The notes beneath the pieces are model-generated. The model worked only from the letters and a program-made list of their open reading frames with translations, did no database searches and was not told the origin of the DNA. 64,000 bases of DNA from Octopus vulgaris (taxonomy: Eukaryota). This document shows positions 1 through 64,000 of the stretch, in pieces. The stretch is taken from positions 41,044,001 to 41,108,000 of the forward strand of contig OX597838.1 of the NCBI GenBank assembly GCA_951406725.2, in the 5' to 3' direction. Positions within the stretch are counted from its first letter, which is position 1. Every line of letters begins with the position of its first letter. Both the position numbers and the translations under genes were made by a program.

Positions 1-102
1 GGATGTTAAATGATGATGATGATGATAATGTAAAGGTTCCCTTGTTGAATAAAAGAGAAAAGAGTGATAGAGTGAGAGAGAGATGTGTTTAATAAAACCC
101 AC

Positions 103-233
103 CTGAATTTTGGCACCTTTGTAGCGGATGACACCTGGTACCGTTGTTAGGGTGGTGAACTCATAGGCTGCTACCTCTGAATACACACCAGCTAAGTTAC
201 TCAATAATGTTGACTTCCCGACAGATGGAAAAC
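103..233 (-). CDS. DRG1: DRG1 (developmentally regulated GTP-binding protein 1) coding exon 3; gene continues beyond the left edge
   Basis: Hand translation gives (G)[43 protein letters not shown], with the G1 P-loop and OBG-family YEFTTL G2 motif. Acceptor cttctAG at 235-234, donor CAG|GTgggt at 102-101. Phase matches exon 2. Too short for the ORF track. Confidence 0.96.
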
Positions 234-369
234 CTAGAAGGCAAAGAAAAGAGAGAGAGAAAAAAAGGGAGACAATAAGAAAGCAAGAGAGAAATATAAG
301 AAAGAAAAAAGGAAAGTCGCCATCATTATTATCATCATTGTTGTTGTCTAGGTTTTTTATTTTTTTGTT

Positions 370-925
370 TTTTCCCCATGTTAGTTAGTTAATTTTTGGC
401 TCAAAAAGCAAAAAGCAAGGCCATGGGGGGGGACATGGAGTTATGTACAGGGTGGTGTTCATGTAAAGAGTTCAGGCCACTTGTGGTCAAGGGAAACTTT
501 GAACCGAGCGGTCGTCGGCATCTTCACCATCTCGTCCGGCAGCTTATTCCACGGATCCGCAACCCGGACGGAGAAAGCCCCTCTCCTTCGGTTGAGATGA
601 AATCGTCGCAGATAGAGCTTTTCGGAGTGACCCCCGCAGCCGACACTCTGGAGCAGGAGTGAAGAACAGCTCTTTCGATAGGTTACACTTTCCGCTTATG
701 ATGTTGTGAGCGAGAATGAGATCACCACGGCGTCGTCGTTTTTCTAGAGAATAAAGGTCAAGCGTCTTCAGCCTTTCTCCATAAGACAAAGTCTTGAGAC
801 CAAGAACCATGCGGGTAGCCAGCTCCTGGACTCTTTCGAGATGATGTATGTCTTTGAGGAGATAAGGAGAAGAGGCTTGAATCCCGTACTCCAATATGGG
901 TCTCACCAGCGTGACATAGAACGTG
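370..925 (-). mobile_element. CR1/L2-group LINE 3' fragment (5'-truncated, frameshifted)
   Basis: ORF 544..906 RPILEYG...LERVQ...LSYGERLKTLDLYSLEKRRRRGDLI is the typical CR1-group post-RT C-terminus; short (TAAC)n-like tail. Confidence 0.85.
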
Positions 926-934
926 CTGAATAAG

Positions 935-1190
935 ATTTAACTTGGGAAGTCTGCTACAGACATTGATCCTGCTTTGGCAAGCTTATGACAAAGCAACGAG
1001 TCATATGCATTGTTTCGAGTGACACGGGTGCTTCAAAACGAAAGAGACATCTGGAAGACCTGCCACAAGCATCACCGCCAGAAATGTGGTATGGTGGATT
1101 AAGAATTTGTCCTCCTAGGGCCAGACTGTCAATCGAGAATTGTACTGCAATGTTTTAAAGCATTTCAAGGAGGGGATTCGGCAAAAGCAG
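935..1190 (+). mobile_element. Degraded mariner fragment
   Basis: Similar to the interior of the mariner derivative at 61105-61890 (ggaagtctgctacagac(a)...). Confidence 0.5.
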
Positions 1191-1492
1191 CCCCAGCTCA
1201 GAAATTCTACCTGTTATATGTTCAAACTGGCTAGATCTAGCCTCTCACACCGACCCTACAATGTCATTCTAAAAATAAGCAATCACACCATTGAAATCTC
1301 AAAGCTACAGGACAATGTAAGATAAAGCAATTCCTGCCCAAATACAAGTGTAAATACAGTGAAATTTTCAACAGAACATGGGTTTTTTTCTTTTTCAATG
1401 TTTAAAGTGAAGATTACCATTTTTGTAATTACCAATATGTTCCAGCTTGGAAGACTTACAAAATGAAGAGAAAATAAAATCAATAAATAATA

Positions 1493-1903
1493 GGCGCAGG
1501 AGTGGCTGTGTGGTAAGTAGCTTGCTAAACAACCACATGGTTCCGGGTTCAGTCCCACTGCGTGGCATCTTGGGCAAGTGTCTTCTACTATAGCCCCGGG
1601 CCGACCAATGCCTTGTGAGTGGATTTGGTAGACGGAAACTGAAAGAAGCCTGTTGTATATATGTATATATATATGTGTGTGCGTGTATGTTTGTGTGTCT
1701 GTGTTTGTCCCCCTAGCATTGCTTGACAACCGATGCTGGTGTGTTTATGTCCCCGTTACTTAGTGGTTCGGCAAAAGAGACCGATAGAATAAGTACTGGG
1801 CTTACAAAGAATAAGTCCCGGGGTCAATTTGCCCGACTAAAGGTGGTGCTCCAGCATGGCCGCAGTCAAATGACTGAAACAAGTAAAAGAGTAAAGAGTA
1901 AGA
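1493..1903 (+). mobile_element. tRNA-derived SINE, family A (about 400 bp, central TA/TG microsatellite)
   Basis: Head with A-box (tggctgtgtgg) and B-box-like (gggttcagtccc) motifs, (AAAGAGT)n tail; at least 16 near-identical copies in the window. Confidence 0.9.
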
Positions 1904-2025
1904 GTATGGCTGATCGGACAGACCTCAGATTCCCGCTGGGTACTATTTGCAATAACTAATAATTCTGCCCTTTATCAGACACATTTAAAAACTACAAAAT
2001 AGAAAAAAAAAAGAGAGATACCAAC

Positions 2026-2191
2026 CTACAAAACCAATTCGTGCATCTCCAGTCTTGGCGACGTCAAAGCCCTCACCACCACCTCCACCGCCGCCTTTTG
2101 GTTCAATGAGCTCCCGTCTCAGTTTAGCCAGCCGGGCTTTTAGTAGCCCTAAGTGACCCATGGTCGCTTTGTTCCTCTGAGTCCTGGCCAT
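2026..2191 (-). CDS. DRG1: DRG1 coding exon 2
   Basis: [55 protein letters not shown](G); the poly-Gly linker and [13 protein letters not shown] are DRG1-type, not DRG2. Acceptor tttAG at 2193-2192; phase-1 donor G|GTtggt at 2025-2024 joins exon 3 in frame. Confidence 0.96.
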
Positions 2192-2910
2192 CTAAATAAC
2201 AAACAAGCATAATATTAATGTTATCATTAGTGCAGTCAATCAAGTGCTTAGCTGTATTTCATCTGGGGTTTTGTGTTAGGAGTTCAAATCTTGTTGAGGT
2301 CAACTTTACCTTTCGGCCTTTCAGAGGTCGATAAAATAAAGTACCAGTGAAGTACTAAGATTGATATAATCAACTAACTATGAATCCCTAAAATTGTGGG
2401 CCTTGTGCCAAAATGCAATTTATCATTATTATCAATAAAAAATAAGGCAGTGATCTGGCAGAATCATTAGCACTTCAGACAAAATATTTAGCATCAATTC
2501 TGCTGGCTTTGCATTCTGAGTTCAAATTCCGCTAAGATCAATCTTGGTTCTCGTCCTTTTGGGGTTCATCATGGTTTTTTTCTATGCTTGGTATGGGCTG
2601 GACAGTTCGACCAGAGCTGGGAAGCTGCACCAGGTTCCGGTCTGATTTGGCTTGGCTTCTATGGCTGGATGCCAACCACTTTACAAGAGTGTGCTGGATG
2701 TTTGTAACATGCCACTGGCACAAGCGGTTTTATGTGGCACCAGCATGAATGCTTTTTATGTGGCACTGGCATAGGACCCTTACAGGCCAATGCTCTTCAC
2801 CAGGGGGTGCGGCCTTAACACTTCTGCTATGGAGGACTGGCCTTCTTGAGTACAGCAAGGCGCTAGGCATCTTGGTCCTAAGCACTGAGATCAATGTAGT
2901 AATTGACCAT

Positions 2911-3345
2911 CATCATCATTGTTCGACCGTGGTCGAGACAATGGAATTTACCATGCTACGCCAGACTTCACGGTCCATCATAGCATTACGGAGGTCCTGT
3001 TGCTGGATGCCTGTATCCCTGGAGATTACATCAGGGTAGGAGAGTGTGCGCCCTCTGGTATCGCGAGTAGATGGATTCCAGAGGAGAAGAGTAGAAATTG
3101 CCTCTTTTTCAGCTCTACAACAATGTCCAGCAAACTGGACTCTCTTACCTTTCACAAGAGATGATACAGGTGGTAGTTTCCCATATATTTGCATTTTGGT
3201 TGGATGACACTTCCATGAGAGATTTTGAGCTCTCATAAGGAGGCGAGTGTAGGTTCCATCCAACCGCCTCTCAAGCCTCTTTGATAACGTCCAGGTTTCT
3301 GAGCCATATAGTAGAATTGGTTTGACTGTGGCTTTGAAGATTAGT
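2911..3345 (-). mobile_element. RTE-type LINE 3' fragment (SIVSTTVEQ family)
   Basis: ORF 2916..3467 contains LLYGSETWTL...RVQFAGHC...DREVWR, running straight into a (TGA)n tail; four copies in window. Confidence 0.85.
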
Positions 3346-3372
3346 ATCTTGTAATTGACTAATTCTCTCCCC

Positions 3373-3589
3373 TTAACTCTTCTGATACCAACATGGCTGA
3401 AACCAGCTCTGGCTCTGCAGTACAAATGCCTTGTTTTCATAAGTTTTGAATTAAAATCTTCCACCAAACCTTAGTCACAATTTATGTTCCTAACACTAGC
3501 TTAATGATAACTAAATTCTTTGCTATATTTAAAATCAATTGAAAGAAACACAGAGCACCCCAAAATAAATACGGTAATGAAAGGGTTAA
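3373..3589. mobile_element. piggyBac-like MITE
   Basis: TTAA on both sides, with ends c(t)ctt...aaggg. Confidence 0.6.
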
Positions 3590-3631
3590 ATGTGCTGGCC
3601 TTGTGTCAGAATTAGAAACAATTATTTATAT

Positions 3632-3958
3632 CAGTGCGTCTTAAACTTATTTCATTCATGACCCCATTTTTAATCACGAGAATTTTCGTGACCCCAGGTA
3701 TTAAATATGAAATAAAACATACAAATAAATACATAAACATTTATTTTTTTTATGAACAATATACACATAATATAGGTGCAGGGGTGGCTGTGTGGTAAGT
3801 AGCTTGCTTCCCAACAATGTGGTTCTGGGCTCAGCCCCACTGCGTGGCACTTTGGGCAAGTGTCTTCTGCTATAGCCTGGAGCCAACCAAAAGCCTTGTC
3901 AGTGGATTTGGTAGACAGAAACTGAAAGAAGCCTGTCCTACACGTGTATGTGTGTGTG

Positions 3959-4013
<55 letters not shown>

Positions 4014-4477
4014 GTGTGTGTGTCTGTTTGTCGCCCCACCATCACTTGACAACCGATGCTGGTGTGTTTACGTCCCCATAACTTAGCGGTTCGGCAAAAG
4101 AGACCGATAGAATAAGTACTAGTCTTACAAAGAATAAGTCTTAGGGTCAATTTGTTCAACTAAAGGCGGTGCTCCAGCATGGCTGCAGTCAAATGACTGA
4201 AACAAGTAAAAGAGTAAAAGAGAAAGAGAGACCTAAATCGAATAAAACTTTAACAGGTATTGTTATTTATACACTTATTAAGGTGAACACAAACTAACTA
4301 TGCTGAAAATAGATATCTTGTCACTGCACTAGTTGCAACGGTGCTGAATGTGCATTTTATTACTGCAGCACTTGCATGGTGCATCACGTTAAATATTGTG
4401 CATTTGTGAAATAACATATAAACTGAAATTCAGGTGTTTGAATTTAATTTTCGTAACCCATAGTTTAAGAAGCACTG
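3632..4477. mobile_element. hAT-type MITE with a nested SINE A
   Basis: TIRs cagtgcgtcttaaact / agtttaagaagcactg and exact 8-bp TSD ATTTATAT (3624-3631, 4478-4485). Confidence 0.8.
3775..4225 (+). mobile_element. SINE family A
   Basis: Full-length match to 1493-1903. Confidence 0.9.
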
Positions 4478-4496
4478 ATTTATATCAATAATATTT

Positions 4497-4718
4497 ACTT
4501 TCTTATTTCTTTATTGCTCACAGAGGGAACAAACAAGGACAAAGGGATTAAGTCGATTACATCGACCCCAGTATGTAACTGGTACTTATTTAATCGACCC
4601 CGAATGGATGAAAGGTAAAGTCGACCTTGGTGGAATTTGAACTCAGAATGTAACAGCAGACGAAATACCACTAAGCATTTCGCCTGCTGTGCTAACGTTT
4701 CTGCCAGCTCGCCGCCTT
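4497..4718 (-). mobile_element. SINE family B (ggcggcgagctggcagaaacgttagc head)
   Basis: Matches copies at 18006, 28686, 54206 and 55728; B-box-like gagttcaaattcc and conserved cctttcatcctttcggggtcgat core. Confidence 0.85.
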
Positions 4719-5035
4719 CATCATCATTGTTCGACCGTGGTTGAGACAATGGAATTTACCATGCTACGCCAGATTTCACGGTCCATCATGGCATTACGGA
4801 GGTCCTGTTGCTGGATGCCTGTATCCCTAGAGATTACATCAGGGTAGGAGAGTGTGCGCCCTCTGGCATTGCGAGTAGATAGCTTCCAGAGGAGAAAAGT
4901 AGAAATTACCTCTTTTTCAGCTCTACAACAATGTCCAGCAAACTGGACTCTCTTACCTTTCACTAGAGATGACACAGGTGGTAGTTTCCCATATATTTGC
5001 ATTTTGGTTGGATGGCGCTTCCACGAGAGATTAGA
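4719..5035 (-). mobile_element. RTE-type LINE 3' fragment (SIVSTTVEQ family)
   Basis: ORF 4724..5041 is near-identical to the 2916 copy. Confidence 0.85.
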
Positions 5036-5397
5036 AGGCATAAAAACTCAAATTTGTAGAAGTTTTGTTGATTAAATAAACCCCGGTATTTTATTGGTAC
5101 TTTATCTTATCGTATCTCGAAGAAATGATAAGTAACACTCAAATCTGAAGGATTTATACTCAGAAAGTAAAGAGCTTGAAGCTATACCAAGACTTTCTGT
5201 GAGTGGTAAGAAGCTTGCTTCCTAACCACACATGGTTTTGTGTTCCCTCTCACAGCATGGTAGGTAACTTAGTTAAGTGTTGCCTGCTATAACCAAGGGC
5301 TGATCAAAGCCTTGTATGTGGATTTAGTAGGCAGAAACTGAGAAATATATATATGTATGTGTGCGCATGTGTGTGTGTGTGTGCATTTATATATGTA

Positions 5398-5843
5398 CTA
5401 GCACTATGACCCGGCGTTGCCAGGTCTAGTGCTTGTTCATTGCTGGGTCACAGTAAGAATTTCTCACTAAATCAAGAGCTAAGTTTCTCATCATATTTCA
5501 GCCCGGGCCAGTTTTGTTGTTTATGAGCAAGTTAGAGCTTTTTATGAGAGTAATTGATATTCATTGGACTTCGGTTTTCACACCTGGAATGGCATAATCA
5601 AGGAAAATTAGCGAGACTTTGCACATGCCATTAGTCAGACAAAAAAGGGGATAGAAGAAAGCGAAAAATTCGAATTTGGCTGCAAAATAACTTATGGGCA
5701 TAAGGGGTCAGTTTATCGATTTTTTAAATGGCTTTCTGGGGTGACTGTTTTGAAAGCCCATGGAAAATACGAGCCTTATACATGAAAAACTGGGGATTTA
5801 TATAAAGGACACACAGACATTTTGCCGTTTATAAATATCGAGA
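5398..5843 (-). mobile_element. Non-autonomous Helitron-like element
   Basis: Minus strand starts TC and ends CTAG, inserted between A and T, with a subterminal GC-rich hairpin. Confidence 0.7.
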
Positions 5844-6073
5844 TATGTGTGCATTAATATCTAAATGACTAAACATGAACTGCTATTGGAACTTACATAC
5901 CATGTACTGGAAACTTTACCACTTCTCTACACCATTTTCCTCGAATAATGGAACTGCAGCTACAATATCTTTGTATATTTTATGTTTTATTTCTACTTTC
6001 ATTCTCATATTTCCCTCTATAGTCCCTTATCTCCTTTTCCACAATAATTCGAACTCAAATATTTTCACACACC

Positions 6074-6121
6074 GTCTCTGATGAAGGGATATCCATAATA
6101 TCCCAGAAACAGCTGTAAGAC
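6074..6121 (+). ncRNA. Type I hammerhead ribozyme motif at the end of a Penelope-like fragment (about 5855-6130)
   Basis: gtct-CTGATGA-a-gggatat(ccata)atatccc-a-GAAAC-agct-GTA-agac: stem I, catalytic core, 7-bp stem II and palindromic mini stem III. Confidence 0.85.
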
Positions 6122-6808
6122 TATTTCATTATGTCCTGCCTGGAGTCTGGTGCAGCCCCTCAGCTCACCAGCCCTGGTCAGACTGTCCGACCCATGCCAG
6201 AATGGACAATAAATGATGATGATGATGATGAAAAGACTAAGGCTGACAAAGTCACATTAATGTGACTTGGGTTTCTAAGTCGAAGCAAGAGAAGAAACAG
6301 TCAAATTGGGGACTCGCTTCCGAACCCAGTCAGGGAGACCCGAGTGACAGGATGGTGCACCTGCCCAAATATGACAATAGTATTCCATACAAGGCCAGAT
6401 TGTGAACTGATAAGCATACAAAATGGCCTCAGATGTGAGGTGGTCCTTTGACCTAGCAAATCACAAGGCTTCAATCAGCCCAGGGCCAGAGCTGAAGACA
6501 CTTGCCCCAAGCTGCCACTCAGTGGAACTGAACCTGAAAACCATGTGGTTGGGAAGCAAACCTCTTACCACGCAGCCAAGCTTGCATCTACTGGACACAC
6601 CGGACTAGACAATCAACGGCCTTCTTTCCCACAAAATTTCTGAGTTTTGGCCAGAGGTTTGACATGGCTTTATGGTTAGGGGTTGGTTGGTTGGTTGGTT
6701 GGCATCCTTTTTGTCTCGGGAGACAATGGAGTTGCGCATAAAATAGTCTAGTCCGGCTTTTACATTTCATGTCCTAATACATCTCCTGCTGAGGCTGTGT
6801 AGTCCTAT

Positions 6809-7012
6809 CCTCAATAGACGTCATTGATTGGTTGAAATTGCAGAAATTGAAGAAAAAAAACAACAAATATTATCTTACAAACCATTGAATTTTCTTAATA
6901 AAGCCAAGAGAAAAAGATGCTTTATAAACACATTCTACCAGTATTCGAAGTTTAAAATTTTTTAGTTACCTAGAAATTATGTTAAAAACTGCTGTTCAAA
7001 CCGAAAAGATCC
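6809..7012 (+). mobile_element. Right half of GGATC-TIR MITE (part of a local duplication)
   Basis: Matches 10673-10875 including the right TIR. Confidence 0.8.
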
Positions 7013-8899
7013 GAGTAAAGTACCGTATGCCGGTAGAAATTAAAAAAGTTAGTGCTGTTACTCCACATACTAAAGACTTGTGAAGCTTACAGTGTCTAAA
7101 GATCGATTCTCCCCCTTCAGCACCATCATCATCAGCGCCATCATCATCATAACACTGAATTGACCGTCAATGGGATTGAAGCTCTCATCTCTCACCTATT
7201 CAGAGAAAACGATACATCATCATCATCATCATCATCATCATCATGTATCGTCTGATCTAAAGTGGTGAAAGCTTCAATCTCATTGACGATCATTTCGGTG
7301 TTATCTTGTCCTGCTGTTCTGGCAGGTGCCGCAAATGTAGCGAAGACTTTGCCTCGCTGGTTGTAATGTCATAGTTTCTTGCTAACGTCTTTTCTTGTCT
7401 TTCCATTTCTCCTCTCTCTCTCTACTCGCAATCGTAAGGTCGTATATCTGATTCCCAGCAGCGCATTATGGTCTTGACCAAGACACTTTATTTCATGTTG
7501 CCCCAGTCCTCTCAACCAACGAAAATGAATTGTACCAGTAGTTCAAAAGGGCCGATCTTGTCACAGTCTGTGTCACACTGAATCTCCCTGAGCACTACGT
7601 TATGGGTATGCGAGTCTGTGGAGCGCTCAGCCACTTGCATGCTAATCTCATGAGTAGCATGACACAGATTATGACATGGCTGGCCCTTTTCAATAACAAA
7701 TACAACTCATTTTTGCCAGCAGAGTGGACTGGTACAATGTGAAGTAAAGTGCCCAGCTCAAGGACACAATGCGCTGCAGGGAATCGAAATCACAACCTTG
7801 CTATAATGAGCTGAATACCCCAACCACTAGGCCAAGGGCTCCACCAACTTTGCTTCCTTATAACTTCCAGAAAAATGGATATTTTTTAATGTAATTTCCT
7901 ACAAGTACACTTCAGATGATGTAAATTACGATCATATCAGGATTTAAGGAGTTGATACATGTGATGTGTGTATGTATGCAAGCCCACCGATTTTGTTGTT
8001 GTTTTTGGGGGTTTTTTACATTATATTCGAATATAATCGTAATCTACGCCATCTGAAACGTAGTTGTACAAAATTTCGTTAAAAAATACACAATTTTATG
8101 AAAGTTATGAGGAAACAAAGACGACTGGTGTGAATTTTCCAAAACTCCTCCATCCAGTCTCAGAAACTTTTTTCTTTTTTTCTTATAACAAATTCCGATA
8201 TAACAGTAATCGAACCATCAGAAGCATATTTCTAGACAATTTCACCAAAAAATATATCCATTTTTTCTTCTTTTTTTTTGGACGTTATGAGGAAACAAAG
8301 TCGGGGTGGGGCACATTTACATATTTGTATAGGTAAACCAAATGGAAATAAATGAGAGATGGAGCGAAACATCAAGTCTTTCGAGAGGTAAAAACAGTAT
8401 CGACCCCAGGTGAGATATACAAATACGATGTCTAGCTACGCTAATGGAGAAGACTTTTAATTAAAGCTATTCCAACCGTGACCAACCTGTCCTTTTCTGT
8501 GTTTATGTGTGCGCCCGCGCACAATATCCACCCCACCCCCACCGTTTTGTAAAGACGACAGAGTATGTTTTGACAAAGATTTAGCTGCTATTACAAGCAG
8601 GTCGAACGACCACGTAGCGGCGGTTCACTCGTAGGCCAAATAGACACGTTGTTGTTTGGTCTTATGTCAGCAGGGAACAAAGCGGATTTACGATCGAAGG
8701 TACCAGTCGTGACTATCCCGCCTTTTTTTTTTTTTTTTTTTTTTAAGGGACCTCTACAACTTACTTTATGTCTGTCCTTCCCTATTCGTGAAGAGTAGGA
8801 AATGATTTGAAAGAAATGTGACAGCTATTTCTAGCAGACCACGTATTCAAGAATCAGTCATTGACAACAACGTGCAGAGACAGATCGGTACGCGCGCGC

Positions 8900-8945
<46 letters not shown>

Positions 8946-9019
8946 CACGTACATACCTATACATATACACACACATTTATATGAATATATCTATCTATCT
9001 ATATATATATATATATATA

Positions 9020-9324
9020 ATTATCAATAATAAAGGGTGAAATTAATTAATTTAGAAATAATCATTAATTTCACCAAGTAGAGTTCGGCATGTAAAAGAC
9101 CCATTCAAGGAAGGTTTAAGTAATACTAATTAATTAAGGGTTCAGCAACGATTTGCCTCACCACACACCGAATTTAGAAATAGCAGTCAAAAGTTTTGGC
9201 TATTCTTTCTACTTAAAAGGGATCGCCCTTTTAAGTAGAAAGAATAGCCAAAACTTTTGACTGCTATTTCTAAATTCGGTATGTGGTGAGGCAAATCGTT
9301 GCTGAACCCTTAATTAATTAGTAT
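9020..9324 (-). mobile_element. Palindromic insertion in (TA)n, probable truncated Penelope-like element end
   Basis: Arms 9123-9221 and 9226-9324 (one mismatch seen, 4-nt loop) plus an unpaired tail of about 100 bp; (TA)n on both sides. Confidence 0.7.
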
Positions 9325-9672
9325 ATATATATATATAGGTATGCGTGCATACCTATACATATATGTACAGCACACACACATACATATATCCATGTGTGTG
9401 TATGTATAGGTATATACGTGCGTATATATATATATATATATATATACGTATATATTATATGACGAAGGAATTAAAGCAATAGACAGCAGGCACACACAAA
9501 ACAGGGGCCTACTGTCTTCCTGTAACACATCCAAAATGCATTAAAGGACCAATTTTTGGTTAATTTCTTTCGTAATATTTATTTTTTATTTTTTTTTTAA
9601 ATCCCAAAAAAAAAAAGTGAAGGAGAGAAAAAAAAGTTTTATAAATGAAAAAATAGAATATAATAATATTAC

Positions 9673-9711
9673 CTCATTTTCAATTTCGGCAATTTTTTCT
9701 AGTACACCCAT
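9673..9711 (-). CDS. DRG1: DRG1 coding exon 1 (start codon)
   Basis: ATG at 9711-9709 reads MGVLEKIAEIENE, then phase-0 donor GAG|GTaata. Joins MARTQ of exon 2 to give the canonical DRG N-terminus. Confidence 0.93.
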
Positions 9712-9759
9712 TGTGACCGATTAATTAAGTTCACTTTCCCTGAGAGGACGTAATTAAAG

Positions 9760-9880
9760 GCTTTTTCTCTCAAAGACCTGACTAGAAACATACATCAAAG
9801 AGCCATATGCCGGGAGAAATCGGACAGGAAGTATCGCTGCTCCGCACGCTAGAGAACTCACTTCCGGTTAGCATTATTTT
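9760..9880 (-). promoter_or_regulatory. Probable DRG1 core promoter / 5' UTR
   Basis: Short CpG-containing unique stretch just upstream of the ATG, with ETS-type motifs CAGGAAGT and CACTTCCGG. TSS cannot be placed from sequence. Confidence 0.6.
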
Positions 9881-9944
9881 CCTCAGTTAGTGCCCTTGGC
9901 CTCCTCATCATCAGCAGCAGCATCATCATTATTACGATCATCAT

Positions 9945-10334
9945 ACTCTTTTTTACTCTCATTTACTCTTTTACTTGTTTCAGTCATTTGACTGCGGCCA
10001 TGCTGGAGCACCACCTTTAGTCGAGCAAATCGACCCCGGGACTTATTCTTTGTAAGCCCAGTACTTATTCTATCGGTCTCTTTTTGCCGAACCGCTAAGT
10101 AACGGGGACGTAAACACACCAGCATCGGTTGTCAAGCAATGCTAGGGGACACACACACACACACACATACATATATACGACAGGCTTCTTTCAGTTTCCG
10201 TCTACCAAATCCACTCACAAGGCATTGGTCGGCCCGGGGCTATAGCAGAAGACACTTGCCCAAGATGCCACGCACTGGGACTGAACCCGGAACCATGTGT
10301 TTGTTTAGCAAGCTACTTACCACACAGCCACTTC
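9945..10334 (-). mobile_element. SINE family A
   Basis: Reverse complement of the family consensus. Confidence 0.9.
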
Positions 10335-10428
10335 TGTATCGTTTTCTCTAAAAATAGGGTTTCAATCTCATGGACATTCACTTCGGCCAGTCTTCTCCCG
10401 CTGTCCAAATACATGGAGTAAAGTACCA

Positions 10429-10875
10429 GGATCTTCTCGGTTTGAATGGCAGTTTTTTCTAGCTGTGTCATATGAAATTGTCACCCACAATTATGACCCT
10501 AGAATCGATCTATTGCATTTCAATCTATTTTAGGATTAGGGTTAGTTAGGGTTAGGGTTAGGGGTGGGGCGAAGGGTATCTTTTTTTTTTCTTCACAAAT
10601 GTAAATAAACCCAGTCTGTTTCTTAAACGAGGGACATATTCATTCATACGGCACAGAATGTTTTTTTTCTTACCTCAATAGACGTCATTGATTGGTTGAA
10701 ATTGCTTAATTGAAGAAAAAAAACAACAAATATTATCTTACAAACCATTGAATTTTCTTAATAAAGCCAAGAGAAAAAGATGTTTTATAAACACATTCTA
10801 CCAGTATTCGAAGTTTAAAATTTTTTAGTTACCTAGAAATTATGTTAAAAACTGCCGTTCAAACCGAAAAGATCC
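10429..10875 (+). mobile_element. MITE with about 29-bp TIR GGATCTTTTCGGTTTGAACGGCAGTTTTT and internal (TTAGGG)n
   Basis: Both TIRs present; eight full or partial copies in the window. Confidence 0.9.
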
Positions 10876-11040
10876 GAGTAAAGTACCGTATGCCGGTAGA
10901 AATTAAAAAAGTTAGTGCTGTTACTCCACATACTAAAGACTTGTGAAGCTTACAGTGTCTAAAGATCGATTCTCCCCCTTCAGCACCATCATCATCAGCG
11001 CCATCAACATCATAACACCGAATTGACCGTCAATGGGATT

Positions 11041-12553
11041 GCCAAAGCGCAATATTTGAGCAATTTTGATATTCAACTTCAAAAAAGGACGTAAAGCAGT
11101 TGAAACTGCTCGCGATATCAACGAAACATTTGGTGAGGAAATGACCAGTGAGTGGTCAGCTCAAGAATGGTTTAAACGATTTCGTAGTGGAGACCTGAGC
11201 CTTGAAGATAATAAGCAGAGTGGATCTTTTCGGTTTGAACGGCAGTTTTTAACATAATTTCTAGGTAACTAAAAACTTTTAAACTTCGAATACTGGGTAG
11301 AATGTGTTTATAAAACATCTTTTTCTCTTGGCTTTATTGAGAAAATTCTATAATTTGTAAGATATTTGGTCTTTAATTACTTGCATTTCGGCAATTTCAA
11401 CCAATAAAATAGGTCTATTGAGGTAAAAAAAACATTCTGTGCCGTATGAATATGTCCCTCGTTTAAGAAACAGATTGGGTTTATTTACATTTTAGAAGAA
11501 AAAAAGATACCCTTCCCCCACCCCTAACTAACCCTAACCCTAAAACAGATTGAAATACAATAGATCGATACTAGGCTCATAATTGTGGGTGACAATTTCA
11601 TATGACACCGCTAGAAAAAACAGCCGTTCAAACCGAAAAGATCCAGCAGAGTGGATGCCCATCTGTCACCAATGATGGTCAATTAAAGACCGTTGTTGAG
11701 AAAGATCCATGTAAAACCACTCATGAACTGGCAAAAGAACTCCAAGTTAGCCAGAAAACTGCCTGCAACCATTTGCATGCAATCGGAAAACGAAAAAAGC
11801 TCAACAAATGGTTACCCCATGATTTGAATGAAAGTGAGAAACTGCACAGATATGAAATTTGCTCCTCGCTTCTTCTCTGTAAGCAGACCAATCCATTTCT
11901 CAACCGTATCGTAACTTGCGATGAAAAGGGTTTTCTGTACAATAATGAAAAAATGTTCTTCGCAGTGGTTGGACCAATATGAAGTACCAAAAAGCTTCCC
12001 TAAAGCTGAGCTCTCAAAAAAAAGGTTATGGTGACTGGTGGTGTACAACTGGACTCATCCACCATAACATCTTAAAACCTGGTAAAACCATTCCTGAAGA
12101 AACATATTGCCATGAAATTGTCAAAATGAATGAAAAACTGCTACTCGTCCTTCTCAGACTTGTCAACAGAAGAGGGCCAATCATTCTTCAATCACACATT
12201 TCACTAACAACACCCAAAGAAGTTGAGGGAACTTGGCTACAAACTTCTTCCCCGCCCAGCTTATTCCCCTGACCTTTCTGCTATAGACTACCACTTTTTC
12301 AAGCACTTTGATGGTTTCCTGCAAGAGAAAGAGTCCAAAAATCAAACCGATGCCGAATGTGCATTCAAAGAGTTCATCAGCTCCAGAACTCCAGATTTTT
12401 ATGTTACCAGAATGAACAAACTTGTAGCTCGTTGGCAAAAATATGTTGATTGTAATGGTACTTACTTTGATGAATAAAATTTCCCCATTATTGAAATATA
12501 TTGTGATGAATTTCATGTTTCAAAACGTTGCTTACTTTTTACTCAGCTTAATA
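11041..12553 (+). pseudogene. Mariner transposase pseudogene interrupted by a MITE
   Basis: Fragments WFKRFRSGDLSLED, WLPHDL, RIVTCDEK and YSPDLSAIDYHFF lie in shifted frames; right TIR-like end ttactttttactcagcttaaTA; left end missing. Confidence 0.92.
11222..11644 (-). mobile_element. GGATC-TIR MITE inserted in the mariner ORF
   Basis: Both TIRs; exact 8-bp TSD AGCAGAGT (11214-11221, 11645-11652). Confidence 0.92.
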
Positions 12554-13084
12554 AATATATATATATATATATATATATGAGCAAAAGGCCCCCACCCCCG
12601 TCCAATGGATGGTGCTGAGTTGTCAAACATTTAAACCAAATTTTCTCAAAACAACTTGTCCAACCGTCCCATAGGCCTCCCCTTTGAGAAATACTGATTT
12701 AACCTAAATTTGAGACACCAGCAAAAGAAGAAATAAAGATAGACTTTTTTTCTATTCCAAAGAAAAAGATTTCCCACGTCTTTATCGATCACATTCTCAG
12801 CTGGAATCGATTTTTGTAATTTTTTCAAGACTTATACACACCCTGATACCGTTAGTATCTACATATCAAATTTGAGCGCAATCAGATGGAGAATGCCCGA
12901 GATCCTAGAAGCCACATACACACACACAGAACAGATTTTATATAATATATATATAAGTTCAGCAAAAATTTAGATTCAAATGAATATGGTACTTAATTTA
13001 GATGCACCAGAATTCTGTATGGTGTTATCCATAAAAATCCGTGGGGTGATTATAATCAAAATAAGCAACAAGAATGACTCCGGA

Positions 13085-13175
13085 AATTTGGTACGATCGT
13101 TTCATACTACATCATTTTATTAAATGTTGTAAGTATTACAACAGTTTTAAAATACTGAGCACTCATCAGCCAATT
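13085..13175 (-). ncRNA. Type I hammerhead ribozyme motif
   Basis: Minus strand ttgg-CTGATGA-(long stem II)-GAAAC-gatc-GTA-ccaa. Confidence 0.85.
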
Positions 13176-14141
13176 ATAGAGGTTTTCCATTAATACAAAA
13201 ATTTTCATATCAAGTGGCATCATTATAGAGAAGGTAGATACATAGACAAAGATGTGGATTTAAATTTTAAGAACATTTGAGGTAGTGGAGCCCATCAACT
13301 GACTGACTAAGATTCAGTTGTTCCAGACTACTGTAAGGTTCTGAGAGGGAAGAACAAAGGAAAGGAGACAATAAAGATTTTCTAATTATAGAAAAGGGGT
13401 AAAGGGGATGTCATAGCTCCATATAAGGAATTTATGTAGAAGACAGCATTGTCACAACTAAATGCCAATTACTACTATTTGATGAACAGATTCAGCGTTA
13501 GGAGAACTAGGTCAATGTCAAATGGTCACAATAACATTCACAGAGAATGCAGAGACCTTACAAACCCTATGCATATCAACACAACAGTTGGTCTATAAGT
13601 TCCAAGTACTTTGAGACGTTAGAATAAGGGAAAAAATATAACTCTAAAATTTATTCAAATTTGGAGAAAGAAACTGTCACTTATTATGAGTAGGCATAGT
13701 ACTTATTAACTGGGGGAAAAAGCCTTATTAATCATGTGAACATATTAGGGGTCAAAATATATACTAAGAAAGATGGAAGAGGGAAAATCAAAGAAGGAAG
13801 ATATTCATAGGTTTAGTAGAAGGCGATATTTTATAATATGAAGAGAGATAATTTAGAAGAGTAAATTATTCAGATTTCATGGATAGTGAGTTAAAATATA
13901 GGATCTATTGGAAATAAAATTTACTACCTGCGGATAAAAGTTAATTAGTTAGGTAAAAATATCTTATGTTAATTATATATTAAGAAATGGGAGTGAGATA
14001 ATCATGATGAACCAAATAATTACCCTAGGGACATAGGATTAATACCACTTAGTATTGGAGAACATTATAAAAAAGAAGAATTTAATTCTAAGTTTGTTGC
14101 CACTTGATATGAAAATTTTTGTATCAATGGAAAACCTCTAT

Positions 14142-14232
14142 AATTGGCTGATGAGTGCTCAGCATTTTAAAACTGTTGTAATACTTACAACATTTAATAA
14201 AATGATGTAGTACGAAACGATCGTACCAAATT
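14142..14232 (+). ncRNA. Type I hammerhead ribozyme motif (inverted copy)
   Basis: ttgg-CTGATGA-gtgct..catttta..tgttgtaa(tac)ttacaaca..taaaatg..agtac-GAAAC-gatc-GTA-ccaa. Confidence 0.87.
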
Positions 14233-14530
14233 ACCGGAGTCATTCTTGTTGCTTATTTTGAGTTGGCTTCACAGACTTCAGTTGAACCGTCCAACCCATG
14301 CTAGCATGGAAAGCGGATGCTAAATGATGATGATGATATATATATATATATATATATATCATCATCATCATCATCATCATCGTTTAGCGTCCGCTTTCCA
14401 TGCTAGCATGGGTTGGACGGGTCAACTGGGGTCTGTGAAGCTGGAAGGCTTCGTCAGGCCCAGTCAGATCTGGCAGTGTTTCTACGGCTGGATGCCCTTC
14501 CTAACGCCAACCACTCCGCGAGTGTAGTGG

Positions 14531-15203
14531 GTGTTTTTTACGTGCCACCTGCACAGGTGCCAGACAGAGCTGGCGAACGGCCACGAACGGATGGTGCTTT
14601 TACGTGTCACCGGCACGGGGCCAGGCGATGCTGGCAACGGACACGAACGGATGGTGCTTTTACGTGCCACCGACACGGGGCCAGACAGAGCTGGCAAACG
14701 GCCACGAATGGACGGTGCTTTTACGTGTCACCGGCACGGGGGCCAGCCGAGGCTGGCAACGGACGCGAACGGATGGTGCTTTTACGTGCCACCGACACGG
14801 TTGCCAGACAGAGCTGGCAAACGGCCACGAGCGGACGGTGCTTTTACGTGTCACCGGCACGGGGGCCAGCCGAGGCTGGCAACGGACACGAACGGATGGT
14901 GCTTTTACATGCCACCGACACGGGGCCAGACAGAGCTGGCAAATGGCCACGAACGGATGGTGCTTTTACGTGCCACCGACACGGGGCCAGACAGAGCTGG
15001 CAAACGGCCACAAACGGACGGTGCTTTTACGTGTCACCGGCATGGGGCCAGGCGAGGCTGGCAACGAACACGAACGGATGGTGCTTTTACGTGCCACCGA
15101 CACGGGGCCAGGCAGAGCTGGCAAACGGCCGCGAGCGAATGGTGCTTTTACGTATCACCGGCACGGGTGCCAGACGTGGCTGACAGCGGACACGAACGGA
15201 TGG
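14531..15203. repeat. Tandem array of about 11 x 61-bp GC-rich units in two alternating variants
   Basis: Marker ggtgcttttac recurs at 14593, 14653, 14714, 14775, 14837, 14898, 14959, 15020, 15080 and 15141. Confidence 0.95.
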
Positions 15204-15250
15204 GTCACTTAACCCCTGCTTTCTGATATATGATTTGATTTTGATTGTTC

Positions 15251-16825
15251 TCACTGGTCTTGCCGGGTCTTCTCACGCACAGCATACTTCCATAGGTCTC
15301 GGTCTCTGGTCATTTCCTTGGTGAGACCTAGAGTTCGAAGGTCGTGCTTCACCACCTCGACCCAGGTTTTCCTGGGTCTACCTCTTCCACAGGTCCCTTC
15401 AACTGCCAGGGTGTGGCACTTTTTCACACACCTATCTTCATCCATTCTCACCACATGACCATACCAGCGCAATCGTCTCTCTTGCACACAACATCTGATT
15501 CCTCTTAGGTCCAACTTTTCTCTCAAGGTACTTACACTCTGTCGACTATGAACACTGACATTACACATCCAATGGAGCATACTAGCTTCATTTCTCGCGA
15601 GCTTACGCATGTCCTCAGCAGTCACGGCCCATGTTTCACTGCCATGTAGCATGGCTGTTCGTACACATGCATCATACAGTCTGCCTTTTACTCTGAGCGA
15701 GAGGCCTTTAGTCACCAACAGAGGTAAGAGCTCCCTAAACTTTGCCCAGGCTATTCTTACTCTAGCCGTTACACTTTCAGCACACCCACCCCCACTACTG
15801 ACTTGGTCACCAAGATAACGGAAGCTATCAACTACTTCTAGTTTTTCCCCCTGGAAAGTGATGGAAGTTGTTTTCTGCAGATTTTCAGAGGTTAATGCTC
15901 CCGAGCATCTGCCACATACAAAAACCATCTTCCTAGTTAGCCTTCCTATGACATTGCTGCACCTCTTATGTGTCCATAGCTTACACTTGGTGCATCTTAT
16001 AGAGTTTCTACCTACACCTTTTCTACAGATCGAGCAGGGCCATCTACCTGAAGGCGTTTGTGATTTGTCTACCTTCCTACTTATTAGGACTTTGGTTTTA
16101 GCTAGGTTGACTCTAAGGCCCTTCGATTCTAAACCATGCTTCCACACCTGAAACTTCTTCTCCAGTTCTGATAATGACTCAGCAATTAGAGCAAGGTCAT
16201 CAGCATAGAGGAGCTCCCAGGGGCATCCTGTCTTGAATTCCTCCGTTATTGCCTGGAGGACTATGATAAATAGGAGGGGGCTGAGGACTGAGCCTTGGTG
16301 GACCCCTACCTCTACCCGGAATTCTTCACTGTACTCATTTCCAACCCTCACCTTACTAGCAGCATCCCTGTACATGGCTTGCACAGCTCTCACTAACCAT
16401 TCATCTATTCCTAGTTTCCTCATTGACCACCATATGAGGGATCGGGGGACCCTGTCGAAGGCTTTCTCCATGTCAACAAAAGCCAGGTACAAGGGCTTAT
16501 CTTTGGCTAGGTATTTCTCCTGCAGCTGCCTTACCAGGAATATAGCATCAGTGGTACTTTTCCCTGGCACGAAACCAAACTGCATCTCATCTAAACTAAC
16601 TCTCTCTCTAATTAGTTGGCTTATGACCCTCTCTGTAACCTTCATCACCTGATCCAACAGCTTGATACCTCTGTAATTATTTGTATCTAGGGCATCACCT
16701 TTACCTTTGTAGCAGTTGACTATTATGCTGCTACACCAGTCATTGGGTATGACTCCTTCATGTATCACCTGATTAACTATACAGGTGACTAGGCTATAGC
16801 CGACACTACCAGATATTTTGAGCAT
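15251..16825 (-). CDS. RTE-type reverse transcriptase (partial ORF) with internal C4HC3 PHD-like finger
   Basis: NYRGIKLL, QFGF, FVDMEKAFD, GVHQGSVLSP, LLYADD, FRYLG, MLHGSETW and RLRWYGHV motifs; CSIC..CTKC..HKRC..CGRC insert. Confidence 0.9.
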   Translation of the reverse strand: MLKISGSVGYSLVTCIVNQVIHEGVIPNDWCSSIIVNCYKGKGDALDTNNYRGIKLLDQVMKVTERVISQLIRERVSLDEMQFGFVPGKSTTDAIFLVRQLQEKYLAKDKPLYLAFVDMEKAFDRVPRSLIWWSMRKLGIDEWLVRAVQAMYRDAASKVRVGNEYSEEFRVEVGVHQGSVLSPLLFIIVLQAITEEFKTGCPWELLYADDLALIAESLSELEKKFQVWKHGLESKGLRVNLAKTKVLISRKVDKSQTPSGRWPCSICRKGVGRNSIRCTKCKLWTHKRCSNVIGRLTRKMVFVCGRCSGALTSENLQKTTSITFQGEKLEVVDSFRYLGDQVSSGGGCAESVTARVRIAWAKFRELLPLLVTKGLSLRVKGRLYDACVRTAMLHGSETWAVTAEDMRKLARNEASMLHWMCNVSVHSRQSVSTLREKLDLRGIRCCVQERRLRWYGHVVRMDEDRCVKKCHTLAVEGTCGRGRPRKTWVEVVKHDLRTLGLTKEMTRDRDLWKYAVREKTRQDQ

Positions 16826-17062
16826 CTCTGCAGTGATACCTGATGGGCCTGGGGCTTTCCTGTCTTCATGCTTCTAATTGCCTTAGCTACTAAGGAACTA
16901 TCAACCCTGATAGCTGGTCCCTCTGTTGGGTCAACGTTCGGCAGACCCTCTTTATCCCATTCATTTTCTTTATTCAGCAACCTATATATATATATTTATC
17001 AAATATATATATTTATCAAATATATATATTTATCAAAAGAAAAACAGGATGCAAAGGGTTTT

Positions 17063-17149
17063 GCGGTACATATGTTTCTGGCTTTATTGAACAATTTCTA
17101 TCAATGCATAATTGATATAACATGTAGGTCAACAGCTTTCTTCAGCCAC
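17063..17149 (-). ncRNA. Type I hammerhead ribozyme motif in a Penelope-like fragment (about 16985-17400)
   Basis: Minus strand gtgg-CTGAAGA-a-agctgttga..tatcaat(tatgc)attgata..tcaataaagcc-a-GAAAC-atat-GTA-ccgc. Confidence 0.8.
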
Positions 17150-17401
17150 GTACAATTACCACACCAAAGACATATATTACATTATAGCAGGTTTGAGAAA
17201 AAGTTTGGGAAAAAACCGAGTTTCATTGGGAAGGTAAATCCTCATAGTCGTATACGGCATTGCGAGACACCAAAACAAAACGTCCATACCGTTTTTCACT
17301 CGATAAAGAACGAGGGGTTTGGATGTTGAGAGAAAGAGGTGGAAGGGGGTGAATCTTTAATGAAGTTGGGATCATAAAGAGGAAAAAGTATATGTATAAA
17401 T

Positions 17402-17630
17402 TTAACCTTTTAGTGTTCACGTTATTCTGCCAAAATTAATGCTTTTTTTATCCACATTGTGTTGAACTAATCATGCATTATCTTGTAGCTATGAGATTTT
17501 GATGAGGTAGCTGTTAATTTTAAAATGATATTGTAGGGCTGGTGTGAGAGACCAGAGCTGACCAGTTTGACCATAAAACAGGCAGAATACTTTTGGCCGG
17601 ATATGGCCGGTTTAAATGCTAAAGGGTTAA
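17402..17630. mobile_element. piggyBac-like MITE (second family)
   Basis: TTAA-cct(t)ttag ... ctaaaggg-TTAA; related copies at 22409-22637 and 57221-57439. Confidence 0.7.
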
Positions 17631-17838
17631 ACATGATTATACAGGACAATAGTAAGTGCAAAATGTAATAAAAGAGTAAAGATGTAAATGAATAAGTATA
17701 TAAAGATCCAAAGGATGTCATGTATATGGTCATAAATTCTAGAAATGTATTGTGACAGCATAGAAGGTACCAGACCTAAAGGGTAAGGAGTAAAATGCAA
17801 AGTAAAAAATATCAGGGAAATAAAAATAAAGATAAAGA

Positions 17839-18233
17839 AGCAGGAGTGGCTGTGTGGTAAGTAGCTTGCTAACCAACCACATGGTTCCGGGTTCAGTCCC
17901 ACTGCGTGGCACCTTGGGCAAGTGTCTTCTACTATAGCCTCGGGCCGACCAAAGCCTTGTGAGTGGATTTGGTAGACAGAAACTGAAAGAAGCCCGTCGT
18001 ATATATATTTCTTTACTACCCACAAGGGGCTAAACACAGAGGGGACAAACAAGGACAGACAAACGGATTAAGTCGATTACATCAACCCCAGTGCGTAACT
18101 GGTACTTAATTTATCGACCCCGAAAGGATGAAAGGCAAAGTGAACCTCGGCGGAATTTGAACTCAGAACGTAACGGTGGACGAAATACGGCTTCGCATTT
18201 CGCCCGGCATGCTAACGTTTCTGCCAGCTCACC

Positions 18234-18321
<88 letters not shown>

Positions 18322-18533
18322 TTGTGCGTCTGTGTTTGTCCTCCTAGCATTGCTTGACAACCGATGCTGGTGTGTTTATGTCCCCGTCACTTAGCGGTTC
18401 GGCAAAAGAGATCGATAGAATAAGTACTGGGCTTAGAAAAGAATAAGTCCCGGGGTCGAGTTGCTTGATTAAAGGCGGTGCTCCAGCATGGCCACAGTCA
18501 AATGACTGAAACAAGTAAAAGAGAATAAAAGAG
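17839..18533 (+). mobile_element. SINE A with an antisense SINE B (18006-18234) nested in its central TA tract
   Basis: SINE A 5' half, SINE B reverse complement, long (TA)n, then SINE A 3' half. Confidence 0.88.
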
Positions 18534-18685
18534 TAAGCGAAAAAATAAAGACGAAAAATAAAAAGATAAAAGGATAAAGGATAAAAAAATGAAGAAGTGG
18601 ACATAAAGATAAAGTGAGATAAGAATAAAGAGACACAGAAAAATACAAGGCAGATAGAGATGATGGGTTAGGATGGTGAGTGTCG

Positions 18686-18725
<40 letters not shown>

Positions 18726-18806
18726 GAAATGAGGTAATCAGAAGATCAGATGGTTTATATTTACAGATCTTTATTTATATATTACATTTTTTACATATAT
18801 ATCATA

Positions 18807-19340
18807 CAAGCAGCATAGCCCGGCGTTGCCCTGGTATGTAAGAGCCCCTAGTAGGCAACGACTAATCCCAATCTAGTCCTTTCCCTCTAGTGAACGAAGG
18901 CGCATGTGTAGGTTGCAATGTCCTTTGTGTATACAATGTTCCTAGTTGTCCCTTTGGGCGAAAACGCGATTTCCCAAAATGTCATGATTTTATCGATTTT
19001 TTCTGATGGTAAGGTATTGCATGGAAAACTAACGTCAGAATTAAGTTTCTTAGGGTAACATTAAGCTTCACCATGAGTTTGGTGAAAATCGATTGCAAGT
19101 TGCAAAAACTACAACAGAAAATGTGTTGCATATAAAAAGCTTAGATTCTCGACCCCATGTCGAATATATCGATTTTTTCAGAACTGGGGGAACTTTTCAA
19201 AATTTTTGCTGCGTTAGTTTTGAATTATGACATTGGGCTATGTGTGTGTCAAGTTTCATCAGAATCGGTTGAAAGCCGTAGTCAGGGTGAGGGTACAACC
19301 TAACAGACACACAGACAGACAAACTGCCGTTTATATATAT
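18807..19340 (-). mobile_element. Non-autonomous Helitron-like element
   Basis: Same family as 51082-51529; subterminal cccggcgttgccctgg hairpin and (ACAG)n near the other end. Confidence 0.7.
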
Positions 19341-19406
19341 CATATCACTTAGATCATTAGCGCTATCACTTTCACTTTCACTTAGCGCTATCACTTAGAT
19401 CATTAG

Positions 19407-19449
<43 letters not shown>

Positions 19450-19457
<8 letters not shown>

Positions 19458-19770
19458 CCAATTAAGGACTGAACACGAAAAGTGGACAGTCAACATGCTA
19501 GATATAGACGTCAAATCGCCATTCACCACAAAAGATTATGTTCTCAGATCAAACTCAACACAAAACCATATGGTTTTGTGTTGAGTTTGATCTGAGAACA
19601 TAATCTTTTGTGGTGAATGGCGATTTGACGTCTATATCTAGCATGTTGACTGTCCACTTTTCGTGTTCAGTCCTTAATTGGTATATATAAATATTTTAAT
19701 CTTCGGATTCTTTTTTAATATGCTAGACCACTGGTCTTAATTGATAAATATCAATTTCTACCCTTAATTA

Positions 19771-19775
<5 letters not shown>
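19450..19775 (+). mobile_element. Perfect 240-bp palindrome plus tail in (TA)n, probable truncated Penelope-like end
   Basis: Arms 19450-19569 and 19570-19689 with no loop and no mismatch seen; tail 19690-19775; homologous to 34203-34502. Confidence 0.75.
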
Positions 19776-19809
<34 letters not shown>

Positions 19810-20268
19810 GTGGGGCAAAATTAGTAACCAAGATAAAATGTGCAATATTCTAATTTCTTGCTATTTCCTCCCTACCTGTTTAAATTCGTTACACTACAAG
19901 CTTTACATCATTTTGTATTGTTGCCTCATTTTTAGGGGTAAAAATTGGCCAGCATAGTTGTAGTTGTTGTTGAAGATGGGAGACTTTGAAACAGTCAGGT
20001 AACAAGTAGTTTGGGTTTTTTTTTTCAAGAAATTTTTCTTCAACTTTGACTGGATTGTAATTGAAGTTGCTTATAAAATATTTGGATAATTTTTGATGTT
20101 TAACAATCAATATTCTTTTCTCCATTGGATTCCAGGTCAGATTTTTTCTTTCCACACTTATGTCTAATTTGACCATTTTCAATTTTCAAAAAAATGATGT
20201 CTGAGATGGGGTAAAATGAGCTCTGACTTTATGAGTGGATTTGGTAGATGGAAAGTGAAAGAAGCTGG

Positions 20269-20341
<73 letters not shown>

Positions 20342-20740
20342 TCTTTATATATAAAAGAGAAGTTGTGTGTCTGTCTCCTACGATTTAGATTCCTAACTAC
20401 TCCCACATTTTGCGGTGCAGTTTAACCAAAACCGGGTATCTTATAGTCGTGATTCATATCGAGCCCTTCTGGGTATTAGCGTGCGTCTACGATGAGTCTA
20501 CGATTTAAAAAAAAAATTACCATAATTTTTTTCCATTTTAATGCATTTTTTCGCTATTATATAAGGGAAGTAACTCTCTAAAAATGTCTACGATGAGTCA
20601 ACGATTAAAAAAAAAAAAATTACCATCATTTTCTTTCCATTTTTAATGCATTTTTTTGCTATTTTTTGGCTATAACTCTCTAAAAATGCTTTATAGTTAT
20701 TTCCCTTACAAACCCGAGCAACGCCGGGCGATACTGCTAG
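20342..20740 (+). mobile_element. Non-autonomous Helitron-like element
   Basis: A|TC...cccgagcaacgccggg...CTAG|T; second copy at 33802-34193. Confidence 0.8.
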
Positions 20741-21050
20741 TTAATAATAAAAGTTTATTTGTATTATTTTATTTATGCAGTTTGGTACAAAAGCTGATTT
20801 ATTCCTGATCTGTGTGTGGAGGGTATAAGTCCTGGGGTCGATTTGCTCGACTAAAGGCGGTGCTCCAGCATGGCCTCAGTCAAATGACTGAAACAAGTAA
20901 AAGAGTAATAATCCAAGTCAGTGAAATTGTTTAACTGAAAAAAGAAAAATGGTGCCTGGAATGAGAATATCTTGTTGGACTCCTGACTGAGTTAGCTCCC
21001 TTCATTCAAAAAACCGCTTTCCTTCCATTTTTTTTTTTTCCTCCACAATA

Positions 21051-21459
21051 CTCTTTACTCTTTTACTTGTTTCAGTCATTTGACTGTGGCCATGCTGGAG
21101 CACCGCCTTTAGTCTAGCAAATCGACCCCGGGACTTATTCTTTGTAAGCCCAGTACTTATTCTATCGGTCTCTCTTTTGCCGAACCGCTAAGTGACGGGG
21201 ACGTAAACACACCAGCATCGGTTGTCAAGCAATGCTAGAGGGACAAACACAGACACACAAACATATACATACACATACATATATATACATATATACGACA
21301 GGCTTCTTTCAGTTTCCGTCTACTAAATCCACTCACAAGGCATTGGTCGGCCCGAGGCTGTAGCAGAAGACACTTGCCCAAGATGCCACGCAGTGGGACT
21401 GAACCCAGAACCATGTGGTTGGTAGGCAAGCTACTTACCACACAGCCACTCCTGCGCCT
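21051..21459 (-). mobile_element. SINE family A
   Basis: Full-length reverse-complement copy. Confidence 0.9.
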
Positions 21460-21656
21460 ATGTCAATAAAATTTATTGAAGTAAGAGCAGAAAGCTGGCA
21501 GAATCATTAGCACACAGGGCAAAATGATTAGCAGAATTTCAATCCATCTCATTACTTTCTCAGTTCAAATTCTGTTGAGGTCAACTTTGCTTTTCATCCT
21601 TTCAGGATTGATAAAATAAGTACCAGTTGAGAACTGGGGTCGATGTAATCAACTCA

Positions 21657-21812
21657 CATCATCATCATCATTGTTTGACCATGGTCGAGACAATGGAATT
21701 TACCATGCTACGCCAGACTTCACGGTCATCATGGCATTATGGAGGTCCTGTTGCTGGATGCCTGTATCCCTGGAGATTACATCAGGGTAGGAGAGTGTAT
21801 GCCCTCTGGCAT
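21657..21812 (-). mobile_element. Short RTE 3' end (SIVSTTVEQ family)
   Basis: Matches 2911-3060. Confidence 0.8.
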
Positions 21813-21977
21813 CAACTCACCCTCACTTTATTGCTACAAAACCAATAAAAATGGAAACAGAAATAAAAGAATGCCTTACTTGTCTTTCTGTTACTCAGTT
21901 ACTGTTACACTATTAGAAACCAACACTATTCCAACCAGAATTACTCTGTAGTCCTCACCTGTACAATTAATCTCACC

Positions 21978-22214
21978 TGTGTTTCCTTCTCAAGACACAC
22001 CTGGCTCATAAGGGCCGGTTTCCCAGTTTCCTTGGTGTATAGGTTCCCCACCTGGACGGGATGCCAGTCCATCGCAGGTGAGCTGCAAGATGCAGGGGGA
22101 AAGAGTGAGAGAAAGATGTTTCGCTCATAAACACACACATCGCCCGGTCTGAGATTCGAACCCGCGATCCCTCGACCGCGAGTCTGCTGCTCTAACCACT
22201 AGGCCATGTGCCCC
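21978..22214 (-). mobile_element. tRNA-derived SINE family C
   Basis: Head tggcctagtggttagagc...gggttcgaatctc (A and B boxes), body cctgcgatggactggcatcccgtccagg; decayed relatives near 48.6, 54.5 and 55.4 kb. Confidence 0.8.
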
Positions 22215-23196
22215 CATATGTGTACATCAAATGATATTGTTAGTACCTGCTCTATCCACCATTAACACTTGAACTGTGAAATTAAATTTCATATTTCTTT
22301 TTTTTTTTTTTTCAGTAATGATATTAAATATCTACCAAATAATAGAACTGGTATTTTTTGCAAGTTGCCTCACTAAACCTGACAAATCCCAACAGAGAAA
22401 AAAATCTTTTAATCCTTTAGCATTCACATTATTCTGTCAAATGTAATGTTTATTTATTCACATTATTTTGAACTAATCTTGCATTGTCTTGTAGCTTTGA
22501 GACTTTGATGAAGCAACTGTTAATTTCTTAAAACGGCATTGCAGGGTTGGTGTGAGAAACCAGATCTAGCCAGTTTGAACATAAACCAGGTAGAATATTT
22601 GAGCCAGATATGACTGGTTTAAATTCTAAAGGGTTGAACATGATATTCTACAACAGAAGTTAGGTTGGTTTATAAGGTTTATTAAGGTTGGTTTATTAAG
22701 GGTAATGAAATTTTGAGTGGATATATCTGATTTCCACATTAAAAAGGTTAATCAACGATTGAGGCCCTTGAATATCCCTGTTGCTCATCTTCAGCTGCTC
22801 TACAGTAATACAAAATAAAGAGCTTTGCTCAAGGACACTATAGTCTGCTCAGTTTGAGAATCAAACCATTGTCCTTACAGCCAGGAGTCCAATATAACCA
22901 CAGGGCAAGACACATTCACATCTGTACATGTCAGCATCATCATCACCACCATTAGCATCCAGTTTTCTATGCTCACTAGAATAGGATAGAATTTGTGGAG
23001 GCAGATTTTCTACAGCTTGATGCCCTTCCTGTTGCCAACCCTCACTTGTTTCCAAGCAAGGTGGAGGAAGAGGAAGTGATTAGACTATAAGCTTATTATT
23101 ACATATTTCCAGTGGTTGGCATATTTGGAAGGGAATCCAGTTGTAAAAACCATGACAAAACTAATCTTGTCTGTGCTGGTGCCACGTAAAAAATAA

Positions 23197-23695
23197 CCAT
23201 AAATCCTTGAATATAGTCCACCCTTGCGTATAACACGCAGGGGATTTTTAGGGGGCTGTACCTCTGAGAAACCTAAACCTTGTGTATAATATGCACCCCT
23301 TCTCTAACTTGAGTTGTGCGTAATTAAGCCAGCAGCACCTAGTCGATCAAACACTTCCGCACAAGCATGACACAATAATGGCAATGTAAATATGTTTGCA
23401 AATTGTTTTTGTTACATGTTATTCTGTTTTCTGAATACTTTTATTTTGATAAATGTTGCTTACTGCAAGTTATGGATGATTCTTTTATGACTACATTGCT
23501 TTCAGGCTTAGCTTAAGGTATTTTCACGCCCGACATCACAAAATGCGTCTGAATAAACATTGCCGGACAGCAAATAGAGACTCGGACATTGCTTAGAAAA
23601 TATTTTTCATTTTAAACCTCGTATATAGTATGCAGTAGGGATTTTGACCTTTAAATTTTAGGGAAAAAATGCGGATTATACTCGAGGATTTACGG
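23197..23695. mobile_element. Tc1/mariner-superfamily (pogo-like) MITE
   Basis: Imperfect TIRs ccataaatccttgaatatagtccac / gcggattatactcgaggatttacgg-TA; splits an older RTE-tail repeat. Confidence 0.65.
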
Positions 23696-23984
23696 TATTC
23701 AGTCCACTCTGCAGGATGGCTGGTGTTAAGAAAGGCATCCAGCAGTAACAGCCATGACAAAACAGCTACAGTAGCCTGGTTAGCTGCTGTCAAACCGTTC
23801 AACCCCTGCCAGTGTGGAAGGCAGACATTAAACAATGATGACGATGATGGTGATTATGGCATGTATGACATAACATTGTATGAATTGCATATCATTGTAT
23901 AAGATATAGAATAAAAACATGATCTGTTTGCAGAAACGGTTGTAATGTCAACTTGGCTTTCCTTTTCTTCATTTATAATAATAA

Positions 23985-24235
23985 TAATAATAATAATAAT
24001 GAAATTATTGTATACAGTGCTCAGGTGCACCACAACTTGTCAGAAAGTGCATATAAAGTACATGCAGTAATGAAGAAATGTCTGGAATGCTTGTGTGTGT
24101 ATGGAGGGGAGAAAATCAGGTGTAGTGTTGGCGAATCTCAGAAAGCATGGAAGTTTTGAAGGATGCAGTGCTCCGACAACTAACAACCGATGCCGGCAGT
24201 TTGTTCCATGCTTCAGCAACTCTCAGCGTGAAAAA
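23985..24235 (-). mobile_element. CR1-group LINE extreme 3' end
   Basis: FFTLRVAEAWNKLPASVVSCRSTASFK followed by a short UTR and (ATT)n tail. Confidence 0.8.
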
Positions 24236-25080
24236 ATTTAGATTATTATTTTTATTGTTCCCTCTGCAGCAATTAAACCCACTGAATCTTACCTTGGAGT
24301 TGTGTAGTGCTCCCTGTAATATCAATTGATGCCTTACAGATCTCCTTCTGATTTAGAAGGAGATCTGTATGCTACCCAGGACCCTGCATGATGTGTTAAT
24401 GAGGTGATAGCCAAGATTACAATTATGCCCTCTATCTATCTATATATGATTGACTCCTTCCAGTTTCCATCTATCCAATTCCAGTCACAAAGCTTTGGTT
24501 AGCACTGGTAGAAGACACTTGCCCAAGGTACAAGTATTCAAAACATGGATATTAAAGCTAATCATACAGCGAAAAGAAAGGTTGACTTTGAAGGCAAAGC
24601 TGTGTGAAAGATCAGCTTTTGTAGACTAACCAGTCCTTTCTTTATAAAGACAGGCACAGAGATGGCTGTGGTTGGGAAGCAAGCTTCCCAACCATGTGAT
24701 CTTAGGTTCAGTCCCAGTACATAGCACCTCGGATGTCTTCAACCAAAGCCTTGTGAATGGATTTTATAGAAGAATGGTAACTGACCGAAGCCTGGCTTTA
24801 ATACCTAAGTCCAAGATAGTCCTATGGCCTGTCAGTCCCTTCCTTCTGTTTTTTTGGGTGGGGGGGAGGTCCATCATTGTTCGGCCGTTTGCCAGGCCTG
24901 TCCCAACTTCACCTTGTTATTTATTTTCACTCACTCGTCTGGTCTCGGAATCGAAACCCCAATCTTACAATCATGAGTTCAATACCCTAACCACTAACCA
25001 CGTGCCTCCACACACTCACCTACCCACATAGGTGTGTCTCTGTGTTTGTGTAATTGAGTTTTAGGTTTGCGCAGTTTACT

Positions 25081-25160
25081 AGTGTCTTCTGCTATAGCCT
25101 CGGGCCGACCAAAGCCTTGTGAGTGGATTTGGTAGACAGAAACTAAAAGAAGCCTGTCGT

Positions 25161-25202
<42 letters not shown>

Positions 25203-25822
25203 TTGTGTGTCTGTGTTTGTCCCCCTAGCATTGCTTGATAACTGATGCTGGTGTGTTTACGTCCCCCGTCACTTAGCAGTTCGGCAAAAGAGACCAATAG
25301 AATAAGTACTGGGCTTACAAAGAATAAGTCCCGGGGTCGAGTTGCTCGACTAAAGGCGATGCTCCAGCATGGCCGCAGTCAAATGCCTGAAACAAGTAAA
25401 AGAGTAAAGAGAGTGACCCGCTGTTCTTGAGGAGACCTGTTGAGTCAAGTTCATCAACATCAAAATAAAAATTCAAATGGAAATTGTAGTTAAGACAACC
25501 GTGCCAGTGACACGTAAAAAGCACCGTTCGAACGTGACAGATACTAGCGTCGCCTGACTGGCATCTGTGTCGGTGACACGTAAAAGCACCAACCGATTGT
25601 GACCGTTTGCCAGCCAGCTTCGGCTCCTGTGCCGGTGGCACGTAAAAAACACTCACTACACTCACAGAGTGGTTGGCATTAGGAAAGGCATCCAGCTGTA
25701 GAAACACTGCCACATCAGACTAGAGCCTGGTGCAGCCTCCATGGCTTACTAGACCCCGGTCGAACCGTCCAACCCATGCTAGCATGGAAAACGGACGTTA
25801 AATGATGATGATGATGATGATG
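25081..25822 (+). mobile_element. 5'-truncated SINE A directly followed by an RTE 3'-UTR fragment
   Basis: SINE A tail at about 25412 abuts sequence ending ccatgctagcatggaaaacggacgttaaa(tga)n. Confidence 0.8.
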
Positions 25823-26787
25823 AATTACCCTTAAAATACATTAATTTTAAGATGAATGTATCACCTTTGGATATACTTGAATTATAAAAGCATGCATATT
25901 AGAAGAGAAAATAGCACTTTGATCATTCAGAAGTATCTAAAGAGAAACAATAAAACACATCTTAAATATAAGATGTAATGGTGTAAGAAAGTTGGGAGAA
26001 ACTTCAGGTTGTATATAGTTTTCGTTACGGTATTTCAAATAAACCACGATACTTTTAATATTCCCCATTATAAAGAAAAAAAAAAACCCTTTTGGGAAAT
26101 ACGCCGCGATTCTCCTTATATTTTTTTTCTAATTGAAATTAACAGGTTATTCTAATTATAAATAAACTTTGGTAAATAATGGAACCACCCTGGGTGGTTC
26201 GTAGTCTCTGTTGTATCAATCGGTGATATGTGACTAGAGCTAAAATAAATAAATATAAGAAAACTCTTGGCAGTGAAAAAGAAACAGCGAAAGGAAAAAA
26301 TCCAAAAGGGGAAAAGCTGTAAAAAAAACAAAAGGAATAAAAAACACTAAATAAAAAAGTTGTAAAAGGGAGATCAACTGGGATTCGAAACCGGCTCGTC
26401 AACTTTGTTTGGCGGGAAGTTTACTGTATGCATTCAATTGTCAACTTGTTTTTATATATTCCGAATATTCAATCTATTTGAAATTTTGAAAGATAAATAT
26501 TGTTTGCCAATTTTATTAGTAAATAAAATTAGAGAAACTAATAAATACTGATAATTATTTCTTTCTTGAAAGAGAAAAATTTAATTACAATTTATTGTTA
26601 TAAATTGTTGAATATTTCTTTTACAAATAATACACAGTAAACAGGTGGATGGAACGAGTGTATATGTATATATACATACATAAACACTCACATGAATACA
26701 GGGATGGCCAGAAGTCGCTATACACATTTCTAATAATAATAAAGAGATGGGTGAAGTAACTTGTGGTCATCCTGTATATCAACATAC

Positions 26788-27186
26788 GGATCTTTTCGGT
26801 TTGAACGGCAGTTTTTTCTAGCGGTGTCATATGATATTGTCACCCATAATTATGACCCTAGTATCGATCTATTGCATTTCGATCTGGGTTAGGGTTAGGT
26901 TATCTTTTTTTTCTTCACAAATGTAAATAAACCCAATCTGTTTCTTAAACGAGGGACAAATTCATACGGCACAGAATGTTGTTTACCTCAATAGACGTCA
27001 TTGATTGGTTGAAATTGCAGAAATTGAAGAAAAAAACCAACAAATATCTTACAAACTATAGAATTTTCTCAATAAAGCCAAGAGAAAAAGATGTTTTATA
27101 AACACATTCTACCAGTATACGAAGTTTAAAATTTTTTAGTTACCTAGAAATTATGTTAAAAACTGCCGTTCAAACCGAAAAGATCC
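26788..27186 (+). mobile_element. GGATC-TIR MITE
   Basis: Both TIRs; exact 8-bp TSD CAACATAC. Confidence 0.92.
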
Positions 27187-28685
27187 CAACATACACATAT
27201 ATACATTCGTGTGTAAACACAACAAATAAACATTCATGTGCTTGTATATACATATTGATTTATATGTGTGTTGTTTTTGTAAACTATTGATAGTGAAGAT
27301 AACATGAGCACAAGACTAGAAATTTGGGAGAATGGTATAAATCGATTCTAGTGCTTTATTATAAATCGAACCCAGAATGTGAGATTCAAAAATCGACTTC
27401 AGCTGGGAATCGAACTCGTTACGTAAAGCAATGTAATAAAGTATTAAGCGAAGGACAATGCATTAAAATTATATTAGTTTATTTTCTAAAGGAAATTAAC
27501 AGATGTTTTATTGTGTGTAAATATAGATTAGTAAATAAAGGACAGAGTAAGAGGGAGAAATAGTTGAAATATCAAGTACGAAACTAAAAGGTTGCAGTTG
27601 TTCAATATGTCAATGCAAATGAGTTGGGTCATAGTTTATTGACTGCGGACCTGCAACAAGCGAAAAGAAAGAAAGGAGTTGAACAGGAGGAAAATATGAA
27701 GTGAATAAGTGCTCGGAGAAAAAAATATTAATTAAAAAAAAATAATAATCAAGTTACTGTAGGATAAGAATGATCGAGAAAAATAACGAAAAAAATTTTT
27801 TATGATACTTATTAAAAATTTAATATATAAAAAAAAACGTTTTTCCATTTGTTCCAAAATGGATACATAATATATATATTTTTTAAAAAATTAGGTATTG
27901 AACACACGCCTGAAAATAAATTCTAATTTCTATATTGATAATAGTTATTATTATGTCAAGTTAGGTTTTATTAGTAATTATTATGCATATAAACATTATA
28001 TAGTAAAAAAAAATATTTGAGTATCCATGAAAAAAATTAATAATTCTAACTTCTAATTTTTAGATTGCTAATAATTTTATTAATCAGTTTGGTTTTTTTT
28101 TTATTAGCTTATTACAGTACCGGATTTCTTTTCCGTCTTCCAGAAATCCGGGAATACTTTATTATACGGTCTAAGATTACTGCATCTATTCAGTAGACAG
28201 ACTTTACTTTCGAAGATGGTTAATTTGTGTATGGCATCTTCAAAATAGCTTTGTTCTTTACTATTTTTTCAAGTGGATTCCTATAGATTAAACACATACT
28301 GCTTTAGAATTGTATTAATTTGCACCTAATGTTATTTACTTTTCTGTTTATTTTCGTTTCTTTCCAACCACAAATTTTACAACAATCCATTGAGAATTAA
28401 AGAATATTTAAGTGGTGGGAAGAAAACGAAAAAGTGCCGACGTTTCTTTATTTAATCAATATATAAATGATATAAAACTAATTAATACTCTCCTTTAGAA
28501 ACGTATTAATTTGAACCTGTGAAATACAATTTAGCTCTTTACATTTAATACTTTAAGTTTATATTATTAACGGCATTTCGTAGGTTCTGAGTTCAAATTC
28601 CGACGAAGTCGACTTTGCCCTTCATACGTTCGGGGTTGATTGAAATAAAAAAAAAAAGTACCAGCCGAGCACGGGAGTTGAAATA

Positions 28686-29007
28686 TATTTCTTTACTTCC
28701 CACAAGGGGCTAAACACAGAGGGGACAAACAAAGGGATTAAGTCGATTACATCGACCCCAGTGCGAAACTGGTACTTTATTTATCGACCCCAGTACGAAA
28801 CTGGTACTTTATTTATCGACCTCAGTGCGAAACTGGTACTTTATTTATCGACCCCAGTGCGAAACCGGTACTTTATCGACCTCACTGCGAAACTGGTACT
28901 TTATTTATCGACCCCAGTGCGAAACTGGTACTTTATTTATCGACCCCGAAAGGATGAAAGGCAAAGTCGACCTCGGCGGAATTTGAACTCAGAACGTAAG
29001 GAAACGA
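28686..29007 (-). mobile_element. SINE B with internal tandem expansion of about 6 x 32 bp
   Basis: Unit atcgaccccagtgcgaaactggtactttattt; flanked by 20-bp direct repeat cagccgagcacgggagttga (28662-28681, 29008-29027). Confidence 0.85.
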
Positions 29008-29098
29008 CAGCCGAGCACGGGAGTTGATATAATCGACTGAAAACCCGTCTCCACGAAATTGCTGGCCTTCTGCCAATATTTAAGTATATATTTATAAC

Positions 29099-29211
29099 AG
29101 TCCCACTGCGTGGCACCTTGGGCAAGTCTCTTCTGCTATAGCCCCGGGCCGACCAATGCCTTGTGAGTGGATTTGGTAGACGGAAACTGAAAGAAGCCTG
29201 TCGTATACATG

Positions 29212-29242
<31 letters not shown>

Positions 29243-29449
29243 TTGTGTGTCTGTGTTTGTCCTCCTAGCATTGCTTGACAACCGATGCTGGTGTGTTTAC
29301 GTCCCCGTAACTTAGCGGTTCGGCAAAAAAGAGACCGATAGAATAAGTACTGGGCTTACAAAGAATAAGTCCCGGGGTCGATTTGCTCGATTAAAGGTGG
29401 TGCTCCAGCATGGCCGCAGTCAAAATGACTGAAACAAGTAAAAGAGAGA
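29099..29449 (+). mobile_element. SINE family A (5'-truncated)
   Basis: Matches family consensus. Confidence 0.9.
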
Positions 29450-29454
29450 GTCTT

Positions 29455-29991
29455 CGAAAAAAAACCGGAAATTTCATAAATCCGGACTACTTCCGGTACG
29501 AAAGAAGCTTGCCGGATAATTATGTCCGGCAACTGTGTATTATTGTTATGCAAATGAGATAGGTCAAATGTTTTGCTCGCGCACACGGTTTTAAGATCCG
29601 GGTCGTTGTGTTCGTGTTCCCCCTTAGTATGTGTGTTGTGTGTGTGTTATGTCCGTGCCAAAAGCCAAAAAACTAAATTGAAACCAAACTAAAAAGATAA
29701 GAGGAAAAAAAGAAAAGGAAAAAAGAAAACACGAAACCAAAAGTCAAATGAAACCGAACCGAACCAAATTCTAGCAGCGAAGCAAGCAAAGCTTAATGTA
29801 AAACCCCAAGAGAGAAAACCTACCAACCACCCCCTATTGGAATAATAATAATAACAACAACAACAATATATATTGTCATCATTTCAACAGCAAGAATTAA
29901 GAGCACAACTGAACAGCAATTAACAAGATAATAATTAGTAATTAATTAATAATAATAATAATAAGCAGCAACAGAATCAAGAGAGAACAAA
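29455..29991 (+). promoter_or_regulatory. Probable promoter and non-coding first exon of an unidentified + strand gene
   Basis: CpG-rich unique patch with CCGGAA and ACTTCCGG ETS motifs and ATGCAAAT, then an A-rich leader ending at a consensus donor AAA|GTAAGT (29992). Confidence 0.5.
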
Positions 29992-30109
29992 GTAAGTTCA
30001 TATTTCTGTTATGTATTACCCAACATCTGTTTCTAGTAGAAGTCACCCCCAGCACTTTCTCACCATATATATATATATATATATATATACATACACACGT
30101 ATATACATA

Positions 30110-30770
30110 CGTACACACAGCCTTTCTATATATTATATATACAGAAATTGGTATATGAATGTATACACAGCCTCACTTTTATATATTTCTCCCCCTATAT
30201 ACATCTGTGTATGTATATACACACAGCCTTTCTATGTTATATATACATAAATAGGTCTATGAATGTATATACATAGCCTCACTTTTATATACACACAGCC
30301 TTTCTATATTATATATACAGAAATAGGTATATGAATGTATACACAGCCTCTCTTTAATATATTTCTCTCCCTATATACATCTATGTATACACACAGCCTT
30401 TCTATATTATATATACAGAAATAGGTCTATGAATGTATATACATAGCCTCACTTTTATATACACGCAGCCTTTCTATATTATATATACAGCAATAGGTAT
30501 ATGAATGTATACACAGCCTCACTTTTATATACACATACATACACACAGCCTTTCTATATTATATATACAGTAATAGGTACATGAATGTATACACAGCCTC
30601 ACTTTTATATACACACATATATACATACGTACACACAGCCTTTCTATATTATATATACAGAAATAGGTCTATGAATGTATACACAGCCTCTCGTTTATAT
30701 ATTTCTCCCCCTATATACATCTATGTATGTATACACACACATACACACAGCCTTTCTAAGTATAATAGAT
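30110..30770. repeat. Compound minisatellite built on acacagcc-anchored units
   Basis: Repeated acacagcctttctatattatatatacagaaataggtatatgaatgtat alternating with acacagcctcacttttatat. Confidence 0.9.
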
Positions 30771-30967
30771 ACAAAAATATGTGCATATACACGGTCTCTT
30801 TCTATATCTACTACTCTCTCTCTCTCTTTTATATATATATATACACACACACACTCTTTTGTATATATACTCCTCAATCAGTTTTTCTGTACATATCCAT
30901 ATTTTTATACACCTTTCTTTGTGTATATCAAACCTCCGTTACACACACCATTTATTTCTCATATCTT

Positions 30968-30969
<2 letters not shown>

Positions 30970-31051
<82 letters not shown>

Positions 31052-31191
31052 TACACGCACACACGCATTTAAGATATGTTGTGTATCTATAGAGAAGTAA
31101 AGGATTACGAAACAAGACTATGTATATATATATATATATATACACACACGCAATTATATATACACACACATCTATATATATATATATATAT

Positions 31192-31228
<37 letters not shown>

Positions 31229-31298
31229 TATATATATATATATATACACATCTCTATATATATATACACATCTCTATATATATATATATACATACACA

Positions 31299-31360
<62 letters not shown>

Positions 31361-31400
31361 CACACACACATCTCTATATATATATATATACACATACACA

Positions 31401-31449
<49 letters not shown>

Positions 31450-31460
31450 GTATGTATGGC
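30970..31460. repeat. (CT)n/(TA)n/(CA)n microsatellite cluster
   Basis: Seen directly. Confidence 0.95.
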
Positions 31461-31825
31461 ATATACATATACACAAACTCTTTATTTCTGTGTTTATATC
31501 AATATGTACGTTTACATTTATACACACCTTTTTTTATGTGCTTCCTTCCTCTCTCTCTCTCTCCCTCTCTCTCCATATATACATCATATATTATTTCTTT
31601 AATCCAATTTTTTTATTTCTTTTGGGTTCTTCCCTTTTCTGAAAACTACAACAGTTTGTTGCCAAAGAAATTCTCTTACAATTGCCACAGATATTTCCCT
31701 ACCCTTATAACCATTAACCATCAAATATCAATTCATACACATCAATCACAACCGACTCTATATATTTTTTACTTGTTTGTCTGACTGCGGCCAAGCTGGG
31801 GCACCACCTTAAAATATTTTCAACC

Positions 31826-31868
<43 letters not shown>

Positions 31869-32163
31869 TTCCTTTTTAGTGAACATATTTATACGAAACA
31901 CAAAAGATATAACCATTTAGGTTTTTTTTAAAAATTTTGTGTATGTTTTTTTTATATTACTCTGTGGTGGAGGGCATATTTGGTATTACTAAGAGTTATA
32001 TCAACTCTTTAGTAATTATTTTTTAAAGGAGAAATAATGGCTGATATATATATATATTCTTTTTTTAGCAGTGGCTGTAATCTGGAAGAAATTATATAGA
32101 CGTAGGCTTTCTTTAGTTTTAACCCGCATAATCCACCACCTCCACCACACACTTAAGCTACAG

Positions 32164-32211
<48 letters not shown>

Positions 32212-32274
32212 GGATTCATTTAGCTTGTGCAGTCTAAAAATATCTATTTAAGATACTAGAACACAATATAAGCA

Positions 32275-32326
<52 letters not shown>

Positions 32327-32439
32327 TAAATGGTGTTTGCGTGCGCTTGTATATATATATGTGTATGTATATATATATATGTGTGTGTGTATGTATATGT
32401 GTATATATGTGTGTGTGTGTATATATGTATGTATATATA

Positions 32440-32680
32440 TATATATAGTGAATGTTTGCGTGCGTATATATATGTATATATAGTGAATGATGTTTGCGTG
32501 TGTATATATGTATGTATGTATGTATGTATATATAGTGAATGTTTGCGTGCGTATATATATGTATATATATAGTGAATGTTTGCGTGCGTATATATATGTA
32601 TATATATAGTGAATGTTTGCGTGCGTATATATATGTATATATATATAGTGAATGGTGTTTGCGTACGCGTATGTATATGT
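32440..32680. repeat. Minisatellite of roughly 35-bp units (atagtgaatgtttgcgtgcgtatatatatgtatat)
   Basis: About six units. Confidence 0.9.
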
Positions 32681-33102
32681 GCACTGTATACAATAATTTC
32701 ATTATTATTCATTATTTTATATATATATATACATATATACGTCATACCGTTTGTATGTGCATATGTATTGTCATTCTTTGTGTGTATATATGTCATATAT
32801 CGTATAGATACGCATTGAAGTTGTGTATTTGCATATACACATGGCATTCTCAACGTGTTGATGTGGGTGTATAAATGCACGCCTATACGTCATGTAACGT
32901 GGGTGTGAGTATACAAGCACCTCCACATTGTATACACACACACACGATACTGAAATGTACAACTTTATGATTTTCCTTTATATAAACTATATATATATAT
33001 ATATTTATATATATAATTATATAGACCGACCGACCGTAACAAACAACCTATGTACTATTGTCTTACGGTACTTATTTTCGGATTTATGAACCACACACAC
33101 AT

Positions 33103-33436
33103 ATCGATCTATTGCATTTCAATCTGTTTTAGGGTTAGGGGTGGGGGGAAGGTATCTATTTTTTTCTTCTTCAGAAATGTAAATAAACCCAATCTGTTTC
33201 TTAAACGAGGGACATATTCATTCATACGGCACAGAATGCTTTTTTTTTTTTTTTTTTTACCTCAATAGACGTCATTGATTGATTGAAATTGCAGAAATTG
33301 AAGAAAAAAAACACAACACCAAATATCTTACAAACTATTGAATTTTCTCAATAAAGCCAAGAGGAAAAAAAAAGATGTTTTATAAACACATTCTACCAGT
33401 ATACGAAGTTTAACATTTTTTTAGTTACCTAGAAAT
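33103..33436 (+). mobile_element. GGATC-TIR MITE interior lacking both TIRs
   Basis: Matches the interior of 10429-10875. Confidence 0.8.
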
Positions 33437-33504
33437 TGTGTATATATGCGTGCATATCTGTATAATTTGACTATTGGCTTATAGCTTTTGATATTGAACA
33501 GATG

Positions 33505-33549
<45 letters not shown>

Positions 33550-33801
33550 CGTGTTTACAAATATATGTACTGTAGACAGCAACAATTAAATGCTTAGCAT
33601 AAGAGTTTAAAATCTTATTTTAACCCTGGTTTCCTCTCATAACCACACAAACACTCGTCTAATCCTCTCCTTTAAGCTATGGGTAGGACAGTTTATTTTT
33701 GAACTGGTGAGCCATGTTTGTTTAAAGGGCCAAGACTATGTATGTAGACAATGACGACGCGGCTGTGTGTATATGTGCTCATTTCCTTATATATATATAT
33801 A

Positions 33802-34193
33802 TCTTTATATATAAAAGTGAAGTTGTGTGTCTGTCTCCTACGATTTAGATTCCTAACTACTCCCACATTTTGCGGTGCAGTTTAACCAAAACCGGGTATC
33901 TTATAGTCGTGATTCATATTGAGCCCTTCTGGGTATTAGCGCGCGTCTACGACGAGTCTACGATTTAAAAAAAAATTTACCATAATTTTTTCCCATTTTA
34001 ATACATTTTTGGCATATATAAGGGAAGTAACTCTCTAAAAATGTATTATTAAATCTCAGAACGTAAAAGGCTACAGTAACCCCCCCCCTTTGTGGTTAGC
34101 CATATTGAGATGGCTATTATACTTTACATCTCTAAAAATGCTTATATAGTTATTTCCCTTACAAATCCGAGCAACACCGGGCGATACTGCTAG
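33802..34193 (+). mobile_element. Non-autonomous Helitron-like element
   Basis: A|TC...CTAG|T; homologous to 20342-20740. Confidence 0.8.
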
Positions 34194-34202
34194 TATATAT
34201 AT

Positions 34203-34502
34203 ATACAAATTTAAAGGACTGAACACGAAAAGTGGTGGACAGTCAACATGCTAGATATAGACATCAAAATCGCTATTTTCCACAAAGAGTATGTTCTCAA
34301 ATAAAAACTCAGCATTTGAGAACATACTCTTTGTGGAAAATAGCGATTTGACGTCTATATCTAGCATGTTGACTGTCCACCACTTTTCGTGTTCAGTCCT
34401 TTAAATTTGTATGTAAAAATATTTTAATCTTCGGATTCTTTTTAATATGCTGGGCCACTGGTTTTAATTGACTAATATCAATTTCTACCCCTATTAAATT
34501 TT
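34203..34502 (+). mobile_element. Palindrome plus tail in (TA)n, same family as 19450-19775
   Basis: Arms 34203-34302 and 34314-34412, 11-nt loop, tail to about 34502. Confidence 0.75.
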
Positions 34503-34747
34503 ATATATATATATATATATATACATACATATATGTATGTATGTATGGTTCTTAATTGTAGTTACATGAATTTAGGAAAACCTGCTTTTTTGTCTTTCCA
34601 GGTGTTTGTATGTATATATAACAAATGTGTAAAAGAAACTGTGTGTATATATGTATAATTTGACTAATGGCTTATAGCTTTTAATATTGAACAGATGAGT
34701 AAAATTTAGGTGTGTATATACATATATACGCTATTATATATTTTAAG

Positions 34748-35164
34748 GAATCTTTTCGGTTTGAACAGCAGTTTTTAACATAATTTCTAGGTAACTAAAA
34801 TATTTTAAACTTCGTATACTGGTAGAATGTTGTTTATAAAACATCTTTTTCTCTTGGCTTTATTGAGAAAATTCTATGGTTTGTAAGATATTTGTTTGTT
34901 TGTTTTCAATTTCTGCAATTTCAACCAATCAATGTCATCTATTGAGGTAAACAACATTCTGTGCCGTATGAATAATATGTCCCTCGTTTAAGAAACAGAT
35001 TGGGTTTATTTACATTTGTGAAGAAAAAAAAAGATACCCTTCCCCCCACCCCTAACCCTAAAAGAGATTGAAATGCAATAGATCGATACTAGGGTCATAA
35101 TTGTGGGTGACAATTTCATATGACACCGCTAGAAAAAAAACTGCCGTTCAAACCGAATAGGTCC
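34748..35164 (-). mobile_element. GGATC-TIR MITE
   Basis: Slightly mutated TIRs; flanked by a direct duplication of about 130 bp. Confidence 0.88.
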
Positions 35165-35491
35165 CAAATGTGTAAAAGAAACTGTGTATATATGCGTGTA
35201 TATATGTATAATTTGACTATTGGCTTATAGCTTTTAATATTGAACAGATGAGTAAAATTTAGGTGTGTATATACATATACGCTGTTATATATTTTAAGTG
35301 TTACTCAAGGACCTATGTACATATGCACACGTCTAATCACTTGTCATAGCTTTACCAAAGCATTATATATATATGTATGTATGGGCAGACACATAATCGT
35401 CTGTATATACACACACCAAGATGTTACTCATCTGCTGTTCAATGTTAAAAGCGATGAACCAATCGCTAAATTATATATACACACATTGTCT

Positions 35492-35527
<36 letters not shown>

Positions 35528-35641
35528 CTTTGTACACAATGTTGGTAAAGCTAAGACCGTCATTAGACAGATGTGTGTATCTGTGTACGTAGGTCCTTGA
35601 TTTACTCTTAAAAGCATGTCGGTATATATATATATATATAC

Positions 35642-35991
35642 ACTCTTTTACTTGTTTCAGTCATTTGACTGCGGCCATGCTGGAGCACCGCCTTTAGTCG
35701 AGCAAATCGACCCCGGGACTTATTCTCTTGTAAGCCCAGTACTTATTCTATCGGTCTCTTTTTTGCGGAACCGCTAAGTGACGGGGACGTAAACACACCA
35801 GCATCGGTTGTCAAGCAATGCTAGGAGGACACACACAAACACACACATATATATATATATATATACATATATTCGACGGGCTTCTTTCAGTTTCCGTCTA
35901 CCAAATCCACTCACAAGGCTTTGGTCGGCCCGAGGCTATAGTAGAAGACATTTGCCCAAGGTGCCACGCAGTGGGAATGAACCCGGAACCA

Positions 35992-35994
<3 letters not shown>
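35642..35994 (-). mobile_element. SINE family A
   Basis: Matches consensus; head truncated. Confidence 0.9.
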
Positions 35995-36024
<30 letters not shown>

Positions 36025-36661
36025 ATATTAGGAAAAAAAAACACCTTTTATCAATTCAAAATGAATAATTGAATTACACCATCTAGAAAATTACATATAA
36101 TAGAAAAGTTAAAATTAAAATAACAATAAAAAGTAAAGATTAAGTAAATTACAAAAATAATAAAATGTATACAAATTGAATTCTTTTTCCTTGTAAGTTT
36201 GGATTTTATTCTCTCAAATAATAATTTTATATATATTTATATATACATACCTACAAGGAACATATGAATTCTGATGGAACTAAACGAAAGGTTAAATAGT
36301 TCCACTCTTCTTAAAAATATGAACGGGAGAATAAAGTAAAAGAACAGTGACCAACTCTAAAATGTAATAAACCAACAGCTTGGGTGATTCTACTTGTTGG
36401 AAATAACAGCAAAATCACCCTTTAAACAACTGTCATAAAAGGAAGGACACAGTTGGACAACGTATTAATACTAACATACAAGTAGTGTTATAGTCACTGG
36501 ATTTTGGCCATGCTGGGGCACCGCCTTCAAGGGTTTAGTCAAACAAGTCGACCCCAGGACTTTTTGAAGTGTAGTAGTCTACCGTTCTTTTTCACCGAAC
36601 TTGAGTTATGGGAGCGTAAACAAACCAACACCGGCTTGTCAAGCGACGTTAGGGAAGACAC

Positions 36662-36720
<59 letters not shown>

Positions 36721-37006
36721 ACGTGAATGTGTGTGTGTGTATATAATATATATGCCAGGCTACCACGTAAACAAGTACCAACGGTAGAATTCTGGTTTAC
36801 GAACTCCAATATAACCCATCATAACTTTTATGGGGTTTTTTGGGGGGAATTTTCAGAAAATTTTTGAGTTTGTGTTCTACGCGCGGGAATTGATACAATT
36901 ATGAAAAAAAAAATGTTTATCTTTACACCGTTCTCCCATAAATCTTAAAATTTCCGCTCTTCTGAATTAAAAAAAAAAAATCAGTCCTAATTTTTTGCTT
37001 AAATCC

Positions 37007-37158
37007 CTGTGTGGTGAGTAGCTTGCTTACCAACCACATGGTTACGGGTTCAGTTCCACTGCGTTGCATCTTGGGCAAGTGTCTTCTACTATAGCCTCGG
37101 GCCGACCAAAGCCTTGTGAGTGGATTTGGTAGACGGAAACTGAAAGAAGCACGTCGTA

Positions 37159-37211
<53 letters not shown>

Positions 37212-37411
37212 TTGTGTGTGTGTTTGTCCCCCTCGAATTGCTTGACAACCGATGCTGGTGTGTTTACGTCCCTGTCACTTAGCGGTTCGGCAAAAGAGAC
37301 CGATAGAATAAGTACTGGGCTTACAAAGAATAAGTCCCGGGGTCGATTTGCTCGACTAAAGGCGGTGCTCCAGCATGGCCGCAGTCAAATGACTGAAACA
37401 AGTAAAAGAGT
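37007..37411 (+). mobile_element. SINE family A
   Basis: Matches consensus. Confidence 0.9.
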
Positions 37412-37969
37412 AATGGATCAATGTTGGGTGCATCATTTCATTAAATGGGGAGAAAATCTTAAAAAAACCCTCAGCTATCAGAATAACAAAGGAACGTGGA
37501 ATGTGTCTGGTGGGTCGGGAGATGTGCTAGAATCACCAGCTAAGTCTCCCTTAAATCACACACAAAAAAAATATTTTTTTGCATAATGGTATGAATTCCC
37601 GGGTGTAGGACACAAATTCGAAATAACTTACTGAAGATTCGGAGAAATAAAGTTATGAGTAATAATGGGGTGCTTGGATTACCCTACCAAATTCACTTAC
37701 AGAACCAGAGTGACAAGCGGAAGACACTTGGCCAAGGTGCCGCGCAGGGGGCACTAAACTCAGTACTACGTGGTTGCAAAGTGAACGCAACTATACAAGT
37801 CTCGAACCCCCTTTTTTTTCTTTTTTTTCATCTTGGGGGCCAACTGTCAACCCGTTTCAAGACACAAAAACGAAGAATCGAAGCGTGGGTACGTGGTGGT
37901 GGTGGTGGTGGTGGGGAGGGATATAACGTAAACGTATTCTTAATACAGAAACCATTCCTGGAACCCCTA

Positions 37970-38080
37970 TCCTCTGTCTCTCTCACTCTCTCTCTCTCTC
38001 TTTCTTACTCTGTCTGTCTGTCTGTCTCTCTGTGTCTGTCTGTCTATCTCTCTGTCTGTCTGTCTCTCTCTCTGTGTCTG

Positions 38081-38115
<35 letters not shown>

Positions 38116-38315
38116 GTCTGTCTGTCTCTCTCTCTGTCTGTCTCTCTCTCTCTGTCTGTCTCTCTCTCTGTCTGTCTCTCTGTCTGTCTCTCTCTCTCTC
38201 TGTCTCTGTCTGTCTCTCTGTCTGTCTGTCTGTCTCTCTTCCTATCTCTCTCTCTTCGTCTCTCTCTTACTCTCTTCCTATCTCTCTTCCTTTCTCTCTC
38301 TCTCTCTCTCTCTGT
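37970..38315. repeat. (CT)n/(CTGT)n polypyrimidine microsatellite
   Basis: Seen directly; source of the spurious S/L/C-rich ORFs. Confidence 0.95.
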
Positions 38316-38975
38316 GTTTCTTCCTATGTGAAATATTAATATATTTGGGTTTTTTCTCCTCTTATATTCTCAAGCCATCGGTGAGTGAGCCTCACCCCTT
38401 TTCCTATTCCCATGACTCAGTCACTGGTCAGCAGTCTTCTTCGGTAAAACCAAGTTAGGCATTCGTCCACAAAATAAGGAATGACTGACTCCATTATTCG
38501 CGTTGCTTTCTTTTATAGTTTTGTGTCTGTAGAACAAATATTTTAGAATAAGTTCGGCCTTATTTTTATAGACTCTCTCTCTCTCTCTCACTGTGTATGT
38601 ATAGCTATCCTTCGGTATTGGTCTAGTGTGTCGGTGTGAGGAGACGACGTAATTCACCCACCTCTTTGTCTTAAGGTGTGTGTGTGTGTGTGTGAATGAC
38701 GTCATGTACTAATACCGAAGGATGGTCGTGTGATTATATAAACACTGTCACATTTTGCTGTGTATTTAAACATTAATCTGACCGTTCGCAACAACATTCT
38801 TCAGTATATAAATTATCTCGCGTGTGTGTGTGTGTGTGTGTGTGTGTGTTAATGTAACGGCGTGTGTGCAAATCACTATGTAATTAAGGATACATAACGT
38901 TTGTATAACACACGAACTGTGCGTGTTTATGTATGTATACACACACACACACATACAAACAGAGGGACATGTATA

Positions 38976-39475
38976 TTCTTTTACCCTTTTATTTGTTTCA
39001 GTCATTTGACTGCGGCCATGCTGGAGCACCGCCTTTAGTCGAGCAACTCGACCCCGGGACTTATTCTTTGTAAGCCCAGTACTTATTCTATCGGTCTCTT
39101 TTGCCGAACCGTAAACACACCAGCATCGGTTGTCAAGCAATGCTAGGAGGACACACACACATACACATATATATATATATATATATACACATATATTCGA
39201 CGGGCTTCTTTCAGTTTCCGTCTACCAAATCCACTCACAAGGCTTTGGTCGGCCCGAGGGGGACAAACACAGACACACAAACACACACAAACATATATAT
39301 GTACATATATACGACAGGCTTCTTTCAGTTTCCGTCTACCAAATCCACTCACAAGGCATTGGTCGGCCCGGGGCTATAGCAGAAGACACTTGCCCAAGAT
39401 GCCACGCAGTGGGACTGAACCCGGAACCATGTGGTTGGTTAGCAAGCTACTTACCACACAGCCACTCCTGCGCCT
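38976..39475 (-). mobile_element. SINE A with duplicated middle segment
   Basis: The microsatellite-to-ggtcggccc segment occurs twice, with different subfamily-diagnostic bases. Confidence 0.85.
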
Positions 39476-40199
39476 ATATGTATATATACATATGTGTATG
39501 TATATAAAATGTGTATATTCAATTTGTCACTTGTTTGACTGTGGCCATGATGGGTTTTCGACGGTATCCAATCAGATATTTTGCCGAACCGCTAAGTTAT
39601 GGAGACAAACTCACCATCTGTTTGTCAAGCGATGGTGGGGGACAAATGAATAGAATCTGTTTTATATACATAATTATATATTCATAAACATACATTTTTA
39701 CACGTTTTATATGTAAAAATATACATTTTACATTCAGGTTTTATATATATATATATATATATATAACATTTTACACTTTTAATATACATTTTATATACTT
39801 AGTGTCTCGGCAGAATGAGTTTTAAAAAAAGCAAGCAGGTATTGAGTTTGATTTGTTCAACCACACTGCTCAAGACGTTGCCCCAGCATGGCCACAGTTC
39901 AGTGACTGAAACAACTGCGGCCATGCAGGAGCACTGCCTTTAGTCAAACAAATCAACTCCAGGACATACTTTGTAAGCCTAGTGCTTCTTCTATCGGTAT
40001 TTTTAGCCGAACCGCTAAGTTACGGGGACGTAAACACACCAAAATCGGTTGTCAAACGATGGTGGGGGAACAAGCAGACAAGACCCAAATACATGCATGC
40101 ATACATATATATGAATGTAGACAGCCGACAACTGATGAAGGGTCGTTCTCCGTGTTATCCAGTTTTCGCATATATATATATATATATATAGAGTAGTGT

Positions 40200-40657
40200 G
40201 CCCATTCAAAGTACCTTGGATTCCAGAACATCCCGCTGTGCTTGAGGAGACCTTTTGAGTCAAGTACATGAGCATCGAAATAAATATCAATGGAAATAGT
40301 AGTTGTGATCCCTGTGCCAGTGGCACATAAAAAGCACCATCCGAACGTGGCCGTTGCCAGCGCCGCCTCAACTGGCTTCTATGCCCGTGGCCGATGCCAG
40401 CGCCACCTTCGCTGGCTTCCGTGCACCAAAAAGCACCAACCAATCGTGGCCCATGCCAGACTCCCCTGGCATCTGTGCAGGTGGCACTTAAAAAGCACCC
40501 TCTACACTCATGGAGTGGTTTGCATTAGGAAGGGCATCCAGCTGTAGAAACACTGCCAGATTAGACTGGAGCCTGATGCAGCCTCCTGGCTTCCCAGACC
40601 CCGGTCGAACCGTCCAACCCGTGCTAGCGTGGAAAACTGACGTTAAATGATGATGAT
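40200..40657 (+). mobile_element. RTE 3'-UTR fragment
   Basis: Ends aaccgtccaacccgtgctagcgtggaaaactgacgttaaa(tga)n; related to the 3' end of the 14359-16982 element. Confidence 0.75.
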
Positions 40658-43204
40658 TGTGTGTGTGACGTGTTTCTTTCAATTTCTGTCTACCAAATCC
40701 ACTCAGGGCTTTGGTCAACACGAGACTATGGTAGAAGACGCTTAGCCAAGGTGCCACGCAGTGGGACTGAACTCGGAACCATGTCAATAAGAAGCAAGCT
40801 TCTTACCACACGGTAAATAAATATGACTAGCACTGCCATTGCTTCTCAAAAGCCTATGTGGTTTCAATTTTGAGTCGCACTTGTGTTGGTATTTAGGTCC
40901 TGGAGGAATTTTAAGAGCGGGTTTCATGTTTCTTCTGTTGCTGCCTCACGGTGTTCATTGATTTATTGATTTCCCGCCATATTTGGGTAAGTGTTCCTCC
41001 CTTCCAACTTTGTTTCCTCATAACATTCAGAAAAATGGATGTTTTTTTTTAAAATGTAATTTTCCATAAATACATTTTATACGGTATAGATTCCGATCGT
41101 ATCAGAATTTAGCGTTGAAAAAAATTGGTGAGTGCATATGTACTGAATGCTTTTTTTTTTTTTTTTTTTCAAAATTTCAAACTTCATGTAGACGTGCTCA
41201 CTTTTTTCTTTTTTCTTACATCTGATATAATCGTAATTTACATCATCTGAGAGGTATTTGTAGAAAAATTCATTCGAAAACATTCTTCTGAAAATTATTT
41301 GGGAACAGTCGAAGTGGGGGTAGGTGCACACTTATGTAGGTTTTACTTTTTTCGGGTTGCTCCACTCGTCTCAGTGAGTAGTACCTGTAATTCGAAAGGG
41401 CCAGCTCTGTCACGTTCTGTAGTGCCACGTTGAATCTCCCTGAGCACTACGTTAAGGGTACGCGTGTCTGTGGAGTGCTCAGCCACTTGCAAGTTAATTT
41501 CACAAGCAGGCTGTTCCGTTGATCGGATCAACTGGAACACTCTTCATCACAACTGACGGAGAGCCAAGCCTGCATCGAGTTCGAATTATGCCAAGGTGGA
41601 CATTACCTTTCAAGCTTCACTTAGGTCGACAAAGTACCCACAAGTCACGTACTGGGGTTGGATGTAAAATATAATCTAGTCCCTCCCCAAAATATGTACC
41701 TTATGCAAATGTCAGGAATTGTGTTCTTCTACTTAAGATACAATGTCCGGAAGTGTTTTATTTTGCTCGAGTGAACCTTCATAGCCATTCGATGTCTAAA
41801 AAAATCGTATTATATTTTTATCCGTAAATTGTATAAAAAAAAGTAGGTATTGTGGAAGTATAACTAATTTATGGATCTTTAAGGGTCATATGGGTCCTGA
41901 TTGAGGACAACCGGTTTAGTTGATGCCATAGACTCTGTACTTGACAGATATTTTTTATTGAACCTAGAGATAAACGGGACAGCACGGAATTGTTTCGGAT
42001 TCTCTAACAATTCTATTCACCAGTTATAATAATAATTTCAATTTTGCCACAAGGGCAGCTTAGGGGAGGTGGAGGTGAGTCGATTATATCAACCCTAGTG
42101 TTCTTACTTTATTGAGTCCGAAAGGATGAAAGGCAACCTCAGCAGAATTTGAACTCAACGTAGCAACAGGCGAAATTCTGCTAAGCATTTTGCCCGGCGT
42201 GCTAACGATTTTACCAGCTCGCCGAATAATAATAATCATCATCATCATTTAACGTCCGCTTTCCATTAAATGATGATGATTATTATTATTCGGCGAGCTG
42301 GTAAAATGTCCTGATGCAGTTCCAGGCAGTGGCTCTCGTGGCTTCTGATCTTAACTGATTGGAAGTGTTATCATGTACATTGTTTTGTCTTGCTATAATA
42401 GATGAGCTACAGCAAATATTCTGCTCAATACCACAGATTTGCTTCTCAGTTGTTTGACCATAACCAGTTGAGCATGTCCCTTAGTGGCTGACGATATGTG
42501 CATCTCTGATCACGAGCAGAAGTTGCTGGGGAGCATCATAGACGTGTGTGATAGGAATTCTTAGAGGTTTGGATAATTCACCTTTGGAAACATGGGTGGT
42601 TCATTCAACATCCTTAACCCTTATTCAGGGACCTTTTGTGCGGAATGGGTTACTCGACCAGAAAAAAAATTCTAACTGGGCCCCACCTGCAAGGTCATGC
42701 GCTGTTTATCTTGATATGAAATCACCATGTCGCGCACATATGGTTGTATGTGCCTAGTGTACCCTTATCAGACAAGTAGTCATGATGGTTATACTGGGCT
42801 TCATATATTTGTACCCCAGTGTCACTTTGATGGCATGCGCTGCTCTCTCACTCAATAATAATAATAATAATAATGACGATGATTTCAGATTTTGGCTCAA
42901 GGTGAACACTCTTTTTAGGAAGAGGTTCTACGTCGATGGCATCGACCCCATTGCTCAATTGTTATATATTTTATTGATTTCCCGAAAAGATGAAATGCTG
43001 CAGAAGGTGAAGAGCCGGAATAAATGCTGGCAACCAATTCTCCCAGCTCACAGCCCATTAAAAAAAAAAGTTTGTTTTGCAAGATTCTTCATGTGAAATC
43101 GTATTGAAACAATGTTACACCTGCGATGGTCATATTTTGCCTATTAGACACACATTGTTAATTCTATCTTATCTTCACCTTTGGCTTTATTTTAATAACT
43201 TTAC

Positions 43205-43235
<31 letters not shown>

Positions 43236-43242
43236 GCTTTTG

Positions 43243-43632
43243 CTCTTTTACTTGTTTCAGTCATTTGACTGTGGCCATGCTGGAGCACCGCCTTTAGTCG
43301 AGCAAATCGACCCTGGACTTATTCCTTGTAAGCCTAGTACTTATTCTATTGGTCCTTTTTGCCGAACCGCTAAGTTACGAGGACGTAAACGCACCAGCAT
43401 TGGTTGTCAAGCGATGTTGGGTGGGGGTGGGGCAAATACAGGCACACAAACATACACGCGCACATACATATATACGACGTGCTTCTTTCAGTTTCCATCT
43501 ACCAAATCCACTCTCAAGGCTTTGGTCGGCTCGAGGCTATAGTAGAAGACACTTGCCCAAGGTGCCACGCAATGGAAATGAACCCGGAACCATGTGGTTC
43601 GTAAGCTAGCTACTTACCCCACAGCCACTCCT
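43243..43632 (-). mobile_element. SINE family A
   Basis: Matches consensus. Confidence 0.88.
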
Positions 43633-43944
43633 ACACACACATACACATATATAATGTCGGCTGTGAAGTTACATAATTGACTTGTGTATTTCGTATAAAA
43701 GTACATCGCATGAAACTTTCGGCCCTTGAGTAAAAATAAAAATAAGGTCACTTACATAACTTTACAGCTGATTAATATGTGTGTATAACTGAAATTAAGA
43801 AACAACTCAGTTAAAATTTTAAAAGATTTCAACGGAATTAGTTTTGGCGAGTTGCCGAATACTGGATGTTTGGGTAGGCCTGTTGTATGCATTTGTTAAA
43901 TTAAAAATAATTCTGTGTAGGAACTTGTCTTTAATAAAAGTTTT

Positions 43945-44341
43945 GGATCTATTCGGTTTGAACGGCAGATTTTTCTAGCGGTATCGTATGAAATTGTCCC
44001 CCATAATTATGACCCTAGTATTGATCTATTGCATTTCAATCTAATTTAGGGGTGGGGGAAGGGTATCTTTTTTTTCTTCAGAAATGTAAATACACCCAAT
44101 CTGTTTCTTAAACAAGGGACGTATTCATACGGCACTGAATGTTTTCACCTCAATAGATGGTCATTAATTGGTTGAAATTGAAGAAATTGAAGAAAAAAAC
44201 ACAACAAATATCTTACAAACTATAGAATTTTCTCAAAGCCAAGAGAAAGATGTTTTATAAACACATTCTACCAGTATATGAAGTTAAAAATTTTTTTAGT
44301 TACCGAGAAATTAAAAACTCCCGTTCAAACCGAAAAGATCC
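43945..44341 (+). mobile_element. GGATC-TIR MITE
   Basis: Both TIRs; TSD aaagtttt/caagtttt (7 of 8). Confidence 0.9.
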
Positions 44342-44473
44342 CAAGTTTTTTTTTCATGTTTTAGTCAAATGGTGCGTGTTTATCATATGAAATGTGTTTT
44401 TTCTCCAAATATTTAGCGATATGGATGAAATGGTTAATAACCGTTTGTATATAAAGTTAGATGGAATAGATAA

Positions 44474-44880
44474 TCTTTTACTTGTTTCAGTCATTTGACT
44501 GCGGCCATGCTGGAGCACCGTCTTTAGTCGAGCAAATCGACCCCGGGACTTATTCTTTGTAAGCCCAGTACTTATTCTATCGGTCTCTTTTGCCGAACCG
44601 CTAAGTGACAGGGGACATAAACACACAAGCATCGGTTGTCAAGCAATGCTAGGGGGACAAACACAGACACAAACACACACACACACACACACACACATAC
44701 ATATATATAAATATACATATATACGACAGGCTTCTTTCAGTTTCCGTCTACCAAATCCACTCACAAGGCATTGGTCGGCCCGGGGCTATAGCAGAAGACA
44801 CTTGCCCAAGATGCCACGCAGTGGGACTGAACCCGGAACCATGTGGTTGGTTAGCAAGCTACTTACCACACAGCCACTCC
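44474..44880 (-). mobile_element. SINE family A
   Basis: Matches consensus. Confidence 0.9.
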
Positions 44881-46385
44881 ATGGGTTTAAGTGATTTAAA
44901 AAGAAAATTAATGGTATTTTTTAAATCGGTTTCAAACCTTCAACATAGCGGTGGTGCCCCAGCATGGCCGCAGCCTTCGGGCTAAAACATTTTTAAGGAT
45001 TTATAGCTCTTCAATGTGTGTGTGCTTTAGACTTGTACACATTTTCTCCCTCTCTCTTTCACTCGTTCTCTTTCGTTGTCTGCCTCTTTGTCTCACTCGC
45101 TTTCTTTCTTTCTCTAACACCAGCAGCATCTTGGAATATTATTTTAAATCCTTTCAGAATGAATAATTGTTCTTTCGTTAAAATTTTAGCCCCATTTTAA
45201 CATCAAACCTGCCTCTAGTGTTTTTTAAAAACTCTTCACTTTTCCATCATAATTTTGTTGTCTCCAGCAACTGGACTGGCTTTAAATATCAGTTCTGTTA
45301 TTTTATCCCTCACGGAGTGGTTGGCGTTAGGAAGGGCATCTAGCCGTAGAAGCACTGCCAGATCAGACTGGGCCTGATGCAGCCTTCTGGCTTCACGGAC
45401 CCCAGTTGAACCGTCCAACCCATGCTAGCATGGAAAGCGGACGCTGAATGATGATGATGATTAAGTCGTCCCCAAATTCTTAATTTCGAAATTGAAGCCT
45501 TGTATTTCATCAAAGTCAGATTTTTTCTTTTAATAACTTCATCTTTTACAATATTGTTCTTTCAACCATTCGACTGCGGCCATGCTGGGACATCGTCTTC
45601 CCAGAGTTTCAGTCTCCATTTGTTACTTTCGAAGTCGAGTACTTTCGGTCTCTGTCGCCGAACCTTTAAGTTGGTGATGTAAACAAACCTACACCCAATA
45701 AGTGGGTGATCGACACCCTCATGCACTGAAACATACATACCGGGCTTTTGCACAGTTTCCTTCCAAATTCACTCGAAAGACATTGGTCAGCCTGGAACCA
45801 GCAGAAGACACTTGCCCAAGTTGCTGTACAGTGAGACTGAACTCGCAACCTCGTGGTTGCAGAGCAAACTTCATAGCCAGACAGCCATGGCCACGCATAT
45901 ATATATATATATATATATCCCAACCTGTAAAGCCTGGAATTTATTCTCTCAGCCTCTTTTACTGAAGCATTGTCACTGGGATATAAACAAACCAACACCA
46001 GTTGTCAAGCAATGATGACACATTGTTTCAGTTTTCACCAAATCCACTCCCAAGTCTTTAGTCATCCTGAGGTGCCATGCAGTGGGACTGAACCTGGGAC
46101 CATATGATTGGGAAGCAATCCATGCCTATAGTGTGTGTGTGTGTGTGGCATTTTTTTCCTCAACGACAAAAATATATGTCACTAATGACATACACCACAA
46201 GCGAACATAACAGGCTTGTACGTTAGTGGTCCCTGCTTTTTTTTGTTTCTCTACGAAGGACCTCTTATTTAAACGGATTCTCCCACAGGCCGCAGGTTTT
46301 TGAATAATGTCTACTCCAGTCACAATGTTTATCACCTAACTTGTTTTCCCAGTTTCATCTCTCAACTGAAAAATATTTGTAACAG

Positions 46386-46805
46386 TATGAGGGTCAGCTG
46401 AAAAGTTCATATGCTGATCAAGATAAGTCTCATGGAATGTGACCAAATGAGGTTTATTTTTCAACATAGTCCCCCCCCCCCTTGCACTCCAGACATCTTT
46501 CATTGGTGTTGTAGTGCTTGGATTCCATTGGTGAAGAAGCTTTCATCCTGTTGTTCAGAATCGGCACCGACAGTAGATATGTCATCATTGTGATACTGGT
46601 CCCCAGCCAAGTGTCTTTTCATGTTGAACAGATGATAGTCAGACGGGGCCAACCAGGACAATTGTGTGTGTGTGTGTGGGGGGGGGGGTGATCTACCACT
46701 TCAAATCCAGTTATGCACAGCAGCCACTGAAACCAAGGACTTGTGGGCTGGAGCATTGTCCTGATAAAACAAAACCCCTTTTGTCAGTTTTCCTGGGCAT
46801 TTGGT
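46386..46805 (-). pseudogene. Mariner transposase 3' fragment with one TIR
   Basis: TA-tgagggtcagctgaaaagttc end; sequence duplicated at 48067-48385. Confidence 0.75.
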
Positions 46806-48061
46806 ATAGACATTAAATGACGAGATATACATACACTTGCACAAAATAAAAGTTATTCTTTCAAAATAGTCTCAGGACAAACACTCCCCAGGGGAGACGA
46901 CTCAAATACACATTTGGTTTTGTGAGGATATTAACCAAGCCAAACCACTCTCAAGCCATCTAAGAAAAACAAGGCACTCATTCGACTCGCTAGACAAAGC
47001 AGTCAAATCTTCATTACAGCCTTAAATAAAAACAAAAGCTGAATATAGGAGGAAGTTAGGGTTGGAAAGTCTTCGATCATAGATAGATGTGCAGGACCAA
47101 TGGTAACCAAAGGTTGAACAAATACACATATGCACCAAGTGACCTAACAAGGAAATTAACTGTTACAGAGGTGAGTCAGTGTTTGGGATCTTTTAAAATG
47201 CCCTACAATAAATTTTTAAAACTGCATCAACTGAAACCCTATTTGAGCTGACCAGTTTTACTGGATCAAAGGACTTCTGGTTATGAGTAACTGGAAATTT
47301 TTCCAGGGCACAGTCTTTATGGGCCTACATTAGTCCTGTGTAGTCCTTGATTTATCCAACACATTTGCATAAGTTTGACTGAAACATCGGTGCTTGTTTT
47401 CAAAGTTTAAACCTAATTTTAAATGTGGTTATGAGCAGAAACATGAGTGATGTAATAAGGCTCAGAATCATTATTTAGCATCCGTTTACCATGCTGGCAT
47501 GGGTTGGACAGTTTGACTGGAACTGGTAAGCCAGAGAGCTGCACGTGGCGCCAGTCTGTTTTGGCTTGTTTTCTCTGGCTAGATGCCCTTCCTAATGCTA
47601 ACCACTCAATAGTGTACTGGGTGCCTTTTACATGTCACCAACAACTGGCCAAATTCCTGCCCCTAATAATTTTCATAAGAGGACACAGGGCAACTAATCC
47701 ACACAAATATTTTGAAAGAAGCACATACTGTACGGCAGCTTGGGCAAGTGTCTTCTGCTGGTTCCAGGCTGATTCCAGGCCTTTCAAGTGAATTTGGAAG
47801 GAAACTGTGCAAAAGCCTGGTATGTATGTCTTGAGTGCATGAGGGTGTTGATCACCTCATCACCCACTTATCGAGTGTAGGTTTGTTTACATCACTAACT
47901 TAAAGGTTCGGCGACAGAGACCGAAAGTACTCGACTTCGAAAGTAACAAAGCACAAGGAAATATGAATAATAAATCACTTCAATTTAAAATGCTATCTTT
48001 TCTTTCTCTGTAAAACCTTTGTAAAATGTCATTTAGACAATTGCTAGTGTGTGGTAACAGA

Positions 48062-48485
48062 CATGTCCCCCCCTTGCACTCCAGACTTCTTCCATTGGTG
48101 TTGTAGTGCTTGGATTCCATTGGTGAAGAAGCTTTCATCCTGTTGTTCAGAATCGGCACCAACAGTAGATATGTCATCATTGTGATACTGGTCCCCAGCC
48201 AAGTGTCTTTTCATGTTGGAGAACAGATGATAGTCAGACGGGGCCAAACCAGGAGAATAGGGGGGGGTGATCTACCACTTCAAATCCAGTTATGCACAGC
48301 AGCCACTGAAACCAAGGACTTGTGGGCTGGAGCATTGTCCTGATAAAACAAAACCCCTTTTGTCAGTTTTCCTGGCCATTTGGTCTTGATAGCCTTTTGT
48401 AACTGCCTCAGTAAGTTGGCATAGTACTCTCCATTGATAGTGTGACCCTTTTGAAGATTGTCAAACACAATGCCTTTTGCATCCG
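48062..48485 (-). pseudogene. Mariner transposase catalytic-domain fragment
   Basis: TINGEYYANLL...LFYQDNAPAHKS and APSDYHLFSNMK in shifted frames. Confidence 0.85.
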
Positions 48486-49660
48486 AACAACCCGAGGCCA
48501 TCAATACGGTGCCACATTTTGTCCATGGAAATTATGAAATATCAATTGACTGGGGTTTTTTATTTCTCTATTTTTGTCACTTGCTGTGATATTTGCAGAG
48601 GGTGCATGCGGTTTGTGTGATGACAGGTGGCCTGGTGGTTAAGTTTTGCATTCATGATAGCAAGATCATGGTTTCAATTCATGGACCAGTTGTGGTGCAT
48701 TGTACTCTTGAGCAAAATACTTCCGTGTTATTCCAGTCCACTCAGCCGCCAATGAGTTCCAACAATAAGCTGGGAAGCAAGTTCCCCAGCGAACCAGTGT
48801 CCTTTCCAGAGAAGAGCTGTACAATCTGGAAACTGGGTTAATCAAGTCTGGCACTTATTCTTTCAGCCTGTATTGCTGAACTGTTATGGGGATGTAAACA
48901 AACCAGCACTGGTTGCCAAGCTTTGTGGGATGTTGACAAACAGTGACACACACATGTCTATGTATGTCTCTGTCTGCATACAGAAGGGGCTTCTGCACAG
49001 TTTCTATCTACCAAATTCACTCAGAAGCATTGATCTGTCTGGAGATGGGGCTATAGTCTACTATAGCCTCAGACAGACACTTGCACAAACTGCCATGCGG
49101 TGGGACTGAACCTGAAACCAAATGGTTCCATGGTGAGCTTCTTTATCTCATAGCCATACATGCAATGTTTAAAATTAAACAAATCTGCTTGATGACTAGC
49201 AAATACATTAGTTAAGTTGTGATTTGAATGGGATTAGGCTGCAGTTTCTAGCAGGTTGAGACTGCATAGAGCAGTGGTTCTCAACTGTGGCTCCCTGAGT
49301 TGCATGTGGCCCTCAAGTATCCTTCTGGCACCCCCATCCCCATGGTCTTCCCTCTGTAAATTCTTTTGTCATTTGTCATGCTGGAGCACTGCCTTAAAGG
49401 GTTTTAGTTGAAGAAATCGACCCCAGGACTTATTCTTTGTAAGCCTAGTACTTATTGTAGTGGTCCATTTTGCTGAACCGCTAAGTTACGGGGACGTAAA
49501 CACACCAGCATCAATGGTCAAGCGATGTTGGTGGGGGGACAAATACAGACACACAAGCACAGTTTGCTGAACTGCTAAGTTACAGGGACATAAAACACAC
49601 CAGCATTGGTTGTCAAGTGAAGGCCTGATGGTTGGGACATATGCAAATATGTGTGTGTAT

Positions 49661-50070
49661 ACTCTTTACTCTTTTACACGTTTCAGTCATTTGACTGCGG
49701 CCATGCTGGAGCACCGCCTTTAGTCGAGCAAATCAACCCCGGGACTTATTCTTTGTAAGCCCAGTACTTATTCTATCGGTCTCTTTTGCCGAACTGCTAA
49801 GTGACGGGGACGTAAACACATCAGCATCGGTTGTCAAGCAATGCTAGGGGTACAAACACAGACATGCAAACACATACACATACATACACTTATATATACA
49901 TATATACGACAGGCTTCTTTCAGTTTCCGTCTACCAAATCCACTCACAAGGCATTGGTCGGCCCGGGGCTATAGCAGAAGACACTTGCCCAAGATGCCAC
50001 GCAGTGGGACTGAACCCGGAACCATGTGGTTGGTTAGCAAGCTACTTACCACACAGCCACTCCTGCACCT
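49661..50070 (-). mobile_element. SINE family A
   Basis: Matches consensus; older SINE A pieces on both sides. Confidence 0.9.
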
Positions 50071-51081
50071 ATGATGAGTTTCTTTCAATTTCTGTCTACC
50101 AAATCCACTCAAAAGGCTTTGGTTGGCCTAAGGCTACAGAAGACACTCACCCAAGGTGTCACAGTGAGACTGAACCTGGAACCATGTGGTTGAGAAGCAA
50201 GCTTCTTACCACACAGCCACTCCTACGCCTATAAATTTTTTTCACTTGTTTCACTTAAAAGAAAAAATCCAGGTTTTGGATGTGGCCTGGATATTCAGAA
50301 TGTTGAGCACTGGAATAAATGTTCCTGAATAGTTTGAATTTATGTGAAGGTTACAGATAAAGGTATTACCTTTGAGCAGACACTTTGAAATTACATCTCA
50401 TCCAAGCAAGCATGAGGGAAAATGGATGTTAAATGATCGACTACTGTCCTACACCTGCTGAAAGTTGAGAATAAATCCATTTAGATTTGGCAAAGTACAA
50501 GGATACGGCTTTCTGGTGGTATTTAATATAAACAAGCAAAAGGTCCTCAATTGTGCAAATGGGAAGTGCTGCTATTTATGAAATCAATGAAATTCTGATG
50601 TGCATTTGCACTGCTCGGAAGTTGCCAAAAATAATTGTAAAAATGGGCACCAATTCAAATCTAGTGAATTTGAGAAATGGTACTGATTCCGAACTATGGC
50701 TGGTAGTCCCTTTCACCTGCCTTCTATTTGAGAAGGTTGAAGTTTGGTCAGACCTTTCAAAGAAGTTGTGAAAATTCTTTGGATAGGCAAAATGGTAAAG
50801 CTTCAGGAATTGCTTTTCCTAAGTTTTCATAAGTTTTCATAACTAAATATCTGAAAACAGGCATGGCCATTTAGGATAAACTAAATAAAAATTTTAAAAA
50901 GTAGGGGGGGGGGCACTTTTTAAAATTTTTATTTAGTTTATCCTAAATGGCCATGCTTGTTTTCAGATATTTAGTTAACTCTGGTTTCATGCATTCTGAG
51001 TAATATAAAACTTTCCTTTCATAAGTCCTAAATCACTCTGGTGCCCCGCTGCCAAAGAAAATTGGGAACGTGTATCAATTA

Positions 51082-51529
51082 CTAGCAGCATTGCCCGGGT
51101 ATGTAAAAGCCCCTAGTAGGCAACGACTAATCCCAATCTAGTCCTTTCCCTCTAGGGAACGAAGGCGCATGTGTAGGTTGCAATGTCTTCTCTTCACTCG
51201 AATACTTCCGTGTATACGATGTTCCTAGCTATCCCTTTGGGCAAAAACATGAAAACATCATTGCGCCTCCCAACGCGTGAACAGCCCACGAACAGTCCAG
51301 AAAATGTGTTGCATATAAAAAGCTTAGATTCTCGACCCCATGTCGAATTTATCGATTTTTTTCAGAACTGGGGGAACTTTTCAAAATTTTCGCTGCGTTA
51401 GTTTTGAATTATGACATTGGGCTATGTGTGTGTCAAGTTTCATCAGAATCGGTTGAAAGCCGTGGTCAGGGTGAGGGTACAACCTAACAGACACACAGAC
51501 AGACAAACTGCCGTTTATATAGAGAGAGA
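51082..51529 (-). mobile_element. Non-autonomous Helitron-like element
   Basis: TC...CTAG on the minus strand; homologous to 18807-19340. Confidence 0.75.
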
Positions 51530-51879
51530 TGATGCATGGAAATATGTCCTGTGTATCATGTGATACCTATGGCAGGCAAAGAGTTAACTGGACTTTAACA
51601 ATGTTTCCAGTTAATTCCTTGCTTAATAACTGGCAAAGTATCAGCGTTCTCGATGCAGGTCAGGGAGTTCAGTTGTCATTGATTGATCTCAAAAAGATGT
51701 CAAGACTGAAACAAAGTGGGTGTTTGTCACTAGGGATTTCTCTGCTGAACTGTGCTGATTACTGGGCACTGTAGTTGTGATCCTTAGTTCTGTTGTAACT
51801 GTTCTCAACCATTTTTGCCTACCATGGGCCAGTTTCATACAGGACAATTTTTTCATGAACTGGGGGGGGTCATGCCGGT

Positions 51880-52320
51880 ATCATCATCATCGTTTAACGT
51901 CCGTTCTCCATGCTAGCATGGGTTGGATGGTTCGACCGGGGATCTGGGAAGCCAGAAGGCTGCACCAGGCTCCAGTCTTATCTGGCAATGTTTCTACAGC
52001 TGGATGCCCTTCATAACGCCAACCACTCCGTGAATGTAGTGGGTGCTTTTTACGTGCCACCTGCACAGGTGCCAGGCGAGGCTGGCAACGGCCATGGTCG
52101 GATTGGTGTATTTTATGTGCCACCGGCAGGGAAGCCAGTCGAGGCGGCGCTGGCATCAGCCACGAGTCGGATAGTGCTTTTTACGTACCACCAAACCAGG
52201 GATCCTGGCTGGTTCGATTTCCCCAACATGTCTTCACAAGCAAAGGGGGTTGGCATGGGTGCCTGTCGTACGGTCGGATTGGTGTATTTTATGTGCCACC
52301 GGCACGGAAGCCAGTGGAGG
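51880..52320 (-). mobile_element. RTE 3'-UTR fragment with a few degenerate repeat units
   Basis: Homologous to 14370-14640. Confidence 0.8.
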
Positions 52321-53312
52321 TCTATTTGCATATTTAATGCAAAAACACCTTGCAGAATGCGATAGTCAATAAACCAGAAATAAAAATTAACGATCAATTT
52401 TTACGTGGCTTAGTACCAAATGATCTACAGCCTGGTGTTTGGGGCCCCTTGCTCTATTGTATGCTCTCAGAACAAGCCATTGTTTACCATTTGTTTGTTT
52501 CAGTCAATAGACTGTGCCCATGTTGGGGCACCGCCTTGAATTTTTAGTTGAATGAATCGACCCCACTACTTTTTTAAAGCCTGGTACTTATTCTGTTGGT
52601 TTCTCTTGCTGAACCACTAAGTTATAGGGATGTAAACAAATCAAGACCAGATGTCAAATAGTGGCAAGAGACACACATGACCAGTTTCTTTGCTTCCATC
52701 TACCAAATCCACTTGTAGGGCTTTGGTCAGCTCAAGGCTATAATAGACACTTGCCCAAGGTACCATGCAATGGGACTGAACCATATGGTTGGGAAGCAAA
52801 CTTCTTACCACACAGCCAAATTTCGGGAACGAGGGTGCGAATTTCAAAATGGTTGATCCCATGGTCTGACTGAATGAGAGCCAGAACTTAGATAACAACA
52901 AAACAACTGGTGCACTGAGTGAATGCACAACAGCCTACTTTGAAAGAACTTGTGGTTGACCAGCTGAAAGGTTCATTGAAGTTTGAATGAGGGTGTGGCT
53001 GTTTTCTACTTTGTGTGTGTTCATAGGTGGAAACCCATTTGCATAATATGTCATTTGTATTCCTGCTGTGTGTGATTTATAACCAATCTTCTACTGGTAC
53101 TTATCTATAACCCACACTGTCCTCTAGTAACCTGATCTGTTTCTTGTCAGGTTTGTTTCTGCACCACACAGCATTCAAAACCTCCTGTTGGTCTTTTGTA
53201 TCTACTTCAGTGACTAATTTTACCTCTTACTTATACTGTTCTTGTCACTAACCACTGACCTCCCCCCACCTCAATTCCCATATATTTCATAAGCATTTAT
53301 GTAGTCTTACTT

Positions 53313-53715
53313 ACTCTCTCTTTTACTCTTTTCAGTCATTTGACTGCGGCCATGCTGGAGCACCGCCTTTAGTCGAGCAAATCGACCCCGGGACTTATTC
53401 TTTGTAAGCCCAGTACTTATTCTATCGGTCTCTTTTGCCGAACCGCTAAGTGACGGGGACGTAAACACACCAGCATCGGTTGTCAAGCAATGCTAGGGGG
53501 ACAAACAGACACACAAACATATACACACACACACACACACTTATACATATATACGACAGGCTTCTTTCAGTTTCCGTCTACCAAATCCACTCACAAAGCA
53601 TTGGTCGGCCCGGGGCTATAGCAGAAGACACTTGCCCAAGATGCCACGCAGTGTGACTGAACCCGGAACCATGTGGTTGGTTAGCAAGCTACTTACCACA
53701 CAGCCACTCCTGCGC
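53313..53715 (-). mobile_element. SINE family A
   Basis: Matches consensus. Confidence 0.9.
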
Positions 53716-54205
53716 TTTGGTCATAGTTTTGTATTTCAATCCTATTTTGAAGATGCACTTGTTAACTGATATCTGTTTTATCTTTTTTGCTCGGACTATG
53801 GTCATGTTGGAGCACCACTTTGAAAGCTTTAGTTGAATTGACTTCCAGTACTTTTTCTCCTTTTTTTGTAAAGTCTGGCACTGATTTTATTGTTTCATTT
53901 ACCAAACTGCTGAGTTATAGGGATGTAAACATAGCAACACTGGTTGTGAAACAGTGGTAAGGGACAGAAGCAGGCTTGTTTTAGTTTCTGTCTGCCAAAT
54001 CCACTCACCAGGCATTGTTCAACCTGGAGTTATAGTAGTCACTTGCCCAAGGTGCTACGCAGTGGGACTTGGAACCTAAGACCACATGGTTGGAAAGCAA
54101 GCTTCTTACCTGCATTACTATGCAAATATATTATACGTTATATTTTATAATTTGTGATTATTCACTAGTCTTATCAATTGCAGAAATATTTGTAACAGAT
54201 ATACC

Positions 54206-54440
54206 TATTTCTTTACTGCCCACAAGGGGCTAAACATAGAGGGGACAAACAAGGAGAGACAAACGGATTAAGTCTATTATATCGACCCCAGTGCGTAACT
54301 GGTACTTATTTAATCGACCCCGAAAGGATGAAAGGCAAAGTCGACCTCGGCAGAATTTGAACTCAGAAGGTAGCGGCAGGCGAAATACCGCTAAGCATTT
54401 CGCCTGGCGTGCTAACGTTTCTGCCAGCTCACTGTCGCTA
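54206..54440 (-). mobile_element. SINE family B, full length
   Basis: 13-bp TSD taacagatatacc (54193-54205, 54441-54453). Confidence 0.9.
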
Positions 54441-55727
54441 TAACAGATATACCAACTTCATACTAATCTCTCATAGTGTGTGTACATGTGCACTCATATA
54501 TGTGAAGGTGCATGACCTAATGGTTGTGTGTGTTGCACTCACGATGGTGAGTTGAAATCTTGGACCAGTTGCACACTGTGCTCTTGACCAAAACACTTCA
54601 TTTCACATTACTCTTGTCCACTTAGCTCTAAATGAGTAACCATCCTGTGATGAACTAACCTTCTGATCAGGTGGGGGGGATGTTGGCTTGCTTGCCTAGC
54701 CTGTAGGCTGGTATCATTCATATTGCCACACACACACACACACATATATATGGTAATATGCCATACTTGAGAAGACCTGTCAAGCTGAGTGAAATTTTAG
54801 TTATGGCCAATGCAAGGTTGTGTAACTGGCACACGTGCCATTGGTGTGTAAAAGGCACTGTTCAAATGTAGGGCCTCATGGAGGCAGCAACAAGTGATTG
54901 AGACCTTTGGTGATATTCTGTGCTCGAGAAGATCTGTCAAGCCAAGTGAGATCATAGCCGTGGCCTGTGCCGGTGCTGCATAACTGGCACCTGTGCTAGT
55001 GGCATGTAAAAAGCATCCATTATACTCTTGGAGTGGTTGGCATTAGGAAGGGTATCCAGTGGTTAGAAACCATGCAAAATCAGACTGGAACATGGTGCAG
55101 CTTACCAGTTTTCAGTCAGTGTCCAACCCATGCCTGCATGGAAAATGGACGTTATATGTAGACAATGATGATATCTGTACAATGGTCTTCTTTCAGTTTC
55201 TGCCTACCAAATCCACTCACAAAGGCTTTGGTTTTCTCAAGGTGTCACAGTAGGACTGAACCCGGAACCATGTGATTGGGAAGTAAGTTTCTTTACCACA
55301 CAGCCACACTTGTGATTATTTTCATAAATATTCTCTTTTACCCGAAATACTGTATAGCGATATTACTATTGCTTATCCCTTATTTTTATACATCATGCCG
55401 TTGTGCCAGTAAAAGTGCATGACCTGGTGGTTGGGGTGTTGCACTCGTGATCACATGGTCATGGTTTCGATTCCTGGACTGGGCAGTGTGTTGTGTTCTT
55501 GAGCAAAACACTTCATTTCACATTGCTTCTGCCCCCTACATGAATGTTTTCCTTATTACTTTCATCAATCTCACAAGGCACCTTTGCATAAAACAATGAA
55601 ACATTGATGCACCAATTGTTTTAGACCCACCTGCAATGGGCTGGTGTTCCATTCAGCTGGTATATTGTGATCTTGGTCACTTGGAAACCGGGTAACTGAC
55701 TCTGAGTACCGGGACTAAAGATATAAA

Positions 55728-56460
55728 GGCGGCGAGCTGGCAGAAACGTTAGCAAGGCGGGCGAAATGCTTAGCAGTATTTCGTCTGCCGTTACGTTCTG
55801 TGTTCAAATTCTGCTGAGGTCGACTTTACCTTTCATCCTTTCGGGGTCGATAAATTAAGTACCAGTTACGCACTGGGGTCGATATAATCGACTTAATCCA
55901 TTTGTCTGTCCTTGTTTGTCCTCTCTGTGTTTAGCCCCTTGTGGGTAGTAAAGAAATAGGTATTTCATCTGCCGTTATGTTCCGAAGTCGACTTTGCCTT
56001 TCATCCTTTCGGGGTCGATAAATTAAGTACCAGTTACACACTGGGGTCGATATAATCGACTTAATCCATTTGTCTGTCCTTGTTTGTCCTCTCTGTGTTT
56101 AGCCCCTCGTGGGTAGTAAAGAAATAGGTATTTCATCTGCCGTTATGTTCCGAAGTCGACTTTGCCTTTCATCCTTTCGGGGTCGATAAATTAAGTACCA
56201 GTTACGTACTGGGGTCGATGTAATCGACTTAATCCATTTGTCTGTCCTTGTTTGTCCTCTCTGTGTTTAGCCCCTTGTGGGTAGTAAAGAAATAGGTATT
56301 TCATCTGCCGTTATGTTCTGAGTTCAAATTCCACCGAGGTTGACTTTGCCTTTCATCCTTTTGGGGTCAATAAATTAAGTACCCGTAATCGACTTAATCC
56401 CTTTGTCTGTCCTTGTTTGTCCCCTCTGTTTAGCCCCTTGTGGGCAATAAAGAAATAAGA
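55728..56460 (+). mobile_element. SINE B with one head and four tandem bodies
   Basis: Units restart at 55961, 56129 and 56297 (168-bp period). Confidence 0.92.
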
Positions 56461-57794
56461 ACAGCAATTCTTGGCTGTGCCTCTCAAGTATCTTTCTGGC
56501 AGCCCCTGCTAGTTTTCCCTCTGTACATAATAAATTTTTGTGTTTTACTTGTTTTGGTGCGTAGCAACTTGGGCAAGTGTAGTGGCTTCTACAGCCCCGG
56601 GCCAACCAAGGTGTTATGAGTGGATTTAGGAGACAAACTGAAAGGGGTGTGTGTGTGTGTTACTGCAGGCTCTTATTTTGACATCATGTGATGAATGCAT
56701 GTATGACAGTGATGCTCATTTACAGTGTTATGCATTTCCAGTCTTCCATGAAAACATGTCTGGCCAGGGGAGGAATATTACTTTACTTGGAAACAAGGGT
56801 TGGTAACAGGAAGGGTATCTGGCCATAGAAAATATGCCTCAACAGACTCTGTATGCATGCAAGTATAAAGTATGGATGTTCAAGGTCTCTCTTTCTCTCC
56901 CTCACTCTCTTGCTTGCTCTCTCACTTCATGGACTTCCTGTAGTTTATCAAATTCCCTTGTGTGACATTAGTCAACCTGGGGCTATTGTTGACTCTTACC
57001 TATGGTGGGACACCATGTAACCAGACCTCAAATCCAGTCTTAATCATGCAGCAATACTTGTACCAATATTGTGTATTTAACGATATATTAGCGACGGTCT
57101 TTAAAAGATAGTTGTGAGATTTGACTGCTACTTTGTGCAAGTTGAACAACCTTGTTCAAGCTGTTTGTTGCTCTGTCTGCCTGTTGGATATTTGACCCAT
57201 ATATGGCTGATTTTAAATGCTTAACTTTTTAGCATTCAGATTACTCTATCAAATGTAAAAACTTATCTACATTGTTTTGATTTAAATATATATTATCCTG
57301 GAGTTTTGCGATATCAATGATGTGATTGTTTTTAGAATGATGTAAGGTTGGTGTGAAAAGCTGGATCTGGCTGGAATTGAACATGAAACAAGTGGAATAT
57401 TTTGGCTGGATTTGGCCAGTTTCAAAGCCAAGGAGTTAAGGTAGATTTTTGGTTGCTATTTCTAGCTACTCGAATGCCTGCTTACATTGTCCTGTTAAGC
57501 TCATATGAATTGAGATTGTATTTGTCAAATCAAGCAGACTAAGTCCAACAGCTTTGCTCCAATGAACAATAGTAATCGCTGGTGAGGTTAGAACTCTTAG
57601 TCATGTGTTCAATAGTCCAGTATTTGGACCTCACTGCTATTATTCCTCGTCATGATTAAAAATACAGAAAATCAAAATAGTGATATGTAAGAAGATAAAT
57701 TATCATTCCATTGATAAATTCTTTATCTTAATTAGAAAATGAATTGTTCTCTCGTTGGGTTATTTTTGGAACCTTGCAGGATTATTTCCTATCA

Positions 57795-58260
57795 ACATAC
57801 AAGAAGTTCACTTTGAACAAAGCGAGTAATTACAATTATTGAATGGTGATTGAATTGGATGCTAGAATTGCAGGTGCTGGTGCAGTTATGTATCAGCTTC
57901 AGCATTTGGTCTGCAGAAGAGGAGAGATTGGTCAAAACACCAAACTCACTATCTTCAATTCAGTTTCTCTGTATATTCAGAGTTATGGTAACGAAAGAAT
58001 ATGATTCAAGTGGCTGAAATGGGGGTTTCTTCTGAAGGACCCTAGAAGTAATGGTACATGAGAGGGTGCATAGCTTGGAGATTGGGGGAGGCTCTTTAGG
58101 TTGAGCCAATATTTCTCTGCATTGATAGGTTACAGCTCTGGTACTGTAGACGTGTGGTTAGAATCGCAAGAAAATCAGTCACAAGACACTCAAGTTGAAC
58201 CAACTGGTAGATTGAGAGGTGGTCCAAGAATGAGATAGTTGAGGGGTGGACCAAGTCCAG
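57795..58260 (+). mobile_element. Old degraded RTE-type LINE 3' coding fragment
   Basis: Hand translation gives ELDARIAGAGAVMYQL...KLTIFNS...SYG and IQVAEMG, with stops and frameshifts. Confidence 0.6.
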
Positions 58261-59914
58261 TCAAAATATCCTACTTGTTTTGTGTTCAAACCAACCAGAT
58301 CCAGCTTTTCACACCAACCTTACAACATTCTAAAAATAAACCTAATTGAAATCTCAAAACTCCAAGATAATGAGGGGACGGACCAAGGATGAGGTAATAC
58401 TCATACTACCAGCTGGTCATGCTTGTGGATGTAGCCGGAAAGTTTAATGATGGTTGTTTCTGATAGATCCTTATAGCAAGAAGTGCTTCAGGACTCTACA
58501 TCCATGACCCACCCAGGAGTAGTGGGCAACGAGAATGGTTGGTTTGCTGTGGCATTTTTTTCTGACTTAGAATGATCCAACTTAGTAATGGTGAACTTGT
58601 AGTTTAAGTATGCACTAGTACGCCTAAGCTGGTTTACTGTTATTTTATTATCCAGAAATAAGGTGGAGTGAAAAAACAGTTTGCAATCTTGTGATTGTGG
58701 TTTTGATCCTTACAGCACGGCATTTTGGCCATATCTTCTACCCAATCTTTAGGTTGGCCCCCAACGTCCTTCCAATTCTTCTGAATGAAATTAGGTGGAT
58801 GCAAATCAGGGAAAAGCCTGTTGAAAGGGTTGTTCCTGTTGTTGAGTGGTACTCAATCTGTCACTCTGGGTTAAGCACAAGGACCTTACTCTGTGGGGTC
58901 CTTTTATGGAGTCCTCTGTTGCTGCCAGTGTTTAGACCTGGTTTGAGGATAGCCCACAAGTTGGGGTTTATTTCTCCCTTTGCCCTGTAGTCATGGTCAC
59001 TTTGCTAAAGGCTTTGGACATTGTTCTCCTCATCTCAATAAGCTATCTTTTTATTGCTAACATGTTTGTCATTAGATTGTGGCCATGCTGGGGTACCACC
59101 TTGAAGGGTTTACTTGTCACACACACATACATATCATTTTAATGCCCATAGTCCATGCTGGCATAGGTCAGATTCTACATTCATATTTGTAACTAGCTTC
59201 CATGCAGTTTCCATCTATCATATTCATTTCTTAAGGCATTGGTTGGTGTGGGGCCTATAGTAGAAGACACTTGCCCAGATTACTGTGCCATGGGACTGAA
59301 CCCAAAACCATGTGGTTGCAGAGCAAGCTTCTTAACCACTTGCACTAATAATCTTTTGTGCTTTAGGCAGAAGGCCTGAAATTTTGGGTGGAGAGGGCCA
59401 GTTGATTAGATTGACCCCAGTACACAACTGGTACTTTATCAACCCCAAAAGGATGAAAGGCAAAGTCGACCTTGGCTGAATTTGAACTCAGAACGTAAAC
59501 ACAGACGAAATACCACTAAGCATTTTGCCTGGCGTGCTAACGTTTCCGCTAGCTTGCCGCCTTATTACCTGCACTAACAATAACAAAAAAAATCCATATT
59601 GCTAACATGGTTCAATTCTTTTATTTGTTTGTTTACTTTGGTCTTGGTTAGTTGTAATTAACATTGATGTGACCTATATTCAGTGTAGTTGAAGTTAACT
59701 AGTAAATTATATAGGTATAAACAGCAGGGATTACATTGATCTCAGTTAAGGTGTCAATTCAAAACATGTGCAGGGACAGAATTCAATGCCATAGGGTCCT
59801 GGGACTGAACCCAGAATCATACAACTGGGAACCAATCTGCTTACAGTTACACGTGCACCTATTTATATAAAAACCTTAATTCAAACTCAGGATTTTGCTA
59901 GTAAATTAACCATT

Positions 59915-60320
59915 ACTCTCTTTTTACTCTCTCTCTTACTTGTTTCAGTCATTTGACTGCGGCCATGCTGGAGCACCGCCTTTAGTCGAGCAAATCGACC
60001 CCGGGACTTATTCTTTGTAAGCCCAGTACTTATTCTATCGGTCTCTTTTGCCGAACCGCTAAGTGACGGGGACGTAAACACACCAGCATCGGTTATCAAG
60101 CAATGCTAGGGGGACAAACACAGACACACAAACACACACAAACATATATATACATATATACGACAGGCTTCTCTCAGTTTCCGTCTACCAAATCCACTCA
60201 CAAGGCATTGGTTGGCCTGGGGCTATAGCAGAAGACACTTGCCCAAGATGCCACGCAGTGGGACTGTACCCGGAACCATGCGATTGGTTAGCAAGCTACT
60301 TACCACACAGCCACTCCTGC
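59915..60320 (-). mobile_element. SINE family A
   Basis: Matches consensus. Confidence 0.9.
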
Positions 60321-60719
60321 AACTATGAACAAAATATTCGTTTTAAATTCTGGTACAAGGCCAGCAATTTTAGGGATCGTGGTAAGTTGATTATATCAAC
60401 CACAGTGCTCTGCTTGTACTTAGTTTATCAACCCACAAAAGGATGAAAGGCAAAGTTGACCTTAGAACATTAAAGATGGATGAAATGCCATGGCTGGAGT
60501 GTTAAAAATTCTACCAGCTTGTTGCCTTATAATACATGCATATTACTTATGCAAAAACACCCGGCAGACTGTGGATAGTCAATATAATAAATTTTAAAAT
60601 TTCTTTGTGGTTCGATGGTTGGAGACCCCTGCATTTGAAGACAGTGAATCTGTTTATTTTTTCTACTTAAAACTGTTGCTTCAAAATTTGGCCATTTGAG
60701 AGCAAAGTATCATGGCCAT

Positions 60720-61092
60720 CATCATCTTCATTGTTCGACCGTGGTCGAGACAATGGAATTTACCATGCTACACCAGACTTCACGGTCCATCATGGCATTA
60801 CGGAGGTCCTGTTGCTGGATGCCTGTATCCCTGGAGATTACATTAGGGTAGGAGAGTGTGCGCCCTCTGGTATTGCGAGTAGATGGCTTCCAGAGGAGAA
60901 GAGTAGAAATTACCTCTTTTTCAGCTCTACAACAATGTCCAGCAAACTGGACTCTCCTACCTTTCACAAGAGATGACACAGGTGGTAGTTTCCCATATAT
61001 TTGTACTTTGGTTGGATGACGCTTCCACAAGAGATTTTGAGCTGTCATAAGGAGGCGAGTGTAGGTTCCATCCAACTGCCTCTCAAGCTTCT
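60720..61092 (-). mobile_element. RTE-type LINE 3' fragment (SIVSTTVEQ family)
   Basis: ORF 60728..61099; flanked by tggccat direct repeats. Confidence 0.85.
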
Positions 61093-61104
61093 TGGCCATA
61101 GATA

Positions 61105-61890
61105 TGTGGTGGCATCAAAAAGTTCCTGGACTACTTCAGTAGCGTGCTAACAAATGGCAGCACACAGTCGCATGTGCAGTGAGAGCTAGCAGTGACCTTT
61201 ATGAGGCAGTGTGCCAAGGGACATCACTTGGATGTGATGTGCCCACTTCAAGTTTTGAAATTTGTGTTTTTGTGATCACGTGTATGTTGTAGTCTGCAAT
61301 TTTGTCATGGACAGGAACGAAGAACCAACCTGAAATTTTGCTCTAAACTTAGGAAGTCTGCTACAGAGACATTGAGCATGCTTCTGGCGACAAGGCAGTA
61401 GGTCGTAAACAAAGTTTCAAGTGGCATGGCATGAGCGCTTCTAAAGCGGAAGAATGTCTCCCTGGAAATATGGTATTTTGCATCGAGAGAGTTCTGTGAT
61501 GTTTTTGAAGTGTTTAAGGGAGGATATTAGGTGAAAGTAACTGGATCTGTGGAGCATAAAGAATTGGATTCTTCACAGAGTTCTCCTCTCCAAAACATGG
61601 TTTCGCTCCTGCACCCTCCCTATTCATCAGATTTGGCACCTGCAGACTATGAGCTCTGAGATGAAAATGCAGCTCAGAGGTCGCTGTTTTAACACCATAG
61701 TCGAGACCCAGAGTGAATTGCAGAAGGTCATTGACTTCCAGGTCAGATTCCAAAAGTGGCAGGACTGCTGGGACCTGTGTATTGCTATGCAAGGTGCCTA
61801 TTTCGAAGATGACATTAAAACTTAGGTAAATGTTTTTTTTAATTTTTTTTTTTATTAAACATAGTCTGGGAACCTTTTGGTACCACCTCA
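61105..61890 (+). mobile_element. Internally deleted mariner with both TIRs
   Basis: TA-tgtggtggcatcaaaaagttcctggact ... agtctgggaaccttttggtaccacctca-TA; relic HPPYSSDLAPADY. Confidence 0.8.
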
Positions 61891-62601
61891 TATAATGTTG
61901 TGTTAGAGATGATATACGACCCATTGACCTTTGGGTTTCAACGTTCCTTATCAAGGCCCAGCTTCACATGTAACCCACTTCCAAATTATTGTGAATGGTG
62001 GTGTTGCATTAATCAGCTATATTACCATGTATTCTGGAATCTAGGTCTTTTATCTATTTTTAACTGAGGTAAAATAAACCTAAGAGCATAGTGTTTAGCC
62101 CCCTCCTCCCACTTCCCTTTAAAAGATAATTTCTGCATATACAAATGGTTCTAGATTTAAATGTAGTTGATGTACCATTTGTTTGGTGTAAATATTTAAG
62201 TTTTAGTTATATTTGACTTGTTTCAATAATAGCATTGTGGCCATACTGGTGCACTGCCTTGAATTTTGTCCAGCAAGTTGACTCAAACTCTTATTTACAT
62301 CTGGTACTTAGCTGGTCTTTTTCTGTGTACCAAATTCACTCACAAGACAATAGTTGGTATAAGACTTTAGTATAAGATACTTGCACAAAGGTGCTCCGTT
62401 GTGGGACTGAATTTAAAGCCAAATGATTGCAAGGTGGAATTCTTAACCACACAGCCACTGTCTCTGTATGTGATAGACAAAAACAATATTTAACATGTTA
62501 GTTCTTCATTTATTTGAAATTAGGCAGTTGACACTTTTTGTTTTGAATGACAGAAGAATGTATATTGTGTGAGTGGGTTATTTCTTTTGTAAATAACCCA
62601 T

Positions 62602-62980
62602 GCAGGAGTGGCTGTGTGGTAAGTAGCTTGCTTACCAACCACATGGTTCCGGGTTCAGTCCCACTGCGTGGTACCTTGGGCAAGTGTCTTCTACTATAGC
62701 CTCAGGCCGACCAAAGCCTTGTGAGTGGATTTGGTAGACGGAAACTGAAAGAAGCCTGTCATATATATGTATATATGTGTTTGTGTCTGTGTTTGTCGTC
62801 CCCAACATCGCTTGACAACTGATGCTGGTGTGTTTACGTCCCCCGTAACTTAGCAGTTCGGCAAAAGAGACCGAGAGATTAAGTACTAGGCTTACAAAGA
62901 GTAAGTCATGGGGTCAATTTGCTCGACTAAAGGCGGTGCTCCAGCATGGCCGCAGTCAAATGGCTGAAACAAGTAAAGAA
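62602..62980 (+). mobile_element. SINE family A
   Basis: Matches consensus. Confidence 0.9.
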
Positions 62981-63639
62981 AAGAAGAAAAAAAACTGTAA
63001 AAGTAACCTTTTTGAAGCATTTTGTTCACAAATATTTACCAGCTGATATGGCATCTGTGTATCTATATCAATGTGGATGGTAGTATCCCTTTGGAAGTGT
63101 GCATGTGTGTGTGTGGGAGGGGGAGTTGGGAGAAAATGAAATGTCAGTGAGGTTCAATAGAGGAAGTTGGGTATTTAGAAGGGGTTGTAAGTTTTCTTAG
63201 AAATAAACTATTTCAAGCAGGCGCATCATAATCATCATTTAACAACCACTTCATGTTTGCACTGTGTGAGATGGTTTGAGGCAGATTTTTCTGTTGGCAA
63301 TCCTCACCTATTTCCACCTATTTTCCCATAGCTAGACATATTTTGCCTTCTCGACTGGAAACGAAGAACTTAGCTTGCACGGTGACGCTGCTCGTCCACA
63401 ACCATCATGTCTAGACAAGGGAACACGCAAATACATGCATGCACCCACACAACAGGCTTCTTTGTAGTTCCATCTACCAAATTTACTCACAAGGTCTTGG
63501 TAAGCCTGAGACTATTGAAGACATTTGCTCAAGGTGCCACACAATGGGTTTGAACCCAAGACCACATAGTTGGGAAGCAAGCACCTGTCACATAGCCATG
63601 CACAATGCTTATATTTTCAATGCATTTTCCAAAAGAGTC

Positions 63640-64000
63640 GGATCTTTTCGGTTTGAACAGCAGTTTTTTCTAGCGGTGTCATATGAAATTGTCCCCCATA
63701 ATTATGACCCTTAGTATCGATCTATTCAATTTCAATCTATTTTAGGGTTAGGGGTGGGGGGAAGGGTATCTTTTTTTCTTCACAAATGTAAATAAACCCA
63801 ATCTGTTTCTTAAACGAAGGACATATTCATACGGCACAGAATGTTTTCACCTCAATGGACGGTCATTGATTGGTTGAAATTGAAGAAAAAAACAACAAAT
63901 ATCTTACAAACTATAGAATTTTCTCAATAAAGCCAAGAGAAAAAAAAAGATGTTTTATAAACACATTCTACCAGTATACGAAGTTTAAAATTTTTTAGTT
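63640..64000 (+). mobile_element. GGATC-TIR MITE, cut by the window edge
   Basis: Left TIR and interior match the other copies. Confidence 0.9.

Follow-up and report, generated by a model that had tools for sequence, protein, structure and literature searches.

A truncated tandem hammerhead unit in Octopus vulgaris, probably inserted by Penelope-type copying of RNA from both ends of (TA)n breaks

The window analysed here (a 64,000-nt stretch of Octopus vulgaris contig OX597838.1) contains two palindromic insertions, elements 1 and 2, which are 5'-truncated copies of a common 507-bp non-coding tandem unit. This unit is a non-LTR retrozyme, that is, a non-autonomous Penelope-like element (PLE). 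With a probability that we put at about 0.7, the truncated tandem hammerhead unit is inserted by a Penelope-type enzyme that copies RNA from both ends of a (TA)n break. In nearly every insertion a short end is paired with a long end, a pattern suggesting that the two sides of the break were likely copied from RNA separately.

Element 1 is a loop-free perfect palindrome with 120-bp arms (19450-19689), followed by a tail to 19774 and (TA)n. Its (TA)n target lies at 19410-19457 on the left and 19775-19806 on the right. Between these are the inverted arm (19458-19569, reverse strand, unit positions about 296-408), which ends at the short (S) site, the direct arm (19570-19689, forward strand), which runs through the internal S site (TA run 19682-19689), and the tail (19690-19774, forward strand), which ends at the long (L) site. 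Element 2, of the older subfamily B, is flanked by (TA)6 at 34194-34205 and (TA)n at 34502-34523. Its inverted S arm (34206-34313, reverse strand) is followed by the direct arm and tail as far as the L site (34314-34501, forward strand). The arms proper (34206-34302 and 34314-34409) are 95.4% alike by BLAST and differ by one indel and one CpG-type change. The 11 nt between them (34303-34313), at first sight a loop, are template sequence in S-arm orientation and so belong to the short arm. In both elements the inverted arm ends at a common internal site, about 92 nt short of the element end. A third insertion of like anatomy (9024-9321; L arm left, S arm right) belongs to a second hammerhead-bearing tandem family with a unit of about 600 bp.

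Elements 1 and 2 are 87.5% alike across the direct arm, while the direct arm of element 1 is 99-100% identical to its remaining top genome matches. The variants of element 2 recur among the other copies of its subfamily (nine insertions seen, element 2 included). The variants separating the two elements are thus markers of subfamilies, not of single copies. The association with Helitron-like elements that had been proposed for both did not hold up: the two neighbours have no BLAST match to each other, either one is present at only two other loci (L024 and L112) among those blasted, and they are incidental. A Helitron or Helentron identity for the elements themselves, which would call for a 5'-TC end, a 3'-CTAG end with a subterminal hairpin, and constant orientation, was also rejected; their ends are the S and L sites in (TA)n, and the TC/CTAG elements are separate neighbours.

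The tandem unit has a period of 507 bp, with up to six segments per arm and 209 exact unit-to-unit junctions. One tandem run, on C11, contains at least 17 such junctions. A type I hammerhead is predicted in the unit from motif and covariation. The core letters are invariant across seven variants and helices I-III covary; both sides are changed in 10 of 20 pairs, and 97.7% of cells are paired versus 24-42% in slid controls. An Rfam scan of three loci gave no hammerhead match, only sub-threshold hairpin matches, and in the minimum-energy fold helices I and II are formed and helix III is absent. Ribozyme cleavage was considered as the maker of a common stop and found no support: stops peak at unit positions 281-320 (53 of 119 arms at risk), and the predicted cut is near 250 (8 of 66 in 241-280). 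In four public runs guessed to be RNA, contigs cover the entire unit, two of the four with a unit-to-unit joint, as is equally expected of circles, tandem DNA or RNA.

The original prediction expected longer copies to carry both a hammerhead and an ORF. The first was supported, as a predicted hammerhead in longer copies; the second was not found, no PLE ORF being joined to the unit in any of 180 loci that hold it. The unit is therefore non-autonomous, with the coding incapacity that, beside the lack of LTR, PBS and PPT, characterizes retrozymes, and its classification as an autonomous PLE, for which an ORF with RT plus GIY-YIG is diagnostic, was rejected. The Penelope-like origin was supported. 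The unit has the fixed 3' ends with a tail, variable 5' truncation, inverted 5' copy and tandem copies of elements mobilised by EN+ PLEs, and the combination of inverted copy and tail is a familiar textbook feature of PLEs.

The unit has two fixed 3' ends, separated by about 92 nt. There are 686 exact (TA)n junctions at S and 362 at L, with none for the reversed-pattern controls. The proposed fixed internal end of the inverted arm is supported, and so is the proposed targeting of (TA)n, with (TA)5 or longer on both flanks in 78 of 84 S+L insertions. Among 92 head-to-head insertions, 84 are S+L, 3 L+L, 2 S+S and 3 other; in a pattern-anchored subset the S+L count is 69 of 72. In the main sample, which leaves out insertions cut by a locus end, 18 of 110 insertions are single-armed. 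The older subfamily C has S+S in 2 of 9 head-to-head insertions, and 15 single-arm versus 9 two-arm copies. Pairing of one short with one long end is near-obligate, but not absolute. Annealing of TA had been proposed as the determinant of the internal end; as sole determinant it was not supported. In the subfamily of element 2 the TA run at this site is interrupted, yet the site is used in 7 of 8 head-to-head insertions, and in an autonomous Hydra-type element the TA-like match at the site is only about 3-7 nt.

This Hydra-type comparison element is 2591 bp long with a 717-aa frame. It agrees with the definition of the Hydra clade in PMC8557442: less than 3 kb, a single ORF, a C-terminal GIY-YIG, RWK, DKT, CxCX5C, CxxC and CxH motifs, and a (TA)n target. 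The frame matches the Pfam GIY-YIG model only weakly (E 0.017, below the cut-off), and the only hammerhead-like stretch in the element has one core letter altered. Of 19 complete pairs, 17 are S+L, none L+L and none S+S; L196 ran past the fetched stretch, and L197 and L203 have ends that match neither S nor L. Centres are in register in 5 of 20 (0.64 expected); in the offset test L153 took the place of L203. The tail is 66 nt, compared with about 104 nt in the second hammerhead-bearing family. At least three unrelated families in this genome follow the same short/long rule.

No partner enzyme was linked to the unit by sequence among the 180 unit loci, one autonomous family, subfamily C and the second family. 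The 507-bp unit has no significant DNA similarity to the Hydra-type family, the one autonomous family compared out of 22,100 candidates. No ORF-linked copy of subfamily C was found, and the second family, with its unit of about 600 bp, was ruled out as the autonomous partner. An odd insert beside one unit copy led to decayed PLE fragments and then, by proximity, to the Hydra-type family.

The fixed ends bear on whether ordinary single-arm insertions became palindromic secondarily, through host repair, conversion or hairpin processing. Single-arm copies do exist, and conversion would homogenise the arms. Nonetheless we regard such an origin as very unlikely. The flanks are not mirrored, the second arm terminates on its outer side at a fixed site within the element in each of three unrelated families, and this arm often has sequence absent from the first. 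Still less can be said for a MITE or fold-back DNA transposon, or for an assembly artefact of read fold-back, which the data refute. The insertions are short, non-coding, palindromic and in TA, as a MITE would be. However, a MITE is constant in length and centre, with a terminal inverted repeat at either end. Here the ends are unequal, the left and right flanks differ, tandem multimers and a predicted hammerhead were found, and the centres of head-to-head insertions span the whole unit (170 ends listed), in line with the variable fold-back points first noticed. Inverted-to-direct joints with other centres also occur in contigs from three of four public DNA runs of different studies. Among the DNA contigs listed, in which TA repeats were skipped, there was neither an empty allele nor a piece bridging the exact centre at 19,569.

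The inner junctions were analysed in 85 of the 92 insertions, after removal of L005 (a segmental duplicate of L004) and the complex L013, L049, L116, L124, L125 and L131. Centres are in register (within 3 nt) in 28 of the 85, where 3.1 are expected from independent stops, about a ninefold excess. Several of these coincide with hexamers that are palindromic by nature, and small templated inserts are frequent. The excess indicates that the arms are coupled and that fold-back contributes. Since in-register junctions make up no more than about a third, the expectation of mostly perfect palindromes was not sustained. At 34 clean junctions, microhomology of at least 2 nt is present in 20 (18% expected).

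If only L were primed, the cDNA could fold back and copy itself to the internal TA site, which would then anneal to the opposite target end. The in-register centres with their hexamers and inserts fit such a route, as do the alleles common to both arms (below), and self-priming has been proposed for Penelope palindromes (PMC3846280). It requires the inverted arm to be copied from the long arm, as was initially suggested, and this is contradicted by arm lengths. Among 81 insertions the L arm reaches further 5' by more than 20 nt in 22, the S arm in 28, and they are within 20 nt in 31; 24 of the 81 short arms have at least 20 nt absent from the entire long arm, and 6 arm pairs have no overlap at all. 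Near-register loops are of S-arm sequence in 9 cases and L-arm in 13, the loop of element 2 is S-arm sequence, and fold-back offers no explanation of why copying should end at S in copies whose TA run is interrupted. The class with longer S arms excludes fold-back as the general mechanism, later deletions in that class being its remaining escape. Overall we consider it unlikely, although it could be the source of part of the in-register third.

The two arms of an insertion derive from the same template or source. At 67 of 76 sites a minor allele occurs in both arms, where permutation gives a mean of 0.15; in young copies the corresponding figures are 31 of 31 and 0.44. The original observation that both arms of a copy share its variants stands, the listed variants of elements 1 and 2 being present in both arms, except that the variants mark subfamilies. 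Shared age or later conversion could alternatively account for such sharing. Differences between arms amount to 160 of 11,662 compared positions, partly alignment noise, with both alleles common at 28, and some insertions may use two RNAs. Such differences would be natural if separate RNA-protein particles primed each end of the break, the dual priming that has been postulated for L1 (PMC2837659), and overlapping arms would then need no strand displacement. Two free particles, however, predict frequent S+S and L+L insertions plus mixed alleles, neither of which is common, and the excess of in-register stops requires coupling. We judge priming by separate particles about as improbable as general fold-back.

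For twin priming, in which a Penelope-type enzyme would copy the RNA from both ends of the break, the following sequence of events can be envisaged. A tandem or circular unit RNA would be bound in trans by a GIY-YIG/RT protein, probably of Hydra type and probably a dimer, and (TA)n would be cut on both strands. Reverse transcription would be primed at L from one 3' end and at S from the other, with TA microhomology helping but not dictating the choice. Each cDNA would halt independently, or both would reach the same point. Head-to-head joining of the cDNAs could then take place at short microhomologies, by way of a small insert, or after one cDNA end has folded back and paired with the other. 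The tail would correspond to the stretch of RNA that separates the two start sites. In vitro, an anole PLE cuts both strands and extends them, and begins reverse transcription at two internal sites that set the tail; it is predicted to be a dimer (PMC11167929). We also lean, by a small measure, toward a broader proposal: that PLEs which target (TA)n, together with their retrozymes, normally integrate by programmed twin priming. The dimer would hand the two motif-marked start sites of one RNA to opposite break ends, so that complete insertions are head-to-head with one short and one long end. If true, the tail, the inverted pLTR and the absence of a second-strand step would all follow from a single mechanism, which would take the place of antisense self-priming.

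The origin of the tandem and inverted structures and tails of PLEs is named as an open question in PMC8557442. Neither a one-short/one-long rule nor twin priming for PLEs was found in the main texts of the open literature searched; the rule may be noted elsewhere. Hundreds of recent, nearly identical insertions are present in this genome, from at least three unrelated families that obey the same short/long rule. The question of PLE structure becomes a matter of counts, together with a direct bench test with purified Hydra-type protein. The insertions provide evidence that animal retrozymes move by PLE machinery, until now argued from co-occurrence and pLTR similarity, and they identify a recurring source of palindromes in this genome.

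Metazoan non-LTR retrozymes resemble the unit in several respects. They have a non-coding tandem unit with one type I hammerhead, occur as monomers to multimers, have low GC and co-occur with autonomous PLEs (PMC7229834; bioRxiv 10.64898/2026.07.22.740005). The length of 507 bp compares with 170-400 nt as first described (Cervera & de la Pena 2020, PMC7229834) and is covered by the range of 51-972 bp that Li, Clavereau & Pollet 2026 give (bioRxiv 10.64898/2026.07.22.740005). Head-to-head insertions, the tail and (TA)n targeting, all seen here, are not described for retrozymes in the available text of these two reports. The assignment made here is from genome sequence, with self-cleavage and RNA circles predicted only.

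EN+ PLEs are likewise 5'-truncated, form partial tandems and target (TA)n, and they have an adjoining inverted copy that is also truncated at its 5' end, a tail confined to one end, and palindromes at the junction with the inverted copy (Craig et al. 2021, PMC8557442; Arkhipova et al. 2013, PMC3846280). The published reading of these palindromes is self-priming on an antisense template. Unlike these elements, the 507-bp unit has no ORF, and it has a tail of about 92 nt, compared with 30-40 bp; the Hydra-type element has one of 66 nt and the second family one of about 104 nt. The short/long pairing is near-obligate here, whereas the same sources call the tail of EN+ PLEs optional or place it 'often at one end'.

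In vitro, Poseidon PAc likewise has a tail set by two internal RT start sites, both strands cut and extended, an AT-rich target and a predicted dimer (Frangieh et al. 2024, PMC11167929). Its RNA start sites have no target homology, and no difference of start site was seen between strands. In the octopus, short TA matches are present at the sites, and each end has a site of its own. L1 inversion with deletion occurs in a minority of insertions. L1 twin priming is alike in that an internal RNA site serves for priming by the second target strand, giving an inverted segment with a microhomology joint (PMC2837659). In L1 the second priming site is variable and the inversion is accompanied by deletion (PMC2837659), whereas in the octopus insertions the site is fixed and the arms usually overlap, so that an inverted duplication is the majority form.

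Two hairpin-plus-tail insertions lie in (TA)n in the window. In element 1, a perfect palindrome with arms of 120 bp spans 19450-19689; an 85-bp tail comes next, then (TA)n. Element 2 (~34206-34501) has arms that are 95.4% alike, an 11-nt loop and a tail as in element 1; the direct arms of the two elements are 87.5% alike. These features (palindrome, loop, tail and (TA)n), part of the original prediction, are real on re-measurement. The variants, at first considered specific to each copy, are subfamily markers: element 1 is 99-100% alike to other top genome hits, and the variants of element 2 recur in the 9 insertions found of its subfamily (B). Comparison of elements 1 and 2 alone is therefore insufficient to show that the arms were copied fresh. 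Read foldback is a very unlikely source of the palindromes, since the flanking sequences do not mirror each other, the two ends of an element are not equal, the arms of element 2 are not identical, and inverted-to-direct joints with centres other than that of element 1 are present in contigs of three of four public DNA runs. Neither the exact centre of element 1 nor an empty allele was visible in those contigs. A ~400-bp element with a TC start and a hairpin-CTAG end, which we take from its motif to be Helitron-like, has two copies 84% alike (33802-34193 and 20342-20740). A similar hairpin end near 18813-18831 belongs to another element, with a copy at 51088-51521. Two more palindromes, with spacers, occur in other repeats (42187-42307 and 50830-50975).

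Longer copies run into a 507-bp unit arranged in head-to-tail arrays (209 exact junctions). Upstream of the portion found in the window, the unit contains a type I hammerhead motif with core letters invariant across 7 variants of several subfamilies. In this structure, hand-drawn from the same variants, both sides have changed in 10 of 20 pairs, and 97.7% of cells are paired versus 24-42% for slid controls; self-cutting is predicted, and Rfam did not detect the motif. Longer copies had been expected to show a hammerhead and an ORF. The covarying motif bears out the first, while in the 180 loci holding the unit no Penelope-like element (PLE) ORF was attached to it. Judged from sequence, the unit fits a non-LTR retrozyme, a non-autonomous PLE derivative with a predicted ribozyme, as that class is characterized in excerpts of PMC7229834 and bioRxiv 10.64898/2026.07.22.740005. 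The elements are very probably retrozymes mobilised by a PLE. The family is real and young, a further member of an already known class; the interest of the case is a testable end rule, not the element itself.

The arms begin at two fixed sites, an internal short end (S) and a long end (L) ~92 nt further, with the tail between. Exact patterns detected 686 S-(TA)n and 362 L-(TA)n junctions (reversed controls 0), a ratio without meaning because the patterns are unequally sensitive to subfamily variants. Among 110 non-redundant insertions, 18 have a single arm and 92 are head to head (one segmental duplicate counted twice): 84 S+L, 3 L+L, 2 S+S and 3 other. S+L accounts for 69/72 of the subset anchored solely by end patterns and for 7/8 in subfamily B. 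Subfamily C, older and sampled for long copies, is looser, with 6 S+L, 2 S+S and 1 unclear (n = 9) and 15 single-armed. Seeming single-arm copies at four loci (left junctions of L014, L090, L026 and L242) have 8-10-nt inverted S-arm stubs at the 5' junction, which would fit a second priming that aborted early. No statement of the S/L rule was found in the literature searched.

The same pairing is observed in an autonomous 2591-bp PLE (717-aa frame; locus L184:7021-9611, contig C16 of this genome, G000), which carries all Hydra sequence motifs and lacks DNA similarity to the 507-bp unit. Distance and orientation served to choose 20 pairs among 150 hits, without regard to end type; S+L occurred in 17 of the 19 complete pairs, and L+L and S+S in none. 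This element is very young (copies 99%+ alike), and tandem and head-to-head arrays are frequent among the 150 hits. A second hammerhead-bearing tandem family (unit ~600 bp, tail ~104 nt) has an L+S head-to-head insertion at 9024-9321, so that the anatomy is seen in a third family. A 14-nt motif at the S end of this second tandem family recurs at the L end in the 507-bp family. By eye, the S and L sites of all three families have a loose C-run upstream, then AT-rich letters; a TAAAT-like word comes next at start sites of the 507-bp and Hydra-type families. These letters, compared by eye, are a candidate duplicated binding motif.

A short arm copied off the long arm could never contain more 5' sequence. 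In 81 S+L insertions, L reaches further in 22, S in 28, and the two are within 20 nt in 31; 24 S arms hold at least 20 nt absent from the whole L arm, contradicting such copying, and in 6 the arms have no overlap. The loop of element 2 is its S arm continued, and the tail is attributable only to the L-primed strand. Both arms therefore need RNA, unless repeated later deletions are invoked. Stops are coupled, falling within 3 nt of one another in 28/85 (3.1 expected) and, for the Hydra-type element, within 25 nt in 5/20 (0.64 expected). The coupling would be explained if both enzymes ran to the same RNA end, or if one cDNA end folded back and then paired with the other cDNA. By approximate, BLAST-based placement, overlaps of at least 2 nt occur at 20/34 clean young junctions (18% expected) and inserts at 16/51 young junctions. 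Both arms stop unusually often at unit positions 281-320 (L028:1486-1525), a strong hotspot that takes 0.45 of the arms at risk, versus 0.03-0.18 elsewhere. It lies 30-70 nt to the 3' side of the cut predicted for the ribozyme; candidate causes are an RNA start, an RT block and resection. In one insertion the arms are separated by 82 bp that do not belong to the unit and begin like a SINE (L019:1214-1295), which suggests a template jump. The TA match at S measures 8 nt in the young subfamily, whereas subfamily B has an interrupted one and the Hydra-type element a short one. The protein therefore probably selects the site; the annealing proposed at the internal TA site would survive as a helper, not as the sole determinant. 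We place two-ended priming at a probability of roughly 0.7.

Where the arms overlap (67 insertions), they share 244 variants, 17 of which occur in no other sampled insertion, and differ at 160 positions, part of which is alignment noise. Agreement between arms at common polymorphic sites reaches 67/76 minor-allele cases (0.15 under shuffling), and in young copies 31/31 (0.44 under shuffling). Shared age or later conversion could also give such agreement. The minor-allele agreement speaks for a single template or source in each insertion.

An inverted truncated copy, a tail at one end and a (TA)n target, all described for PLEs in excerpts of PMC8557442 and PMC3846280, are shared by elements 1 and 2. 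In the portion of PMC11167929 consulted, an anole PLE is reported in vitro to start RT at two sites and to cut and extend both strands, and is predicted to be a dimer; no difference in start site between the strands was seen there, whereas the octopus ends use S versus L. PLE palindromes have been read as self-priming (PMC3846280, in excerpt). The present data fit twin priming of the L1 type, as outlined in part of PMC2837659, better than self-priming, with the difference that in octopus the second site is fixed and the arms overlap.
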